64,000 nucleotides of DNA, from the IMG/VR virus record IMGVR_UViG_3300025450_000015, positions 1-64,000 of that record, one strand, 5' to 3'. Within the stretch, counting starts at the first letter, position 1. Every line of letters starts with the position of its first letter. The translations under genes and the position numbers were made by a program. The notes beneath the pieces are model-generated. The model searched no databases, was not told the origin of the DNA, and worked only from the letters and a program-made list of their open reading frames with translations. Positions 1 to 64,000 of the stretch are shown in pieces. The stretch is from a virus.

Positions 1-31
1 GAAGATGTTGAAAAATTCAAAGAGGAACGAG

Positions 32-262
32 ATGCAGAACGCCAAACAAATAACTGATGAATTAATTCACCGTATGAAAACTACAGACCTAAATAAGTTT
101 GAGATCAAACGTGAAGTCGGTGACAATTGGATTCCTAATGGAACTGTTCCTTTTGATATTAGTGCTAGTAAAGGTATCGCTACATTTACAGTATGGGCAG
201 AAAGTATACAAGATGCAGAAGATCAAGTAAGTCAATATTTAGAGAAAGATGAAGATGAGTAA
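32..262 (+). CDS. small hypothetical protein
   Basis: ATG at 32 preceded by GAGGAA; overlaps the next gene's start; no recognisable motif. Confidence 0.6.
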   Translation: MQNAKQITDELIHRMKTTDLNKFEIKREVGDNWIPNGTVPFDISASKGIATFTVWAESIQDAEDQVSQYLEKDEDE

Positions 263-1100
263 AATTAAAATTGCAGAATTATTTTATAGTGTACAGGGCG
301 AGGGTAGATATATGGGAGTACCTAGCGTGTTCCTTAGAACTTTTGGCTGCAATTTTTCTTGTAAGGGCTTCGGTATGCCACGTGGTGAGTTAAGTACGGA
401 AGCAGAAGATATTTCAGAAGTAGTACATTTATATAACAAGTATGAAGAACTTCCGTTAGTTTCTACTGGTTGCGATAGTTATGCTAGCTGGCATCCTAGT
501 TTTAAAGATCTAAGTCCAATGCTTACTAGTGAAGCTATCACAGATCGTATTATGGAAATTATTCCACATGGTGAATGGCACGACGAGCATTTAGTTATTA
601 CAGGCGGTGAACCTTTACTAGGTTGGCAACGTGCTTATCCAGACTTATTGAACAATCCTAAAATGAAGGCATTAAAAGAGATCACGTTTGAAACAAACGG
701 TACTCAGAAACTTACGCCAGAGTTTAAAGGATACTTGACTAAATGGAATAGTGAAGTAGGTAAAGAACTTACATTCAGTGTAAGTGCTAAACTTCCGGCT
801 AGTGGTGAAAAGTGGGAGGAAGCTATTCTCCCAGAAGTTGTTTGTGAATATGAACAAGTTGGAACAACGTATTTGAAATTTGTAGTAGCAACAGAAGAGG
901 ATGTTAAAGATGCAGAACGAGCAGTTAAACAATTTAGAGAAGCGGGTTTTAAAGGTCACGTATATCTTATGCCTGTCGGTGGTGTTGAGTCTGTTTATAA
1001 TCTCAATGCTAAAGCCATTGCCCTTGCCGCAATGAAGCGTGGCTGGCGTTATAGCGATAGATTGCAAGTTCCATTATTTAAAAACGAATGGGGTACCTAA
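249..1100 (+). CDS. queE: QueE-like radical SAM enzyme (7-carboxy-7-deazaguanine synthase / NrdG-like family)
   Basis: ELFYSVQGEG, VFLRTFGCNFSC...GCDS, VITGGEPLL, FETNGT, SVSAKL, LKFVV, YLMP, RYSDRLQ: the QueE motif series. Confidence 0.85.
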   Translation: MKMSKIKIAELFYSVQGEGRYMGVPSVFLRTFGCNFSCKGFGMPRGELSTEAEDISEVVHLYNKYEELPLVSTGCDSYASWHPSFKDLSPMLTSEAITDRIMEIIPHGEWHDEHLVITGGEPLLGWQRAYPDLLNNPKMKALKEITFETNGTQKLTPEFKGYLTKWNSEVGKELTFSVSAKLPASGEKWEEAILPEVVCEYEQVGTTYLKFVVATEEDVKDAERAVKQFREAGFKGHVYLMPVGGVESVYNLNAKAIALAAMKRGWRYSDRLQVPLFKNEWGT

Positions 1101-1240
1101 TGTTAGAGATGATTGTTGCATTACTTTTAGTAGCAGTTTTAATAGGAGTGATTATGATTAATACTCCTAAAAATAATACGGCATGTACTGGTAATTGCCG
1201 ACAAGGTAGACTTTGTGATTGTAAGGATAAAAATGATTAA
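1100..1240 (+). CDS. 46-aa membrane peptide with Cys-rich C-terminus (not in ORF track)
   Basis: ATG overlaps queE stop (TAATG); translation MLEMIVALLLVAVLIGVIMINTPKNNTACTGNCRQGRLCDCKDKND; fills the gap exactly and overlaps the next ATG. Confidence 0.6.
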   Translation: MLEMIVALLLVAVLIGVIMINTPKNNTACTGNCRQGRLCDCKDKND

Positions 1241-1661
1241 ACTATTAAAAAAATGGATGGGAATTGATAAGTTAGAAGCAAACTTAGAAAATCTTAAAAA
1301 ACAAGAAGCCGATGCTATTGCATCAACAGCTACAGCTCAACAAGCTGAACAAAAAGCAAAGATGACTCCAAAAGAACGTGCCACTGCCAAAGGTGAGCCG
1401 TGGGTAGCTGTTTTGGACACCCATGTTAATAAAGATAATATTAGAAATGGATTCTTTGAGCTTGACTGGAACCCAGAATTTATTGTACAATTAAAGCAAG
1501 AGGGCTACGGATTTGAAGGTGATCCAGAAGAGGAAATTGTGGATCGTTGGTTCCGAGATTTGGCAAGAAACATGTTAGCCGAAGAAGGACAAGACACAAG
1601 TCGTGGCATGGGTTATATTAACGTAAGTAAATTGCCTAATGGCAGAGCACAAATAGAATGA
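1233..1661 (+). CDS. conserved-looking phage hypothetical protein
   Basis: AAGGA upstream of ATG 1233; coupled to next gene (ATGA); GFFELDWNxxF motif. Confidence 0.7.
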   Translation: MIKLLKKWMGIDKLEANLENLKKQEADAIASTATAQQAEQKAKMTPKERATAKGEPWVAVLDTHVNKDNIRNGFFELDWNPEFIVQLKQEGYGFEGDPEEEIVDRWFRDLARNMLAEEGQDTSRGMGYINVSKLPNGRAQIE

Positions 1662-2653
1662 CATACATTATAGTAGATACTGCTAACACTTTCTTTCGTG
1701 CTAGACACGTTGTTCAAGGCAGTGCCGATATCAAACTTGGCATGGCCTTTCATATTACACTCAACAGTATCAAAAAAGCATGGCAAGATTTTAACGGTAG
1801 TCATATTGTTTTCTGCCTCGAAGGTCGCTCGTGGCGTAAGGACTACTACAAGCCTTACAAAGCAAATAGGCAAGAAACTCGTGCGGCTATGACGCAGAAA
1901 GAACAAGATGAAGACAAGTTATTCTGGGAAGCATTTGACGAGTTTAAAAATTTCATTACAGAAAAGACCAATGCTACTGTAATGCAACATCCTAATCTAG
2001 AAGCTGACGATTTAATTGCTGGTTGGATACAGGCGCATCCAGATGCAAAACACGTTATTGTTTCAACAGATGGAGATTTTGCACAACTTATCGGTCCTAA
2101 TGTAAGTCAGTACAACGGTGTAGGTGATTTACATATTACACACGAAGGAACATTCGATGCCAAAGGTAAACCCGTTAAAGACAAAAAGACAGGCGAGCCT
2201 AAACCAGCACAAGACCCAGAGTGGATGCTGTTCGAAAAATGCATGCGTGGTGATACCAGTGATAATGTCTTCTCGGCGTATCCAGGTGTGCGTACTAAAG
2301 GTTCTAAAAACAAAGTTGGTCTTACTGAAGCGTTCGAAGACCGTAAAAGCAAAGGATTTGCGTGGAACAATCTCATGCTTCAGAGATGGGTTGACCACAA
2401 TGGAGTCGAACACAGAGTTTTAGAAGATTATCATCGTAATGTTCAATTATGCGATCTTACAGCACAACCAGAAGATATTAAAGTTAAAATTAGAGAAACT
2501 ATCGAAGCTAATGCAAAACCTAAAACAGTAGATCAGGTTGGTATCCGTATGCTAAAATTCTGCAATGCATGGGATATGAAGAAAATTGCAGACAACATTC
2601 AGCAGTATGCAGAACCGTTCCAAGCAAAGTATCCAGAAAAGGAAACAGTATAA
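1658..2653 (+). CDS. rnh: T4 RNase H-like 5'-3' exonuclease (FEN/PIN-like fold)
   Basis: IIVDxxN, SWRKDYYKPYKANR, LEADDLIA, IVSTDGDFAQL, RGDTSDNV acidic motifs. Confidence 0.88.
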   Translation: MTYIIVDTANTFFRARHVVQGSADIKLGMAFHITLNSIKKAWQDFNGSHIVFCLEGRSWRKDYYKPYKANRQETRAAMTQKEQDEDKLFWEAFDEFKNFITEKTNATVMQHPNLEADDLIAGWIQAHPDAKHVIVSTDGDFAQLIGPNVSQYNGVGDLHITHEGTFDAKGKPVKDKKTGEPKPAQDPEWMLFEKCMRGDTSDNVFSAYPGVRTKGSKNKVGLTEAFEDRKSKGFAWNNLMLQRWVDHNGVEHRVLEDYHRNVQLCDLTAQPEDIKVKIRETIEANAKPKTVDQVGIRMLKFCNAWDMKKIADNIQQYAEPFQAKYPEKETV

Positions 2654-3570
2654 TGGCAACTAGAGAAGAAAAACAAGAATTGATGGAAATTCTTAAATTT
2701 ACACCACGTACTTATAAAATCTCAATGTGGGGTTACGGTGGTGAAAAAGTCATGGGTACCGTAGATCGAAAGATTTATGATTACTTTAAACAACGTAGGC
2801 TTGATCTAAGCGACTATTGCTGGAACAGTGACTATGCAGAAGATCATAACATTCCTGAAGACATGCAACCTTTTCCTTCTGGTAGCTGGTACGAAGGCGA
2901 CGGCATGGGTCATGCAGGTGGAGTAAGTCGTAGTGCTGGCACACTACAGATTGAAGACGAAAACGGTAATACTGTCTTTGAACGCAGTTTAGAAGATATG
3001 GACGGCGGCAGCGATGACAGTGTAGAATGGGAATGTAACGATGAAGTCTGGATTGGTAGTCAACCTGACGGTACTGTGGTATTCCTTGGTAACTCAAATG
3101 AAAAAGGTACATTCTTTGAAGCAGACTTAGAATTAAAAATGCCTTTTGATATTACTAAATTAACACTAGGCTACGATGAAATTGACGGTGAAGAAATTGT
3201 TAATGCTGTAAAATACGATGGCGAGGATATTGACAACTGGGGCGGCAGTACTGATGGCAAAAGTAGTGACTTTGGTTTCTATATTGCCGGCAGTAAAGAT
3301 GCTACGGGCAAGTGGGAAAAGTACACCAACATGGATGATATTGAATATCCCATGACCGAATGGTTCCCTAAAAAGAGCAAACCTGTCCGTGTAGGCAATT
3401 ACATGATTAAAACCGCAGGTAAAAAGTCCTGGACTCATCGAGGGCTTTGGACTGGTACAAAATGGGTAAGCTCATGGACCGAAGAATCAGAATTTGACAC
3501 AGCAGAAGAAATCAAAATTAAAGAATGGCAAGGACTTGCCATTGATCCAGATGCAGAGGCATCGGTATAA
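2653..3570 (+). CDS. acidic Trp/Gly-rich hypothetical protein
   Basis: long ORF coupled to both neighbours via TAATG. Confidence 0.7.
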   Translation: MATREEKQELMEILKFTPRTYKISMWGYGGEKVMGTVDRKIYDYFKQRRLDLSDYCWNSDYAEDHNIPEDMQPFPSGSWYEGDGMGHAGGVSRSAGTLQIEDENGNTVFERSLEDMDGGSDDSVEWECNDEVWIGSQPDGTVVFLGNSNEKGTFFEADLELKMPFDITKLTLGYDEIDGEEIVNAVKYDGEDIDNWGGSTDGKSSDFGFYIAGSKDATGKWEKYTNMDDIEYPMTEWFPKKSKPVRVGNYMIKTAGKKSWTHRGLWTGTKWVSSWTEESEFDTAEEIKIKEWQGLAIDPDAEASV

Positions 3571-4307
3571 TGTTATTTTTCTTTAAACCATCTGTTATTA
3601 CTGTAGATTGTTTCTGTAATGATGAAATTATTTTTAGTAATTTCAAACCTGACAGGGCAAATAAATTTGTCCCTGAATATTGGAAATCTTTACCAGCTTA
3701 TTTAGAACAATCTGTAAGAGGTAATAATTCCGATAGTCAGTTAAAAATACAAGTAGGAACATTGAAAAAATGTAACGGCTTTACTGACTTGTTTAGTAAC
3801 GGATTTATTATTCCTAGTTGGGGTGATTTTCAAATAGAAGTATTAAAAGATGGTAAGTTTATAGTTGCAGGGCATCAAACTACAGAACCAAATGTTAGAG
3901 TATCCAACCATAGTAAGCTACAATATGGATACGAACTTTATAAAAACTCAGGACATGTTAAAATAGAAAGTCCTTGGTTTTTAAAAGAAAAGACAGGTGT
4001 TAAATTTGTTTGGAATGGGTGCAGTTGGCATAATACAGATAATTTAGAAAATTTCTATGTTCTGTCAGCAATCGTAGACTACAAATATCAGGCAGGAACT
4101 AATATCAATGCATTCCAGCGTAAGAATACTATAGTAAAATTCAATGCCGGCGATCCGTTGGTACATGTTATTCCTATGAGTGAAAAGAAACTTAAAATGA
4201 AACATCATCTAGTTAGTAGAGATGAATATGAAAAAATGTTGACTAAAGAACAGTCAACCGTACATTATCACAATGCAAGAGAATTAAGAGCTAAATGTCC
4301 AATCTAA
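3570..4307 (+). CDS. hypothetical protein (beta-rich, possibly dUTPase-like/beta-clip fold)
   Basis: KKCxGFTDL..GFIIPSWGD, KIESPWF, GDPLVHVIPM pattern; fold is inference. Confidence 0.55.
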   Translation: MLFFFKPSVITVDCFCNDEIIFSNFKPDRANKFVPEYWKSLPAYLEQSVRGNNSDSQLKIQVGTLKKCNGFTDLFSNGFIIPSWGDFQIEVLKDGKFIVAGHQTTEPNVRVSNHSKLQYGYELYKNSGHVKIESPWFLKEKTGVKFVWNGCSWHNTDNLENFYVLSAIVDYKYQAGTNINAFQRKNTIVKFNAGDPLVHVIPMSEKKLKMKHHLVSRDEYEKMLTKEQSTVHYHNARELRAKCPI

Positions 4308-4315
4308 GGAAAAAT

Positions 4316-4798
4316 ATGATGACAGAGATACACGCAAAACCAATTGTAGATGGAAAATTTTGGATCGTTGAACAAGACGGAACTAAAATTGCTACACTAC
4401 ATAAAAAAGAAAACAATAAATTTGTCTTGAGTAGTACTAAAGGCGAAGTGATGTTTAATAAAAAAGATGATTTGACTAAACAATTCGGTACTGAGTTCTT
4501 CTTGTCTAGTACCAAAGTTAAAGTTACAGCATCAGACGTACACGAGTGTCATGGTTATCCTACTAGTGTTAAACCTTACAATGCCATGTACGATATAAGA
4601 CATAAACTACCATTATTCACTAAAAGCAATGCTAGTAAAAGTTTGTATTGTGCAGGTTATTACACAATTCAATTTAACAAAGGTTGGGTCAAATCATTTT
4701 GTCCTAAACTAATTACATTAGAACGTAATCCTTATAAAGGTCCGTTTAAAACTGAATTTGAAATGAAACAGGTGCTTGCTAATGCAAAATCAGATTAA
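4316..4798 (+). CDS. hypothetical protein
   Basis: AAGGA RBS before ATG 4316. Confidence 0.7.
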   Translation: MMTEIHAKPIVDGKFWIVEQDGTKIATLHKKENNKFVLSSTKGEVMFNKKDDLTKQFGTEFFLSSTKVKVTASDVHECHGYPTSVKPYNAMYDIRHKLPLFTKSNASKSLYCAGYYTIQFNKGWVKSFCPKLITLERNPYKGPFKTEFEMKQVLANAKSD

Positions 4799-5027
4799 TT
4801 TAACTCCCATTACACAATTTATTCAGGTACTCCGTAGTGCAGAACTTGCTCAACAAAAAGAAATAAAAATACCTATTCAAACTGCCAGGTTGCTAAGTTT
4901 GGCACTTAATGAAATACAAGATAAGTTACTGCAAGATTACGAAAGTATGTATAATACGCTTAAACGTAGTCAAGAAACCGAAATTGTACAAGTTCAACTA
5001 GATGGTGGTGGGTTCGAAGACAAATAA
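4782..5027 (+). CDS. hypothetical protein
   Basis: short helical ORF overlapping previous gene end. Confidence 0.6.
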   Translation: MQNQINLTPITQFIQVLRSAELAQQKEIKIPIQTARLLSLALNEIQDKLLQDYESMYNTLKRSQETEIVQVQLDGGGFEDK

Positions 5028-5028
5028 G

Positions 5029-5036
5029 TATAAATA
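5029..5036 (+). promoter_or_regulatory. T4-type late promoter TATAAATA
   Basis: exact T4 late consensus in the intergenic gap upstream of ATG 5063; gp55 is encoded in this window. Confidence 0.6.
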
Positions 5037-5062
5037 TACGTAGTTAATTGGATACGTATATT

Positions 5063-5347
5063 ATGTCAAGACCTAAACCACGAATACTGTTAGATTACAC
5101 TAACAAAAAAACTTATAAGACAGAGCAGGTTTTAGAAGCTGACGCCATTTGGGCTGTATTCTATAAAAACGAGCCTTTCAATTTGAAAAGTTTTAATAGC
5201 CTTACAAGTTATCCAGGACCAAAATATAAAAAAGTTTCATTCAGTAATCCTGGACATGCACGTAACTTGGCAAAAAAACTAAACGCAATTTTTGGTGTCG
5301 ATGATTTCGAAGTTGTCAAGCTAACACAAGGTACTGTTGTAAAATGA
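5063..5347 (+). CDS. small basic hypothetical protein
   Basis: MSRPKP...YPGPKYKKVSFSNPGHA; coupled to next gene. Confidence 0.7.
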   Translation: MSRPKPRILLDYTNKKTYKTEQVLEADAIWAVFYKNEPFNLKSFNSLTSYPGPKYKKVSFSNPGHARNLAKKLNAIFGVDDFEVVKLTQGTVVK

Positions 5348-5751
5348 TAACAAGAGATGCCCTTACAAAGATTTTTTTACAGCAATGGGGCAAAAGTACA
5401 GACGATGTAAATTTTAAAATTTATAGTCGTAAATGGTGGCAAAGTAATCGAGCCGGTAAACAAACTGCATTTCGACTAACCGACGAAGGTTATGAGTTTT
5501 TGATAAAAGAATTGGAATTGAAAGACTACGAAATTCCATTTACCGAACCAATTGAACTTAGTCCTCAAACTATTGTATTTTTGGAAAGGTATGTAGACTG
5601 TCCTTACTACCTTACCAATATGTCAATTACAGTATTTTCCGAACGCAAAAGTTTTGAACTGTATTTGTTCTCAGATGACATACGCAAATTTGGACTAATT
5701 AAGGCTATGAATGAGCGTGAAAAAGAACTAGCAACGCCTAAAGACAGTTGA
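5344..5751 (+). CDS. hypothetical protein (possible winged-helix element, RLTDEGYEFL)
   Basis: ORF with ATGA coupling; wHTH is a weak inference. Confidence 0.6.
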   Translation: MITRDALTKIFLQQWGKSTDDVNFKIYSRKWWQSNRAGKQTAFRLTDEGYEFLIKELELKDYEIPFTEPIELSPQTIVFLERYVDCPYYLTNMSITVFSERKSFELYLFSDDIRKFGLIKAMNEREKELATPKDS

Positions 5752-5776
5752 CACATCCTGCTTCCTAACGTATAAT
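5748..5776 (+). promoter_or_regulatory. consensus sigma70 (early) promoter
   Basis: TTGACA 5748-5753, 17-nt spacer, TATAAT 5771-5776. Confidence 0.85.
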
Positions 5777-5831
5777 ACATACATACAGCGTTAATTCAAC
5801 AACACTTTTTTTAATTAAGATAGGAAGCAAA

Positions 5832-6920
5832 ATGGCAGAAATCGTCAGTCGCACAGTGGGCCCAAGCGGTGCCAAAAAATCTTTGCGTAAAGCATTTAAA
5901 AATCAGCGTCCACTGTTCCTTTGGGGTCCCCCAGGCATTGGTAAGTCTGACATTATTAAACAACTTGGCACTGAGCTAGATGCTCACGTGATCGATGTTC
6001 GTTTAAGTCTTTGGGAACCTACTGATATTAAAGGTATTCCATATTTTGATTCTAACGATGGCACAATGCGTTGGGCTCCGCCAAGTGAGTTGCCAAGCAA
6101 GACATTTGCCGCAAATCATAAACAAATTATCCTATTCTTGGATGAAATGAACTCTGCGGCACCTAGTGTACAGGCCGCGGCTTATCAACTAATTTTGAAT
6201 CGTCGTGTTGGCGCATACGAATTGCCAGACAATGTTGTAATTGTTGCGGCTGGTAACCGTGAAACTGATAAGGGTGTTACATTCCGTATGCCTGCTCCGT
6301 TGGCAAACCGGTTTGTTCACTTGGAAATGCAAGTTGATTGGGCTGACTGGTTCGACTGGGCTGTGGACAATAAGATTCACAAAGACGTAGTTGGTTATTT
6401 GACCTTTGCTAAAAAGGACTTGTACGATTTTGATCCAAAAAGCTCAAGCCGTGCATTTGCTACTCCACGTAGCTGGTCTTTTGTAAGCGAATTACTTACA
6501 GATGATGACACGGATGTGGATACACTTACCGATTTAACTTGTGGTTCAATCGGTGAAGGATTGGCTATTAAGTTTATGGCTCACCGTAAACATGCATCTA
6601 AAATGCCTAATCCAACCGAAATCTTAAATGGTAAGGTTAAAAAGATGGAATCCAAAGAAATTTCAGCTATGTACTCTTTGACTGTGTCACTGTGCTACGA
6701 ATTGAAAGATGCTTGCGATAAAAAAGCTAAAACTTGGAATGACATGACTAATAACTTCTTCGAATTTATGATGAATAATTTCGAAACAGAATTGGTTATT
6801 ATGGGTACTAAGTTGGCATTGTCGACTTACAAGTTGCCTTTGGACCCAGATGAGATCAAATGCTTTGACGATTTCCATGCCAAATACGGCAAATACATTA
6901 GCCAAGCTACTGAAAAGTAA
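5832..6920 (+). CDS. MoxR-family AAA+ ATPase
   Basis: Walker A GPPGIGKS, Walker B ILFLDEMN, AAGN sensor, PLANRF Arg finger, TPRSW. Confidence 0.9.
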   Translation: MAEIVSRTVGPSGAKKSLRKAFKNQRPLFLWGPPGIGKSDIIKQLGTELDAHVIDVRLSLWEPTDIKGIPYFDSNDGTMRWAPPSELPSKTFAANHKQIILFLDEMNSAAPSVQAAAYQLILNRRVGAYELPDNVVIVAAGNRETDKGVTFRMPAPLANRFVHLEMQVDWADWFDWAVDNKIHKDVVGYLTFAKKDLYDFDPKSSSRAFATPRSWSFVSELLTDDDTDVDTLTDLTCGSIGEGLAIKFMAHRKHASKMPNPTEILNGKVKKMESKEISAMYSLTVSLCYELKDACDKKAKTWNDMTNNFFEFMMNNFETELVIMGTKLALSTYKLPLDPDEIKCFDDFHAKYGKYISQATEK

Positions 6921-6936
6921 TTAAATTTGGTACTAT

Positions 6937-6965
6937 TTGACAGGACCTTCGGGTCCTGTTATAAT
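6937..6965 (+). promoter_or_regulatory. consensus sigma70 promoter whose spacer is a UUCG hairpin
   Basis: TTGACA 6937-6942, 17 nt, TATAAT 6960-6965; ACAGGACC-TTCG-GGTCCTGT at 6940-6959. Confidence 0.8.
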
Positions 6966-6990
6966 ATATACATACAGTAAAGGAGCATTC

Positions 6991-8175
6991 ATGTCACATA
7001 CAGATCCAATTATCGACAAAATTATCGTAGCCCGTGTGGGTCTACTACTTCGCCATCCATTCTTTGGTAATTTGGCTACTCGTTTACAAATCAAAGAAGG
7101 CACAGATTGGTTACCGACAGCCGCTACAGACGGACGTCATATCTATTTTAATCGCGATTTCTTTAGTAATTTGTCTATTAAACAAGTAGAATTTGTTATT
7201 GCACACGAAATCTTGCACAATGTATTTGATCATATGGGACGTCGAGAAGGACGTGATCCACAAATTTTTAACATTGCCGCTGACTATTGTGTTAACGGAC
7301 AAATTGTGCGTGATCGCATCGGAGAGCACAACATCGATGGCATCAAAATCTTTCATGATCCAAAATACTATGGCTGGGGTGCAGAACAGGTTTACGATGA
7401 GATTTACGAAAAGTACAGTGAAGAACAACTTAAACAGTTGGGTCAATTATTGGACGAACATATTGACTGGGGTGAGAACGGTAAAGACGGTCAGCCAAAG
7501 TATAGTAAAGAAGAACTAAAACAGATTCGTGACGAAATGCGTGAAGCTACAATGCAGGCCGCACAGGCCGCAGGTGCAGGTAATGTTCCTGAAAGTGTAG
7601 CACGTATGATTAAAGATTTTACAGAACCTAAGATGAATTGGCGTGAAATTTTGCGTCAACAAATCCAAAGTGTTATTAAGAATGACTTTAGTTTTATGCG
7701 TCCTAATCGTAAAGGTTGGCATATGAATGCTATCCTACCAGGTCAACAATTCCAAGAAACTATCGATATCTGTGTAGCAATTGACATGTCAGGCTCAATC
7801 GGTGACGAGCAGGCCAAAGACTTCTTGTCAGAGATTAAGGGTATTATGCAAGAGTATAAAGACTTTAAGATTAAAGTATGGTGCTTTGACACTCGAGTGT
7901 ATAATGAGGCAGACTTTGACGGTTACAACATTGACGAGTTTGATGAATATGAACCAATGGGCGGTGGCGGAACTGAGTTCGATGCCAACTGGGAATACAT
8001 GAAGGAACATGACATTCAACCTAAAAAGTTTATCATGTTTACAGACGGTTATCCTTGGGGTAGCTGGGGCGATGAAAACTACTGTGATACAGTATTCATT
8101 ATTCACGGCAATGACAAGATTGTTCCTCCATTTGGAGAACATGCTTATTACGATTTTGCAAAGGCAACAGCATAA
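6991..8175 (+). CDS. HExxH metallopeptidase-like plus vWA domain protein (DUF2201-type), MoxR partner
   Basis: TAATDG, AHEILH, NIAADYCVN; MIDAS DMSGS, GGGGT, FTDGY; AAGGAG RBS. Confidence 0.88.
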   Translation: MSHTDPIIDKIIVARVGLLLRHPFFGNLATRLQIKEGTDWLPTAATDGRHIYFNRDFFSNLSIKQVEFVIAHEILHNVFDHMGRREGRDPQIFNIAADYCVNGQIVRDRIGEHNIDGIKIFHDPKYYGWGAEQVYDEIYEKYSEEQLKQLGQLLDEHIDWGENGKDGQPKYSKEELKQIRDEMREATMQAAQAAGAGNVPESVARMIKDFTEPKMNWREILRQQIQSVIKNDFSFMRPNRKGWHMNAILPGQQFQETIDICVAIDMSGSIGDEQAKDFLSEIKGIMQEYKDFKIKVWCFDTRVYNEADFDGYNIDEFDEYEPMGGGGTEFDANWEYMKEHDIQPKKFIMFTDGYPWGSWGDENYCDTVFIIHGNDKIVPPFGEHAYYDFAKATA

Positions 8176-8453
8176 TGGCATTAAAATCAGGCAAACCTAA
8201 TCCTTTAAATTATTTCAATTTACGCAGGGTTGAGTTTGCCTGCCCGCATTTTAAATACACTACTATAAGCAAATTTAATCCAAGTCTAGCTAAAAGCCTA
8301 GATAGTTGGATTAGGCAAAATCTTAACAATAGATATTACATAGGACAGGGTTTAGAACTAGATAATACCAATACTATAGTATACAATACTACTATTGGAT
8401 TTGAGTCAGAAAAAGAACTAAGTTTTTTCACAATTGCCTGTCCATATCTTTAA
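8175..8453 (+). CDS. hypothetical protein
   Basis: TAATG coupling. Confidence 0.65.
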   Translation: MALKSGKPNPLNYFNLRRVEFACPHFKYTTISKFNPSLAKSLDSWIRQNLNNRYYIGQGLELDNTNTIVYNTTIGFESEKELSFFTIACPYL

Positions 8454-8490
8454 AGAAGATAATTAAGTATGTACTTTAAAGGAGATACTA

Positions 8491-8751
8491 ATGACAGATA
8501 CAGTACAACAACCACAACAAGAAAGCACAGATCTTACCATTAACGATTTGAACGCATTAAAGACAATCATCGATATTGCTAGCTCACGTGGTGCATTTAA
8601 ACCAAATGAAATGGTAGCAGTTGGTCAAACTTATACTAAATTAGATACGTTCTTGGCAACAGTTGCTAAACAACAACAAGCCGCCCAAGCTCAACAACCA
8701 GCTCAAACCCCAGCCGATCAAGCAGTTGCTAATACGGTAGCAGGAGTCTAA
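8491..8751 (+). CDS. hypothetical protein (Gln/Ala-rich tail)
   Basis: AAGGAG RBS; IIDIASSRGAFK core. Confidence 0.7.
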   Translation: MTDTVQQPQQESTDLTINDLNALKTIIDIASSRGAFKPNEMVAVGQTYTKLDTFLATVAKQQQAAQAQQPAQTPADQAVANTVAGV

Positions 8752-8752
8752 T

Positions 8753-9394
8753 ATGGCCGAACTCAAACACGTAGGCCGTGTTAAAGCCACTAACAAAAAA
8801 TGTTTAGTGGCTTATCGCACGTTACCTGGCGATGCATACTATTGTCTAGTTATTCCGACAGAAAATTTACCAGACATCTATCACGATGCTTTGATCAATT
8901 TAGTCGAGAGTACATCTGGACAAGATGCATACGAATTTGCAGAAGCATTGGATCGTACACAATTTCCAGACGGCAGTAACATGCTACGTAACTTACATGC
9001 AAGTGGAAGATTGATCAAAGTTGGAACAAGTGATATTGAAATGACTCCTACTACAGGATTTTCAATTCAATTATCTGAACTTAATCAACTTATTGCCGAA
9101 CAGCGTGGTCTATCAGTTGACGACTTATCTTTAAAATCTAGCACAGATCCAAAAGATAATGCAGTTCCAAAAGTTACAGATGAACAATTAGTTAAAAACG
9201 ACAAAGCCGTTGAAACTAAAAAAGCAGATGCTAAACCAACTGCTACAGTAACTACAACTCCGAAAGCAGATGCTAGTCCAGAAGAACAAGCAAAATTCTT
9301 CCGTAGTCAAGCAGACAAGTTAGCTAAAGAAGCTGCCGAGATGCGTCGCAAAGCAGAGGAATTGGTTCCGACCAAGAAAAAAATAGTTAAATGA
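8753..9394 (+). CDS. hypothetical protein
   Basis: AGGAG RBS; long ORF. Confidence 0.7.
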   Translation: MAELKHVGRVKATNKKCLVAYRTLPGDAYYCLVIPTENLPDIYHDALINLVESTSGQDAYEFAEALDRTQFPDGSNMLRNLHASGRLIKVGTSDIEMTPTTGFSIQLSELNQLIAEQRGLSVDDLSLKSSTDPKDNAVPKVTDEQLVKNDKAVETKKADAKPTATVTTTPKADASPEEQAKFFRSQADKLAKEAAEMRRKAEELVPTKKKIVK

Positions 9395-9711
9395 AGCCTA
9401 GGGGAAGAGTTCTTCCCAAGGATGTCATAGCAAACTGGCCAGAAGTATTCGGAGACGTACATCTAAACGTGTTACCTTTAGGGTATCTCCACTCCGTTTT
9501 GGTCAATTTTAAGGATGGCAAAACTTGGGAAATTAAAATAACACAGCAAACCAAACGTGGTGGATGGTCCACTTTTGAAAAAAATCTGTCCGAGTTAGTT
9601 AAAAATTACGAAGAAAAAATCGATAATATAGATTTTAAATTAGATACAACCCGTGTTAGAAAAGATATAGAAAAATCAACCCAAAAATTCCTTAAGAAAA
9701 AGAAGTTATAA
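9391..9711 (+). CDS. hypothetical protein
   Basis: ATGA coupling; WPEVF motif. Confidence 0.65.
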   Translation: MKPRGRVLPKDVIANWPEVFGDVHLNVLPLGYLHSVLVNFKDGKTWEIKITQQTKRGGWSTFEKNLSELVKNYEEKIDNIDFKLDTTRVRKDIEKSTQKFLKKKKL

Positions 9712-9714
9712 ATA

Positions 9715-10401
9715 ATGCATGTTCGATTACTTAGTTTCTCTCAGCCAACAGAAGAGTTTGCATCAATGGGCATTGAAGACGCACAGGAACTCATTGCGTA
9801 TTGTGCCCGTGTCAGCAATCCCTCCAACCAACTTAACACCGAAACATCAGCAAAACTCATACAATACCTCATCCGACACCAACATTGGAGCCCGCTCGAA
9901 ATGGTGTCAGCCTGTATTGAAATCACCACTACCAGAGATATTGCCCGTCAAATACTTAGACACAGAAGTTTCAGTTTCCAAGAATTCAGTCAGCGATATG
10001 CTGACCCTACTAAAGACTTGTCGTTTGTATTGCGAGATGCACGAAAACAAGATAACAAAAATAGACAAAACAGTATAGAACTTGATATTCATAATAACGA
10101 TGAAGATCGATTCCTTGCCTATCAATGGGAACGTATGCAAGAGTTAGTTATTAAACAAAGCCGTGATGCATACGAATGGGCGATTAATAAAGGTATTGCT
10201 AAAGAACAAGCTCGTGCTGTATTGCCAGAAGGACTTATTGAAAGTCGATTATATATGAACGGCACACTACGCAGTTGGATTCATTTTATTGAATTACGGT
10301 CGGCTAATGGTACACAAAAAGAACATCAAGAAGTTGCTATAGCTTGTGCTCAAGTGATAGCTCAGATATTCCCGCTTGCCACTGATCTTTTAGCCAAGTA
10401 A
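9715..10401 (+). CDS. thyX: flavin-dependent thymidylate synthase
   Basis: HWSPLE, RQILRHRSFSFQEFSQRY (RHRx7S motif), KEQARAVLP, LRSWIHFIELR, TQKEH. Confidence 0.95.
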   Translation: MHVRLLSFSQPTEEFASMGIEDAQELIAYCARVSNPSNQLNTETSAKLIQYLIRHQHWSPLEMVSACIEITTTRDIARQILRHRSFSFQEFSQRYADPTKDLSFVLRDARKQDNKNRQNSIELDIHNNDEDRFLAYQWERMQELVIKQSRDAYEWAINKGIAKEQARAVLPEGLIESRLYMNGTLRSWIHFIELRSANGTQKEHQEVAIACAQVIAQIFPLATDLLAK

Positions 10402-11029
10402 AATCATTTATCCTAGCAAGTGCCTCCGGATTGGAGGCATTTTTTTCTCCGTACATTTTACCAGAAATAGCACCCATATAAGCATATCCGCCAAATGATG
10501 CATTGTTGTTTAGTTGTGTCCAAAAATATAATCTAGTAATGGATTCTTCATTATTAATTACTGCCAATTTGCAACACTCTCTAAATGCACTACGCCAAGT
10601 AGTAAATGGATCTGTATTGAATGCTGTAATATTACTAGCCTGATCTATTGCTTTAAATTTTGTACTAATATTGGTAGTCATATCTACTGTATCTGTACTC
10701 ATATTCATTGTGAGAAATTTTGGTAATAATTTAACTCCGCCATAACCATATGTTAGACTATTAATAGGATTAATACTACGCCATACGTGAACAACATCTA
10801 AATCCCATTCACTTACTTCATAGTCAAAATTGAAATCATTTAATATAACAGCGTCTGCATCGACTGCCCAAAACATTTTAGTCATAGCTTTTTTGGCAGC
10901 CGAAATGTGTGCTTGATGTATACCTTTAATTCCATGTACACGTTTTGCAAGAGGAAAACGTTCTTTTAAACTGGCAAAGTTTTCATCTGCATTTTCTTCA
11001 TCGTATGAAATAAAAATAATATCGTACAT
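10337..11029 (-). CDS. GT-A fold glycosyltransferase-like protein
   Basis: IIFISYDE, AHxxAA, AVDADA (DxD), YGYGGVKL, WRSAFRE; paralog of the adjacent gene. Confidence 0.7.
   Translation of the reverse strand: MYDIIFISYDEENADENFASLKERFPLAKRVHGIKGIHQAHISAAKKAMTKMFWAVDADAVILNDFNFDYEVSEWDLDVVHVWRSINPINSLTYGYGGVKLLPKFLTMNMSTDTVDMTTNISTKFKAIDQASNITAFNTDPFTTWRSAFRECCKLAVINNEESITRLYFWTQLNNNASFGGYAYMGAISGKMYGEKNASNPEALARINDFTWLKDQWQAGISELSLEHKL
10420..10446 (+). terminator. intrinsic terminator of the thyX transcript (inside the opposite-strand gene)
   Basis: GTGCCTCCG-GAT-TGGAGGCAT stem followed by a T run, 19 nt after the thyX stop. Confidence 0.7.
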
Positions 11030-11928
11030 TATTTGCGTCTTCCAATAATGCGTGGAGTATTAAGATATACAGTTTTGAAAAACTTACTGCCTGCACCGTC
11101 TAAATTAGCAATTTCTAATCCGCCATGCTTGTTTAATTCTTTACCTAAAAAATTAATGTATTTTGTCATTTCTTCCGGGTCTGCTAGTTCATGCGTAGTT
11201 TCCCAGAAGTTAGTTAACCATTCAAAATCACGTACCTGGCTATAATCCCAATCAGTAAACATTGTCTTATAACAGCCTTCTCTGGCACCTAGTATTGACC
11301 AAATACCGTGTTCTACATCTGCGCCAACACTACACCAAATCAATAATCTGTGATAATTTTGCCACCAGATTTTTTTAAGGTCATTTGTTTTTCCGCCCTG
11401 CTCTAATGACATTTTTACCCCTTCTCTAAAGCCTGCTCTCCATGCTTGAAACGGTGTAGCATTAGTAAAGCTCTCGCTATAGTTTTCATTAAATTGGTAG
11501 TATCGATGATCAAAACAAAATTCAACACGACCTTTTACATCCATTGGATCCGAGTTTTCATGTGTACGCATTTCATTGACAAATTTACGTGTCCATAATT
11601 TAAGTCCGCCATTACCATACATAAGTCCGTTAACATGAACTTTACCACACCAACTAAAAACATTTTCGCTAGTAAGACCCAACGCATCTAAATCAATTTC
11701 TACATTTAAAAATTCTGGGCTAACGATATTATCAGCATCTACTGTAACAAAATATTCAGTTTCACTTAGTGCCGCACAAGCCTTATGTGCCGCATCACTA
11801 CCTTTAACACCATGTACACGTTTTGCCCAAGGCATTTTTGTTAGTAAATCTGCATAATTTTTTTCGGCGTTTGGCTCATCATAACTGAGAAATATGATGT
11901 CCTGATCAATAATTTTAATTTTATCCAT
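11029..11928 (-). CDS. GT-A fold glycosyltransferase-like protein
   Basis: IIFLSYDEP, AHKACA, TVDADN (DxD), YGNGGLKLW, WRAGFRE. Confidence 0.72.
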   Translation of the reverse strand: MDKIKIIDQDIIFLSYDEPNAEKNYADLLTKMPWAKRVHGVKGSDAAHKACAALSETEYFVTVDADNIVSPEFLNVEIDLDALGLTSENVFSWCGKVHVNGLMYGNGGLKLWTRKFVNEMRTHENSDPMDVKGRVEFCFDHRYYQFNENYSESFTNATPFQAWRAGFREGVKMSLEQGGKTNDLKKIWWQNYHRLLIWCSVGADVEHGIWSILGAREGCYKTMFTDWDYSQVRDFEWLTNFWETTHELADPEEMTKYINFLGKELNKHGGLEIANLDGAGSKFFKTVYLNTPRIIGRRK

Positions 11929-12508
11929 TTTTAATTAGTCCGTAACTTTGAAAATATATCCTAGAGGATATCGATATCTTATCTATTTGAGTTTCTATTT
12001 TACTAGTGAAAGGAATACGCACTTCGGGTTCTTCCATTAATTCCTTAACATTAACTAGCATAGTTCTTATTAAGAAATCAAAATCATTTTTAAGCATTAT
12101 AAAAAATACTGCATTACTAGTTATGCTATCTGCAAGTCTTGTTTTAGCTTTTTGTGAAAGAGTAAAAATCCAAGTTTGGTTTTCTAAATTCCATTCAACT
12201 GTTAGTTCTGTTGTTTTTGTTGGAGGGTTTTTAATCCATTGAAATATGTTATTTCTAAATCCGTATAACTGATTAGATACTTGTATTAAAGATAGTTCAG
12301 TTTTACCTGTAACACCTTTAGTATATCCAATTACATAGTCCCGTGTGTACTTTTCTTTTTCTAAAAACGACACATACTCTTCTGCCGATATTTCGTAAGC
12401 ATATTTTTCAGCAGGATCTTTTTGATTAGTAAGACTAGTTATAATTCCTGTTTTTTTATCATACACTAGGTAATATTTTTGAGGAGGCGTAAATTTAAAC
12501 TTTGGCAT
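11921..12508 (-). CDS. hypothetical protein in glycosyltransferase cluster
   Basis: overlapping, coupled ORF; N-terminal YYLVYDKKTGII. Confidence 0.6.
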   Translation of the reverse strand: MPKFKFTPPQKYYLVYDKKTGIITSLTNQKDPAEKYAYEISAEEYVSFLEKEKYTRDYVIGYTKGVTGKTELSLIQVSNQLYGFRNNIFQWIKNPPTKTTELTVEWNLENQTWIFTLSQKAKTRLADSITSNAVFFIMLKNDFDFLIRTMLVNVKELMEEPEVRIPFTSKIETQIDKISISSRIYFQSYGLIKNG

Positions 12509-13346
12509 CGATTAACTCCTCTAGCTGAGATATAATTTCTTTTGATAAGAAATCTTTTTCAACATAATGAAATAATTGCGGTTGTTTAATATTACCTACA
12601 ACTAGTTCTCCTTTATTGTTCAGTACAAAAGGTACAATATCCTGCCATCTATCTGCACCAGATGGCCACCCTTGTAATGGAATTTTCATATGAACAAATT
12701 TCATAGGGTTTAATCTATCTATTGCAGTCTGTTGTAGTCCTGTTATTTCAATAGTAATGGCAGCGGCCAAATCCATACTAAGCCATTTTTGATAGTAATC
12801 TGGGGCATATATAGTGTAGCATGCTTCCCAGTTATTACAAACAAATTCTAGTACTTTGTAAAAATCGTAAGCAATATCTGATTTTTTAAAATAATGACAT
12901 GCAAAATACGGGTTAGTTAATCGATTTGCAATAAAAGTTTTTCTATGAAAAGTATCTAACGGAATATGTTCTTGTTTATAATTATTAATATGTGAGCAAA
13001 ATTTAATGTCAAAATTACTACAATATGTCCACCAATCACTGATATCACCGGACATTAACATGTCTGTATCCAACACTATTGTTTCATGATAAGGTGTTAC
13101 GTGATAAAATTTCCAACGGTGTTCTGCCGCTAACGGGCTATTACCAATTTCTTCAAACCATGGAATAGGAATTATTTGATCAAATGCTCGTAGATATTTT
13201 TTAGGAACTGTGTTGTTAGTAATTAAAGAAACATTGGTTATTTCTTTTTGACTATTTTTAATACTTAACGCCAGTGCATAGGCCTGTTGAACATAGTCAA
13301 CTGTGTCGGTATTTTGTGCAAATAATAAAAATCCTTTAGACACCAT
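12495..13346 (-). CDS. GT8/mannosyltransferase-like glycosyltransferase
   Basis: AYALALSIK, VSLITN, FDQII, TPYHETIVLDTDML (DxD), FVHMK. Confidence 0.72.
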   Translation of the reverse strand: MVSKGFLLFAQNTDTVDYVQQAYALALSIKNSQKEITNVSLITNNTVPKKYLRAFDQIIPIPWFEEIGNSPLAAEHRWKFYHVTPYHETIVLDTDMLMSGDISDWWTYCSNFDIKFCSHINNYKQEHIPLDTFHRKTFIANRLTNPYFACHYFKKSDIAYDFYKVLEFVCNNWEACYTIYAPDYYQKWLSMDLAAAITIEITGLQQTAIDRLNPMKFVHMKIPLQGWPSGADRWQDIVPFVLNNKGELVVGNIKQPQLFHYVEKDFLSKEIISQLEELIDAKV

Positions 13347-14184
13347 AACCTCCGTCGATGTAACGATTTAAACTAAATTTATTCATTACATGGACATCCA
13401 ATCCTGTAGTCTTAATAAGAGTATATTCGCCTAGATGACTTTTCTTTTCAATTAAGAATTTCATTTTATTATCATCTGTACTTACTAAAACATCCTTATC
13501 GGATGTATATGTCATTTGTCCAGGTAATTCAATTACAAAATTACCTTCTGTTTTTCCATTAAAAATATGTATAGCAATACTGAACGCATAATCATTTCTA
13601 AAAGTGTTTGTCTCAATAGCATATAGAGTTCTGAAATAAACCCAATTATTTTTAATGTATTCAATCATATCAAAAAAAGATTGCATTAATATATTTTTAT
13701 CAAATATAAAAACACTTGCCCAATAAAAAGGAATGCTATAGGGATTTATTCTCTTAAATGCATCTTCATTTCTATCCGATGCTAGATCAAAACTTTTTCT
13801 GTATATTTGAAATTCGTATTGATTATGTAACGCAGGTTTTAAAATACTAGAATTTAAAATATAATCTGTATCCATGACCAATGTGCGATCGTAAGGCGAT
13901 AAATTATAAACACTGGTACGACTAAAATTTTTCCATTCGGACGTTACTCCTGTAATAGATCCGTCGAAAAATTTTCTTGTTTGGATTGGTCCTGTTGTGT
14001 CTAGTTCTATAACTTGATCAAACCCGTGATTAGGATAATTACTAGACAACCATCGTGTATTATCTGTAATTAAACTAACAGGAATATCTAAATATTTTTT
14101 AATTCTACTAGCGGCAAAAATTGCCATTTTGATGTAATCAATTTTAGAATTATTCTGTGCAATTAGTACAGCACCTATTGTCAT
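13336..14184 (-). CDS. GT8/mannosyltransferase-like glycosyltransferase
   Basis: PVSLITD, FDQVI, SPYDRTLVMDTDY (DxD), FRNDYAFSIA, HVMNK; paralog of previous gene. Confidence 0.72.
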   Translation of the reverse strand: MTIGAVLIAQNNSKIDYIKMAIFAASRIKKYLDIPVSLITDNTRWLSSNYPNHGFDQVIELDTTGPIQTRKFFDGSITGVTSEWKNFSRTSVYNLSPYDRTLVMDTDYILNSSILKPALHNQYEFQIYRKSFDLASDRNEDAFKRINPYSIPFYWASVFIFDKNILMQSFFDMIEYIKNNWVYFRTLYAIETNTFRNDYAFSIAIHIFNGKTEGNFVIELPGQMTYTSDKDVLVSTDDNKMKFLIEKKSHLGEYTLIKTTGLDVHVMNKFSLNRYIDGGYGV

Positions 14185-14531
14185 AATTCAACTATGTCCG
14201 CAATCTTTCTTTTACGTTTTAATTCATTATACTTTGCCGCATAATCGTTAGTTGATTCAAAATATACAAATACAATATCATTTAAAAATTTCTGTACGTC
14301 TTCAATTAGTACAGGCAAATCATTAGAGTCGACAAATACTGCATCAGTTGTATATCCTAGATCAATAACTGTTTTAATAAACGTAATTAATTCAGAATTT
14401 ATTTTGAATGCCGCACCGTTGGTATAATATACCAATTTTTGATTGTATTCTTCTAGTATTATTCTGCGTTGATTTGAAAGTGTAGCAGTATAATTGGCTA
14501 CAGCAAACGCTTTTTCAATTCTCTCATCCAT
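14181..14531 (-). CDS. hypothetical protein (possible tail-fibre assembly chaperone-like)
   Basis: GGAG RBS; position directly after the fibre genes; function inferred. Confidence 0.6.
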   Translation of the reverse strand: MDERIEKAFAVANYTATLSNQRRIILEEYNQKLVYYTNGAAFKINSELITFIKTVIDLGYTTDAVFVDSNDLPVLIEDVQKFLNDIVFVYFESTNDYAAKYNELKRKRKIADIVEL

Positions 14532-14552
14532 AAACAAACTCCGTAGTGTACT

Positions 14553-14581
14553 ATATTACACTAGTATAATTAGCTTGTCAA
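14553..14581 (-). promoter_or_regulatory. sigma70-like promoter for the glycosyltransferase cluster
   Basis: minus-strand TTGACA (14576-14581), 17 nt, TAATAT (14553-14558); inverted repeat TAGTGTA/TACACTA 14544-14563 overlaps the -10. Confidence 0.6.
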
Positions 14582-14585
14582 TGAT

Positions 14586-16424
14586 TTAGAATGATGAAAC
14601 TTGGGCAACTGTCGGCAAATAACTATAAGTATTGATACCAGTTGTTTGGTTAGCTGTTACATGGCTGCCTGATGCATACGTGATATTGACTTGAGCGGCT
14701 ACTGTGCCAGTAACGTCCTCATCTATATCAAAGGTATTTCCGCTACTCTTGTAAGTGTCTTCCGTTGCGGCTGTCGACAAATCTTGCAATTCAATTTTAA
14801 ATGTTAATACACTACCGCCAGCATCTAATTTTGCCAATATGTCATATTGGTTTGGTGCATATAACACAGATCCTGAACTGCCTAAACTAGCTGTATATAT
14901 AGTAACATATGAACCGCCTTTATTTGCTAAAAAATAATTCCAGCCATTACTAGTATTTCCAGCAGTTGTTGTAGCAGAACGTGTGCCAGTTAAACCAAAA
15001 GAAATAGTTCCCATGTTGTTTAACAATGTGTACCAGGAATCATTTTTATTTGCAGGTACAACTGTTGCAGGAGGATAAGTTGCAGGTATTGTTGCACTAG
15101 CAGTTGATGTTCCTGCTTCACTCATACTGGCAGTAAATTGTATTAGTCCGCCCGAATTAAAGAAATACTGTGCGGCTTGTGCGGCAGTATATGAACCTCC
15201 ACCGCCGTATGTACCACCATTCCATGTCACTGTGAACACATTATTAATTGTTTGAATATTACTTTCAATAACGTTAAGATTGTACGTCATTGTCGTTGTA
15301 GCAACTGATTGAGATATGTTAACTGAGTAACTTGTAGCAATAAATGGACGACTTGGAGAAGGTAATCCTGGTCCTCCCACTGACTGACTTAAATTGACAT
15401 ACCATTGAGATCCGCCGGCAAAGCCATTAATAATTGTACCTTGCGTAACACCTCCGTAAGCATCTCCTGTTCCGCCGCCATACAACATCATATTAACAGC
15501 AAGAGTACCGCTTGTAATACTAGTAATAGTTAATGTACTATTGACAATATATCCTGAAAAAACACAAGTGTTTACCGATGTGATCTTTGTGCCAGATGCA
15601 ACTCCAGAACCTGTTACTGTCATGCCTGCAACAAGAGATGCACTTGGAAATGCAGTTGTTGTCATTATATTTCCAACAATATATGCACTTGCTGTAGGGT
15701 TTGGGTTTGGATTTGTTATAGTTGATCCACCCCAAGGATACGATGAACCTACTCTATACGCAGTATACGGAAAATTATTTAAAGGAGAAGATAATCCTGT
15801 AGTGCTAGCTAGCATTGTGCCTGGAGGTGTTGCATAACATCCAGGATACGTGACTCCGTTCACAGTAGTACTACTAGAATTAGCTAATGCTGATGCTATT
15901 ACACCATATGCTATTTTATCAACTTCTCGAATGTCTGTGCTTGTTGTAGGTATTGTAAGAGCAGGACTAGTAGCTACACCTAACTGATGATAATTTAAAT
16001 TTGTAATATCTAAATATAAATTATTCCAATCGCTTACTTTAACTTTACCTCCGGCACCTGCTAACTGAGAACTATTTAAAATTTGCCCGTAACCGGGATA
16101 CACGCCACCACCCGAAGTATACACGCTCATAATATTATATACTATTGTTTGAATAGCATTATAATCTTCATAAACAATTGGTATCACAGTACCTGTGAAC
16201 GTTGTTGGAGAACCCGAACTTCCTACTGTTTGACTAGTGCTAACAGTATAAGTTCCTGTACCTCCAGTTCCTGTACCTTGAGCAAGTATATAAGTACTAT
16301 TTGCACCAGCATTCCATGTAATAAGCATTGGCACTATTACAGGTTGGTTGGCAGTAACAGAGGTAACAGTTAATGTTGTCCCTGAAATATAACCAGAAAA
16401 TGTTTCAGCTGTTGGAAAAGTCAT
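14586..16424 (-). CDS. virion structural/fibre protein (Ser/Thr/Gly-rich)
   Basis: FSGYIxGTTLTV modules; AAQYFFNSGG domain shared with the next gene. Confidence 0.7.
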   Translation of the reverse strand: MTFPTAETFSGYISGTTLTVTSVTANQPVIVPMLITWNAGANSTYILAQGTGTGGTGTYTVSTSQTVGSSGSPTTFTGTVIPIVYEDYNAIQTIVYNIMSVYTSGGGVYPGYGQILNSSQLAGAGGKVKVSDWNNLYLDITNLNYHQLGVATSPALTIPTTSTDIREVDKIAYGVIASALANSSSTTVNGVTYPGCYATPPGTMLASTTGLSSPLNNFPYTAYRVGSSYPWGGSTITNPNPNPTASAYIVGNIMTTTAFPSASLVAGMTVTGSGVASGTKITSVNTCVFSGYIVNSTLTITSITSGTLAVNMMLYGGGTGDAYGGVTQGTIINGFAGGSQWYVNLSQSVGGPGLPSPSRPFIATSYSVNISQSVATTTMTYNLNVIESNIQTINNVFTVTWNGGTYGGGGSYTAAQAAQYFFNSGGLIQFTASMSEAGTSTASATIPATYPPATVVPANKNDSWYTLLNNMGTISFGLTGTRSATTTAGNTSNGWNYFLANKGGSYVTIYTASLGSSGSVLYAPNQYDILAKLDAGGSVLTFKIELQDLSTAATEDTYKSSGNTFDIDEDVTGTVAAQVNITYASGSHVTANQTTGINTYSYLPTVAQVSSF

Positions 16425-16425
16425 A

Positions 16426-18522
16426 TTAGAGAGGATTTACTGTTGTAATGTTTGGCAAATAATTATAAACGTTTTGTCCGGTAGCATTTACCATAGTTAC
16501 ATAATTACCAGAAGCGTAAGATATGTTTACTTCACTGGATAATGTTCCTGTAACATCCTCATCGATATCATAAGGATTAGTACCGCCTGAACCAAATGCA
16601 ACTTGTTTATAGTAATCTTCAGTTCCTGCCGCTTGGAAAGATGTTCCAGATAATGTAGCTGTAATTAAATTACTAATTACAATGGGTGTGGCTGCCGTAG
16701 CATTATTATAACTAGTGGCTAGTGTAACACTATTGTTACCGGCATTTACACTTGCTACATAATAAGTTGTTGCTGAAGATCCTGTGCCTCCAGTCAATCC
16801 ATTTCCGCCAGTACCTGTTAATATAATAATTGTTCCTTGTAGTATGCTTGAAATATTGCCTTGCGAAATATTTAAAAATACTGAGCTAGGAGCACCTGTA
16901 CTGGAAACTGTTCCTGTTACTGTAGGGAAACTACTTGATAAATCTTCAAAATCAATCTGGAATGTCAATTGATTTGCTTGAGCATTTAATTGTGCCCAAA
17001 TTGTATATTGGTTCGGTGCATATAAATTGGTACCTGGAGTACCTGCACTCTGTACAAATATTGGAGTAAATTGATTTCCAGCCTGTGATAGGAAATATTG
17101 CCAACCATAACTAGTTCCAGTACCGCCCGATCCACTTTGTGTAACACCATAATAACTAAAATTAATAGTACCCATGTTGTTTAACAAGGTATACCATGAA
17201 TAATTTTTAGTACCAGTAGTAGGAATAGCACCGGCACTGGTAGGAATTGTAGGTGTTAATGTTCCTGGACTACTCATGCTGGCATTAAACTGTATACTAC
17301 CACCCGAATTAAAGAAATATTGTGCGGCTTGTGCGGCACTATAACCATTACCGCCTGTCCAACTAACTGTAATGATATTACTAATAACCGATACATTACT
17401 TTCAGGAGTACCAAAAGAAGCGGAAAAAGTTACAGGAGAACTGATATTTCCAACAGACTGACTACTACTGATAGTGTAAGATGTTGCGTTGAATTGTACA
17501 GGATTTCCCGAAGTTCCTACATTAGTAAGTGTGTTATTTGTTTGATATTGAGTACCACTACCGTATAAAATAATTGGTTTTACTGGCAAATATGATTGCC
17601 CTGCACCATCTAACATTGCTGGACTTACTATTGCTTGGCTAATTGGTCCTATTGTGTTTATAAGACCTGTACTATTAATATAACCTGAAAATACTGAATA
17701 ATTTACAGTTGAAATTGTTGTTCCTGCGGCAATACTTCCACCAGAAATTTTCATACCTGCGGCAATACTTCCGGAAGGTAATGCTGTTGTAGTTAATGTA
17801 GTACCTGTTATATAACCCGTAGCTGTAATTGGTGTTGTAGGATTACTTGTACTTGTTCCGCCCCACGGACGACTAGTGCCAATTCTGTTAGCAATATATG
17901 GAAATCCGCCTGCTGTAGGGCTTGATGCAGAATTAGTTAATTGTGTGCTTGGTGGAATAGCATAAGCTCCAGGATAACTTACACCATTAACTGTAGCTGT
18001 ACCAATGTTTGCTAAATTAGTAGCTATTGTCTGATAGGCTAATCTATCAGTCTCTTTAATTTTAATTGCATTAGTAGCTGTTGTTAAACTAAGTGCAGGA
18101 GTTTGTATTTGGTGATAATAAACATTTGTAATATCTTGTTGTAAAGCATTCCAATCTGTTACTTTAATATTATTACCTGTACTTACTGCTGTACTATTTA
18201 AAGGCTGTCCGTAACCTGTACTAGCATTGCCTAATATTCCAGCGATTGTTCCCTGAATAGTGTTATAATCATTAGCTAATATTAAAGGAGTAGTACCGTG
18301 AAAAGTAACCGGTGATAAACTAGTTCCTACCGATTGACTTATGTTAACTTGATACGATCCGGCTTGACCACTGCCAGAAATTGCGGCAACAATGTATGTA
18401 ATTGGCGTTGTTGGAGAACCCGACCATGTTATAGCCATTGGCCATTGTATCGAACCGCTTGAAGGAGCATTGGCATATAAAGTTGTTCCTGCAATATAAC
18501 CGGTAAATGTTACTGATGCCAT
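16426..18522 (-). CDS. virion structural/fibre protein, paralog of 14586..16424
   Basis: shared blocks AAQAAQYFFNSGG, SWYTLLNNMGTI, LYAPNQY, DIDEDVTGT. Confidence 0.7.
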   Translation of the reverse strand: MASVTFTGYIAGTTLYANAPSSGSIQWPMAITWSGSPTTPITYIVAAISGSGQAGSYQVNISQSVGTSLSPVTFHGTTPLILANDYNTIQGTIAGILGNASTGYGQPLNSTAVSTGNNIKVTDWNALQQDITNVYYHQIQTPALSLTTATNAIKIKETDRLAYQTIATNLANIGTATVNGVSYPGAYAIPPSTQLTNSASSPTAGGFPYIANRIGTSRPWGGTSTSNPTTPITATGYITGTTLTTTALPSGSIAAGMKISGGSIAAGTTISTVNYSVFSGYINSTGLINTIGPISQAIVSPAMLDGAGQSYLPVKPIILYGSGTQYQTNNTLTNVGTSGNPVQFNATSYTISSSQSVGNISSPVTFSASFGTPESNVSVISNIITVSWTGGNGYSAAQAAQYFFNSGGSIQFNASMSSPGTLTPTIPTSAGAIPTTGTKNYSWYTLLNNMGTINFSYYGVTQSGSGGTGTSYGWQYFLSQAGNQFTPIFVQSAGTPGTNLYAPNQYTIWAQLNAQANQLTFQIDFEDLSSSFPTVTGTVSSTGAPSSVFLNISQGNISSILQGTIIILTGTGGNGLTGGTGSSATTYYVASVNAGNNSVTLATSYNNATAATPIVISNLITATLSGTSFQAAGTEDYYKQVAFGSGGTNPYDIDEDVTGTLSSEVNISYASGNYVTMVNATGQNVYNYLPNITTVNPL

Positions 18523-18541
18523 TTAAATTCCTTTTTATAAA

Positions 18542-20029
18542 TTATAGAACTAAACATTCTACAAGTTTTGGACCATTATCGGCATTAGATTCTAATGCAA
18601 TAGCAAAAATAAATTGTCCGTCTGCAGGTGCATTGTTGTCAGATTGTCCTGTTCCAGCACTACCTGCTGTGATAAAATCACCTTTATTAACTGGTCCTGA
18701 AATTATAGTTGGCACACGCCCTTTGATTGCAATATAAGTTCCACCTTCTTGCTCTGAATTCATCATATATGCCGGATTAGTACTTACTACTCCAACAGCA
18801 AATGTACCAATTTGGCATTGAGTAACTTCTTTTGTTCCGCCAACCATTACGACAGTCCCTTTAGGATAGTCTCGATCCATTATGTATTTTTCTGCTAAGT
18901 CGGCATAGTTAGCAGAAGTTGCTGTTCCTTGGAAAATGTTTGCAGATAAATTTCCATTTGAATCACGACCAGCAATAGTATTTGCAGAAGCGGTCGTTGT
19001 AGCTGATGCATAACCGTAACTAGCAAGACTTAATAATCCTGCTTGTGTTGCAGTACCAATAAACTGACTAGCATATACATTTAACCATTGATAAGCACTA
19101 CTACCCAAACTGCTAGTTCCTCCAATAACTGGAAGAGCATCAGTTCCTGTTAGTCTAAGTACCGGAGTAACTGTTCCGTTCAATTGTGTTGTTTGGAAGA
19201 AAATATCGTTAGAGCTAGTAAATGTAGGAGCTGTAACGTTTGCAATTAATCCGCTCTGGACTTGAGCAAGTAAACTAGGATTTGAACCAATTGTAAATCC
19301 TGTGCTAAAATTAGCACTGGTTAATGTTGCGTTTGCAGACTGAACAAACGCACTGGTAGGCAATCCATTAAATAAAATTGAATTACTTGCAGTTCCATGG
19401 AATTGATATCCGCCAGTTGTAACACCGTTAGTCGATTGGGTAGTATTAACTAGCGTAATACCTTGTTGTATAGTATCAAATCCAGTAAATCCTGCTGTGT
19501 TACTAGGAATTTGGAATGTTTCATTACTAATAACTGCAACTGTTACACCTTCTGCTTGTACTTGTACGATTGGAATAGTTTTTGTACCAGCTGAATTAGT
19601 TAAACTTGTTGCATTTACTTGAGTAGTTAAACCGCCTACAGTAACTTCTTGTGGTCCGATTAGTACTGAGCTAGATCCGTTATAAACATAAAGTTGATTA
19701 CTTGCTGTATTAAAATAAAAATCGCCAGATGTTAAACCAGCTGGCTGGGTTGTGCCGGTTTCTGCACCATTTGCTGTACGGAAATAGCTTCCGTCCCAGA
19801 ATTTTAATTTTTTATTACCGCTATCATACCAGATTTGACCAGCTAATGGATTTGGCGGTTGGGTTGTATTTGCAAAATTTTCAAGCAACCAAACAAAATT
19901 ATCATTTTGTGCCTGACCGTATCCAGCGTAGTTTTTACCGATTAGGGTAAGATCTGTACTAGTATCAACTGTGCCGTCCGCAACTGTTGCTAATAATACT
20001 CCATTATAGTGATTAATTGTATATGACAT
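18542..20029 (-). CDS. baseplate/tail fibre protein with C-terminal ADLAE-type (G2-like) domain
   Basis: N-terminal LLENFANTxxPxNPxxGQIWYD; C-terminal ANYADLAEKY..GVVSTNPAYMMN..GRVP. Confidence 0.7.
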   Translation of the reverse strand: MSYTINHYNGVLLATVADGTVDTSTDLTLIGKNYAGYGQAQNDNFVWLLENFANTTQPPNPLAGQIWYDSGNKKLKFWDGSYFRTANGAETGTTQPAGLTSGDFYFNTASNQLYVYNGSSSVLIGPQEVTVGGLTTQVNATSLTNSAGTKTIPIVQVQAEGVTVAVISNETFQIPSNTAGFTGFDTIQQGITLVNTTQSTNGVTTGGYQFHGTASNSILFNGLPTSAFVQSANATLTSANFSTGFTIGSNPSLLAQVQSGLIANVTAPTFTSSNDIFFQTTQLNGTVTPVLRLTGTDALPVIGGTSSLGSSAYQWLNVYASQFIGTATQAGLLSLASYGYASATTTASANTIAGRDSNGNLSANIFQGTATSANYADLAEKYIMDRDYPKGTVVMVGGTKEVTQCQIGTFAVGVVSTNPAYMMNSEQEGGTYIAIKGRVPTIISGPVNKGDFITAGSAGTGQSDNNAPADGQFIFAIALESNADNGPKLVECLVL

Positions 20030-20055
20030 GGTTGTCGCTCATCCTTATTTCAGTA

Positions 20056-20063
20056 TATTTATC
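20056..20063 (-). promoter_or_regulatory. late-promoter-like GATAAATA
   Basis: intergenic, upstream of ATG 20029; same motif recurs before other structural genes. Confidence 0.55.
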
Positions 20064-20073
20064 ATAGTTTTGC

Positions 20074-21465
20074 TTACCAACCAGATGTTGTTAAAGCCGC
20101 TCTACCCCATGTAGCATTTCCGGTAGTTCCACCGCTTACACATACATAGATATAACTAGAATCCCATGCAATCTGCCCTGTTGTACCTGCCGCTGAATGA
20201 CTTGCAGGAGTTGATGTTGCAGTTGCAATGAAATTAGTTGCTATGACACTTGAACTGGAATGTATTATTCCGCCCACATCTAATGGATATTGAGGTCTAC
20301 TAGACGATGTAAATCCGTTGATACCAATATTACCAGTATTAGAACTTATAAAAAGTGCCGAACTATTAGAACTTACCGGTAAAGAAATTTCAAAATCCTG
20401 AGATGAAATATTAGATTGTATTAAAAATTGTGTAGAATTAACATTGATTTGCGATTGGTTTGCTGTTCCTAATGTTAAAGGTATAGCATTGTTAATCTGT
20501 AAAGATCCGCTTGTTGTATTTTGATAAGTGTCGGTTGATAAGAATTGTTCAGCTGATTTTAAAGATCCGTTGGCCGCAAGTAGTTTGCTGGCTTGACTTG
20601 TTGGAACATTAAAACTAATTCCTGCCCAAGTACTAACATTAAACCCAACATTGATTGTACCTTGAATTGCATTTAAAGTTGTAGGATTTCCGCTAGTTGC
20701 AACAGTTTGGCTTACACTGACACTATATGTTCCAACTCCGCCTTGTGCTACTCCGGCACCGCCTGGCCCTGTACCATATGCAGTAATAACTGTATTAGAA
20801 GCAATAGTGTTAATGCCTGGAGTTGTTATTGATTGTCCAACGCTGAGTGTTCCAGAAGTTACACCAGTCACTGTTAATGTATTGCCAACAATATATCCTT
20901 GAAATACTGCTGTACTTGTGTATCCGCTTATACTGCTAGAAGGACTAGGTGTAAATGAATCTTTAGAAAAGACACCCATCAATGTACTACCAACATATAA
21001 CAATACGATTACGTGAGATACTCCGTTTACATCTGTTACAGTTTCAACTACAAATCCCGAAGGACCTTGTTTTTTAGTATAAATTGGTCCAGCTAAATTA
21101 TTTGCAGTACCATCATTAAAATATAATTGACTAGTTGCTGTATTAATCCAGAAACCGCCTGTACTTAATCCGCTAGGAGCAGTATCGCCTAAGAGTGTAT
21201 TACCAGTTGGGGCAAATGTTGTTCCATTCCAAACTTTTAAAATATTTGCACTGGTATCGTACCATAGCTGACCTATAATTGGATAATTAGGTTGACTTGT
21301 ATTTGCAAAATTTTCTAACAACTGTACAAAATTTTCGTTGATGTACTGTCCATAACTAGTAGCGTTTTGTCCGATTAAAGTTAATGATGTATGACTTTGA
21401 TCGATTGCACCGTTAGAAACTGCTGTTAATTTATTGCCATTTGTTAGATAAATTGAATAGGTCAT
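20074..21465 (-). CDS. baseplate/tail fibre protein
   Basis: same N-terminal LLENFAN..GQLWYD domain; C-terminal GTTGQIAWDSSYIYVCV..WGRAAL fibre-tip motif. Confidence 0.7.
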   Translation of the reverse strand: MTYSIYLTNGNKLTAVSNGAIDQSHTSLTLIGQNATSYGQYINENFVQLLENFANTSQPNYPIIGQLWYDTSANILKVWNGTTFAPTGNTLLGDTAPSGLSTGGFWINTATSQLYFNDGTANNLAGPIYTKKQGPSGFVVETVTDVNGVSHVIVLLYVGSTLMGVFSKDSFTPSPSSSISGYTSTAVFQGYIVGNTLTVTGVTSGTLSVGQSITTPGINTIASNTVITAYGTGPGGAGVAQGGVGTYSVSVSQTVATSGNPTTLNAIQGTINVGFNVSTWAGISFNVPTSQASKLLAANGSLKSAEQFLSTDTYQNTTSGSLQINNAIPLTLGTANQSQINVNSTQFLIQSNISSQDFEISLPVSSNSSALFISSNTGNIGINGFTSSSRPQYPLDVGGIIHSSSSVIATNFIATATSTPASHSAAGTTGQIAWDSSYIYVCVSGGTTGNATWGRAALTTSGW

Positions 21466-23744
21466 GATAAGTTAGCACCAGTAAAGATAAGATAGTTAAT
21501 AGTCAAGTAAGGATTCATCACATTAAATCCTGTTCCTATATTAGATACTGTACTTGTTCCATCCGAAGAAACAGATCCTACTGTAATACCAGTAGTAGAA
21601 GAACTTGTAAAGAAACGAGTTTGGTCGCTGTCTGTTGACCCTGAACCGGCCGCACCGTATGATCCAGGTACTGCATTAAAAGGTACTCCGCCCTCGGCAT
21701 ATGGATCAATGTGTGAGTGTCCAGTTTGCCCTGGATTATTAGGATCACTAGGTTCGACAACTACGTGTTGGTGCTGTGGTAAGTTTGATATACCCAATGT
21801 TACATTTTGCCCGCCGTTTGTTCCGCCTTCTGTTTGAGCAGAACTTGCAGTTACGTTTTGAGAATTGCCTGCTTGACCGCCTGTAGCTATTGGACCAGGT
21901 GGAGTAAACCCTGCGACTTCCTGATAGTTATTCATTGTGCTTCTTCCTAACGGAAATCTAGCACGTAGGTCTGGTAATACAAACGCATTTGGATTTTGTG
22001 CAGTACCATATGTACTACCAATCACTTTATAAAGAGCAGAATATGTAACTGTGCTTACTTCTGATCCATCGCATAACAACCAACCAACTGGTATAGCATG
22101 AATAGAAGATTTGCCTGCCCAAGGAATAATTCCTCCAACAGGCATACCATAAGCACTGGTATTTAATAAAGGATCAATTTGTAAAAATGTTTGTTTAGAC
22201 ATATTTACAAGACTACCGCTACCTGCACTACCTTGGAAAACTAAGAACTGATCGGATTTACTACTTGATTGAGCTACAGTCCTAGCAGTACCATTACTGT
22301 TAGTCGTAACAACTGACGGACTCAATGAGGTATTAAGTACAGCATACCCTGAAGCACTAGATCCATTGAACCCTGTTCCATTGTCTGCACTAACGACATC
22401 TCCTGCCAATTGGAATGTAATAGTTTGTGTAAGACTACTTGCTGTTCCTGTGACACTACCAGTAACTGTTCCTGTAAAATTTCCATTAAAACTTCCCACA
22501 AATGACTGGGCGTACATGTTTCTGAATGGCTGTGTTTGACTTCCAATATCGTATTGTGGTGTAGAGTTTACCAGTACTGGAGGTAATATTATTGCGCCAG
22601 CAGTAGTATTTGATGTAATCTGTAATGCACCGCCTAAATTTAAATTATTGTTAATTGTTGTTGCTAAATTTGTTGTTATTGCTGTCGAAGATACTGAAAA
22701 TATACTTGCATTGCTTGAATTATTAACAACAATACCACCGGTTGTACCAGTTGTACCTGATGTAATTATACCACTGACTGTTGTCGGAGCACCTAATGCA
22801 ACTTTACCAGATACATCAAGATGTAATAAATTATTTCCATTTAACAAAAAATCAATATTGTTTGTACTGGTCTTACTATTAAATAGGAATGTGTTGTTGC
22901 CTTGGCCAATAGTTAAACTTAAATCAGTTCCAATACTAAGACCATTTGTATTTCTAATGTTGAAAGCATTATTTGTGGTACTTACAACATCCGATCTTAA
23001 AAAATTACTACCTTGTACAACTGATTGTGACGACCCCGAACCAACAATAAGTGCATTTGAAGACTGAGCTATACCCCAAACATAGGCTACGCCTTTATCT
23101 AATGAGTTACTGTATAAGTTTACACCAATATTAATAGTTGAAAAGCCGGCAATCGTAGCTTTAGGAGTAAAGGAATCAATACTAATAATTGCTACACGAT
23201 ATGCAACATTATTTGTAGCACTTGAAGCATATAATGAAATTACGCTATGTGATATGTTACTTGTATCAACAATAGATTCTACTAAAGGTCCTGTACTTGC
23301 ACCTGCACTAAACTGTGGACCTATTAGCAACCATGTGGTTCCTGAAAACAAATACAACTGACTATTGTCGGTATCGACCCATAGGTCACCTTGATTACTA
23401 TTTGTAACATCAGGAACACCGCCCGTGCTAGCTAATGTGCCTTTACCTTCACGTCTAATAGCACCAGCTTCCGGCCAGTTGCCTGCACCGTCATAAACTC
23501 TAAGTACGTTATTGCCAGATGCAGTATCATACCATAATTGTCCTTGAACAGGATTGCTAGGAGGACTTGAATAAGCAAAATTTTCTAATAAATGTAATAA
23601 ATTTCCAGCAATTAACGAACCATATCCTGCATATCCTTGACCGGGAAATGCAAGACTAGTTTGCTGATTAACCGTACCATCGGCAACTGTAATAGCTGGT
23701 TTTGCTGGATTAGCAGAATCTGTAAATGCAACTGAATATGTCAT
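21462..23744 (-). CDS. tail fibre protein with tail-collar domain (gp12-like)
   Basis: MPVGGIIPWAG..PVGWLLCDG..LYKVIGSTYG..FVLPDLRARFPLG, NLPQHQH, MNPYLTINYLI. Confidence 0.82.
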   Translation of the reverse strand: MTYSVAFTDSANPAKPAITVADGTVNQQTSLAFPGQGYAGYGSLIAGNLLHLLENFAYSSPPSNPVQGQLWYDTASGNNVLRVYDGAGNWPEAGAIRREGKGTLASTGGVPDVTNSNQGDLWVDTDNSQLYLFSGTTWLLIGPQFSAGASTGPLVESIVDTSNISHSVISLYASSATNNVAYRVAIISIDSFTPKATIAGFSTINIGVNLYSNSLDKGVAYVWGIAQSSNALIVGSGSSQSVVQGSNFLRSDVVSTTNNAFNIRNTNGLSIGTDLSLTIGQGNNTFLFNSKTSTNNIDFLLNGNNLLHLDVSGKVALGAPTTVSGIITSGTTGTTGGIVVNNSSNASIFSVSSTAITTNLATTINNNLNLGGALQITSNTTAGAIILPPVLVNSTPQYDIGSQTQPFRNMYAQSFVGSFNGNFTGTVTGSVTGTASSLTQTITFQLAGDVVSADNGTGFNGSSASGYAVLNTSLSPSVVTTNSNGTARTVAQSSSKSDQFLVFQGSAGSGSLVNMSKQTFLQIDPLLNTSAYGMPVGGIIPWAGKSSIHAIPVGWLLCDGSEVSTVTYSALYKVIGSTYGTAQNPNAFVLPDLRARFPLGRSTMNNYQEVAGFTPPGPIATGGQAGNSQNVTASSAQTEGGTNGGQNVTLGISNLPQHQHVVVEPSDPNNPGQTGHSHIDPYAEGGVPFNAVPGSYGAAGSGSTDSDQTRFFTSSSTTGITVGSVSSDGTSTVSNIGTGFNVMNPYLTINYLIFTGANLS

Positions 23745-23747
23745 CTA

Positions 23748-24359
23748 TTATACTCCTACTAGGCCAGTTAAACTTTGGATACGTACAGTATAATCGATTT
23801 GAATTAATCTGTTAAGACTTTTTAAAACTGGATGAAATATAACATGAGTTAGTAGTAAACTATTTCCGCTTGCACTATAACTTTGTAATCCTAATTCATC
23901 GAACACATACGTTGTTTCGCCTGTTGAAGAAGTATCGTATGCACTTTGTCCGCCGGGCTCACCGTAATCCAGTAAACAAGTACAGAAAATATCTGTGTAG
24001 TTAACACCGGTCACATGGCGAACTTCAGTAAAGTTGCGAGTTGGATCGGTATTTGTGCTAGCAGTTGGGTCGATTACTTTTTTATATGTTTGATTGTACA
24101 AGCTGGCATTTGTTCCGCTGGTATTAGGTGTAAGATATGTAATAATTCCTGTAGGATCAATACTGGTTCCACCGTTACCAAAATTCATCTGGTAGATATA
24201 TCCGCCATCTGTATTGTTTGACAAACTGGCAGCCAGGGCGTAACTTATGTTTTCATAATGAATAGCGTTACGTTTATTAACGAAAATTTCTTTGGAAACT
24301 GGGTCAAATATTTTAATATGACCTTCCACATGAATTCCTGTTTGATCTTTAGTCTGCAT
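23748..24359 (-). CDS. baseplate structural protein
   Basis: FGNGGT, LDYGEP, FDELGL, HVIFHPVLKSLNR; located in the baseplate block. Confidence 0.65.
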   Translation of the reverse strand: MQTKDQTGIHVEGHIKIFDPVSKEIFVNKRNAIHYENISYALAASLSNNTDGGYIYQMNFGNGGTSIDPTGIITYLTPNTSGTNASLYNQTYKKVIDPTASTNTDPTRNFTEVRHVTGVNYTDIFCTCLLDYGEPGGQSAYDTSSTGETTYVFDELGLQSYSASGNSLLLTHVIFHPVLKSLNRLIQIDYTVRIQSLTGLVGV

Positions 24360-24379
24360 AGTTGTCTCTCTTAGTCTTA

Positions 24380-24387
24380 TATTTATC
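24380..24387 (-). promoter_or_regulatory. late-promoter-like GATAAATA
   Basis: intergenic, 21 nt upstream of ATG 24359. Confidence 0.55.
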
Positions 24388-24410
24388 AATATTTTAATAT
24401 GCTAGTTTAA

Positions 24411-25985
24411 TTATCTAACACCTGTTGTTTTTCTTGGATATGACGGTCCTGATGTAGGTCTAAAACCATAATTTTGTTTTGGAAAAGTACTTCCTGTATG
24501 GAAGTATTTGTATATCTGATCAACTTTTGGAGTACCAAGACCTGTAACCGCATCCCAGCCTGTAGTTGTAGTATAGCCCGTAGTATAGCCGTCTCTATTA
24601 TCACCGCTAGTAATATCGTTAAACAATAATGCTCTGTTTGAATACCATGTGGACATATTGAATGGAATACGCTGTCCTAATTGTTGATTTAATCTAGCCC
24701 AAATACCCGCCAATAAAGGCGCCGCGGCGCTGGTTCCGCCTACTTGATTTAGCACACCATTTACGTAGTACGCATATCCCGTGTTAGGATCAGCAGGAGC
24801 ACTTATATCTGGAACACCCCGATAAGGTAGTGCAGTTGGTGAACCTGTCGATGATGCTGTAATAGTAGTTGTTGTTAGTCCTGATTGCCAGCTAGGGAGA
24901 GGAACACTAGCACTAACGCCGCCGCCAGATCCGCTCCAAGCTGTTTCACTAGTAATTTGAGCACTACCGTTTAGATTAATTGAAGTTCCGCCGGCCGATA
25001 CCATATATGGACTACAACATGTAGCGGCTGTACTTAGATTAACTGCACCGTTATCGCCTGAGCTTATAAAAACTGTTATACCCTTAACTACACAAGACTG
25101 AAGTGCTGTATCATATTGTGTTCCATCACCGATGCCCCAACTCACATCAAGGGCAGTTGGATTATTTGTAGTGTCTGCGGCTACTGCTAGAAAAATATCA
25201 TTAATAGGTGCGGTTCCAGTATTGGGTGCGGTATAGTATGCAATCAATGCCTTTGGTGCTACACCACCTGCACAAAATATATCTAGCATACTTTCCAAAT
25301 CACTAGTTGTGCTGGCAGTAGCACCGTCGACACTTATTTGTACTATAGTTGGAGCTGAAAGTCCAATCCTACTAAAACTACTATTAACATCAGTTTGGTT
25401 GTATCCTGTTACGTATCCGCTATAGGTTAATTCAAAAATTCCAACACATCCGCCGTAGCCATTAGACGGAGGCATATTATAAGCTATGGACATTTGTACA
25501 GGAGTTACTGCTGTCAAAGGATTTGCTACACTAGCTTCACAAACTACCGCATGTTTCTTTGCAATAAAACTTTCATCAAACCCTAGTACCTGTTCAACCA
25601 TACTGGAAATATCTGCAGGTACTATTACTGGACTGTCGTGTGATGTATATGTTCTACCAGTATCATCGGTAACATCCAAAAGTGTTATATTAAAAATATT
25701 ATTAAAATTTTCAACAGTTCCAAAAACTCTAATTAATCCTTTAACTCTGCTAGCTTCTACTATTTTAAATCCTATGTCTTGGAAAAAATCATTCACTTCT
25801 ATAGTATTAGATTCTGTTGATCCGAACTGATACACATACTCATCGTGATCCAAAATTGGGTGAGTACCGTCAATTACAGCATCTGCATATTCTTTCAAAG
25901 TCATCCCATTATCGTGCGTATCCCTATGCAGGTACACACTGATTGTCATTGTATCTGAAAGATTTTTTAATCTACTAAACGTCAT
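24411..25985 (-). CDS. S53 family serine-carboxyl peptidase (sedolisin/kumamolisin-like) with prodomain
   Basis: prodomain (GTVENFNNIF); ESMLD (Glu/Asp), SSGDNG (oxyanion Asp), GVPDISA, GGTSAAAP (Ser), GWDAVTGLGTP Ca site. Confidence 0.9.
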   Translation of the reverse strand: MTFSRLKNLSDTMTISVYLHRDTHDNGMTLKEYADAVIDGTHPILDHDEYVYQFGSTESNTIEVNDFFQDIGFKIVEASRVKGLIRVFGTVENFNNIFNITLLDVTDDTGRTYTSHDSPVIVPADISSMVEQVLGFDESFIAKKHAVVCEASVANPLTAVTPVQMSIAYNMPPSNGYGGCVGIFELTYSGYVTGYNQTDVNSSFSRIGLSAPTIVQISVDGATASTTSDLESMLDIFCAGGVAPKALIAYYTAPNTGTAPINDIFLAVAADTTNNPTALDVSWGIGDGTQYDTALQSCVVKGITVFISSGDNGAVNLSTAATCCSPYMVSAGGTSINLNGSAQITSETAWSGSGGGVSASVPLPSWQSGLTTTTITASSTGSPTALPYRGVPDISAPADPNTGYAYYVNGVLNQVGGTSAAAPLLAGIWARLNQQLGQRIPFNMSTWYSNRALLFNDITSGDNRDGYTTGYTTTTGWDAVTGLGTPKVDQIYKYFHTGSTFPKQNYGFRPTSGPSYPRKTTGVR

Positions 25986-25986
25986 A

Positions 25987-28659
25987 TTATACTTCCAACT
26001 TCAGATATGAGATTGTAACTGTTAGGTTAGATTGTGAAATACTGCTATTGTTGTATATTTTCAAATACATATTTGTGCTAGGAGTTGCATCACCATTGAA
26101 TCCTATGACTGCTGGTGTGAAATAAACAGTACCGCTTACAGTACCAGTAGTTATTGCTTCGGCGATAACTCCTGATCCTGGAGTAGGATCTGTAGTAATA
26201 CTTCTACTGCTGTCGTTTGATTGTGCTGTAGTAGTTGTATAAACAGTTACCCATGCACCCGCTGAACATGTTATACTATACAATGCATATCCTTTAGCTG
26301 CCGTTACAGTTGTAGTTGTGCTTGCACCAGATGTTAAGTTTACGCTTGTGCTAACTGTAGCTCTACTACTTAATGTTCCAGCAGATACGTTTGCTGTAAT
26401 TATTCCGCCACTAATTGTAATAGTGGACCCGTCAACTTTGACTGCACCTAGCTGTGTTGTTGAAGCCGTAGGAACTGAAATTGTTCCTCCGCTAACTGTA
26501 ATTGTAGTTCCATCTGGTTTAACAATACCTGCCGCGCCAGTTGTTGCTAAAGTTCCGCCTGAACTGCTAATCACTCCGCCACTGATTGTAATTGTAGAAC
26601 CGTCAACTTTTACGCCACCCAGTACACTTGTTGTTGCAGTTGGCAATGAATAAGAACTATTTGCACTAATTACTCCGCCACTGATTGTAATTGTAGAACC
26701 GTCAACTTTTACGCCGCCCAGTACACTTGTTGTTGCAGTCGGCAATGAATAAGTTTGAGCTGTAATAACTCCACTACCGTTAATTGTAATTGTTGATCCG
26801 TCTACTTTGACTCCGCCCAATGTTCCGCCACTAGTTGTACCTGCTATTGGGAGAGTATATCCGCTACCTCCTGCGGCACTGATAACTCCTCCTAAGATTG
26901 TAATTGTCGATCCGTCAACTTTTACGCCACCTAATTGTGTAGTAGATGCAACTGCTAAACTAATTGATCCGCCAGTATTATTAATACCGCTTGAACTAAC
27001 TGGTTGTATACTTACACCGCCAAGTGTACTTGTACCGGCAGCTGGCAATGAATAGCCGCTACCAGATGCTGATATAACTCCATTACTAATAGTAATAGTG
27101 CTTCCGTCCACTTTAACTCCACCCAACGTATTTGTACTTGCTGTGGGCAATGTATAAGTTGCTGACATTAGTCCGCTAATACCATTGACAGTGATAGTCG
27201 TTCCATCAGGTTTAACACCGCCTAACACACTAGTTGTAGCTATCGGTAATGCGTAAGTTGAACTAATAACACCATTACTAATAGTAATAGTAGATCCATC
27301 TACCTTAACTCCACCCAGCGTATTTGTACTTGCTGTAGGCAATGTATAACCACCAGAACCTCCAGTAGAACTAATAACTCCGTTAGTTATAATAATTGTA
27401 CTTCCGTCTACCTTAACTCCGCCCAATACACTTGTAGTTGCTGTTGGTAACGTATAATTATTACTTGGTGTTGCACTAATGACTCCGTTACTAATTGTAA
27501 TCGTTGACCCATCTATTTTAACTCCGCCTAATACACTTGTAGTTGCTGTTGGAAGTGCATATTGTGTACTGCTAATAACTCCATTGTTTATTGTTATTGT
27601 AGATCCATCTATTTTAACTCCGCCAAGTATACTTGTAGTTGCAGTAGGTAGACTGTATTGTTGAGCACTAATAACTCCGCCTACACTAGTGATAGTAGAT
27701 CCATCAATCTTAACTCCGCCTAATTGCGTTGTAGTTGCTGTTGCTAAAGTTATTGTTCCGCTTGAATTGTTTAATCCGCTAGTAGTAACCGTAGGAATTA
27801 TTACACCACCCAAATTGCTAGTAGTAGCCGATGGCAATGAATAATTGATTGCACTACTAATAACACCATTGCTAATCGTAATAGTGCTTCCGTCTACTTT
27901 AACTCCGCCAAGTATACTTGTAGTTGCTATTGGTAATGAATAATTTGAACTAATAACACCGAGGCCACTGATTGTAATAGTAGATCCATCTACCTTAACT
28001 CCGCCCAAAGTACCAGTACTTGCTGTTGGAAGTGTATATCCGCTACCGCCTGCACCTGTTGCACTAATTACTCCGTTACTGATTACAATAGTGGATCCGT
28101 CAACTTTGACACCGCCCAGTACGGAATTAGTAGCAACTGGTAAAGTATAGCTACTGGCTGTTGAGCTTATTACACCATTGTTAATTGTTATGGTTGTACC
28201 GTCAACTTTAACACCGCCAAGTATTGCTGTAGTAGCAGTTGGCAATGAGTATTGAGTAGTAGTTAATTGGTTTGAACCGTTTAGAGTTATTGTTGTACCG
28301 TCAATTTTAACACCGCCAAGTATACTTGTAGTTGCAGTAGGTAGACTGTATTGACTAGTACTTGCTTTAATAATTCCGTTGGTAATAGTAATTGTTGTAC
28401 CGTCAACTTTAACGCCGCCCAACTGCGTTGTAGATGCTATGGCTAAACTAATTGCTCCGCTAGAATTTATTAGTCCGCTGGCAGCGGTAGCAGGAATAGT
28501 TACTCCTCCTAATATTGATGTTGTTGCTGTAGGCAATACATAAGATGGCTTATTATACAATTCTGTAAAATTAGCATTAATTTTTATGCCGGCTGTACGT
28601 AATGTGTCTCCCGTACCTGAATTAACAGCCGTTCCTGTGTTGATTAATTGTTGTGCCAT
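25987..28659 (-). CDS. repeat-rich fibre protein with T4 gp9/gp10-like N-terminal attachment motif
   Basis: N-terminal INTGTAVNSGTGDTLRTAGIKINANFTELY; ~22 copies of YxLPxATTSxLGGVKVDGSTITIxxGVIS. Confidence 0.75.
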   Translation of the reverse strand: MAQQLINTGTAVNSGTGDTLRTAGIKINANFTELYNKPSYVLPTATTSILGGVTIPATAASGLINSSGAISLAIASTTQLGGVKVDGTTITITNGIIKASTSQYSLPTATTSILGGVKIDGTTITLNGSNQLTTTQYSLPTATTAILGGVKVDGTTITINNGVISSTASSYTLPVATNSVLGGVKVDGSTIVISNGVISATGAGGSGYTLPTASTGTLGGVKVDGSTITISGLGVISSNYSLPIATTSILGGVKVDGSTITISNGVISSAINYSLPSATTSNLGGVIIPTVTTSGLNNSSGTITLATATTTQLGGVKIDGSTITSVGGVISAQQYSLPTATTSILGGVKIDGSTITINNGVISSTQYALPTATTSVLGGVKIDGSTITISNGVISATPSNNYTLPTATTSVLGGVKVDGSTIIITNGVISSTGGSGGYTLPTASTNTLGGVKVDGSTITISNGVISSTYALPIATTSVLGGVKPDGTTITVNGISGLMSATYTLPTASTNTLGGVKVDGSTITISNGVISASGSGYSLPAAGTSTLGGVSIQPVSSSGINNTGGSISLAVASTTQLGGVKVDGSTITILGGVISAAGGSGYTLPIAGTTSGGTLGGVKVDGSTITINGSGVITAQTYSLPTATTSVLGGVKVDGSTITISGGVISANSSYSLPTATTSVLGGVKVDGSTITISGGVISSSGGTLATTGAAGIVKPDGTTITVSGGTISVPTASTTQLGAVKVDGSTITISGGIITANVSAGTLSSRATVSTSVNLTSGASTTTTVTAAKGYALYSITCSAGAWVTVYTTTTAQSNDSSRSITTDPTPGSGVIAEAITTGTVSGTVYFTPAVIGFNGDATPSTNMYLKIYNNSSISQSNLTVTISYLKLEV
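26390..28545 (-). repeat. coding tandem repeat, ~30-36 aa unit, ~22 copies
   Basis: counted LGGV-type cores in the translation; near-identical 82-nt DNA copies at 26573-26654 and 26672-26753. Confidence 0.9.
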
Positions 28660-28662
28660 CTT

Positions 28663-31600
28663 TTATCCTTGGTCCATTGTTGTGTTTCCGGTATCTAAAC
28701 TAACATTATTACCGTCAAATGTTGGGTCTGTACTATTACTTATTTGAATAAAGCCATTATACCATATGCCAGGTTGTGCCTTAACAAAGGTTGATACAGT
28801 ATCTTTTCCTTGTAAAATACTAGTCGTAGAAGTACCAGCACGTACACTTGGGGACTGATTTAATTGTTTTAAATCGTATCCATCCCATAGTGTTCCAGTA
28901 GTTCTGACCACTGTTATTAATGTACCAAACGCTGGAGCATTTGTTAATGTAATTGTTGAAGTTCCATTAACTGTAAAATCCGCAGGATAACTTACATCAC
29001 CTGCTGGACTATACGGTGCATTATTAATATCAAATATCTTGTAAGATTGTTTCTTTAATCGAACAAGATCATTTTGTCCACCTACAAATATTTCAATCTG
29101 GTTAGCCGATGTAACAGTATACGGCAATGTGATTGTAGTTGTACCTAAACTTGTTATTTGTGTTGTCTGAACTGTGTCAATATAAGGAATAGTTTCACTT
29201 GGGCCGATACCTTGTACAAATGTTCCAGATGGATTTACTTTTGTTACTCCTGTACCTAACGTACCTCTGCGAAGTTGTCCTAGTGTATTTCCGGTTAATG
29301 TGAAGTATTCAATACGTTCGCCTCGAATTTCAACAACGCCTGGTTTATTATTAGAAGGACTCGGTATATCAAGATTGCTTGCATCTGATACAATAATTGT
29401 AGTATCATTCCAATGTAGTGTTTGTGCTAGTGTTGTTTGTTTATTCAAATTCAAACGTTTATAATTTACACGATTCAACATGTCTTTAAATTGCATATAT
29501 GCAATACTAGTTTGAACTACATTATTACCAAATGTAATTAATGTAACTGTATCCGTAGGAGATAATGTTTTTGCCAATGTGATACTTTGGAAATCACTAT
29601 TTAAAATGTAATCAATGCTGTTAGATAACAATGTTGAATTTTTTATTACCCAAACATAATTTCCATCAATTACTGGACGATCTAATTTGATAATGCCGCC
29701 TGGTATATTTTTATAATTGAAATAACTAGTTGAGCTTGGAGTTATGTTATAACTTGAGTTATACTGAATAGTTGTTCTTTGAATATCCAATACATTCTGC
29801 ACATAAGAACTAATAATTTCAACCACACCAGATGGAACTGTTGCAAATGTTATTTGACTAGTAGAAGGATTATAAGCATAGGCATTGTTTGCAACAATAC
29901 TTACAATTAATTGCTGTCCAGAATATTGAGAATAAATTGCTCTATTAATCTTAATAGTAATACCAGTTGGGTCTATGCTATAATCAGAAGATGCATTTAA
30001 TAAATTATTACCTGCATAAACTAGAATGTTATTAGTTGTTACTGACTGAGGAACAGCCTTAGATGGATCAATGGTATAATTTAATCTATTACCACCAATT
30101 GTAAAATAACTGTTGACTGGTGCGGACAATATTGATTGTCCTACACGTACAATCATATTACTTTCGTAAGGTAAATTATTTCCAATTGGGTATGACAAAG
30201 TGTAAGCCGATACACCAACTACTGGTGTAATTGATTGTGTTGTTGTGATTGCAAATGTTTGTTGCAAACCAGACACTATAATATAATTGATTAATGCACC
30301 GGCTGGTGGAGGAGATGCAAATTGTATTCCAATAAATCCAGCAACTTCATAAGATGTATCTGTTTCAAATAAAGTCACTGATGTTGCAACACCGTTTACA
30401 TACACTAAACTTGTTACAGTACTATTCCAACTAGCTCTTGTTATAAAATCAACTGTTGTACCATCACCAATAAAATAATCAATATCTAACAAATTAGATC
30501 CACTAAATCCGACACTATAAATTGATACAAGTTGGTTTGCTGTTGGAGTATTGATGAATGTAATATTAGGAGTTGTAGTGTAGTTAATCAAATAATCAGT
30601 ATTATAAGTTACAATATTACCATTAAGTTTAACAATAATAGCTCTTGAACTATTAGGTTGTTGTCCAATATTATAAGTCGATGTTATTCCATCAGTTTCA
30701 TAGTTAACAACTTTTATGTTAGCTGAACCTGTTCCAGTTTGATCATATACTTTAATTGCAAGTGTATCTACTACTTGTCCCGGTACTACTTCTTCTGGTG
30801 CAGGGCTAGATGTTGGTGTAACAAATCCGTCACCGTCTAATAAAATATCATCAGGTGCTAGTCCGGTTGCAGTTGTATAAGCTAAATTGCCGCCATCTAA
30901 TTTTGTATCGTAATCAGTATCCGGTGTTGGTACTGAACCATCACTAGTACTTTCACGTAGAATAAATCGGTCTCCAGTATTTACAGTAAAAGAAGCAGGA
31001 AGTTCTATGACATTTGTAATAGATTGATCAATCACAGTTCCACTTAAAGTAGATGCAAAACTAGTAGTACTAGCCGACCCGCCATAATCGACAGCACTAA
31101 AAGATACTGATAAACTAGCACCACCGCCACCGATCGTTGCAGGAGTAATAGTAGTACCAACTACTGGAGTTTTTATAATAGCGTTGGCATTGGTTTGCTG
31201 TGCTGTTCCAAAATTAGGATCATCTAATCTAATTGGACTATATGTTCCAGTTATATTAATGGTAGATCCCACTGGGTACGCTGTTTTTAATGTAGCACTA
31301 CCTGGTATTAGTACAACATCAGTTAATTCTTGTAATTTTTCTGTAAATGTAACTTGTGTCGAAGGTAACATGTTAGTTAAAATAACTTGACTCAACGTTA
31401 CAGCATTAGTCGATGTGTTAATTGCTGTAATTGTTGTATCATAACTAAAAGAACTCACTGTAGCGGCTGTTCCTGTTCCTGATCCTACACCTGTTGCAGT
31501 AAATGATTCTCCTGTTTGATTAGCTAATGCGCCGATTAATGTAAAATCGGTTGATCCAATACTGCTAATTGTATAAAGAATACCCGGAGTAAATGACCCC

Positions 31601-34600
31601 GCAGTAACCAATGCGTTAGTGACTACGGCTCCAACTTTTAATCCGTTTAAAGAATTAAGTGTTAATACATTACCTCCTGCAATATTAGAAACTGTAAGAG
31701 AACTACCGTTAGTAGGTAAAGAAGAAAATATTATTGCTTGATCATTTGGTGGAGTTGCATCCGGTGGAGCACTAATTTTTAAAATTGTGCTACTGACAAC
31801 ACTAACTACAGTTTGTCCAGACAAGAAATATGCCGGAGTTGCAACACCGTTGACTGAAGTAGTCGATGTTATTAACATTCCAGGAATAATTTTTGAAGTG
31901 CTTGACACTTGTAAAAGTATACCTGAACTACCGAACGAATTATAAAAACGTAGGTAAGATAAATTATCTGGAATAGAATCTAAGATAAGTGTTGTACTAT
32001 TTTCTATTCGAAGAATTTTTTGTCTACTTAAAAATCCTTGTCCATAAATTCTCATACCAGGTACCATACCTGTAGTAGACGCAACTTTAACTGTAAACCC
32101 TGCACTACCTAAAGAATTATATGTTGTAGTAATTCCAGAAGTTAACGCACTAGTTGTAATTGTTACCGATGGACTAATTAAATTTTGATCCACTGGGTAA
32201 ACAAGTGTACTACCGTCCGATGTGTATGAATAAGTTTTTTGTTTAACATAATATACGTTGATATTAGTATTGTTAGGTGGTGTATATGGTAACGTGAATA
32301 CGTGAGTATTTGCTAATACTTGAACAGAGTAATCATTAAAATTAGGATCTCTACTATCCCATGTATCACTCAAATAAGGTGCATCGTCCCAACCACCTGA
32401 AATGTTAAAGTTTAATCCTGTAACTGTTACACCGCCGTAATCTGTTCCTGTCATTAACTGACTTAAATCTTTACCTAACTGTCCTGTTGTAGGATTGTAA
32501 AAATATTGAATTCTGTCTGTAGCTGTTAATACTGAGATATCTTTATGATAAGTTACAATAATTGTTGATCCAACTGCTATATTAAAAGTAAATGTAATGC
32601 TACCGGTATACTGAGTATAACCTGATTCCATTGATGTCACTTTTGAAAGAGTATATAATTCTCTCAAGACAGGTGTTCCATTTACAGTCACTACTGTTTG
32701 ATCTATTCTAGTATCAGGTGCCCATGTCAATGGATACTGTACACGATTAATTATTGCAGTAAATGTATCAACTTGTTGCAGATTAGTAATATAATATCCA
32801 TAATTAACTCTATCAAATTTCATACCTACTAAATTTGAACGTACTAATCCGTTGCCAATAATTGCAACTGCTTGAGCTTGCACTCCGTTTGCACCTAGCC
32901 CGCCATTAATTGTCACTGTAGGTGCAAATAAATAACCGTTACCACTTGCACCAAATTGATCAACATTTAATAAAGTTATTTTAGAAACTTTACCATTTGA
33001 AATCAATGCGTCGGCTGTTGCTGTAACAGGATTTGATCCTGTTGGAGATGATATTATAATCTGCGGAACATTAGTATAACCGCTTCCTCCATTTGTAATG
33101 ACAATTTCAATAACTTTAAATCCAACATTGTCATTCCAAAATTTCCAAGGATAACTTTCAATCAACGGATTACTTGTTTGAAGTGTTCCATTAACATCTG
33201 TTACTTGTATTGTTGTAAATCCGCCATTTTCGTAAGTAGTTTGTAAATCAAAATCAGTTACAGCACTTTCAGTTGTATCCATACCAGTATAGTCACTGAT
33301 ATATTCTCTAACTTTTGTTCTGTAAGGTTTAACTTCAGCTACATAATCTTCAAAATTTCTTAAATTATCAATTGGATAGTTTACAGGCTGACCTAATGTA
33401 CCTACTTTATGGGTAGCACGTACAAAACTTGTTTTAAATATCCAGTCAATGAAAGGCTGTTCGCTATGTGCATAACGAACATTAGTAAAGAATAGATCTA
33501 AATAATCTTGTTTTAAATCGTCTATTAGAATATTATTTTTAATACAATTAAGAATTATTCTTAATTCAGCACTGGCTTGTACGTCAAAGTCACCGCCATC
33601 GAAAATGTTAGCATCATATCCAACATCTGTACCTGAGAACGAATACAAGCTAGATTTAAACTGGATCGTTCCATTTTCTATACCGACAATTCGATAACTT
33701 TGTGTCCAGTCTACGCTAGTTGAACTAGCATATTTTTCTAATAATATCCAATTGCTACTGCTACCATTTATAATCTTAACTAATATACCGATACCCTGGT
33801 CACTTAATGCCGAAAGACTTTCATTAACTGCAAACAAATCTGCAAATGTGTTTATTTTAAAATCTGGTCCGTTAAACTGGCTAAAACCAGTTGCATACCA
33901 ATCAGTGTAACTCCAGTATTTTCTAACATCATATGACTGTGATAAGGATCTTGACCAAATTCCAGTAGCAGGATCATAAGAGTAAATACTCCATGCACCG
34001 TATGCGGTACTGTCGGATAAAATTAATACAGAATAACTTCTAATTGTACATATTGTATTGTTGTTATATCCTTGTCCACCATTAATAATAGTAGCACCAG
34101 TTATCTGACCTAGTGCATTAATAGTGGCTTTTACTATTGCGCCTTCACCTGATCCAGTAATTTCAATATAAGGTGCATATCCATAACCATTTCCAGCATT
34201 TACTATTGTTATCCCAGTGATAGATCCGTTAGTTATAACAGGTTTTACTGATGGTAACGCAAATGATCCAATACTAGCAAATTTTAATTCTGCTTCTGTA
34301 TTATAAGAAATATCCCATAATCCTAGAATTTTATCAGGAGTAGGATCATAACTTTCCAACGCCGATATGTTTCTAGAATTAGTTGTTTGGTATGTACTTA
34401 ATACAAGATTGGTACGTTCAATTAATTCTTTAATTGCTTCTACACGATTAACAAACATTCCTTGACGAGGACGATTTTCAATACCGTAACGCAATTTAAC
34501 TGGTAAGCTAGGATCCGGTACTGGTCTACCACCCTGGTCGACACCACATAAACTATCAAACCATTTTTGTTCAATGGTATTTGGTAAATCTACAACAGGA

Positions 34601-37600
34601 TCGTTACTAATTAATTTCCATTGGCTATGAATATTTTGGTCTGTTTTATCAATAGTCCAATATTCAATTGCTAGTGCTACATCAGTTCCGTTTAGATATC
34701 GACTTGCATTTATAAGACTAAAGCTATTAGTACCAGTTAATGCAAGACATGTATAATCTTGTCCGCTTGGATTTGCAATTAAATTTGCAACATCATTTGC
34801 AGACATATTTCTTCCATCGACGCTAGGAATAATTTTTTTATTTTTTACCCAGAAATAATAAGTGTTTGTAAATGTTTTACTTACTGTGTCATATTTTGTA
34901 GTTGAGCTATAGGCTGAATTACCGTATAAACTTTTTCCGCTGATACCTGCTGTTAGTCCAGCTGGTGTATCAGCAATACTATCCCATACACTAGGTAATT
35001 GATTATAACTTACCCATTCGTAAATATCAACACTTGCACCTGCGGCAAGTGTATTCCATGCAGTGTTTCTATATAAAGGATCTGCAAAATAATTATTAAC
35101 AAATTTACAAGTTCTCAGATCCCACCATAGTTGACCGACTGGTTGGTCTGACCACCATCCTTCAATTCCGTTTGAAGATGCAACATTAACTGTTACTGTA
35201 CTATCACTGTAACTATAAGTTGCTGGGTCAAAGAACGTTTGATATTTGATTTCTTCTTCGGCAGGACCTGGAATTTTTCCTTGTAAAGGATCTACAACAT
35301 CCAAATAAGTAGACAATGTTCCTAATTTTTTATTATACAGGAATGCTTTTTTAATTTTACTTACATCTGGAATGGATACTTGCGTGTTATAAATTGTCCA
35401 GGCAAATACATTACTTAACTTTGTATATGTATAAACTTGTCCAGATTCAATATTATTAAACATTGCATACGGGGCACTAATTGCAATTTGATTATTGCCT
35501 ACTGCAAATCCAGTTCCGTATCCTTCTCCAAATTTATTTTCAGTTGCTAATGATTCGCTGAATATCCATTTACTATTGTATCTGTCGTAAATGTCAACCC
35601 TACCACTTGCATTATCTGCTGTTAAAAAATCAGTTGAATTTCTGTCAAATGTCGTTGTAGAGCTATCAAAGGAAGTACTAACTGTAGTATCACCGTATAA
35701 ACTATAAACAACAATAGTTTGACTATCATTCATAAATGATATCTTGTTACCAAATAAAGAATTAGTTTCAGGATTATTACTAATTAATGCTTGATTAAAA
35801 ATATACTGTCCATTTACAAGAGAATATACATTGATACCGCCTGCTTGCACTTTTGTATTACTTTGTGTATCATCGGAAATAGCAATATAATTTCCATAGT
35901 CGGATATTGCTATTCCAAATCCAAAATTAGAGTCAGATCCAACTAACACCTGCATAAAATCAGGATTGTTAACATCAGACACATCGTACACACTTACTGC
36001 ACCGGATGACGATACTAATAATGTGTTTCCATCTGCTGTTATTTTTAATGCACTACCAAAATTTACAGGGTTAGTTAACGATGCATCTGGATCGATATGT
36101 CCACTATAAGTCCATGTGTGTTCTACAAAGTTAATTGTTCCGCCTGGTAAACTGTTTTGATCAACCGGTGAATCTAAGAATAACGTATTCAAAGGTATAA
36201 TTGGAGCAGAAGTTCCGCTTAGTTGATTAGTGCTAGCAACAGCAAATGTTAAATTAACATCGTTATTAATAACCAGTTGTGTAATGGATGTACTCATGTC
36301 TTGAGTAGAACCAACAATCAAATAACTAAATGCTTGTTGTGATCCGTTTATTGTAAGATTTTCTTGTCCCTGGCTTATTACAATAGTATCAGGTAGAATA
36401 TTTGTACCTGTAACTGTCATACCTGCCAACACCTGACTTAAATTATAACTAGCACTATTGGTTACACTATAGTAAGAATATAATATGAATTTGGTTAATA
36501 CATAATCAACTTTTTGACCGCTAGTGTATCCACCGTTTGCACCAGACACTGCTATCATACCTGCACGTATTCCAAGAGTTGAATTAACTACTAAAATATT
36601 TTGTCCTGACTGAACTAAATTGTTGAATATAACTGTAGTTGCAACTCCTGATCCTGATCCAACGTTAGTTGCAATAAACGTTACGCCAACAGTATTTGCA
36701 GTTGCACCAATTGTAGTAAAATCTGTTGTACCTAGAGTGTAAATTGTATAAGTTGTTCCTATAACAAATGACCCAGCCGTTACTTTAAGTATTTCAGATG
36801 TAGTAACTCCTTGGTTTACTGCTTCACTGCCTACAGGATTATACTGTGACGAAGCCAGTGTGACTGTTGTATATCTTAATTGATAAACTCTACCTGCTCC
36901 GTTATTATGTCCAGGAGCACCAACGTACATAACATTATTTCCAAAAGCTACACTAGAACCAAATTGTTCATTAGTACTAGGAGATGGACTAATAATTGAA
37001 TCAACTAAACTATAATTGTTATTTAAATCTTTAACATACAGGCTTATCGCACCTTGTCCTACTATTGTGGAATTTATTCCCGATAAAGAATTTACAGGAA
37101 CATACGGAATAATTTGCCATGATAAAGATGTTGAGGACGGAGCAATTCCATTACTAGTAATCAAACACTCATAAAATATTCCATTTGTATCAGATACAAT
37201 ACTTCCAGGAGTATACGTATTGCTACTGTTATACAGTCCTACATAGCTGGTTGCTACTCGGTTGACTGTTGGACTACCGCCAACTAGCCAGACTCCGTCA
37301 TCACTAAAACTTAACACAGTAGAAAGTTGTGTAGGTTTTGTATTTTGTATTGGATACAACGGATTAGGGTTAGACATGAAAGGTGCAGTAAGAGTTGAGC
37401 GTTGTGCCCAAGGAACTACTGTTCCTGCTTTATCATAGGTAGTAATAACACCGGTTGATCCATTAGTTACTGCTAGTACAGAACCTTTACGATTCATAGC
37501 TACAACTGAACCAAATTGTAAATTTGCAGAGAATGAAATATTTGCCAAGGAAGATTGGCTAAACGCTGGATTGTATTTCCAAGTAGCCCAAGATCCTGCC

Positions 37601-40600
37601 CCACTATCATCGGTCCAAACTAATTCACCGGCTTTAAGTTTAACTGTATTACTTGTTGAATTCACAGTGTCTATACCTGCAAATCTTCTTGATACTAAAG
37701 AATACATTACCATCTGTCCAGTTTGTGTAAACGGAGATGGAAAATTTGAGATTTTAGTATTGATAGTAATTACATTTAAATTAACAGTAGCAATTTGATA
37801 AAACCCATCAAAAGTACTTAGATAAACACCTTGACTATTAATAGTTCCAGTTTCTCTTACTCCAATGTAAGAACCTGCTGTTAATGGTAAGCTATTCAAT
37901 GCTGTTATTGTTAGTACTCCGTTACTGTATGCAACAGATGATACTCTGATTTTTAAATCTGTAAAACGATATATATTCCAACTGTTATTATCAAATGCAG
38001 TCCAAATATACTGGCCTTCATCGATTGAAGTAATGGGGTATAACAAATTTCCTTTACTATCGGTATCGTTAATATTTGATAATGATTTTAAACTAAATTT
38101 AACATCTGCTGGATTAATATAACCAGCATCACGCAATAACGGATTATAATTTGTGTTTACTGGAAATGGATTAGAATTATAGCCGAGTGGTTTTACATAT
38201 ACATCATTAGGTGTTTGTTGATTCACAAAGTCGCTAATATTTTTATTAATAGAATTTGTTAAAAAATATCCTTGAGGATTATTTCTAAAATCTTTTTGGT
38301 CTAACACAAATTCTATATCCTCAAAAGCATTAGTTGCCCCATATCGGCCAACACGCAATGCCCACTCTTCATAAAATACTAGACTCTCCGCTTTGTCTTC
38401 GCTCAATACTCCAAACAAATGATTCAGCACATTTTGTGTACCTTTATCTCGAATCATACCTTGATAGAATTTAAATTCGCTGACAGGGTCTTGTATGATA
38501 TTATCCAGGTACTGTCTTTTTTGATAACCAATTAAATGTTGTGCAAATTTCTGTTGATCTGTATTAAAATTATCAACGTTAAGACTATAAAAATCTACAA
38601 ACTGTGTAGCAACATTTGTCCAGTTTGGCAATAGCTGTGCCGATGGTTTAGATTTTAATCTGGTCCATTGCTCAGATACAAAATTAATTGTTCCTGCTGT
38701 AAAGGCATTAGCACTATAATAGTTTCCTTGATATTCAATGATATCGGCCATATTATAATCTTGCCACGCTTGCCAAGAATCGATCTTAGCGGCATCATAC
38801 ACAAATCCAGGAATATCTAATCCGCCGTACCAGCCTTCGGTTACATACCCTGACAATTTTAAACGTTCTCTTCTATAACCTGTAGCAGGATTATAAATGA
38901 TATCATTAAAAATATCTGTATTATTAATTGTTACTACATGTTCATTTTGTATCAAATAAAAACTTGCACAATAAATTCCATGTGTACCTCTTGGACTATA
39001 TGTAACGGTATTTCCAGTTCGATAGCTATCTATATCGTTTGGAGTTAAAGGCGTACCGTCCACTTTAAATATTTCATAGCTGTTGAACGGATTACTTATA
39101 CTGTCAACAACTGTCAAATTAGTAATAAAATTGATACCATTGGCACTAGGACTTAAACTGATAACACTACTTCCAAGATTGCTTAATCCAGGTAATGCAG
39201 TCCATAGATTGTATTCAAACACAGCAGATGCCGGAATATTGTAGTTGGCACTATAATAATTGCCGTCGTATCGCACTACAGTTCCGTAACTATAAGGTTG
39301 ATTTACAGACCAGTCAGACCATTTTTCTTGTCCGTTACTCCAGTTTTGTGTTGTCCAGAACATGAACTCTCTAGCACTAGTGGACCAATTAGCAACACGG
39401 CCAAGATTATTATTGAAATCATCAAATATGAATCCTTGACTTAAAAGATATTGTTCATATCCTAATAAAAAGTCTACTACTTCTTGAATAGTAGTTAATT
39501 GTGTTCCGTAAGGCAATGTTTGTAAAGATGTGGTATCCCATGCCGATCTGAAAACAGCAGATACTCCGCCAGTTAACGGAAGAGATGCCAATAATGCGAA
39601 TGATTGACTATTAAAAGTTTCAGTAGCAACTGTACTAGTTACTGCTCTGTAATAAGAATTTCCATATTGCACAATCTGTCCGGCTGTATAAGATTGTCTC
39701 GGAGTCCAAGTTACAAAACTTTCTGAAATTCCTCCGACATTGACTGTGATGCCTGATTCTAAATAATTAAAATAATTAAAATATGGTTGTGTTTTACTAT
39801 AACCTTTAATTTCAAAACCGGTTGATAATTTTGTAATAATCACACCACTATAGGTTATTTTTTGAACAGGGCTAGAACTATTTAAAAATATGTTATAACT
39901 TTCTGGAGGAATAAAAACACTACCGGTAGCCAATGGGGTTTTACTTTCTAATAGTAAATTAAATTGTGGCTGGTTAGTAAATGCTCCAACTCTATAACTT
40001 AATTGAGGAGTTAAATTAGCTAAATTTGCAACATATAAATTATATGAATCTTGATTATTACTAAAAATAATATTTGAAATAAGATCAACTACATAATTGA
40101 TTAATCCAGCTGTTTGTACTCTAGATTTACTAGAATATAAATTAGGAATTTTTACATCAGCTGGTCGAATACGTAGCCCAGTGTCTTTATAAATTAATTG
40201 GCCGGCAATATTTCTTTCAATTCTATATCGATCTAACAAAATTCCAAAAGTTTTAGCAGGAGTTAACAACAAAGAAGATACTAACACACTAAATGGATAA
40301 TAGCTACTACGTCTCCATGCTGATTCAACTGGTCCCACATCTCCAAATACAAAGACACTATTTGTATTTTGTAATAATGGTCCGCTGGCTAATCCGCTAG
40401 TTGCAGGACTTACTAAGTTTCCAGATTCGTCAACTGGTAAATGATTTATTAAGAAAGGTCTTGCAAATTTAGATAATTTAATAACAGGCATCCCAGGTTC
40501 TTTAACAAGTCCTGCAGAGATATCTTGCCACATAGGTAAATTATCACTAGTATAAGGTGCTGGACCATACACACTAACCCACCAATTGGGTTGCTGACTA

Positions 40601-43600
40601 AATCCTAACATTTCCCATGGGCAAAGATTAGGACGATCGGTATCTAGCATCCAGCGATATACACCTCTCCAAAATCCCGGAACAGGGTTACCGTCCGGTG
40701 ATGTATCAAAAGAATAGTTATAAGTGAACAGATTAGCAACATCAAAATTTACAGGTTGAGTAAAATCTACGCCTACTAATCCAACCCAAGAATAGAATGA
40801 AGGAGAAAGTACCTCGTTAAATTCGCTTAGGGTGTAAGGAGTAGTTCGGTTATATCCTGGAATTATATCTGCGACATCAAAAATTGTAGAATCGTATTTT
40901 ACTTTAATATTATTAAAAATTCGTGTTTCTAATTCTAATAATACTGCATCTCTATAGTCGCCATATGCTAACACAATGCTACCGTCGTGCCCTTGTATTA
41001 CGTTTTGCGGAGATGCTAGTGTTGTATCTAAATAAATTTTAGGAACAAATGCAGGCCAAATTCCTAATTTAGTAGGAGTTGGCGGAACAAAACTTCCATC
41101 TGTACTGTCATACTCTACTGTAGTAATTGTATCACCGTTAGTTAACACAACAATATCTGTAATGACAATAAATCCTTGACTATTAAATGTATAGTCTTGT
41201 CCGTATATTAACTGAGTTTTTATAGCATTAGTTGTATGATAAACACCAACCGCCTGATTGCTAAGTTTATCTAACGTAAAAACACTAGTTAAAGGATAAG
41301 TTTTTATTCTATAATCTACAACTGTAAGATGTGTAGTAATACTTGCACCGTATGGCACCATATCACTAAAATAATAAGGAGCAGTATTTGGTTTGTTACC
41401 GTTAATAGATTGCATTACTAATTCAACCATAGTAACTGGATCTGTATCTACTCCTAAATTACTAGCTGCCGCAATAAAATTACGTTTAAAACTATTATAA
41501 TCATCCCTTGCTGTTTCAATAGCTTTAATAATATTATTAGATTCGGATGTAATATGATATAAACTTAAACTTAAAGGTCCGCTATGTTGTACAAATTTTG
41601 TTCCGTATTGTGTTACATTTCCTAAATCTCTTAAATTATCATCTCCCGGGAACACTCCAACAAATCCCGTTGGGAGGTTGTCAATAATACTAACAACATG
41701 GTCAGTAACTTCTCCCAATGTAAATGTATCAATAATATCATTTAATGGATTATTTTGAAGATTCAACGGTATTTCATAATAGCCGTTACTGTTAATTGCT
41801 TGCGAACTAAATGCTCTTATTGTTAATACATCTGTTGTAGTAATTGGCGTATTCAACACTAATTGTTTGTATTGAGGCGTATCGACTATTGTCCATTCTG
41901 AAGGACTAACTCTAAAACTATTAATATAAACTTTAACTACAAGATCTGATAAGTTTTTTATGTCATCAAAGATGTCAATGTTAAAATTATTTGTTTGTTC
42001 AGCACCTTCATAGATACGCACAGCGGCTTGTACTGTTGGTGTGGTACATGTTTGCCAGCCGTTTACATAACTAGAAACTCCTGCAAAATTAGTTTTTAAT
42101 AAAAATCCGGTATCAATACCTGTTGTGATAGTAGTCGAATTGTCTTTATAATTGAATGTATCTGTTGCAAGATTAAAATTAAAAACAATATCTCCAATAT
42201 TTGCAACATTTAAGTAGCTTAATGGAAATCCTAAAACTGAATCACTTGGGCCTGATCCTACTTGATAAGAAAACAGTTTAGTTCCTGTAAACGTAGAACC
42301 TGGATAAGTGGAAACATCACTAAAACTTATTTCATTATTGTCAAATATATCAAATAACGGTGGTTGATTTGAAGTTGTTTTTTGTTGTCCTTCAACCCAT
42401 ACTGTACCATTATACCAATACATCTGGCTTTGACCTTTAACTCCTTGTAATACTAGTACTGATTGATTCAATTCTGGGGTTGCTACTCGAGTTAACTGTA
42501 TTTGATTGCGACCTTGAATGTTTACAAAACTTACTTGATATATATTTCCTCGCACTAAAGGATCGGCATTTGCATTTGTAAACAATATGCGTTGCCCATC
42601 GGCTAATGAAATACCATCAATCGTATATCCTAACGACCCTTCAATTACATTAAAGACATCAGTTGTGTATGTATCAACTAAATCCACATCTGCTATTGAT
42701 ATCGTTCCTGTATTAAATAATTTTAAACCAGCTTCAAATTCAATAATAGGTCTGTTAGCTCTTGCTGTTTGATCTAATGAAGGAACATCTTTATTATAAT
42801 TTGCACTAGCTATAATAACATCTTTATGAAACCAACGATTGATCCTAGACCAAGGATTATGATCAGTACTTGCACGATTAATTACTATATAATCTTTAAC
42901 ATTTGCATAGCCTGTTGAATCATCAAAGGGCAACGAAGCAAATGGTGAAGAATCAAATTCGACTGATAAATTGGAAGTATAAGGACTCAATATCTCTAGT
43001 AATTTTTCAGAAACTAATTTAATTGCAACGCCAACTCCTTCAACATAATAGCTACCAACAGCATATTGCGATGGAGCTACATTTCCACCAAAATTTACTT
43101 TCATCCCGTTACTTAATGCAGTTCCGTCTGAAAGGGTGTATGTTTGTTTTCCAATAATTTCTTTATCTACGTCAAGAAATGTATTATCTACAATGTCAAA
43201 AATTTCAATAGCGCCGCCTAAATTAATATCAGTTTCGCTTTGATAAAATATTAAACTAGGAGCATTAAGCGGTACTGTAAATGTTATTGTTCCTAACTCT
43301 ACGCTATGATCACTAACTCCTTCTTTATATAGATACCCTTGTTCTATACTACGTTCAGTCATAAAACTAAAAGGATTACCCGGGCTTACAATATTAAAAT
43401 TGTAGGTTTGACCTCTATATAATTTTAATACAGGATTTAAAGTTAGTCCGTCAGGTGTAAACAAATATTCATTTGTATTACCTTCAGCCTGTATTGCAAC
43501 ATTGTAAGTACTATTCGTACCTAGTTGCTGACCGTAAATTGTAATAGTGTCAGGGCCGTATGGTAACCAATAGTAATCTTGAAAGTTTACAAATTTGTCC

Positions 43601-43992
43601 CAATCGATATGAGGATCCCAACTATAGAATTCTTGATTGTTTAATCTGTTATGATTTTTTGTGTTGGCTCCAAACACTCCTAACTGATTGATATAGTCAA
43701 TATAATCTTTAAAGAATGTAACATTGCCTAACGCATCTGTTACTGTAAATCCTGGCTCTAATTGATAATTCTGTCTAGTATTATCTGCCGCAGTAACATA
43801 AACATCTTTACCAGTTGCGGCTTTTGCATTTTTACGACCAATAAATCCACTAGTTTTTGTTATTGTACCAGGTTGATATAACTGATCAATCGTCGATTGC
43901 AAAAACTTTTTATTTGCAATAGTCTGATAAAAATCAGGAAGAAAATTAACACCTAGACCAGTGTTGCCGGTTGGAATATTACTATTGGCCAT
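28663..43992 (-). CDS. giant (5109 aa) baseplate wedge/structural protein
   Basis: uninterrupted ORF after the gp6-like gene; VKPYRTKVREY motif, GxGY repeats, FG-GAP-like repeats, CBM5/12-like repeats. Confidence 0.75.
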   Translation of the reverse strand: MANSNIPTGNTGLGVNFLPDFYQTIANKKFLQSTIDQLYQPGTITKTSGFIGRKNAKAATGKDVYVTAADNTRQNYQLEPGFTVTDALGNVTFFKDYIDYINQLGVFGANTKNHNRLNNQEFYSWDPHIDWDKFVNFQDYYWLPYGPDTITIYGQQLGTNSTYNVAIQAEGNTNEYLFTPDGLTLNPVLKLYRGQTYNFNIVSPGNPFSFMTERSIEQGYLYKEGVSDHSVELGTITFTVPLNAPSLIFYQSETDINLGGAIEIFDIVDNTFLDVDKEIIGKQTYTLSDGTALSNGMKVNFGGNVAPSQYAVGSYYVEGVGVAIKLVSEKLLEILSPYTSNLSVEFDSSPFASLPFDDSTGYANVKDYIVINRASTDHNPWSRINRWFHKDVIIASANYNKDVPSLDQTARANRPIIEFEAGLKLFNTGTISIADVDLVDTYTTDVFNVIEGSLGYTIDGISLADGQRILFTNANADPLVRGNIYQVSFVNIQGRNQIQLTRVATPELNQSVLVLQGVKGQSQMYWYNGTVWVEGQQKTTSNQPPLFDIFDNNEISFSDVSTYPGSTFTGTKLFSYQVGSGPSDSVLGFPLSYLNVANIGDIVFNFNLATDTFNYKDNSTTITTGIDTGFLLKTNFAGVSSYVNGWQTCTTPTVQAAVRIYEGAEQTNNFNIDIFDDIKNLSDLVVKVYINSFRVSPSEWTIVDTPQYKQLVLNTPITTTDVLTIRAFSSQAINSNGYYEIPLNLQNNPLNDIIDTFTLGEVTDHVVSIIDNLPTGFVGVFPGDDNLRDLGNVTQYGTKFVQHSGPLSLSLYHITSESNNIIKAIETARDDYNSFKRNFIAAASNLGVDTDPVTMVELVMQSINGNKPNTAPYYFSDMVPYGASITTHLTVVDYRIKTYPLTSVFTLDKLSNQAVGVYHTTNAIKTQLIYGQDYTFNSQGFIVITDIVVLTNGDTITTVEYDSTDGSFVPPTPTKLGIWPAFVPKIYLDTTLASPQNVIQGHDGSIVLAYGDYRDAVLLELETRIFNNIKVKYDSTIFDVADIIPGYNRTTPYTLSEFNEVLSPSFYSWVGLVGVDFTQPVNFDVANLFTYNYSFDTSPDGNPVPGFWRGVYRWMLDTDRPNLCPWEMLGFSQQPNWWVSVYGPAPYTSDNLPMWQDISAGLVKEPGMPVIKLSKFARPFLINHLPVDESGNLVSPATSGLASGPLLQNTNSVFVFGDVGPVESAWRRSSYYPFSVLVSSLLLTPAKTFGILLDRYRIERNIAGQLIYKDTGLRIRPADVKIPNLYSSKSRVQTAGLINYVVDLISNIIFSNNQDSYNLYVANLANLTPQLSYRVGAFTNQPQFNLLLESKTPLATGSVFIPPESYNIFLNSSSPVQKITYSGVIITKLSTGFEIKGYSKTQPYFNYFNYLESGITVNVGGISESFVTWTPRQSYTAGQIVQYGNSYYRAVTSTVATETFNSQSFALLASLPLTGGVSAVFRSAWDTTSLQTLPYGTQLTTIQEVVDFLLGYEQYLLSQGFIFDDFNNNLGRVANWSTSAREFMFWTTQNWSNGQEKWSDWSVNQPYSYGTVVRYDGNYYSANYNIPASAVFEYNLWTALPGLSNLGSSVISLSPSANGINFITNLTVVDSISNPFNSYEIFKVDGTPLTPNDIDSYRTGNTVTYSPRGTHGIYCASFYLIQNEHVVTINNTDIFNDIIYNPATGYRRERLKLSGYVTEGWYGGLDIPGFVYDAAKIDSWQAWQDYNMADIIEYQGNYYSANAFTAGTINFVSEQWTRLKSKPSAQLLPNWTNVATQFVDFYSLNVDNFNTDQQKFAQHLIGYQKRQYLDNIIQDPVSEFKFYQGMIRDKGTQNVLNHLFGVLSEDKAESLVFYEEWALRVGRYGATNAFEDIEFVLDQKDFRNNPQGYFLTNSINKNISDFVNQQTPNDVYVKPLGYNSNPFPVNTNYNPLLRDAGYINPADVKFSLKSLSNINDTDSKGNLLYPITSIDEGQYIWTAFDNNSWNIYRFTDLKIRVSSVAYSNGVLTITALNSLPLTAGSYIGVRETGTINSQGVYLSTFDGFYQIATVNLNVITINTKISNFPSPFTQTGQMVMYSLVSRRFAGIDTVNSTSNTVKLKAGELVWTDDSGAGSWATWKYNPAFSQSSLANISFSANLQFGSVVAMNRKGSVLAVTNGSTGVITTYDKAGTVVPWAQRSTLTAPFMSNPNPLYPIQNTKPTQLSTVLSFSDDGVWLVGGSPTVNRVATSYVGLYNSSNTYTPGSIVSDTNGIFYECLITSNGIAPSSTSLSWQIIPYVPVNSLSGINSTIVGQGAISLYVKDLNNNYSLVDSIISPSPSTNEQFGSSVAFGNNVMYVGAPGHNNGAGRVYQLRYTTVTLASSQYNPVGSEAVNQGVTTSEILKVTAGSFVIGTTYTIYTLGTTDFTTIGATANTVGVTFIATNVGSGSGVATTVIFNNLVQSGQNILVVNSTLGIRAGMIAVSGANGGYTSGQKVDYVLTKFILYSYYSVTNSASYNLSQVLAGMTVTGTNILPDTIVISQGQENLTINGSQQAFSYLIVGSTQDMSTSITQLVINNDVNLTFAVASTNQLSGTSAPIIPLNTLFLDSPVDQNSLPGGTINFVEHTWTYSGHIDPDASLTNPVNFGSALKITADGNTLLVSSSGAVSVYDVSDVNNPDFMQVLVGSDSNFGFGIAISDYGNYIAISDDTQSNTKVQAGGINVYSLVNGQYIFNQALISNNPETNSLFGNKISFMNDSQTIVVYSLYGDTTVSTSFDSSTTTFDRNSTDFLTADNASGRVDIYDRYNSKWIFSESLATENKFGEGYGTGFAVGNNQIAISAPYAMFNNIESGQVYTYTKLSNVFAWTIYNTQVSIPDVSKIKKAFLYNKKLGTLSTYLDVVDPLQGKIPGPAEEEIKYQTFFDPATYSYSDSTVTVNVASSNGIEGWWSDQPVGQLWWDLRTCKFVNNYFADPLYRNTAWNTLAAGASVDIYEWVSYNQLPSVWDSIADTPAGLTAGISGKSLYGNSAYSSTTKYDTVSKTFTNTYYFWVKNKKIIPSVDGRNMSANDVANLIANPSGQDYTCLALTGTNSFSLINASRYLNGTDVALAIEYWTIDKTDQNIHSQWKLISNDPVVDLPNTIEQKWFDSLCGVDQGGRPVPDPSLPVKLRYGIENRPRQGMFVNRVEAIKELIERTNLVLSTYQTTNSRNISALESYDPTPDKILGLWDISYNTEAELKFASIGSFALPSVKPVITNGSITGITIVNAGNGYGYAPYIEITGSGEGAIVKATINALGQITGATIINGGQGYNNNTICTIRSYSVLILSDSTAYGAWSIYSYDPATGIWSRSLSQSYDVRKYWSYTDWYATGFSQFNGPDFKINTFADLFAVNESLSALSDQGIGILVKIINGSSSNWILLEKYASSTSVDWTQSYRIVGIENGTIQFKSSLYSFSGTDVGYDANIFDGGDFDVQASAELRIILNCIKNNILIDDLKQDYLDLFFTNVRYAHSEQPFIDWIFKTSFVRATHKVGTLGQPVNYPIDNLRNFEDYVAEVKPYRTKVREYISDYTGMDTTESAVTDFDLQTTYENGGFTTIQVTDVNGTLQTSNPLIESYPWKFWNDNVGFKVIEIVITNGGSGYTNVPQIIISSPTGSNPVTATADALISNGKVSKITLLNVDQFGASGNGYLFAPTVTINGGLGANGVQAQAVAIIGNGLVRSNLVGMKFDRVNYGYYITNLQQVDTFTAIINRVQYPLTWAPDTRIDQTVVTVNGTPVLRELYTLSKVTSMESGYTQYTGSITFTFNIAVGSTIIVTYHKDISVLTATDRIQYFYNPTTGQLGKDLSQLMTGTDYGGVTVTGLNFNISGGWDDAPYLSDTWDSRDPNFNDYSVQVLANTHVFTLPYTPPNNTNINVYYVKQKTYSYTSDGSTLVYPVDQNLISPSVTITTSALTSGITTTYNSLGSAGFTVKVASTTGMVPGMRIYGQGFLSRQKILRIENSTTLILDSIPDNLSYLRFYNSFGSSGILLQVSSTSKIIPGMLITSTTSVNGVATPAYFLSGQTVVSVVSSTILKISAPPDATPPNDQAIIFSSLPTNGSSLTVSNIAGGNVLTLNSLNGLKVGAVVTNALVTAGSFTPGILYTISSIGSTDFTLIGALANQTGESFTATGVGSGTGTAATVSSFSYDTTITAINTSTNAVTLSQVILTNMLPSTQVTFTEKLQELTDVVLIPGSATLKTAYPVGSTINITGTYSPIRLDDPNFGTAQQTNANAIIKTPVVGTTITPATIGGGGASLSVSFSAVDYGGSASTTSFASTLSGTVIDQSITNVIELPASFTVNTGDRFILRESTSDGSVPTPDTDYDTKLDGGNLAYTTATGLAPDDILLDGDGFVTPTSSPAPEEVVPGQVVDTLAIKVYDQTGTGSANIKVVNYETDGITSTYNIGQQPNSSRAIIVKLNGNIVTYNTDYLINYTTTPNITFINTPTANQLVSIYSVGFSGSNLLDIDYFIGDGTTVDFITRASWNSTVTSLVYVNGVATSVTLFETDTSYEVAGFIGIQFASPPPAGALINYIIVSGLQQTFAITTTQSITPVVGVSAYTLSYPIGNNLPYESNMIVRVGQSILSAPVNSYFTIGGNRLNYTIDPSKAVPQSVTTNNILVYAGNNLLNASSDYSIDPTGITIKINRAIYSQYSGQQLIVSIVANNAYAYNPSTSQITFATVPSGVVEIISSYVQNVLDIQRTTIQYNSSYNITPSSTSYFNYKNIPGGIIKLDRPVIDGNYVWVIKNSTLLSNSIDYILNSDFQSITLAKTLSPTDTVTLITFGNNVVQTSIAYMQFKDMLNRVNYKRLNLNKQTTLAQTLHWNDTTIIVSDASNLDIPSPSNNKPGVVEIRGERIEYFTLTGNTLGQLRRGTLGTGVTKVNPSGTFVQGIGPSETIPYIDTVQTTQITSLGTTTITLPYTVTSANQIEIFVGGQNDLVRLKKQSYKIFDINNAPYSPAGDVSYPADFTVNGTSTITLTNAPAFGTLITVVRTTGTLWDGYDLKQLNQSPSVRAGTSTTSILQGKDTVSTFVKAQPGIWYNGFIQISNSTDPTFDGNNVSLDTGNTTMDQG

Positions 43993-46900
43993 TAACTATT
44001 TGCCCCATAATTTGCACTTGTTATTTGTTGAAGATTTGCTGTTGAAGATAATGCAGTACCTGTAACTGTCTTAAGGTTACTTGGAGTTAGTCCAGATACT
44101 ACTTGGATATTGCTAAATGTAGCACAGCTTAAGAAAATACTATCACTTGCACATGTTATTTCAAATAAACTTCCAAAATACTGACCAGATTGTGTTGGAA
44201 CTATAACGAAACTAATAATATCTGGTGCTAATTGTTGCATTACATAAGTTGATAATTCAGTAAAATAGAATGTATCTCCAAAATTCCAATTTTCTAAAGC
44301 AAAGAATTGATTGATAGCTGTTAGAATACGTGCAGTAACATTGGCATTAGATACTGCCGAACTAGGATTAATAATAACTTCAAACACAGCTTGAAGACCT
44401 GGATCAGCTGCCGCTCCGAACAGTAATGTATAATTTACTGGATGATAGATTATTTCGTCTGAGATTGATTTAATTATGTTAAGATTTGGTGCTAATAAAT
44501 TATTCAACTCATCCTGACTTGGGGGCAATGGTTCAGTGCCTGTCGTTCCGCCATCCACCCATTGTCTAAATGCAGTATCGTAACTCTTAGTTAAGATATA
44601 AACATCTATAATATTACTTGCGCCTGGGTCAATTCTTGAATTATAATCTGCACTATGAGTATATTGAAATTTTAATCCGTCGCGGCCGACATAAACTTTA
44701 TAGTCTAATGTTGGATTTAATATTCCGCTTGCCACGGTATACTGAACTACTATTTGTGTATCTATAAAATAAAAATACTGTCCGTCAGTCCATTGTGATA
44801 ACGGATAAGCCAAACTTTGTGAAGCTAAAATTGTAACTGGTCCAGCTCCGCCAATCGCAGGATCATTATAGACATATTTGTAATCTTCTTGTCCTTGAGA
44901 AATAGAATACTTTTTCTGTACAATATAAGATGTTGGTAATGAAGGGTCAACAATATCTATGAATCCCTGAGGGTTGTCAACACTACCATTGTTTAATGGA
45001 TCTGCAAAAGTAATTATAACTTTTTTAGGATCAATGTATCCGTCTTGTCCAAAATATTCATTTACAACTTGCCATGAGTAATCAGTTGTGAATGCAGATG
45101 TCGATAATGGCTGTGTATTAATGCTTAGTACTTTAATGATATCTGAAATTGTTGAACTTGATACTATATCGTAAATTTTTACACTATCGTCAAAGTAAAA
45201 TGAAACTTCTGCATCACTTTCAAAAACATATCTTAAAGATCGCTGTGTAATTGTATAAGTTTGATTATCTGTTGTAAACAATAAAAACCAGCTAGCATCT
45301 AATTGTGTACTAGAAACATCTCCTTGATTTGTTAGACTAAAAGAACCTGTAGTATTAAGATTATTTTCAAATATAATTTGCCATGTCTGGGTTGGGCTGT
45401 CATATCTCAAACCAAAAGATTGATTATTAAAAATTAAATCAATTATTTGTGTTTGTACGCTCGAGGTTAATGCTGTTGAAAATGCTGGAATAATTTGTGT
45501 TAGTAACGGAGTGGCTGTTATTGCTCCTAAACTATTAAACAAAGTACTTACAGGTTTACTTAATGTAATTGGACCTTGACCATTAGACAGCGTAGCGGTT
45601 GTTCCGTCACCTGACACAGATTCAACTGTCGCCCACAAATAAGTAATACCCCCTGATGGCAAAACTCCCGAAGCAGGTATAGCAGTTAGTATATTTTTTT
45701 GCAAGGTATTAAAATAATATCCGGTCGGTGCTGTAAACTTAATCAAAGCCCCTACTCCAAGATACAGTAACGCATTTGATGTATTATTGTATCCAACTGC
45801 TAACGGCGTTTGGTCAATTGCACCAACATATCCAGTAGAACTGTTGTTATCAATAGTTTTAGAATACCAATTAGCACTAACACTCTTTGAAATAAAGTTA
45901 ATAAAATTGCTATAAAAGAAATTTCTAATGTTAGGATCTTCTAATATTGGAAGAATTTTATTATCAATAACTCCTTGAATATCTGTTTGTGTTACATAGG
46001 TAAATGTTGTTCCAGTATTGAATAATTGTTGATATAGTATACCATCATCAGCAAATAAATTTGTTGATGAATATTTTCCGGTTGGGTCTGTCAGGTCAAA
46101 ATATCGACTAATTCCGCTTGATGTTCTATTAATAGCTTTAACTTTTGCCACTTGTAAACTTGCACTCAACGGACTAATATTATAATCTTCTCCTGTGATC
46201 ATACGATTTTGTGTGTAGTATGTTTGAGGAGCATTTTGTTTTATGCTTGCATTGGATTCAGTTGTGGTTGCATTAATTACTGACGTTTTTAAAGATAATG
46301 TCAATGTTATAACTTCTGGTGCATTATTAGCAGAGATATAAGGAACAGAAATTGAAACGTTATTAATATCCGTCGAGTTAATAACGTAAGACAATCCGTT
46401 ACTAATTCTGTAGTATACTCTAAAAGTACCAAGAGGCATCTGACCAAATATACCGTCTGCAAAATTTAATATAATAGAATCGTTAGTTTGTGTTGTAACA
46501 CTATAAATTGTTGTCACATTTTGATTCAAACTGTTGTATATAATATTATTACCGGTAAGTGCTGGAATCTTTGTCCACAAAACACTTTCATTTCCGTTAG
46601 AATCTAATTGCCATAACCAAACATCTGTATTGTTTATATTAGGTGTGTCAATGTTAATTTGCATGTTAGTACTTGGAGTAGTAACTGTAAATGTTGCATT
46701 GTTCAATGTACCTTGCGTGAATCGAAAGAAAAAACCTGTGCCTGGACTACCGGCGCCGTACCCGTCATCAGTGTAAACACATGCTACTTGATTTCCAATT
46801 TTTGGAGTTTCTTCGTATATGTACGTCTGTGCATTAAAAGTTGTACTAGTAATATCAAAGTCCATCGATCTGCCAGCTACCGAAGAACTAAAAGAATACA

Positions 46901-47492
46901 CAGGAAGATTTGCGGCTACAGCATTAAATCGATATTGTGCTGTTGGGATATTGTAAATTGTTGCACTATCGGATGGATTTCCAAATTGTTGATTTTGTGG
47001 AAGTGCCGCGTTGATAATTCTAATAAATTGATCATACCAATTAGTATTACTAGGATCGTTCCATGCAATAACTTGTCCTGACAAATCTCTTGAATTAGAA
47101 TCTAAAACATTTTCAGTTGTAGAAACCGTGGCAACTTTTAACAATCCGCTAGCACTAACACATCTACTAGGAACATAACTAACAAGTTGTGCCAGGTTGA
47201 TAAGACTACTACGACGTTCTGCCGTTTCAATAAAATTTTCACGAGCGTTTAGATCTACACGAAATGCAATACTTTGTCCTACAAAAGCAATCAGGTCAAT
47301 AAGAGCTAGATACTCACTAGATTCAATATAATCATTAAAATCTTCAGGAAAATTTGTACGGATATAATCAATCATTGTACGGCGTAGATTATCAAAATCG
47401 TAGCTTTGGAAATTTGCATTGCTAAAAGTTTGATATATCTTTTGCCAATCTTCTGCTAGTAGTAGATTATTTTGTCTAGTAGTTGAACTCAT
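43992..47492 (-). CDS. baseplate wedge subunit, T4 gp6-like
   Basis: YDFDNLRRTMIDY, ENFIETAERRSS, FADGIFGQMP, IKQNAPQTYYTQNRMITGEDY. Confidence 0.82.
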   Translation of the reverse strand: MSSTTRQNNLLLAEDWQKIYQTFSNANFQSYDFDNLRRTMIDYIRTNFPEDFNDYIESSEYLALIDLIAFVGQSIAFRVDLNARENFIETAERRSSLINLAQLVSYVPSRCVSASGLLKVATVSTTENVLDSNSRDLSGQVIAWNDPSNTNWYDQFIRIINAALPQNQQFGNPSDSATIYNIPTAQYRFNAVAANLPVYSFSSSVAGRSMDFDITSTTFNAQTYIYEETPKIGNQVACVYTDDGYGAGSPGTGFFFRFTQGTLNNATFTVTTPSTNMQINIDTPNINNTDVWLWQLDSNGNESVLWTKIPALTGNNIIYNSLNQNVTTIYSVTTQTNDSIILNFADGIFGQMPLGTFRVYYRISNGLSYVINSTDINNVSISVPYISANNAPEVITLTLSLKTSVINATTTESNASIKQNAPQTYYTQNRMITGEDYNISPLSASLQVAKVKAINRTSSGISRYFDLTDPTGKYSSTNLFADDGILYQQLFNTGTTFTYVTQTDIQGVIDNKILPILEDPNIRNFFYSNFINFISKSVSANWYSKTIDNNSSTGYVGAIDQTPLAVGYNNTSNALLYLGVGALIKFTAPTGYYFNTLQKNILTAIPASGVLPSGGITYLWATVESVSGDGTTATLSNGQGPITLSKPVSTLFNSLGAITATPLLTQIIPAFSTALTSSVQTQIIDLIFNNQSFGLRYDSPTQTWQIIFENNLNTTGSFSLTNQGDVSSTQLDASWFLLFTTDNQTYTITQRSLRYVFESDAEVSFYFDDSVKIYDIVSSSTISDIIKVLSINTQPLSTSAFTTDYSWQVVNEYFGQDGYIDPKKVIITFADPLNNGSVDNPQGFIDIVDPSLPTSYIVQKKYSISQGQEDYKYVYNDPAIGGAGPVTILASQSLAYPLSQWTDGQYFYFIDTQIVVQYTVASGILNPTLDYKVYVGRDGLKFQYTHSADYNSRIDPGASNIIDVYILTKSYDTAFRQWVDGGTTGTEPLPPSQDELNNLLAPNLNIIKSISDEIIYHPVNYTLLFGAAADPGLQAVFEVIINPSSAVSNANVTARILTAINQFFALENWNFGDTFYFTELSTYVMQQLAPDIISFVIVPTQSGQYFGSLFEITCASDSIFLSCATFSNIQVVSGLTPSNLKTVTGTALSSTANLQQITSANYGANS

Positions 47493-47510
47493 GATTTATC
47501 CTAATATTAA

Positions 47511-47518
47511 TATTTATC
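47511..47518 (-). promoter_or_regulatory. late-promoter-like GATAAATA
   Basis: intergenic, upstream of the gp6-like ATG. Confidence 0.55.
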
Positions 47519-47542
47519 GAACAAAATTATATGCGTATTTTA

Positions 47543-47986
47543 TTAGATATTTGATACTAGACCGTTGTTTTGATCGAATTTTAATTGCAGATTTTCACTA
47601 AGATTGTACGCTGAATATGTCAATCTAAACTCAATTTGTAGTCCTGTATCATACTGAGATATGATTACATTGGTTGCCTGAACCCTAGGATCTGCATTTA
47701 CGATTGCATTGACATTCTGCAATAATAGTTCCTTTATGTTTTCTGTCAAAGGTTCAAACAACAAGTCCCATATTATACAACCGTAAGCTGGATTCATGAG
47801 TCTTTCGCCCTGACGTACATAAAAACTGTTTAGCAAGTCTTGTTTGATTAGTTCAAAATCATACAATGCAAAATTTTTACTATTTGTATTAACTGTGCTG
47901 AATCCTCTGTACAAACGAGAAGTTGGCTTGTTATTAATGTTCGATTTTGTTGTAAGATTTGTTTTTGTGTATAAACTGTTTGCCAT
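47543..47986 (-). CDS. baseplate wedge subunit gp25-like
   Basis: IKQDLLNSF..GERLMNPAYGC..LLFEP..DPRV. Confidence 0.88.
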   Translation of the reverse strand: MANSLYTKTNLTTKSNINNKPTSRLYRGFSTVNTNSKNFALYDFELIKQDLLNSFYVRQGERLMNPAYGCIIWDLLFEPLTENIKELLLQNVNAIVNADPRVQATNVIISQYDTGLQIEFRLTYSAYNLSENLQLKFDQNNGLVSNI

Positions 47987-47998
47987 GTTAGGTCTCCG

Positions 47999-49627
47999 TT
48001 ACTTTGCAGATTGGTTTGAACTTGGTGGAATAAAGTTAAACGTGTCTGTTGCTGTAGTATACTTTAAATAAAAATCTGGTGCTGTAGTTTTTCCATTACT
48101 AAATGTTATTGGCGAAGTCGATGTTATATCTGTCTGCGAAGCTGCCATCGATTTTGGATCTAAATTTTCGTGCTGAGGCCAAGGTTCATGATTAGGAATA
48201 CGCTTCATAATACTCACTATTTGACTACCGTTAGTGTCGTAAATATTATTAAATGTTGGCAAAGGTTTAGGAGCAGTTGTTAATGCCTTTGATGCAACTC
48301 CTGCACCGTTTATACCAAGGACACTTGATGCAGTTATTATTAAATTGTTACTGCTGTTTAAATTTGTATTAACGCTAGTTAAATTTACTGATGTACTTGC
48401 ACTAACATTAAAATCTTTAACTACATTAATATAATCGCCTGTTACTTTTACTTTATAATTTCCGTTAACAATAAAATTAAAGTTGCCGCCTGATTCTAAT
48501 TGTGTTTGTGTCGTAGATTTCATATTAATACTACGTCCAGCTTCCATATTAATATCTCGGTCAGCATAAAAATTCATATCTGCTTTTGTATGGATGCTGA
48601 CACTGTCCGAAGCAAATATATCAATTTTTCCCATGCTAGACATTTCTATCCAACTAGTACCTGAGGCATTTCCAATGTAAATTAAATCTTCACTGTTATG
48701 CAATAATATCTGATGTCCGGTACGTGTACGAATTCTAACCATCTCGTTGTGAGGTAGAGTAGGATCTCCAGATTTATCGCCTGCTTGAAAACTTGCATAA
48801 TCAGGAGGACCTTCGCTAGCGTTCTTTTTTCTTCTAAATCCAGAATCGCCATCATCCATTACAAATGTTGTTCCGCCAAGTCTGCTGATTGGCTGGACTA
48901 TTGGATTATTATTAAGGGAATCCAAGCCAACTTTGCCTGTTGGAGCACCTGGTGTTTTATCTACTGGGCCAGGAGTACTAATTCCAAATACAGTACTAGG
49001 TGCTTCTCTCCTTGCACCGCTAGTTGTAATTCCTCTGATATCGTCAAGATTTAATCCTTGATTTGTTAGTATTTGTGAAAAATATTTGTGAGTAGGTTTA
49101 GGAATTTGTGTTGCTGGTTTAGATGCATTAGCAGTATCCGTATTTGCAATTACTTTATTATATTCCGATGTAGGAGCCCTTAATGGTTGTCCGCTTGGAG
49201 TAGTTCCTTGCTCAACAGTAAATTCTGTTGAAGGCATTCCGGGAACCATAAAGTTACTTTCGGTATCAGGAACACATCCTATCCAAAATCCACGAGATGG
49301 ATCGCCATTGATAAAAATTACAACTACTTGTGTCCCCACATCCGGTGGTACAAACCACATACCGTAACTTTTTTGTGTTCCGTCATAGTCATTATTATTA
49401 CCAACAAAGTCAGCATTAGTTTGCCCTGCAAAAGGAAACATAGCTTTTACTTGGAATGATTGATTGTCAAATCTAGAGTCGCCTGCTTCTCTTAAGATTC
49501 GTACTTTAAGACCTCCCATGAATTTGCTGTCAAGATGACCTTCTACTATGGCTAGTCTAGGGACTTCGGGTGCTTTTTGTCCGCCTGAACCTTTAGCTGT
49601 ATCTATTCTGGATATGGTACCTGTCAT
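47999..49627 (-). CDS. baseplate central spike gp5/VgrG-like protein (no lysozyme domain seen)
   Basis: OB-fold-like GMWFVPPDVGTQVVVIFINGD..GFWIG, RTRTGHQI, ~8-residue beta-helix repeats. Confidence 0.78.
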   Translation of the reverse strand: MTGTISRIDTAKGSGGQKAPEVPRLAIVEGHLDSKFMGGLKVRILREAGDSRFDNQSFQVKAMFPFAGQTNADFVGNNNDYDGTQKSYGMWFVPPDVGTQVVVIFINGDPSRGFWIGCVPDTESNFMVPGMPSTEFTVEQGTTPSGQPLRAPTSEYNKVIANTDTANASKPATQIPKPTHKYFSQILTNQGLNLDDIRGITTSGARREAPSTVFGISTPGPVDKTPGAPTGKVGLDSLNNNPIVQPISRLGGTTFVMDDGDSGFRRKKNASEGPPDYASFQAGDKSGDPTLPHNEMVRIRTRTGHQILLHNSEDLIYIGNASGTSWIEMSSMGKIDIFASDSVSIHTKADMNFYADRDINMEAGRSINMKSTTQTQLESGGNFNFIVNGNYKVKVTGDYINVVKDFNVSASTSVNLTSVNTNLNSSNNLIITASSVLGINGAGVASKALTTAPKPLPTFNNIYDTNGSQIVSIMKRIPNHEPWPQHENLDPKSMAASQTDITSTSPITFSNGKTTAPDFYLKYTTATDTFNFIPPSSNQSAK

Positions 49628-49629
49628 TA

Positions 49630-51828
49630 TTAAACCTGCGGTATATCGCCACGATTATATGCGGCTGTGTATTCGGGAGTGCCGGGTGCCGGTTGAGCGG
49701 CAGCTGGAGATTGTTTGTCTGTACCAATAGCTTGTCCAGGTTTCAAGCCAGAACTTGAAGTTACTGAATTTGGCGGTGGCTGATTTGGTAATCTAATACC
49801 GTTGAGTACTTGTGTAAATTTGCCGTCTTTAAATGTACTCTTAACTGTAGTTAATTTATACAGTCCTTGCCATTGATATGCTGTCTTATTTGATGAGAAG
49901 TCATACAGTCCAGTTGACTGATTTATATCGTTAGGTGATTTAAAATTAACAATAAAAGAAACTTCTCCTCCTTGATAATTCATATCTCCGTCTGATGTTA
50001 TATTAACCTGGCTACTGACGTTTGCTGTATAGTTGCCCATTCCAGAATTAGAAATATAGTAAGGGTCTCCCATAATTGTTATGTTAGCATTAGACATGTC
50101 GTAAGGAGTATTAATTACATCATGGTACCAAGCCGCGGCTTGTGCTGTTTGAGCGGCTCCGTATGTACCTCCTATCCTACCTAAAGATGTTTCAGTTCCT
50201 GTATAACGCAAAGTCTGAGCGGCATTTACATTGCCCTTGTTAACTTTTGCACCATTGTCGTTGACTTGAACTTCATCTTTTTTAGCATCCTTATTTGCTT
50301 CACTAGCAAAATCGTTTCTATTTTGTAAAAGTTCACTTTGTGTATTTTTAAACAAATCAGGAGCCATTCTCATAATGAATGCATTTTTAATTTCAATATT
50401 AAAATTTAAAATTTCCGTGTTTAATCCTGTGTAGATATAGTTGTAAACTTTTGCTACTTTTTTTCTAAGACTATCTAGACCAGGAGGAACTACGTTAGTT
50501 GCTAGACTCCATGCAACGTGCGATTTGTATTCGCAAACTCTGTATACAACAATCTTAGGTAGTCTTCCTTTTGATTTTATATTGTCATCAGAATTTATAT
50601 GATAAACTTGTGTATCAACTCGCCACCATGTTCTAAATCCGTCGGCATCAACTGCACTACTTTTAAGATTATTAACCGCATATTTGCTAACAAATAACAC
50701 TTTATTAATCATATCAATAATGCTAGTGCCTTGTGGAAATTCAAATTCAATCGATTTTGGATCTACAACCTGCGTAGATGCTTTGTTTACTTCTCCGGTA
50801 TTAGGATCTACTACCGATTTTGCAAAAGGTTTATTGGCTGCTTTTATTGTCTCACCGTCAAACTCTGAAGATCCAATTTTATTTACAGTACTAGTATCTT
50901 GTTGTGCAATTGCCTGTTGCTGATCTGCTGTTTTTAATCCTATACTTTTTAAAAAACTTGCATCTGTACCTGATGTAATTTTACTTACTGTGGCAGATGA
51001 TACATTGTATTTGCTGGAAGCATTTGGAGTTTGTGATCCAGATTTACCTGTTTGCAAAGTGGATGGAAAAACTATATAAATTCTTTCGGGTTGATCTGCA
51101 CCACCGTCTTTCTTTAAATTATCATAGTACTTGTTCAAGGCAGCTTGCAAACTATGAGCACCGCTTTGCAAGGCTTCTTGTACAGTAAGGCCTGAAAAAT
51201 TTACGTTTGTTTTAAGAGCAAGATATTCATCTTTTAAAGATTCTCCGTTGGCAACATAGCCTGCACAGTCATACGTTGCGCCAGCGGGAGTCATTTTCAT
51301 ATCAATTTTTGTAAATTTAAACGGAATATATTTTGAAGTAGATGGTATTGATGAAATTGCTCCGCCTTCCGTGTTTCCCCTAAAATCAATAGTAATCAAA
51401 TAAACAGCATCATTATAATTTTGATACCCAGCTAGCCCTGCCGCACCAGATAATGCTGTAGGAAATCCGCACATGCTGTATGGCTCAACTATTTTAAATT
51501 CTAAAGTTAAATTGCTTGTGTTAGTCAATTTAGGTGTGAATGAAACTGTACTATTGACTGTAAGTTCAGTCATATAAAATTCAAATTTAGTGCCGCCGAT
51601 AATAAATCTGTTGTCAGGATTCGCACCAGCACTTTTTAAAATTGCAGTCGGTAGTTGTCCTGCAAGGTATGATGAATTTGGAAAATTATAACTTGCAGGA
51701 TCTAAACAATAAAGACCAAACACATAATCGTAAGATGCATAACTGCTCAAGACATTTGGTCTAGGCAAAGAAAATTTTGTAAAGGCATCCGATATTGCAG
51801 ATCCAAGATTAGATAATACAGAAGCCAT
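49630..51828 (-). CDS. baseplate hub protein (gp27/gpD-like)
   Basis: position; ITIMGDPYY and GLYKLTTVKSTFKDGKFTQVL C-terminal motifs. Confidence 0.6.
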   Translation of the reverse strand: MASVLSNLGSAISDAFTKFSLPRPNVLSSYASYDYVFGLYCLDPASYNFPNSSYLAGQLPTAILKSAGANPDNRFIIGGTKFEFYMTELTVNSTVSFTPKLTNTSNLTLEFKIVEPYSMCGFPTALSGAAGLAGYQNYNDAVYLITIDFRGNTEGGAISSIPSTSKYIPFKFTKIDMKMTPAGATYDCAGYVANGESLKDEYLALKTNVNFSGLTVQEALQSGAHSLQAALNKYYDNLKKDGGADQPERIYIVFPSTLQTGKSGSQTPNASSKYNVSSATVSKITSGTDASFLKSIGLKTADQQQAIAQQDTSTVNKIGSSEFDGETIKAANKPFAKSVVDPNTGEVNKASTQVVDPKSIEFEFPQGTSIIDMINKVLFVSKYAVNNLKSSAVDADGFRTWWRVDTQVYHINSDDNIKSKGRLPKIVVYRVCEYKSHVAWSLATNVVPPGLDSLRKKVAKVYNYIYTGLNTEILNFNIEIKNAFIMRMAPDLFKNTQSELLQNRNDFASEANKDAKKDEVQVNDNGAKVNKGNVNAAQTLRYTGTETSLGRIGGTYGAAQTAQAAAWYHDVINTPYDMSNANITIMGDPYYISNSGMGNYTANVSSQVNITSDGDMNYQGGEVSFIVNFKSPNDINQSTGLYDFSSNKTAYQWQGLYKLTTVKSTFKDGKFTQVLNGIRLPNQPPPNSVTSSSGLKPGQAIGTDKQSPAAAQPAPGTPEYTAAYNRGDIPQV

Positions 51829-51829
51829 A

Positions 51830-52132
51830 TTATATTCCCAATGCTTGTGTTAATTCGCTTAATTTACAAATATATATTTGTGTTCCTGGAATAAAATCTA
51901 AAATAGGATCTTGTAATACATCTAAATTTCGTTGAATGAAAACCCACCATAAATTAGCATCGCCGTATAAGTCAAATGCCAGTAGGTCTGGTCTATAGGT
52001 ATATTGCGGTTCAATAGTATATAAAAAATCGTCTGGATTTGCACTGACAGGTCTGATATTTAAAATGTCTAGATAGTTATTTGTAATAGATGTCAAGTAC
52101 CAAGGACTACTTGTAGAATAATCTGCTTGCAT
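51830..52132 (-). CDS. baseplate wedge gp53-like (LysM-like) protein
   Basis: YRPDLLAFDLYGDANLWWVF..N. Confidence 0.8.
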   Translation of the reverse strand: MQADYSTSSPWYLTSITNNYLDILNIRPVSANPDDFLYTIEPQYTYRPDLLAFDLYGDANLWWVFIQRNLDVLQDPILDFIPGTQIYICKLSELTQALGI

Positions 52133-52133
52133 T

Positions 52134-53123
52134 TTAAATGTATCCCGGAGTTGTGTTTAGATATCCGCCTTCAACAAATCTGTCAAGGCTAAATCTTTGA
52201 CTTGTATTTCTTGCATACATTGGCTGTAGTGTAACTGTAAATGTACTTTTTACAGGAACATGAGTATATCCTCCTGGGATAGACCCGCCAGTTCCAAATA
52301 ATCCTGCAAGGGCGGCCACTTGTCCAACACCGCCTGCAATACTTCCTATTCCGGCAGTAACATCTCCCGCTCCTGGAAAGATTGAACCAAGTGCATCTGT
52401 TATTCCACCGACTGCATCTGCGGCACCTTGTGCTATACTAGCGGCACTGTTGACTACTGGTACACTGATATAATCACAATCTTTTGCCAACTGAGTTTGA
52501 AATGATGTAACTGCAACTGGTACATTGTTAAACACATACTGACCATACGCATTAAAATTTACAATCGGTGGAGGATTGCCAGCCTTTGGATCATTTCCGT
52601 TAAACATTTTGGTAAGACTTCTTAAATAATGCATGGCTGCAATCCAGTACAAGCCTTGTGTTTGATCCTCAACATACATTGGAGCAGTAATCTGAATTTG
52701 TCCAGGATCACTATTTTGATATGCATGGAAATTGTAATTTGTATGCGGAATATTCAAAGGTGTGTACTTTGCCTGTGCAGTTATATTAATGTCTGGAGTG
52801 TAAGGAAAAATCATGCCGCCTGCATCGATTAATGGTTTCATTACTACACTGGTTCTAAAACTAGGCCAGGTAGGTATGCTTAAACGAACACGCCATTCAT
52901 GGGCGCCTTCCAAATCAGTAAAAGCGGCCGAAGCGGCGTATATATCGCCTACTGATTCACCAGCAGTTGGTAAACTTATCGAACGTACAGAACTTAATAA
53001 ATTGGCGGCATTACCCACCGCTCCTGCCAATGCAGTGATTTTACCTGCTTTATTGATAGCAGATCCAATCGAATTAGCACTTGCGCCTTGTTGTACCTGT
53101 GCTGTTGCTCCTGTTACGGCCAT
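52134..53123 (-). CDS. tail tube initiator / gp48-gp54-like protein
   Basis: FPYTPxI, GNPPPIV, YGQYVFNNVPVAVTSF, VPVKSTFTVTLQP. Confidence 0.6.
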   Translation of the reverse strand: MAVTGATAQVQQGASANSIGSAINKAGKITALAGAVGNAANLLSSVRSISLPTAGESVGDIYAASAAFTDLEGAHEWRVRLSIPTWPSFRTSVVMKPLIDAGGMIFPYTPDINITAQAKYTPLNIPHTNYNFHAYQNSDPGQIQITAPMYVEDQTQGLYWIAAMHYLRSLTKMFNGNDPKAGNPPPIVNFNAYGQYVFNNVPVAVTSFQTQLAKDCDYISVPVVNSAASIAQGAADAVGGITDALGSIFPGAGDVTAGIGSIAGGVGQVAALAGLFGTGGSIPGGYTHVPVKSTFTVTLQPMYARNTSQRFSLDRFVEGGYLNTTPGYI

Positions 53124-53153
53124 AATATTATTCCTTTTTGGTATAATATTTAG

Positions 53154-53182
53154 TTGACTTTATAAAGTGCGTAGTTTATAAT
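53154..53182 (+). promoter_or_regulatory. sigma70 promoter for gp55-gp47-gp46
   Basis: TTGACT 53154-53159, 17 nt, TATAAT 53177-53182. Confidence 0.75.
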
Positions 53183-53205
53183 TAACCATTAGAGGACTCT
53201 TAAGG

Positions 53206-54054
53206 ATGACAATACCAGCAAACCCGCCCAAAGTAAATTACTTAAACAACAAAGACATGTTGGCCGAAATACACAAATCAAAAAGTAGTTATTGTGTATT
53301 TTCCAAACCAGAATATCATCAATACGATATAATCCTGCCCAGCGTAGATAAAATTAATATTAGAACTATTGCAGAAGCCAAACGTAATCGTGCCAAACGT
53401 ATTGGAGACACCGATTATGCCGCTCGTAAAAAGGGCGGAGAAAAAATTAAACAAGCCGACTGCGAAATTGATTATAAAAAAATTCCAAAGACAGATGTAG
53501 TCTTCAGGATCATGACATTTGATCATATTCCACTTAACAATACACGTAAGAAAAATCCAAAGAGTCTTGCAGATCACCGTGATAAGGTTAATTTTCCTCC
53601 TTTCCAACATTGGAAATTTAATGACGAAGATGAACTCATATGTGTTGGTAAAAGTCATTGGAAAGGTGGATTGAAGACTGGTCATTTTGACAAAAATGCG
53701 GGCCAAATAACTAACACCTTAGCTCGTATGATGTTAAAATTATGTGAGCGTTATGCTACTCGGGGTAACGTTCGTGGGTACACATATAATGACGAAATGA
53801 AAGGTCAGGCTATTTTGCAACTTACACAGATAGGACTACAATTTGATGAATCGAAATCAGACAATCCTTTTGCGTATTTTACTGCGGCTGTTACTAATAG
53901 CTTTGTTCGTGTTATTAATATAGAAAAACGCAATCAAAATATCCGTGACGACATACTGGAAATCAACGGAATGAATCCTAGTTATAGCCGTACTGGCGCA
54001 GGTGAACATGCAAACGCATTAAAACGACACAACGAGGATACTGCTAGTGAGTAA
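53206..54054 (+). CDS. gp55: late transcription sigma factor, T4 gp55-like
   Basis: YLNNKDML N-terminus; RGYTYNDEM..FDESKSDNPFAYFT..NSFVRVINIEK; adjacent to gp47/gp46. Confidence 0.85.
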   Translation: MTIPANPPKVNYLNNKDMLAEIHKSKSSYCVFSKPEYHQYDIILPSVDKINIRTIAEAKRNRAKRIGDTDYAARKKGGEKIKQADCEIDYKKIPKTDVVFRIMTFDHIPLNNTRKKNPKSLADHRDKVNFPPFQHWKFNDEDELICVGKSHWKGGLKTGHFDKNAGQITNTLARMMLKLCERYATRGNVRGYTYNDEMKGQAILQLTQIGLQFDESKSDNPFAYFTAAVTNSFVRVINIEKRNQNIRDDILEINGMNPSYSRTGAGEHANALKRHNEDTASE

Positions 54055-55060
54055 TATGTTTAAAAAGATTGCCGCTTTTACTGACATACATTTTGGTCTT
54101 AAAAGTAATTCATCAATTCACAATCAAGATTGTGAGGAATTTGTGGATTGGTATATCGCTAAAGCAAAGGAGGAAGGTTGTGATACAGGTATCTTTATGG
54201 GTGATTGGCACCATAACCGTAATAGCCTTAACATTACTACAATGGATTATAGCCTTAGGGCCTTGGAAAAGTTGGGTCAGGCGTTTAACAACTTCTATTT
54301 CTTTCCTGGTAATCATGATTTGTATTACAAAGACAAACGAGACATACACTCTGTGGAATTTGGAAAATACATTCCTGGTGTTACTGTCATACACGAGCCT
54401 ACTACTATTGGAGATGTCACCCTTTATCCGTGGTTGGTGGGAGAAGAATGGAAAAACATAAACAAACGTACAGGCAAATATTGCTTTGGACATTTTGAAC
54501 TTCCTAAATTTTTTATGAATGCCATGGTGCAAATGCCGGATCACGGAGAACTACAAGTTGACGCATTTAAAGGTTTTGAATTAGGGTTTAGTGGACATTT
54601 CCACAAACGTCAACAAAATGAAAACATGGTTTATATTGGCAATGCGTTCCCGCACAACTATTCGGATGCATGGGATGATGAACGTGGTATGATGATATTG
54701 GAGTGGGGTGGACAACCTGTATATCATAGCTGGCCTGGACAACCTACATATCGAACTCTTAAATTAAGTGAACTGATTGATCGTGCCGATGAAATTATTC
54801 TGCCTAGACAACATCTTCGTGTTGCATTAGACATTGATATTAGTTTTGAAGAAGCAAGTTTTATCAAAGAAAAATTCATTGCAGACTACAATATCAGAGA
54901 ACTTACATTGATAGCTGAAAAGAAAGAAATCGAAATTAACACTAATATAGATATTCAAAGTTTTGAAAGTGTTGATCAAATTGTCAGTAATCAAATTGTC
55001 AGCATTGATTCAGACACCTACGACAAAAATACACTACTATCGATTTACAGTAACCTATGA
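54047..55060 (+). CDS. gp47: recombination endonuclease subunit (Mre11/SbcD-like)
   Basis: TDIHFG, GDWHH, GNHD, GHFE, SGHFH phosphoesterase motifs. Confidence 0.92.
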   Translation: MSNMFKKIAAFTDIHFGLKSNSSIHNQDCEEFVDWYIAKAKEEGCDTGIFMGDWHHNRNSLNITTMDYSLRALEKLGQAFNNFYFFPGNHDLYYKDKRDIHSVEFGKYIPGVTVIHEPTTIGDVTLYPWLVGEEWKNINKRTGKYCFGHFELPKFFMNAMVQMPDHGELQVDAFKGFELGFSGHFHKRQQNENMVYIGNAFPHNYSDAWDDERGMMILEWGGQPVYHSWPGQPTYRTLKLSELIDRADEIILPRQHLRVALDIDISFEEASFIKEKFIADYNIRELTLIAEKKEIEINTNIDIQSFESVDQIVSNQIVSIDSDTYDKNTLLSIYSNL

Positions 55061-56835
55061 TTATAATAAAAGAACTAACAGTACGTAACTTCATGAGTGT
55101 GGGCAACCAGACTCAAGCTGTAGACTTTGGTAAAGAAAATTTAACACTCGTATTAGGTGAGAATTTAGATCAAGGCGGTGATGATAGCGGAAGTCGTAAC
55201 GGTACAGGTAAGACAACCATTGTAAATGCTTTAAGTTATGCACTTTACGGTATTGCACTCACTAACATTAAAAAAGATAATCTTATCAATAAGATTAACG
55301 CCAAAGGTATGTTGGTTACACTTACATTTGAAAAAAATGGTGTTCTCTATCGTATAGAACGTGGGCGTAAACCTAACATATTAAAGTTTTTTATTGATGA
55401 CCAAGAGCAAGAAACAGACGAAACAGACGATGCTCAAGGAGATATGCGTGAAACCCAGAAGGACTTAGATGACTTGCTGGGCATGAGCCACGATATGTTC
55501 AAACATATTGTTGCTCTTAACACTTATACAGAACCTTTCTTAAGTATGCGGGCTAACGACCAACGTGCTATCATTGAACAGTTGTTGGGTATTACATTAC
55601 TAAGTGAAAAAGCAGAAACTCTTAAAGAACAAGTTAAAGAAACTAAAGATGCTATTACACAAGAGACTGCCAATCTCGAAGCTACAAAGAAAAGCAACGA
55701 AAAAATACAATTAAGTATTGATAGTTTGCTAACCAAACAAATGGCTTGGGGTAATCAACATACTCAAGAGCTAGAAAAGATGGGCAGAGCCATTGTCGAA
55801 TTGGAGGACGTAGATATTGACGCTGAGCTTGCGAAGCATGCGGAGCTCAAAGTGTATGACGAGAAGTCAGCGAAGCTGAAAAGCCTAAATAAAGAGCGTG
55901 CAACGCTCGAAAGTGCGATAGCACAAGCGGAGCGAAGCGTCACGAAGTACGACGGCGAGCTCGTCAAGTTGGCTAACAAGACCTGTCACGCATGTGAACA
56001 AGAGCTACATGATCACAAGCATGAAGAAATGACATCAACAGCACAAGGGCACCTTGACGAGGCCCGAAAGTATTTCGACAAGGTCACTAAGGATTTGTCA
56101 AAAATACAAGCCGAAATTGCTACCCTGGGTGAGCTGACTCAACGTCCTTCAACGTACTATGACAGCGTGGAGCAGACTCTTAAACATCAAAACAACTTAA
56201 AAACTCTTGAAACACAGTTGACTATCAAAGCGGGTGAAACTGATCCGTATCAAGAGCAAATTGAAGAACTGCGTATGACTGCCATGCAGGAAATTTCTTG
56301 GGACTTGGTCAATGAGCTGACTCGCTTGAAGGATCATCAAGAGTTCTTGTTGAAATTGCTGACATCAAAAGATTCATTTATTCGCAAAAAGATTATAGAT
56401 CAAAACCTAGCATACTTAAACAATCGCTTGACCTATTACTTGGACAAGCTGGGGTTACCACACACAGTTACATTCCAAAACGACTTGACGGTCTTAATCA
56501 CACAGCTGGGGCAAGATTTAGATTTTGATAATCTAAGTCGAGGCGAACGCAATAGACTCATACTGGGCTTGTCGTGGGCTTTCCGTGATGTATGGGAAAG
56601 TCTATATCAAAGTATTAATTTGCTGTTTGTTGACGAGCTCATAGACAACGGACTAGATCCTTCAGGAGTAGAAGGTGCCCTGGGCATACTGAAAAAGATG
56701 GGTCGTGAACGCAAGAAAAACATATTCTTGATCAGTCACAAGGAAGAGCTGATAGGCCGTGTAAACAATGTACTGAGAGTTATCAAAGAAAACGGTTTTA
56801 CCAGCTATGCAAACGATTTAGAGATACATGAGTAG
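55057..56835 (+). CDS. gp46: recombination ATPase subunit (Rad50/SbcC-like)
   Basis: NFMSVG, NGTGKT Walker A, coiled coil with CHAC Zn hook, LSRGE signature, LLFVDE, ISH. Confidence 0.93.
   Translation: MIIIKELTVRNFMSVGNQTQAVDFGKENLTLVLGENLDQGGDDSGSRNGTGKTTIVNALSYALYGIALTNIKKDNLINKINAKGMLVTLTFEKNGVLYRIERGRKPNILKFFIDDQEQETDETDDAQGDMRETQKDLDDLLGMSHDMFKHIVALNTYTEPFLSMRANDQRAIIEQLLGITLLSEKAETLKEQVKETKDAITQETANLEATKKSNEKIQLSIDSLLTKQMAWGNQHTQELEKMGRAIVELEDVDIDAELAKHAELKVYDEKSAKLKSLNKERATLESAIAQAERSVTKYDGELVKLANKTCHACEQELHDHKHEEMTSTAQGHLDEARKYFDKVTKDLSKIQAEIATLGELTQRPSTYYDSVEQTLKHQNNLKTLETQLTIKAGETDPYQEQIEELRMTAMQEISWDLVNELTRLKDHQEFLLKLLTSKDSFIRKKIIDQNLAYLNNRLTYYLDKLGLPHTVTFQNDLTVLITQLGQDLDFDNLSRGERNRLILGLSWAFRDVWESLYQSINLLFVDELIDNGLDPSGVEGALGILKKMGRERKKNIFLISHKEELIGRVNNVLRVIKENGFTSYANDLEIHE
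55824..56099 (+). repeat. cluster of short GNA/GNNA-loop DNA hairpins inside gp46
   Basis: GCGAAGC at 55831, 55870, 55932; GAGCGT-GCA-ACGCTC 55894; GTGC-GATA-GCAC 55913; CAAGG-GCA-CCTTG 56044; CGAAA-GTA-TTTCG 56065. Confidence 0.7.
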
Positions 56836-57097
56836 ACACGTAGAACCCAGTCCCTATCAAAATGAAGAGTCACATGAGCGTTTGATGCATGCTTTTAAGG
56901 AATACTTTAAAGAAAATCAAAAATGGCAAGCTCGTGGGACTCGTCGTGCTGGGGAAAACATGCGATACTGGCTGGCACAAATACGCATTATTGCCCGGGA
57001 ACGCAGGGAACATGTGCAACAGTATCGCGTATGGTTAGATAAAAACAAGGCAGAACGCAAGGCAAATCAAAAGGCAGGGGAGGGTGAGTCCGAATAA
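56828..57097 (+). CDS. small basic helical protein (possible nucleic-acid-binding, Hc1-like)
   Basis: Arg/Lys-rich two-helix pattern; family call weak. Confidence 0.55.
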   Translation: MSRHVEPSPYQNEESHERLMHAFKEYFKENQKWQARGTRRAGENMRYWLAQIRIIARERREHVQQYRVWLDKNKAERKANQKAGEGESE

Positions 57098-57109
57098 ACT
57101 ACATAGTTA

Positions 57110-57553
57110 ATGTCTTGGACTTATCAATCTCAACCAATAGAAACACTACCAGAAGACTGTATAGGATTTGTTTATATCATAACAAACACTACTAACGGTC
57201 GCATGTACATAGGCAAAAAACTAGCTAAATTCTCAAAAACCACATACAAGACAGTAAAATTAAAGAACGGCAACAAGAAAAAAAAGAAAATTCGTAGCAA
57301 AATTGACTCAGACTGGCGGGAATATTATGGTTCAAGCCCAGAATTAAGCAAGGATGTTACGGCATTAGGCACAGAAAATTTTACAAGAGAGATACTGTTT
57401 CTCTGTCGAAGCAAGGCAGAATGCAGTTATATAGAGGCTAGAGAACAATTTTCACGCAGAGTTTTAGAATCAAATGACTATTATAATGGTCATATTCAAG
57501 TGCGTGTACATGGTTCGCATATTCGCAAACTTCAAGAAAACCAGGCAAAATAA
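57110..57553 (+). CDS. stand-alone GIY-YIG family endonuclease (Seg-like catalytic domain)
   Basis: GFVYIITN..MYIGKK, YYGSS, NFTREIL, YIEAREQ (Glu), YYNG (Asn); Lys-rich insertion. Confidence 0.8.
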   Translation: MSWTYQSQPIETLPEDCIGFVYIITNTTNGRMYIGKKLAKFSKTTYKTVKLKNGNKKKKKIRSKIDSDWREYYGSSPELSKDVTALGTENFTREILFLCRSKAECSYIEAREQFSRRVLESNDYYNGHIQVRVHGSHIRKLQENQAK

Positions 57554-57563
57554 CGCCAAATAA

Positions 57564-58010
57564 GCCCGCACAGGCGATAGTATTGTGCCCTGAATCCGCT
57601 CTGATGTGTGGCGGCAAGGAATCTCTGCTTGGCGCAGAGTAGCTGGATCACTATCCTTTACAGGACGCGGATGGGATATGCCTATGAATAAACCCGTTTG
57701 ATCAGCAAGAAAATATATTTTACAGGCTAAAAGAGAGGAGAGAAACCTCGGGTTTAATAAACGTTTTACGTTGTTTATTAGACTGCCGTCATATAAAGAC
57801 TTGGCTCGTGGTACCGGATGACCGCCACTGTAATGCCAAAACGTAAGAGTGAGCATGTTCGACTCGGATAATGTTTGTCATTTTGCCCGCCAGGGCAAAG
57901 TGTGACTGAACGATCTGGATAATATCTTAAACGCTTCGCGTTATAAGTGTTGTTAACTAATCCTTAATAGTTCGAGCGAAAGCGAAGAATAGAAGAACGC
58001 AAGTTCTTCT
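57564..58010 (+). ncRNA. candidate large structured non-coding RNA (unassigned class)
   Basis: only long non-coding gap in the window; more than 12 helices found by eye, many with G-U pairs that work only on the + strand; 9-bp loop-to-downstream pairing; terminal GCAA hairpin. Confidence 0.65.
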
Positions 58011-58020
58011 TAAATGACTT

Positions 58021-58028
58021 GATAAATA
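58021..58028 (+). promoter_or_regulatory. late-promoter-like GATAAATA
   Basis: upstream of AGGAA RBS and ATG 58047. Confidence 0.55.
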
Positions 58029-58046
58029 TCTTACAGGAATTGAATA

Positions 58047-58931
58047 ATGAAAGTTTATGAAATAATCTCAGAAGGAACTGGCAGTAGTATATTGGCAGCT
58101 ATTGATAAATTTGCCAGTACTACACCTATTTCCGGCAAAGCTGTTACACTTAAAACAGAAAAAGTTCTTGGTGGTTATTTAAAAATCATCAAGTATTTGA
58201 ATCTTGCCACTTTTATCTATCAGTTCATGCAACACAGAATGGTCATTGAAAAGATGATTCAAGCTGGAGAGCTAGAAAAAGAAGACTATCCTGTGGCCAT
58301 GCGTCTTGAAGCTGAAAAGATGGTGGTGTCTATGATAGCAAGCGGTGCTATACTGCGTGTTATTCAATTTTTCTTTAGAATATTTTTAGTTGGTAGAATT
58401 GCAACTGGCGTAGTTGGAACTGCCGCTGGTATTTTTACCGGGGGCATACTTGCTCCAGAAAGTATTGCTTTATTGTTGGCTCAAGAAGCCGCGGCATTGT
58501 ATTTGCAAAAATGGCTAGCTACCAAAGAAGGTCAACAATGCGTGGCCTATGTTGTACTACACTTGGTCGATCCAGGTGTAAAAGTATTATGGGATTTAGG
58601 ACCAGGCACATTTGCTGGCAAACTAAAAGACTTAAGTAGCAAAGGCCAAGCTGGATACGATAAGAAATTAGGACCTGGCGATATCGGCGATAAAATTTCA
58701 AACAAACTTAACGGTTTGGCAGGCACTGCTGGCACAGCATTGGGTGTAGATGCCACAAGTTCTAACAGTAAAGATACTACAGCTGGCAGTTCAACTCCTA
58801 ATGCATCAATCAACGCTACTTCAGCTTCGGGCAATGGTCTTGACACGGATAAACTATTACATGATCCTGCCAACTATACATCAGACAATGCGTTTGCTAA
58901 AAAATACGGAAATCCTTGGCAAAAGAATTAA
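58047..58931 (+). CDS. hypothetical virion/internal protein with hydrophobic helices
   Basis: N-terminal MKVYEIISE; hydrophobic stretch ILRVIQFFFRIFLVG..ALLLA; late-type promoter. Confidence 0.6.
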   Translation: MKVYEIISEGTGSSILAAIDKFASTTPISGKAVTLKTEKVLGGYLKIIKYLNLATFIYQFMQHRMVIEKMIQAGELEKEDYPVAMRLEAEKMVVSMIASGAILRVIQFFFRIFLVGRIATGVVGTAAGIFTGGILAPESIALLLAQEAAALYLQKWLATKEGQQCVAYVVLHLVDPGVKVLWDLGPGTFAGKLKDLSSKGQAGYDKKLGPGDIGDKISNKLNGLAGTAGTALGVDATSSNSKDTTAGSSTPNASINATSASGNGLDTDKLLHDPANYTSDNAFAKKYGNPWQKN

Positions 58932-59143
58932 ATCAGTGGCAGGCCTGAATTCTTAGTAGCTTCTGTATTACCCTTAATTATTTCTGAAATCAACTTGATA
59001 TCTTCATGACTGTACGTGTGAAATAAATCGTTTATATTCACTCCACCACGCATGAACCAACTTATTCTAAATAATTCTTCTTTAAAATCTAAAACTTCTT
59101 TTTCTAGCCTAACAAGATAATCTTTAATATCTTCGTTAGTCAT
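58928..59143 (-). CDS. baseplate hub assembly protein gp51-like
   Basis: short ORF immediately after the gp26-like gene (T4 synteny); ELFRISWFMRGG. Confidence 0.55.
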   Translation of the reverse strand: MTNEDIKDYLVRLEKEVLDFKEELFRISWFMRGGVNINDLFHTYSHEDIKLISEIIKGNTEATKNSGLPLI

Positions 59144-59148
59144 CTTTG

Positions 59149-59973
59149 TTAGGCGCCAACGAAAAAATTTGTCTGATTTAACTCCAATAAAATTTTGTCA
59201 GCTGTATCGCAAGAAGAGCAAACTATATCAATATCTGGATACTTCATATTTTTAATATTATTTTCAAACTGTGTTTTAAGTGATTGAAAAACAGCTCGGT
59301 CACATTTCTCTACAAATTCTTTAATGAATTCTCTTTCAACTACCACAGTGTCAGGTAATTCAATGCTTTCAATGCTTTCAAACATCATGTTTGTTTGTAT
59401 TACTCCAAGCGATTCATATATTTCACGCAAGAATCCTTCTTGATCAGCTTCTGGAACATTGTTTATTTGAAATAATCTTCTTTGAAGGTTAAAAGTTTCT
59501 ATGTTGAATTTGTTTGATTCTTTGTATGATAACGGTCTTACATTTATAACAATTTCATCTTCTTTGATTTTGTTAGAGAATGACGCATGTTTATAATGTT
59601 CTAAAATAATTCCTAAATCTGCATCATAATCATTTTCTGATTGACATTTTTTACATGTATGGGTCAGTGATATACTATTGCCATAGGTTGCTACTCTAAT
59701 AGCCACCACTAGCATTTCTATATCCATACTGGGTAATTCATAAGGATCTGTAATATCTGGACAACAACTTTTAACAGTTCGTGTAATTGCTTCGCCTGAC
59801 AGTAAAGCATCAGGTGTCTTTAAAATGATTTCATCCATGCCGGTTAATCCATATACAGCTAGATTACTGTGTTTGTTTAAAGAACCGGGCTTATTATAGA
59901 TCCCTTTAGAAGGTAAATCTACAAATATTTTTGGTTGTCTAAAGTATTGCTGTAAAGGGTTGTTTTCTGCCAT
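59149..59973 (-). CDS. baseplate hub subunit gp26-like
   Basis: LPSKG, TGMDEIIL, DIEMLVVAIRVATYG, CKKC and CSSC pairs, NFF end. Confidence 0.8.
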   Translation of the reverse strand: MAENNPLQQYFRQPKIFVDLPSKGIYNKPGSLNKHSNLAVYGLTGMDEIILKTPDALLSGEAITRTVKSCCPDITDPYELPSMDIEMLVVAIRVATYGNSISLTHTCKKCQSENDYDADLGIILEHYKHASFSNKIKEDEIVINVRPLSYKESNKFNIETFNLQRRLFQINNVPEADQEGFLREIYESLGVIQTNMMFESIESIELPDTVVVEREFIKEFVEKCDRAVFQSLKTQFENNIKNMKYPDIDIVCSSCDTADKILLELNQTNFFVGA

Positions 59974-59984
59974 TTTAGGCTCCT

Positions 59985-60010
59985 GATAAATATAGTGTAC
60001 AGTATTTATA
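59985..60010. promoter_or_regulatory. pair of face-to-face late promoters
   Basis: + GATAAATA 59985-59992 (towards tape measure) and - TATAAATA 60003-60010 (towards gp26-like). Confidence 0.6.
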
Positions 60011-60035
60011 TACGCATATTTTCAGGATTTTTTTT

Positions 60036-61961
60036 ATGTCAGATAAAGACGAAATCATTGCCGCAATCAAAGACGGATTCAAAAGTGCCGGAAGCTCTTT
60101 TGGCTCTGGAGCTGGAAGTGGAAGTGGAAATATTACAAATTTAATTGGTAATATGGGACTACTAAGTGGAACGTTTGGTACTGTAGTAACCTCGGCAAAA
60201 TTAGTAGCAAGTGCGTTTCAATCTATTGCAAAAGCATCAGAACAGTTAATAACAAATTTTCAACAAGCGTCCGATACCGGCGTAACATTTACAAAAAATC
60301 TTGTAGGTTTCAACATTGCAGTTTTGCAAACTATGTTGTCTACAGAAGACTTTGTTAAAGTAATCAATAAAAATAAAATTGGCTTTACTGGACTCGGTGG
60401 CGGCATGGAGGAAAGTACAAAAGCATTTGCTCAATTGAGTAAAGATCTTTCTAAGAGCGATTTTGCAACACAGTTGAGAGATCTAGGATATGACACAGAA
60501 GGTTACAATGAGTTGCTAGCCATATCGGCTACACAATTTGGAGCATTAAATTCTAAAATGGGTAGACTAGGTCCTGATGGCATCGATCGGACTCTTCAAG
60601 CAACACGTGATTTAGGGCAACAATTATCTTTAGTTGCTGAACTGACCGGCGAAAGTAGAAAAGCCCAGATGGAAGAAATACAAAAATCCAGAGAGAATGA
60701 GGCCTTACAAGTAGCATACGATCAATTAGGTGAAGGAGCGAGAGCCGCTTTTGAATCTATGGAAAGTGAACTAAAAGCATTTGGTGTTGGAGACCTTAGC
60801 AAAGCGATTGTAGCACAAAACGGTAATTTAACACAAAAACAATCAGAACAATTAGCTGTGTTAGGTGCACCTGGTATTCAATTTAGAGATGCATTATTAA
60901 ATTATACTAAGACCATGGCGTCAGATGCAGAACCTGCGGTCAAAGAAAAAGCAAAAGCCGATTTAAGAGCGGCTGAACAAGGCATTAACGAATTAACAAA
61001 AACTAAAGAATTTCAAGACAGAGTAAGATATCAACAGTTTTACACAGATGCAGGCAGCCAAGTGGGAGAATTTTCTTCAAAAGTATCTGCCGCTAATCGA
61101 AACATTAACGAAGCTATTCGTGCCGAACGATCAAAAGAAGGCGGAGACAAAAATGCAAGTGTAACTTCTATAATACAGGCATATACGAAAAAAGTAGAAA
61201 AAGACGAAGAACAAAGAAAAAATGAAACAGAAGAGCAGAAAAAAGAAAGAAAAGCTCAGGAAGAATTATCAAAAGACATGCTTCGTGGACAACAGATATT
61301 AAATCAACAGAATACAATACTACTAGGTGAGTTATTAAAAGTAGGAGCAAATAAATTAGGTTCTGAAGCTTTGAAATATGATATATCGAGTAAATTAAAT
61401 CAACAAAAACCGGACGGTAGTCCTAATACATTTAACCCTGACAACATACAGCGTAAGACCGAGGAGATTTTTAATGCAATAACAGATGCTGTAGGTAAAA
61501 CTATGCCTGCTGGATTTGTTAAAGGCTTAGAAAATGCTACAGACATTATTGCAAAATATGGTAAATCAGCATTCGATTGGGCTTCAGATAAATTAACTGG
61601 AAATGTAAAACCCCATGCAACTGGAACTATGGGAGTGTGGGGAGAACTATTTCACGACTTTAATACTAACGGTGAACTGCATCAGTTAGACGGTCGAGAA
61701 GCAGTGGTCACCGAAGCCCAATTTTCTAATATTATCAATAGTGTTGCCGGAACTGCAATGAATATTTCAAGCGATATTCAAAAAACTAATAGTAATACTG
61801 CCGGAGCTCAAGTTAATCAACTCAATGATGCTCATTTAACTGATATCAAACAACTGCTAGGACAGTTAAATACATTTATGTCACATTTGCCTGAAATTGC
61901 CAGCAATACTGATAAACAAATACGTGCCTTAAAAGATCTGCATCCAGATCTTCACGCCTAA
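60036..61961 (+). CDS. tape-measure-like protein (gp29 analogue)
   Basis: long alpha-helical Ala/Gln/Lys-rich ORF; C-terminal HATGT..LHQLDGREAVVT; next to gp26-like. Confidence 0.6.
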   Translation: MSDKDEIIAAIKDGFKSAGSSFGSGAGSGSGNITNLIGNMGLLSGTFGTVVTSAKLVASAFQSIAKASEQLITNFQQASDTGVTFTKNLVGFNIAVLQTMLSTEDFVKVINKNKIGFTGLGGGMEESTKAFAQLSKDLSKSDFATQLRDLGYDTEGYNELLAISATQFGALNSKMGRLGPDGIDRTLQATRDLGQQLSLVAELTGESRKAQMEEIQKSRENEALQVAYDQLGEGARAAFESMESELKAFGVGDLSKAIVAQNGNLTQKQSEQLAVLGAPGIQFRDALLNYTKTMASDAEPAVKEKAKADLRAAEQGINELTKTKEFQDRVRYQQFYTDAGSQVGEFSSKVSAANRNINEAIRAERSKEGGDKNASVTSIIQAYTKKVEKDEEQRKNETEEQKKERKAQEELSKDMLRGQQILNQQNTILLGELLKVGANKLGSEALKYDISSKLNQQKPDGSPNTFNPDNIQRKTEEIFNAITDAVGKTMPAGFVKGLENATDIIAKYGKSAFDWASDKLTGNVKPHATGTMGVWGELFHDFNTNGELHQLDGREAVVTEAQFSNIINSVAGTAMNISSDIQKTNSNTAGAQVNQLNDAHLTDIKQLLGQLNTFMSHLPEIASNTDKQIRALKDLHPDLHA

Positions 61962-61971
61962 AGGATAATCG

Positions 61972-63729
61972 ATGAGTTGGAAAAAATATTTTACACCCGT
62001 CCCTGTTAACGGTCAGTTACTAAGCCCTATCAGCGGGCAATCTAGCGGAAACCGTCCAGGACCAGCACGTACAAATTATTCCAGCTATTTGCCAGATGTG
62101 TACACTGGTAGTCCAAACCGTATTGAACGTTATGCTCAATACGAAGTCATGGATAGCGATCCAGAAGTTAATGCGGCACTAGATATTCTTGCAGAATTCT
62201 GCACACAAAAATTAAAAGATTCTAAGAGTCCATTTGCTATTAAATGGCGCAACAAAGCAACTAACGCTGAAATTAAAATCTTAGGTGAATATCTACAGCA
62301 ATGGAACAAGCTACAACAGTTTGATACTCGCATGTTCCGTATTGTGCGTAACACATTCAAATACGGAGATGCATTCTTTGTACGTGATCCAGAAAATCAA
62401 AAATGGAATTGGGTCGATTCTGCACAAATTATTAAAGTTATTGTAAATGAAAGCGAAGGTAAGAAACCAGAGCAGTTCATTATTAAAGATCTTGCTCCTA
62501 ATTTTGAAAATTTAGTAGCAACACAGATCACTCCACAAGTTGGACCACGCCAAGGCGGACAAGGATCACAACCTAGCGGTGGAAATTTTGGTGGAAGCAC
62601 AAGTGGCGGTCCAGGTGGTGGCAAAGGTCCTACTCCAGGCAACACTAGTCGCTTTGGTTTAAATCAAAAAGAATCTGCTGTCAATGCAGAACATGTCATA
62701 CATTTAAGTTTGTCAGAAGGGTTAGACAACAACTATCCATTTGGCAACAGTTTATTAGAGAATATCTTTAAAGTTTACAAACAAAAAGAATTATTAGAAG
62801 ATGCTATTCTAATCTATCGTATACAACGTGCTCCAGAACGCAGAGTATTCCACATTGATGTAGGTAATATGCCTCCGCATTTGGCCATGGCATTTGTAGA
62901 ACGTGTAAAGAACGAAATCCACCAACGTCGTATTCCTTCACAAACAGGTGGAGGACAGAACGTCATAGACTCTGCATACAACCCTCTAAGCATTAACGAA
63001 GATTATTTCTTCCCTAAAACTCCAGACGGCAAAGGTTCCGACGTAACAATGCTAGAAGGCGGTAAGAATATTGGCGAGATTGATGACTTGAAGTATTTTA
63101 CTAACAAGTTATTCCGTGGATTGCGTATTCCTAGTAGCTATTTGCCTACAGGACAAGATGACAGTCAAAGCAATTTCAATGACGGTCGTGTCGGAACAGC
63201 ATACATTCAAGAACTACGTTTCAACAAATATTGCGAACGTTTGCAAAGTTTGTTAGTTCATATCTTTGATGAAGAGTTTAAACGCTTCATGTATTACAAA
63301 GGCATGAACATTGATCCTAATTTGTTTGAATTAAACTTTAATCCACCGATGAACTTTGCAAGTAGCCGTCAAGCTACTATCGATGCAGAGCGTATTAACA
63401 CCTTTAGTACCATCAGTGCATTGCCTTTCGTGTCAAAACGCTTTGCATTTAAACGTTTCCTAGCCCTAACAGACGAAGAAATTGCAGAAAATGAACGCAT
63501 GTGGGCAGAAGAAAACGGTCACGGTGAGCCAACTACTACAGATAGTCAAGGTGAATTGCGTGGTGCAGGGCTTAGTGCCGCTGGTATTGCAGGCGATTTA
63601 GCTGGTGCAAGCGATATGGAAGCACCTGAAGATATGCAAGGTCCTGAATCTGGTGAAGGTGCAGGCGGTGCAGTACCTCCTAGTACCGGCGGAGCAGGTG
63701 TAGCAGGTGGTGCTCAAGGACCGGTTTAA
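61972..63729 (+). CDS. gp20: portal protein, T4 gp20-like
   Basis: DPEVNAALD, LLEDAILIYRIQRAPERRVFHIDVGNMP, EDYFFP, DDLKYFTNKLFRGLRIPSSYL, ELRFNKYCERLQ. Confidence 0.95.
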   Translation: MSWKKYFTPVPVNGQLLSPISGQSSGNRPGPARTNYSSYLPDVYTGSPNRIERYAQYEVMDSDPEVNAALDILAEFCTQKLKDSKSPFAIKWRNKATNAEIKILGEYLQQWNKLQQFDTRMFRIVRNTFKYGDAFFVRDPENQKWNWVDSAQIIKVIVNESEGKKPEQFIIKDLAPNFENLVATQITPQVGPRQGGQGSQPSGGNFGGSTSGGPGGGKGPTPGNTSRFGLNQKESAVNAEHVIHLSLSEGLDNNYPFGNSLLENIFKVYKQKELLEDAILIYRIQRAPERRVFHIDVGNMPPHLAMAFVERVKNEIHQRRIPSQTGGGQNVIDSAYNPLSINEDYFFPKTPDGKGSDVTMLEGGKNIGEIDDLKYFTNKLFRGLRIPSSYLPTGQDDSQSNFNDGRVGTAYIQELRFNKYCERLQSLLVHIFDEEFKRFMYYKGMNIDPNLFELNFNPPMNFASSRQATIDAERINTFSTISALPFVSKRFAFKRFLALTDEEIAENERMWAEENGHGEPTTTDSQGELRGAGLSAAGIAGDLAGASDMEAPEDMQGPESGEGAGGAVPPSTGGAGVAGGAQGPV

Positions 63730-63737
63730 TATAAATA
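63730..63737 (+). promoter_or_regulatory. T4-type late promoter TATAAATA
   Basis: exact consensus between the portal stop and the next ATG. Confidence 0.6.
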
Positions 63738-63741
63738 TAGT

Positions 63742-63990
63742 ATGATCCTACGTGAATTGTTTTATATTGATCCAAGCACTCGTAATGTAGCTAACGACTT
63801 ACGCTACGAGCCCCATCGTGACGATACTCAATTACATAGAGACGATACACGTAAGACACGTTTAACTCTTAGACAAATCAACGAATTACGCAAAAGCACA
63901 GAAGCACACATTCTAGAACAAGAAAAAGAACTAGAATTTATACATGCCATGTATGCAATGCCCGCTCCTGAAGCTGGTGCACCTCAATAA
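63742..63990 (+). CDS. small head-module protein downstream of portal
   Basis: RKTRLTLRQINELRK; position equivalent to T4 prohead core genes. Confidence 0.65.
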   Translation: MILRELFYIDPSTRNVANDLRYEPHRDDTQLHRDDTRKTRLTLRQINELRKSTEAHILEQEKELEFIHAMYAMPAPEAGAPQ

Positions 63991-64000
63991 TAATAAAACT

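Follow-up and report, generated by a model that had tools for sequence, protein, structure and literature searches.

A 29-nucleotide chain of mini-hairpin motifs conserved within the gp46 coding sequence of uncultured T4-like phages

Introduction

Can a stretch of protein-coding DNA in a large phage also carry a signal that is read as folded single-stranded DNA? This question is raised by a viral DNA of 64,000 nucleotides (the window; positions 1 to 64,000 of IMG/VR record IMGVR_UViG_3300025450_000015, whose whole genome is 153.7 kb), in which about 280 nt of coding sequence at 55824-56099 hold a dense array of short hairpins, many with GNA triloops. The original prediction was that the array is a second, ssDNA-level code laid over the protein code. 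DNA mini-hairpins of the forms d(GCGAAGC), GCGNAGC and GCGNNAGC were described by Hirao and co-workers (reviewed in PMC13037366), and their known contexts include the G4, St-1, alpha3 and RSF1010 ssiA origins and the N4 promoters (PMC13037366).

The array lies in an ORF of 592 aa on the + strand (55057-56835) that matches Pfam AAA_23 (E 3e-16) and SMC_N. Using tblastn with this protein, the best matches were annotated as a recombination endonuclease subunit or as SbcC-like, and we refer to the gene as gp46, a Rad50/SbcC-like recombination nuclease subunit. Its start overlaps the stop of a gp47/Mre11-like ORF (54047-55060). The phage is a T4-like dsDNA phage whose genome encodes a T4-type late sigma factor, gp55. 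A megablast search of isolate phages gave no match, and the gp46 proteins of the closest isolate phages share only 50% amino-acid identity. For comparison we used eighty relatives from IMG/VR, a clade of about 25 and 55 others.

Results

The reported hairpins are present in a region of extreme codon usage

Upon re-checking the sequence we found all of the listed hairpins in 55824-56099 at their reported coordinates, among them TGC-GAA-GCA (55830-38), GTGC-GATA-GCAC (55913-24) and GC-GAA-GC (55932-38) on the + strand. The three copies of GCGAAGC were also confirmed, beginning at 55831, 55870 and 55932. Over all 153.7 kb of the genome there are seven copies of this motif on the + strand and two on the - strand, where about 3.5 per strand are expected from base composition. 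The excess is therefore local and not genome-wide.

The reported shift toward GCG, AAG and GAG codons proved both real and extreme. GC at third codon positions (GC3) is 0.559 in the region, the 99.95th percentile of 3923 coding windows (genome mean 0.231, sd 0.072), and GCG provides 5 of the 12 Ala codons (7% in the genome), AAG 10 of the 13 Lys codons (22%) and GAG 8 of the 12 Glu codons (17%). At 50% GC (genome 37.7%), the region has the highest GC content among coding stretches of its size class.

We then compared the hairpin content with synonymous-codon permutations. Four GNA triloops with a stem of 5 bp or longer are present against a mean of 0.44 (0 of 5000 shuffles), and the region ranks first among genome windows for GNA triloops. 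Hairpins with any loop number 12 against 5.6 expected (P=0.008), a z of about 2.9 that is ordinary among 898 coding windows, the top values being 3.4-4.2. The folding energy of the region does not differ significantly from synonymous shuffles for the window (z about -1); some relatives reach z of -3 to -5, through different lineage-specific stems.

Synonymous constraint is confined to a 29-nt core

In the 25-sequence clade, synonymous diversity falls to 0.40 of expectation (observed/expected) at 55906-55945, which is the lowest value in the gene and the only dip. No such dip was found at this position in the non-clade relatives. Parsimony counts of third-position changes likewise reach the gene minimum here, with 13 changes over nine codons versus 57.9 +/- 12.4 in other windows. 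Thus the synonymous constraint predicted for the whole region is found at 55912-55940 on the + strand, a 29-nt core, but not in the rest of the region, where divergence is normal.

The core is a chain of GC dinucleotides spaced by G-N(N)-A loops, so that it is built of overlapping GCGNNAGC and GCGNAGC mini-hairpin motifs. The clade consensus is GC-GAYA-GC-GCAA-GC-GGA-GC-GAA-GC. In the window, matches to the motifs occur at 55915 (GCGATAGC), 55927 (GCGGAGC) and 55932 (GCGAAGC). The consensus adds a fourth, GCGCAAGC at 55921; because GCA replaces GCG at 55921-23, the window holds three of the four. Two items of the array as first listed fall inside the core, GTGC-GATA-GCAC and the third GCGAAGC. 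The former, hairpin 1 (55913..55924, + strand), has a 4-bp stem of G-Y-G-C with G-C-R-C and a G-A-Y-A loop, includes the GCGNNAGC motif at 55915-22, and is the predicted centroid structure both in the window and in L011. The latter belongs to a pair of overlapping GCGNAGC motifs, GC-GGA-GC and GC-GAA-GC (55927..55938, + strand), which cannot form together because the middle GC is common to both. Nearest-neighbour folding of the core gives -4 to -5 kcal/mol, no better than shuffles (z about 0); nearest-neighbour parameters miss the stability of mini-hairpins (review PMC13037366). We found no copy of the region or of the core elsewhere in the genome; the element is single-copy.

To follow the core more widely we searched with its central 20-mer, taken from the relatives' consensus, from which the window differs by one base. 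The consensus 20-mer was exact in at least 120 IMG/VR contigs (92 distinct). The flanks in these contigs are only about 72% (71-74%) identical, with scrambled third positions. Three upstream codons that lay outside the search pattern are invariant at position 3 as well, and the third positions of flanking codons on both sides of the core vary freely.

The allowed variation follows the mini-hairpin motif

Changes to the stems or to the sheared G-A pair are nearly absent: such variants were found in 0, 1 and 2 contigs only. For the two overlapping GCGNAGC motifs, a change of the stem G (GAG to GAA) was found in no contig and a change of the stem C (AGC to AGT) in one. The loop N of GC-GAA-GC is A in most contigs, T in 11 and G in 3, and the contigs with T come from several divergent lineages that are mutually 64-89% identical, three near-identical pairs aside. 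In the first loop the N positions are AT, AC, TT, GT or CA; the amino acid encoded there varies (ATA, ACA, TTA, GTA, CAA) and the last base of the codon is always A. This pattern fits GCGN(N)AGC, which indicates that the constraint falls on the mini-hairpin motifs.

At one stem pair of hairpin 1, 55914:55923, most sequences have C:G, and T:A is found in the window lineage (100%) and in relatives 91% and 76% identical to the window. A targeted pattern scan of variants with T at 55914 gave seven T:A and no T.G. In a wider set, six sequences were unpaired at this position versus three distinct T:A; one of the six was T.G, and two of the six (L003 and L006) come from lineages in which most of the core is missing.

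These data bear on whether the core is instead a sequence-specific site in duplex DNA, read as letters by a regulator, a terminase or initiator, or a site-specific nickase, with its mini-hairpin look arising incidentally from an AGCG repeat. AGCG does recur five times with a spacing of 5-6 nt, and all nine core third positions are conserved, including that of the CAA codon (25 of 25, never CAG), with the loop N mostly A. Some base-specific reading of the core is possible given this preference for A in the GAA loop and the absence of CAG. Packaging (pac) sites, moreover, are typically conserved single sites of 22-29 bp inside genes. We nevertheless consider a duplex site unlikely, since the positions that do vary are exactly the loop N positions and the 55914:55923 pair changes in a compensated way. 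In addition, nick sites are found in several copies and the core in a single one. Some phage nick sites do contain GCGC, the T5 consensus being cited in PMC3517423 as R/GCGCRGG, to which the core has no match.

A constraint on the gp46 mRNA, in which a small stem-loop with a GGAG segment would serve processing, stability or ribosome pausing near the hook, accounts for the same codons in another way, and we judge it decidedly unlikely. The mRNA carries the same strand as the core, the 4-bp G/C stem of hairpin 1 would form in RNA too, GGAG is present at 55929-32, and the single T.G combination at 55914:55923 would be U.G in RNA. On the other hand, four of the five loop-1 variants (GAUA, GACA, GUUA and GGUA) are not GNRA, and all of the variants fit the GCGNNAGC definition of PMC13037366. 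Third positions are most invariant in the last two units, whose 2-bp stems would pair only weakly in RNA. RNAalifold gave no consensus fold (-10.9 kcal/mol over 279 nt). There was no Rfam match in gp46, and no trans-pairing partner for the core stood out in the genome, nearby non-coding RNA included.

The core sits in a clade-specific GC-rich island

Surrounding the core is a GC-rich island of about 160 nt (55825..55985, approximate bounds, + strand) in the ascending arm of the coiled coil, immediately 5' of the Zn hook. It is common to the clade of about 25 relatives, where its GC3 is 0.53-0.63, and absent in the 55 others (0.17-0.29). GC at codon positions 1 and 2 is raised too. Its third positions are saturated, as elsewhere (about 7.6 changes per site), and W>S changes roughly equal S>W changes. 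The parsimony test for amelioration is biased in the AT-rich flanks, and shows only that there is no excess of S>W inside the island.

An island of this kind could be a recently recombined mosaic from a GC-richer relative, in which nothing is selected and the hairpins, core included, are chance. Some relatives do have higher GC3 gene-wide (L004, 0.52), and the window is nearest L001, L002 and L004 here, with synonymous differences of 15-33% versus 40-60% in the flanks. Haplotype blocks can be seen immediately 3' of the core, and the any-loop hairpin density is ordinary genome-wide. A mosaic is nonetheless improbable. Because the island is saturated without an S>W excess, its GC level appears to be held rather than decaying; conservation falls sharply at both edges of the core, where conversion tracts would fade; and the core is found in at least 92 different flank contexts.

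Hairpins outside the core show little structural conservation

The remaining hairpins of the array behave differently across relatives from those of the core. TCAGC-GAA-GCTGA (55867..55879, + strand), in Ser-Ala-Lys-Leu codons, is partly conserved: 12 of 25 clade members retain at least four of its five pairs, with the loop G varying as G, A or C. It is uninformative on pairing because the amino acids fix its partners. Only the window's own sequence has the 6-bp form of GAGCGT-GCA-ACGCTC (55894..55908, + strand); of 112 sequences, 23 have the closing T:A pair, and an apparent G:C to A:T switch at 55896/55906 is not above background linkage (mutual information rank 297 of 849). On the - strand this hairpin resembles a terminator, a match within chance expectation. 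Outside the GC island, CAAGG-GCA-CCTTG (56044-56) and CGAAA-GTA-TTTCG (56065-77), together spanning 56044..56077 on the + strand, are lineage-specific. They are intact only in the window, in the identical contig L009 and in two or three further relatives each (L001, L005; L014), and synonymous diversity there is 1.2-1.3 times expectation.

The palindrome TCAC-GCAT-GTGA (55986-97) lies at the Zn hook, whose codons Cys-His-Ala-Cys-Glu (55984..55997, + strand; CxxC at 55984-55995) encode an invariant protein motif. The hook amino acids force this palindrome; its helix is 95% paired across relatives, with one-sided changes only. Over eight of the listed helices in 25 relatives, pairing was 70.9% versus 69.2% for shuffled columns, showing no covariation signal.

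Within the clade, 87 of the 115 mini-hairpin motif instances sit in the core, and the other 28 do not exceed what synonymous shuffles give (33.9 over the whole region). The GNA triloops exceed codon shuffles as originally predicted, but motif counts outside the core match codon usage. The best explanation for the non-core hairpins and GCGAAGC copies is that they are by-products of the island's G-ending codons, plus chance, because GCG, AAG, GAG and CTC/CTG codons are used in an Ala/Lys/Glu/Leu-rich coiled coil. For hairpin scans the lesson is that the shortest motifs of this array were conserved, and that its conspicuous long hairpins were not informative.

It is therefore very improbable that the whole field of about eleven hairpins at 55824-56099 is one ssDNA device (an origin, primosome site or packaging signal): GNA triloops exceed synonymous shuffles, and short hairpins summed over the clade number 203 against 118 expected (245 versus 222 outside it), but common descent of many stems keeps this clade excess from being independent evidence, the 56044, 56065 and 6-bp 55894 hairpins are not conserved, synonymous diversity outside the core is normal or higher, covariation is not above background and the folding z is about -1.

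Several other sources of constraint or of the island were considered and rejected. For an overlapping ORF in the sense direction, every clade member has stops in frames +1 and +2, and the single open antisense frame shares the third positions of gp46 and is equally open in non-clade relatives. A mobile nuclease with co-conversion was likewise rejected; because the downstream GIY-YIG gene and non-coding region keep the same place in clade and non-clade genomes, they are not mobile and are uncorrelated with the core. Cumulative skew, a check proposed with the original prediction, does not indicate the region as an origin: the GC and AT minima (53.6 and 53.2 kb) coincide with a gene-orientation switch at 53.15 kb.

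Comparison with known hairpin and origin systems

We compared the core with systems in which mini-hairpins or cis-acting elements have known roles. Like published mini-hairpin DNA, the core exactly matches both consensus forms (GC, G-N(1-2)-A, GC), with the positions for two G-C pairs and a sheared G-A pair conserved and the N positions varying. Unlike it, the core's motifs, up to four, overlap through shared GC dinucleotides and are thus alternative registers, and their setting is a gene for a protein in a large dsDNA phage.

The primase-dependent complementary-strand origins of small phages carry the motif at their priming sites, as GCGAAAGC in G4 and as GCGTTAGC in both St-1 and alpha3, and in RSF1010 the ssiA signal has the mini-hairpin motif CCGAAGG at its priming site (PMC13037366). 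Two relatives have GCGTTAGC itself as the first unit of the core. The known sites, however, act on ssDNA genomes or plasmid strands, with longer hairpins and a defined primase. In the present phages hairpin 1 has a conserved 4-bp stem, and a 6-bp stem just after the core, AGCGTA/TACGCT, is present in the majority haplotype and is not in the window; no conserved long hairpin was found. We take the likeness to priming of the G4/ssi type as a functional analogy only.

At T4 oriF (uvsY) and oriG (34), an R-loop makes the non-template strand accessible to the gp41/61 primosome (PMC3016281). Transcriptional divergence and skew shifts are found close to active T4 origins; no motif is common to origins of this type, which depend on a middle promoter and an AT-rich unwinding element (PMC3016281). 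The core resembles these cis elements in lying within coding DNA and on the non-template strand, 2.8 kb from the point of divergence and skew shift. In contrast to them its region is GC-rich, with no AT-rich unwinding element. The promoter search covered sigma-70-like and late types: no sigma-70-like promoter was found in 55300-56500 and no late promoter (TATAAATA) near the region.

Promoters of the N4 virion RNA polymerase are ssDNA hairpins with 3-nt loops and are listed among mini-hairpin contexts (PMC13037366). The conserved stems of the core are 2-4 bp long, and the triloop hairpins of 5-6 bp in the array are not conserved. N4 promoters have stems of 5-7 bp and require the virion RNA polymerase. 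A non-exhaustive search of the genome found no polymerase-like giant ORF for such an enzyme; the largest ORF (1802 aa) is a virion structural protein.

Discussion

Our data suggest that the array is a composite whose sole selected part is the 29-nt core at 55912-55940, a chain of DNA-type mini-hairpins; taken as a whole, we regard this reading as evenly balanced between right and wrong. Its parts differ in strength. The core is very probably a functional nucleic-acid element. If so, it is somewhat probable that single-stranded DNA structure is the selected feature, and, given that structure, a role in replication, priming or recombination has about an even chance. From the comparative sequence data, a nucleic-acid signal seems to be overlaid on the gp46 protein code, and we infer that selection acts at the level of DNA rather than RNA and that the function is in cis. 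The second code originally proposed is thus retained as constraint on mini-hairpin motifs within the core and given up for the 280-nt array: the hairpins conserved in related gp46 genes are those of the core, and outside it the earlier reading is largely refuted.

We propose that the core acts on the coding, non-template strand and that selection may preserve a structure, not an exact sequence. Once transcription, replication or end resection has opened the duplex, the + strand could form a 4-bp G-N-N-A hairpin together with either of two alternative G-N-A mini-hairpins. Judging from published mini-hairpins, such structures would be unusually stable and resist SSB and exonucleases. The core could then mark a cis-acting site for DNA metabolism, with primosome or helicase loading, R-loop stabilisation, or a recombination barrier or entry point as candidate roles. 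The GC-rich island may be part of the same clade-specific feature, and would raise local duplex or hybrid stability.

A more specific form of this proposal, drawn by analogy, can be offered only tentatively: that a large clade of uncultured T4-like phages carries in gp46 a strand-specific tandem mini-hairpin signal of the G4-type or ssi kind. Such a signal might be a site for replication initiation, primosome loading or R-loop stabilisation, or a hairpin substrate or barrier for the gp46/47 nuclease, and the island might have evolved to support it.

Mini-hairpin DNA is known chiefly from chemistry and from a few origins of small ssDNA phages and plasmids. Here, more than 100 divergent phage genomes vary as the motif predicts, with the stems and the G..A pair fixed and N free. 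Found inside a gene of a large dsDNA phage, this pattern is comparative evidence for selection of mini-hairpin structures in vivo. The core is also a short and precisely bounded target of nine codons, all open to synonymous recoding, and it could help to test how T4-like phages mark sites of DNA metabolism, given that the T4 literature reports no motif common to its origins.

The predicted hairpins are present but are not conserved as a unit

The genome whose first 64 kb make up the window is that of a 153.7-kb phage with 37.7% GC. Its Rad50/SbcC-like gp46 gene (55057-56835, + strand; Pfam AAA_23 and SMC_N) follows the genes for the late sigma factor gp55 (53206-54054) and a gp47/Mre11-like phosphoesterase (54047-55060), and gp47 and gp46 are among the most GC3-rich genes of the genome (0.37-0.45 versus 0.23). 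The predicted hairpin array (55824-56099) encodes the coiled coil flanking the CxxC zinc hook on either side (Cys-His-Ala-Cys, 55984-55995). We found no close relative among isolate phages, the best gp46 matches having 50% amino-acid identity. IMG/VR contained hundreds of relatives, from which we fetched 80 (66-100% identity), and the codon alignment comprised 81 genes.

Downstream of gp46, a SegE-like GIY-YIG ORF (57110-57553, +) occupies the same position in nearly all relatives, inside the clade described below and outside it, with mostly 70-89% amino-acid identity and about 40-60% in the most distant ones. This fixed location led us to reject a mobile homing nuclease, and the ORF behaves as a core gene of this phage family. 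The non-coding region that follows (57554-58010) contains a match to the Polynucleobacter-1 RNA (RF01718, Rfam) at 57563-57708 (+; 69.5 bits versus a gathering score of 37, E 3e-14), and the non-coding region downstream of gp46 is kept (about 70-90% nucleotide identity) in most of the 80 relatives.

All of the mini-hairpins listed in the original prediction are present, as are its three GCGAAGC copies. These copies are packed into 108 nt, while the whole genome has 7 on the + strand and 2 on the - strand against an expected 3.5 or so per strand, and is thus not enriched. The reported codon shift was borne out and is the strongest anomaly: GC3 is 0.559 versus 0.231 ± 0.072 (99.95th percentile), and GCG, AAG, GAG and CTC are far over their genome shares. 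Permuting synonymous codons inside the region gave an expectation of 0.44 GNA triloops with stems of 5 bp or more, against 4 observed (0/5000 shuffles), and of 5.6 hairpins in all with 3-5 nt loops, against 12 observed (P=0.008). The shuffles yield fewer hairpins and therefore do not refute the array. However, two observations reduce the weight of this excess. The any-loop excess (z about 2.9) is nothing unusual beside 898 other stretches of coding sequence in the genome; the GNA class alone comes out on top, and that class had been defined post hoc. The 279 nt also fold with an energy no better than that of synonymous shuffles (z about -1 on the + strand, -1 to -2 on the - strand).

As one conserved unit the array fails, since its hairpins are poorly kept in related gp46 genes and synonymous diversity is mostly normal. 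Intact copies of the 56044 and 56065 hairpins occur only in the window, an identical contig and, for each hairpin, two or three further relatives. At 55894, five relatives keep five of the six pairs, and no more than 23 of 112 sequences have the closing T:A pair; the 6-bp stem of 55894-55908 is specific to the window sequence. Roughly half of the sequences in a 25-member clade keep at least four of five pairs at 55867, where the partners are fixed by amino acids, and the TCAC-GCAT-GTGA palindrome is dictated by zinc-hook residues. Pairing over eight listed helices was 70.9% versus 69.2% for column shuffles, and RNAalifold gave no consensus fold among the relatives. An apparent compensatory switch in the 55894 hairpin (GAG..CTC to GAA..TTA) did not exceed the background linkage of nearby variable sites (rank 297/849). 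On the - strand, 55908-55885 reads as this stem followed by a T-rich run with a terminator-like score; there was 1 such match versus 1.4 expected by chance.

A GC-rich island surrounds a conserved core

Over the initial 740 nt of gp46, the clade and the 55 other relatives have coinciding GC3 profiles. Between about 55825 and 55985, GC3 is 0.53-0.63 in the clade versus 0.17-0.29 in the others, and it is still 0.10-0.15 higher in the 3' half (56000-56835). The gain is chiefly in G-ending codons, as expected because Lys, Glu and Gln can only exchange A for G; codon positions 1 and 2 are GC-richer too. Island third positions show 7.6 changes per site, about as elsewhere, with W>S and S>W about equally frequent by parsimony, which is biased here. 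The island is thus not a fading import: its composition is maintained, perhaps by selection for local stability or by GC-biased repair at a hot spot.

The island surrounds a core at 55912-55940. The original prediction that synonymous sites are constrained holds here, where the clade profile has its one sharp dip (0.40-0.49 of expectation at 55906-55945), but not over most of the array (0.9-1.3). No such dip is seen here in non-clade relatives. With 22 core taxa in the tree, we counted 13 changes over the nine third positions of 55912-55938, the lowest value among 9-codon windows of the gene, which average 57.9 ± 12.4. Overlapping genes do not explain this constraint. We read island and core as what is probably one clade-specific feature.

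The clade consensus, AGC GCG AYA GCG CAA GCG GAG CGA AGC GT, has five GC dinucleotides, with GAYA, GCAA, GGA and GAA between successive ones, and matches the mini-hairpin DNA consensus of Kimoto and Hirao, GCGNNAGC/GCGNAGC (PMC13037366), at four overlapping places; the window has three of the four because of GCA at 55921-23. A pattern scan found the consensus 20-mer in at least 120 IMG/VR contigs. Among the matches listed there were 92 distinct sequences with flanks just 71-74% identical; the three unselected codons immediately 5' of the search pattern had position 3 conserved at 97-100%, and third positions either side of the core (55911 and 55941) varied freely. Motif instances in the clade region numbered 115 versus 33.9 expected from synonymous shuffles. 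The core held 87; the other 28 were not in excess, and thus the window copies at 55831, 55840 and 55870 are as local codon usage predicts.

Adjoining the core on its 3' side and overlapping its last unit, the majority haplotype (Ser-Val-Lys-Lys-Tyr-Ala; alignment columns 115-132, window 55936-55953) has a 6-bp stem AGCGTA/TACGCT with a 6-nt A-rich loop, which the window haplotype (Val-Thr-Lys-Tyr-Asp) does not have. The strongest linkage signals of the region come from these two haplotypes. Elsewhere in the genome, a mini-hairpin chain of two units (GC-GAA-GC-GTA-GC) occurs just once, outside the window at genome positions 151513-151527 (6377-6391 of the sequence L224), within the perfect 6-bp hairpin CTACGC-GAA-GCGTAG. 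Another GCGAAGC lies 36 nt upstream, and the hairpin is in GC-rich intergenic DNA flanked by divergent genes for a 2OG-Fe(II) oxygenase (-) and DUF6321 (+).

Core variation suggests a DNA structure

Whether a structure or a word is conserved was addressed by targeted scans for core variants. The pair 55914:55923, in the stem of the first hairpin (55913-55924), is C:G in the majority. Seven contigs have T at 55914 and all seven have A at 55923, in lineages 100%, 91% and 76% identical to the window; these scans found C.A in two contigs and T.G in none. A wider set gave a few more unpaired sequences, one of them T.G, and two (the relatives L003 and L006) belong to lineages without most of the core. 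In the last unit (GC-GAA-GC, 55932-55938), the stem G changed (GAG to GAA) in 0 contigs and the stem C (AGC to AGT) in one, while at the loop N 11 contigs, from several divergent lineages, carry T and 3 carry G. The first-loop codon encodes Ile, Thr, Leu, Val or Gln in different sequences, yet its third base is always A, so that the G-N-N-A form is kept. Since these loops are mostly not GNRA and 2-bp stems would be weak in RNA, the variation appears to suit a DNA motif better than an RNA stem-loop. We have moderate confidence that the core is a strand-specific DNA structural signal, conserved as structure.

Possible role of the core

Published mini-hairpin contexts include the priming sites of G4, St-1 and alpha3, ssiA of RSF1010, and N4 promoters (PMC13037366). 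The core does not match the T5 nick consensus, and its geometry differs from that of N4 promoters; no virion polymerase is evident. In T4, origin R-loops expose the non-template strand to the primosome, and the active origins, which have no motif in common, are close to skew shifts and to points where transcription diverges (PMC3016281). The core, too, is carried by the non-template strand, and a divergence point at 53.15 kb is 2.8 kb away. The global cumulative skew minima (AT at 53177, GC at 53608; region 53150-53610) fall where - strand genes (52134-53123) give way to the + strand gp55-gp47-gp46 operon, and gene orientation itself explains them. Unlike for a T4 oriF-type origin, neither a sigma-70-like or late promoter nor an AT-rich element was found near the core. 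We propose with low confidence that the core may serve as a signal for DNA metabolism.

Follow-up and report, generated by a model that had tools for sequence, protein, structure and literature searches.

A Large Pseudoknotted Non-coding RNA Family of T4-like Freshwater Phages and Polynucleobacter Genomic Islands

Results

The DNA analyzed here is a 64-kb window of a 153.7-kb IMG/VR viral record from an uncultured T4-like lake phage (a T4-like myovirus). Its plus strand carries gp47/SbcD-like and gp46/SbcC-like genes, a short ORF, and a gene for a SegE-type GIY-YIG domain (Table 1). The nearest cultured relative of this GIY-YIG protein comes from Methylophilales phage Melnitz (50% identity), and homologues of this GIY-YIG-only protein occur in many Synechococcus and Prochlorococcus phages. 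A gap of 493 nt separates the gene from the next ORF, and this gap holds the RNA described here. The ATAAATA box behind the RNA is near-invariant across relatives; the gene downstream of the box is not conserved. By analogy with the T4 late-promoter consensus TATAAATA, the box may serve as a promoter and would then mark a separate transcription unit.

Table 1. Genes, RNA domains, and structural features of the locus (window coordinates)
Feature	Position	Strand	Evidence or remark
gp47/SbcD-like gene	54047–55060	+	
gp46/SbcC-like gene	55057–56835	+	
89-aa ORF	between gp46/SbcC-like and GIY-YIG genes	+	
GIY-YIG-domain-only gene, 147 aa, SegE-type	57110–57553	+	Pfam PF19835 SegE_GIY-YIG, E 1e-34
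Whole structured RNA element, ~460 nt	57554–58012	+	Profile of the region, covariation, no conserved frame
Pseudoknot 1, 5' strand CGCCAA	57554–57559	+	Directly after the stop codon; outside the Rfam model
5' domain, Polynucleobacter-1 motif (Rfam RF01718)	57563–57708	+	cmscan, 69.5 bits
Pseudoknot 1, 3' strand UUGGCG	57629–57634	+	Loop of the third hairpin of the 5' domain
Hairpin GAGG/CCUC	57735–57749	+	4/4 pairs change on both sides; 89.5% of cells paired
Long 13-bp hairpin, loop in pseudoknot 3	57751–57784	+	12/13 pairs change on both sides; 91.7% paired
Pseudoknot 3, 5' strand (hairpin loop)	57765–57771	+	Pairs with 57841–57848
Pseudoknot 2, 5' strand GUCAU	57788–57792	+	Pairs with AUGAC 57818–57822; 98.4% paired
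Stem 57801–05/57835–39 around GUGG/CCAC and invariant GGUACCGGAUGACCGCC	57801–57839	+	Covariation
Pseudoknot 3, 3' strand	57841–57848	+	Covariation
Twin box A: ACUC + word GGAUAAU + GUU	57862–57875	+	Word identity with box B
Inter-box hairpin UUUUGCCC-GCCA-GGGCAAAG	57881–57900	+	Covariation at 57884/57897
Twin box B: AUCU + word GGAUAAU + AUC	57913–57926	+	Word identity with box A
Hairpin AACGC-UUC-GCGUU	57930–57942	+	Pairs 57931–57941 and 57932–57940 covary
GAAA-capped hairpin GUUC GA GC GAAA GC GAA GAAU	57970–57990	+	Purine-rich internal loop
Terminal hairpin	57991–58010	+	Likely 3' end or terminator
ATAAATA box, T4 late-promoter-like	58022–58028	+	5' of the 294-aa ORF, a few bases past the terminal hairpin
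294-aa ORF	58047–58931	+	Without Pfam or PHROG family
Baseplate-hub gene	beyond the 294-aa ORF	−	

A first-pass annotation, made from the letters of this DNA alone, had described the gap as a large, multi-domain, non-coding RNA element on the plus strand, richer in GC than its flanks. This description holds up well. The annotation also took the gap to be the only large non-coding one in the 64 kb; a mechanical count of gaps does not show this, because spurious ORFs overlie the region. No reading frame is conserved among relatives; the 128-aa ORF on the minus strand (57470–57856) is interrupted by stops in relatives. In the element the GC fraction is 0.442, whereas the window as a whole has 0.364 and the GIY-YIG gene 0.356. 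The minimum free energy of folding, measured against dinucleotide shuffles, corresponds to z-scores of −2.96 on the plus strand and −2.32 on the minus strand. Together with these scores, the frequent G-U pairs on the plus strand and the strand of the Rfam match described below lead us to assign the RNA to the plus strand.

Relatives were collected by two routes. A scan anchored on the GIY-YIG protein returned 80 viral contigs, and a protein-independent search with the DNA pattern GTGAC-N6-ATCTRSATAATA, taken from the uncatalogued part of the element, returned 119 more. With a profile of the gap, the element was recovered at 193 loci, at full length in 145 of these, and a non-redundant set of 110 sequences (<94% identity) was used below. 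Three loci at first seemed free of the element; one of them holds a divergent copy, one is a truncated contig, and one had matched the pattern by chance. The GIY-YIG gene lies 5' of the RNA in every related phage locus with sufficient upstream DNA, and this adjacency is kept in about 190 phage loci, down to 52–60% protein identity. In the pattern-fetched loci with enough upstream DNA, the distance from the gene to the pattern downstream of it is 335–471 nt, except in one locus, where it is 1154 nt. We regard the GIY-YIG gene as a conserved upstream neighbor of the RNA, part of its genomic context. A blastn search of 50,697 cultured-phage records gave no match to the element. A few phages carry an extra ORF of ~0.7–1 kb between the GIY-YIG gene and the RNA (L022:3426–4451, L042, L017, L080, L059/L067, and L150).

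Covariation was assessed by mutual information over the 110 sequences and by pair counting in a structure-blind MAFFT alignment of 38 relatives, and both approaches agree. Among the 38 relatives, standard pairs fill 83.6% of the cells, compared with 70.5% in shuffles, and 53 of the 69 proposed pairs change on both sides, a number that none of 500 shuffles reaches. Double changes occur in 355 cells versus 110 in the shuffles. The covariation score amounts to 0.424 as opposed to 0.188 for shuffles (0/500 reach the observed score), and falls to 0.08–0.13 if the partners are slid by 1–3 columns. Covariation among homologues, one of the checks proposed in the first-pass annotation, is strong. Judged by this comparison of relatives, the plus strand of 57554–58012 is a non-coding, strongly covarying structured RNA with predicted transcript ends.

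Compensatory changes in relatives also back the following helices of the first-pass annotation: GCACAG/TTGTGC, CCGCT/GGCGG, CTCTGC/GCAGAG, the GCTG-GATCA/TGATCAGC junction with its two inner hairpins, GAGG/CCTC, the 12-bp GGTTTAATAAAC stem, GTGG/CCAC, the GCCC-GCCA-GGGC hairpin, and the terminal AGAAGAAC hairpin. Two further proposals find no support. The TTACA/TGTAA closing stem forms standard pairs in only 23–72% of sequences and does not covary, and in place of GGCTAA/TTGGCT we find that 57801–05 pairs with 57835–39, with 100% standard pairs and four pair types at 57802–57838. The GTC/GAC helix is ambiguous, as 57788–92 covaries with the AUGAC loop 57818–22 in a pseudoknot.

The suspected pseudoknotting proved correct, and three pseudoknots are backed by compensatory changes. 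The first connects the leader to a hairpin loop of the 5' domain and occurs in six compensating leader/loop combinations among relatives, with the co-changes CACCAA/UUGGUG, UGCCAA/UUGGCA, CGUCAA/UUGACG, CGGU/GCCG, and CAGU/GCUG; pair 57556–57632 appears as GC (48), CG (31), or GU (21). In the second, where AUGAC in the loop of the 57801–57839 stem provides the 3' strand, pair 57790–57820 is either CG (59) or UA (51) and pair 57791–57819 either GC (57) or AU (43). In the third, all seven pairs change on both sides, 97.9% of the cells are paired, and pair 57770–57842 is GC (89) or AU (21). The 5' strand of pseudoknot 1 follows the GIY-YIG stop codon without a gap (57551–57559). As a terminating ribosome would cover this strand, translating the gene and folding the 5' domain of the RNA may hinder one another.

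The uncatalogued core of the RNA consists of the two latter pseudoknots around the invariant GGUACCGG..ACCGCC, followed by the twin boxes, each with a hairpin behind it. At the 3' end of the element stand the GAAA-capped hairpin and then the terminal hairpin. In the former, pair 57973–57987 occurs as CG (52) or UA (43), and this hairpin is also kept in the Polynucleobacter island copies described below. In the terminal hairpin, pairs 57992–58009, 57994–58007, and 57997–58004 covary with 98–99% standard pairs among the 110 sequences; this hairpin is poor in the count over 38 relatives only because MAFFT misregisters its loop. In the window the terminal hairpin carries no U tract, so we place the 3' end of the RNA there provisionally.

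The 5' domain is a catalogued RNA. It matches the Polynucleobacter-1 motif on the plus strand with a score far above the gathering score of 37 (E 1.3e-14). The match spans model positions 1–141 of 141 and is not truncated, and so includes the 3' half that the authors of the motif call not always detected. The helices of this domain are kept by compensatory change as well: pair 57570–57586 is AU (73) or GC (35), the pairs of 57645–49 with 57700–04 show three to four pair types, and 57673–75 covaries with 57693–95. RF01718 is the sole Rfam 15 match in the whole window, and at E ≤ 10 the region 57400–58150 contains only this match and two at chance level. The first-pass annotation had called the element unassigned and an undescribed class of RNA. 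Both labels fail for 57563–57708, the 5' third, where there is a strong Rfam match of the sort that the annotation itself had named as removing the novelty; 57709–58046 has no Rfam match at E ≤ 10 and is uncatalogued. The same annotation had seen no hallmarks of RNase P RNA, tmRNA, or group I/II introns. We concur with this view, since at E ≤ 10 none of these, nor GOLLD, ROOL, or HEARO, gives a covariance-model match, ARAGORN finds 0 genes in the window, and the element interrupts no gene.

The 5' domain appears to be swappable. All six loci tested among those that match the profile at full length reach the RF01718 cut-off, with 71–109 bits. Another 14 loci were tested whose match to the profile begins only in its middle; none of them reaches the cut-off, and in L044 RF01718 goes unmatched even when E ≤ 5 is allowed. 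This sister lineage (L044:3430–3620 and 13 further loci, e.g., L059, L064, and L073) has a different 5' domain of ~190 nt. Since it retains the core, with GGUACCGG..ACCGCC, the twin boxes, and the 3' hairpins, we consider RF01718 a probable interchangeable 5' module and the uncatalogued ~300 nt the likely conserved core. These ~300 nt are the most conserved part of the RNA across more than 190 related phage contigs.

The two boxes of the core contain the same 7-letter word in 145 of 146 full-length elements. They are ~51 nt apart in the window and 47–60 nt apart across relatives. Seven different words occur, each fitting RSA-URR-W. A tree was built from the remainder of the element, and on it the first letter of the word switches ~25 times; with a single sequence as the exception, the two boxes made these switches jointly. 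Where the boxes constantly differ from one another, the difference is always a transition (CUC versus UCU, G versus A). The complement of the word is absent from the element and from the 3-kb island loci, and is not enriched in the phage record.

Several explanations for the boxes were tried and rejected. The phage record has three other 12-mers that resemble the boxes, all of them within long ORFs, and eight elements have a third copy of the word, at scattered positions; we attribute both to chance. A helix 57857–60/57908–11, which would present the boxes as symmetric overhangs, is only 66% paired. Antiparallel pairing of box A with box B and self-dimer palindromes fail in the GC and A variants. 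A reading of the words as take-off and landing codons plus a stop codon, for a T4 gene 60-like bypass, was rejected too, given that no ORF enters the region, the spacing varies from 47 to 60 nt, and the island words lack a stop.

Outside phages, RF01718 is found in 16 of 141 Polynucleobacter genomes with 82–104 bits, several times on megabase-scale contigs. Among 12 fetched Polynucleobacter loci, only L298, a short phage-like contig, has a GIY-YIG match. In the island loci examined, the neighbor of the RNA is instead a divergent gene with a DUF6641 domain (PF20346, E 1e-13), accompanied in L306 and L310 by a short gene of the phage-integrase family (188–198 aa). In these two loci the RNA lies between the two genes. 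The island features are located at about 870–1385 and 2290–2915 of each locus (L306, L307, L309, L310, and others). An invariant TAAATAA box lies 10–45 nt upstream of the island RNA, and its 3' hairpin scores as terminator-like. The island copies are ~450 nt long and have the 5' domain and the 3' hairpins in common with the phage RNA; they also keep the twin boxes, with the words AGCGAAA, AGAGAAA, AACAAAA, and AUCAAAA. No DUF6641 gene was found in the phage record, which is 42% complete, and control genomes gave no signal for this domain either.

An exact-pattern scan of 185,579 prokaryote genomes matched 96 stretches, six of which are true copies of the phage-type core, all on short MAG contigs. 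Four of these contigs contain the GIY-YIG gene and two begin inside the element. Most likely they are phage DNA binned into MAGs.

Discussion

These data show that the RNA behind the GIY-YIG gene belongs to a family of large (~460 nt) structured non-coding RNAs on mobile elements of freshwater bacteria. It is partly known: the 5' third is the catalogued Polynucleobacter-1 motif, and the other two thirds are new relative to public catalogues. According to the supplement of the original report (Weinberg et al. 2010, Genome Biol 11:R31; PMC2864571), Polynucleobacter-1 was recognized in environmental samples and one Polynucleobacter genome, mostly downstream of genes of the GOS11034 family with possible homology to gene 218 of cyanophage P-SSM2, and none of the sequenced purified phages contained it. 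In the literature searched, this report alone names the motif, and in the public sources consulted only the 5' motif of the RNA is described; nothing in that literature ties a structured RNA to the SegE-type GIY-YIG family.

The RNA resembles Polynucleobacter-1 in that the whole 141-position model is matched and in that the habitat (fresh water, Burkholderiales) fits; the reported context, downstream of a gene family possibly homologous to a P-SSM2 gene, may fit as well. It differs in that the curated motif covers only the first third. The leader pseudoknot (57554–59 with 57629–34) is omitted from the curated motif, as are the ~300 nt of covarying core, which hold the twin boxes, the other two pseudoknots, and three hairpins on the 3' side. 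The sister lineage departs further, keeping the core with a different 5' domain and no RF01718 match. In contrast to the absence from purified phages noted in the original report, the RNA is found here on a 153.7-kb T4-like viral contig and in about 190 relatives.

Polynucleobacter-1 has been an orphan Rfam motif since 2010, loosely classed as a possible cis-regulator and previously unseen in a phage genome. It now appears as the exchangeable 5' part of a far larger RNA with three pseudoknots, one that occurs widely among uncultured T4-like freshwater phages and also resides in Polynucleobacter genomic islands. The strain in which the motif was first reported is Polynucleobacter QLW-P1DMWA-1. 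The Polynucleobacter strains that carry an island copy can be cultured, which brings the RNA within reach of experiments, and the twin boxes offer a sharp, testable handle on its function.

Among other large RNAs of phages and prophages, GOLLD and ROOL, reportedly described by Weinberg and colleagues in 2009 and 2017, are the closest in kind. They share with the present RNA an ornate, pseudoknotted architecture, a location on phages and integrated elements, and no identified obligate protein partner. Recent cryo-EM work is reported to show them as RNA-only multimeric cages. The present RNA is smaller (~460 nt; by itself it would weigh about 150 kDa), and although both families are in Rfam, neither scores at E ≤ 10. 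To our knowledge, twin identical boxes are not a described feature of either.

We consider a stand-alone, trans-acting folded RNA the most likely reading and assign it a probability of about one half; a small share is reserved for readings beyond those discussed here. We favor it because the RNA has its own gene in the islands, because the GIY-YIG gene is widespread without the RNA, and because the protein does not track the word of the twin boxes. The RNA would act in trans and in its own right, as a folded particle or RNP; it would be neither a guide for the GIY-YIG nuclease, nor a mere 3' UTR, nor a replication origin. In the phage it would be made as the tail of an early/middle gp47-gp46-GIY-YIG transcript, since no base separates the stop codon from pseudoknot 1, and the RNA would end at the terminal hairpin, ahead of the late-promoter-like box. 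What speaks against a stand-alone RNA is that the phage copy follows the GIY-YIG gene at every locus seen, and this keeps a cis role or a tie to the protein under consideration. Nor did a search for a reader of the boxes, among complementary words and in the GIY-YIG protein, find one.

A cis role would make the element a 3' UTR of the GIY-YIG / gp46-gp47 operon, a folded cap that protects the early/middle transcript from 3' exonucleases, keeps it apart from the late unit downstream, or couples folding to the termination of GIY-YIG translation. The constant position behind the GIY-YIG gene in all phage loci argues for this option, as does the start of the element right after the stop codon, where a terminating ribosome would cover pseudoknot 1. 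It also fits that no sigma-70-type promoter lies between gene and RNA and that the closing hairpin is placed just 5' of the late-promoter-like box. However, three pseudoknots, invariant single strands, and boxes that are held identical exceed the needs of a 3' cap. Moreover, the island RNA stands alone, divergent from its neighbor gene and with its own conserved upstream box, and in some phages an ORF of ~1 kb intervenes between the GIY-YIG gene and the RNA. On balance we judge a cis-acting 3' UTR to be unlikely.

The tie to the protein had been raised in the first-pass annotation, which suggested that the RNA may partner the adjacent GIY-YIG nuclease. Such an RNA could supply target recognition by way of the word, or serve as scaffold or inhibitor. 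Strict adjacency in about 190 phage loci is what such a partnership would predict, and a bare 147-aa GIY-YIG domain without a DNA-binding domain could be complemented by short, variable, single-stranded words. Guide RNAs are familiar from nucleases and recombinases of mobile elements, such as the omega RNA/HEARO of IscB and the bridge RNA of IS110, and the present locus resembles these systems: a structured RNA with short variable single-stranded words lies beside a nuclease gene on a mobile genome. In contrast to an OMEGA-like pair, RNA and nuclease are separable here. Polynucleobacter islands carry the RNA without the gene, and homologues of the GIY-YIG protein occur in 429 cultured-phage records in which blastn detects no copy of the RNA. 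At the Melnitz locus, which encodes the closest cultured-phage homologue, the corresponding gap measures only ~150 nt and has no match to the RNA. Furthermore, no column of the protein covaries with the first letter of the word (maximal mutual information 0.21 of 0.95 bit, equal to the permutation null), no word complementary to the putative guide is enriched in the phage record or the island flanks, and HEARO has no Rfam match in the RNA. As synteny by itself is weak evidence in the core regions of T4-like phages, we regard a partnership with the GIY-YIG protein as very unlikely.

Coming back to the stand-alone RNA, its function may be sought in the twin boxes. The pattern of changes suggests that they are a functional read-out, that is, two copies of one word that must stay identical. 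In the simplest readings, the boxes would contact each other, or the same short complementary partner would read both. Identity of the words demands direct coupling: the boxes touch, a copy of one fits the other, or short tracts are converted. Gene conversion of short tracts between the repeats could preserve the identity of the words even if nothing reads them. We also consider, as a long shot, that the boxes are checked against each other for identity, in a type of pair that no RNA is known to have. This could take two forms. The two single strands might recognize each other by like-with-like pairing in parallel register, or a short copy templated on one box might anneal to the other, by a template jump or as a product RNA. 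If either is true, the word would drift freely only when both copies change together, and a widespread family of phage and island RNAs would harbor a new RNA mechanism.

An elaboration of the second form would turn the element into a self-templated copying module. The twin boxes would bound a template of 47–60 nt, and a complementary product that is primed at one box, or ends there, would have to re-anneal at the other, either through a template jump, as in repeat-copying reverse transcriptases, or as a product RNA in the manner of 6S RNA. Copying of this kind would force the words to be identical and yet let them drift, which is the behavior seen (145/146 identical despite ~25 flips); the element contains no third, complementary word, the constant and different flanks (ACUC versus AUCU) could act as boundary elements, and the spacing is variable. 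In 6S RNA and in the ncRNA template of DRT2, a copy templated by the RNA has to re-pair with it, and by analogy this offers a possible logic for two identical words. Neither RNA has structural similarity or an Rfam match to the element, though, and the parallel is no more than an analogy. No polymerase candidate adjoins the RNA, and no reverse transcriptase was seen in the loci examined. We therefore rate a copying module as highly improbable.

Least credible of all is that the region acts as DNA, as an origin, an R-loop primer region (a replication role that the first-pass annotation had also entertained and for which we found nothing), or a set of iteron-like repeats with incidental hairpins: two direct repeats ~51 bp apart that evolve in concert do resemble iterons, and the recombination genes gp46/gp47 are close by, but the pairs are kept by compensation at the RNA level, with numerous G-U pairs, which on the opposite strand would read A-C, three pseudoknots covary, Rfam curates part of the region as an RNA family, the element has no promoter-like site within it, and instead of an AT-rich unwinding tract one finds the most GC-rich stretch of the neighborhood.

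Finally, the GAAA-capped hairpin near the 3' end combines a GNRA loop with a purine-rich internal loop and is possibly a kink-turn or a loop-E-like module. One of its strands, AGCGAA, resembles AGCGAAA, the commonest twin-box word of the island copies.
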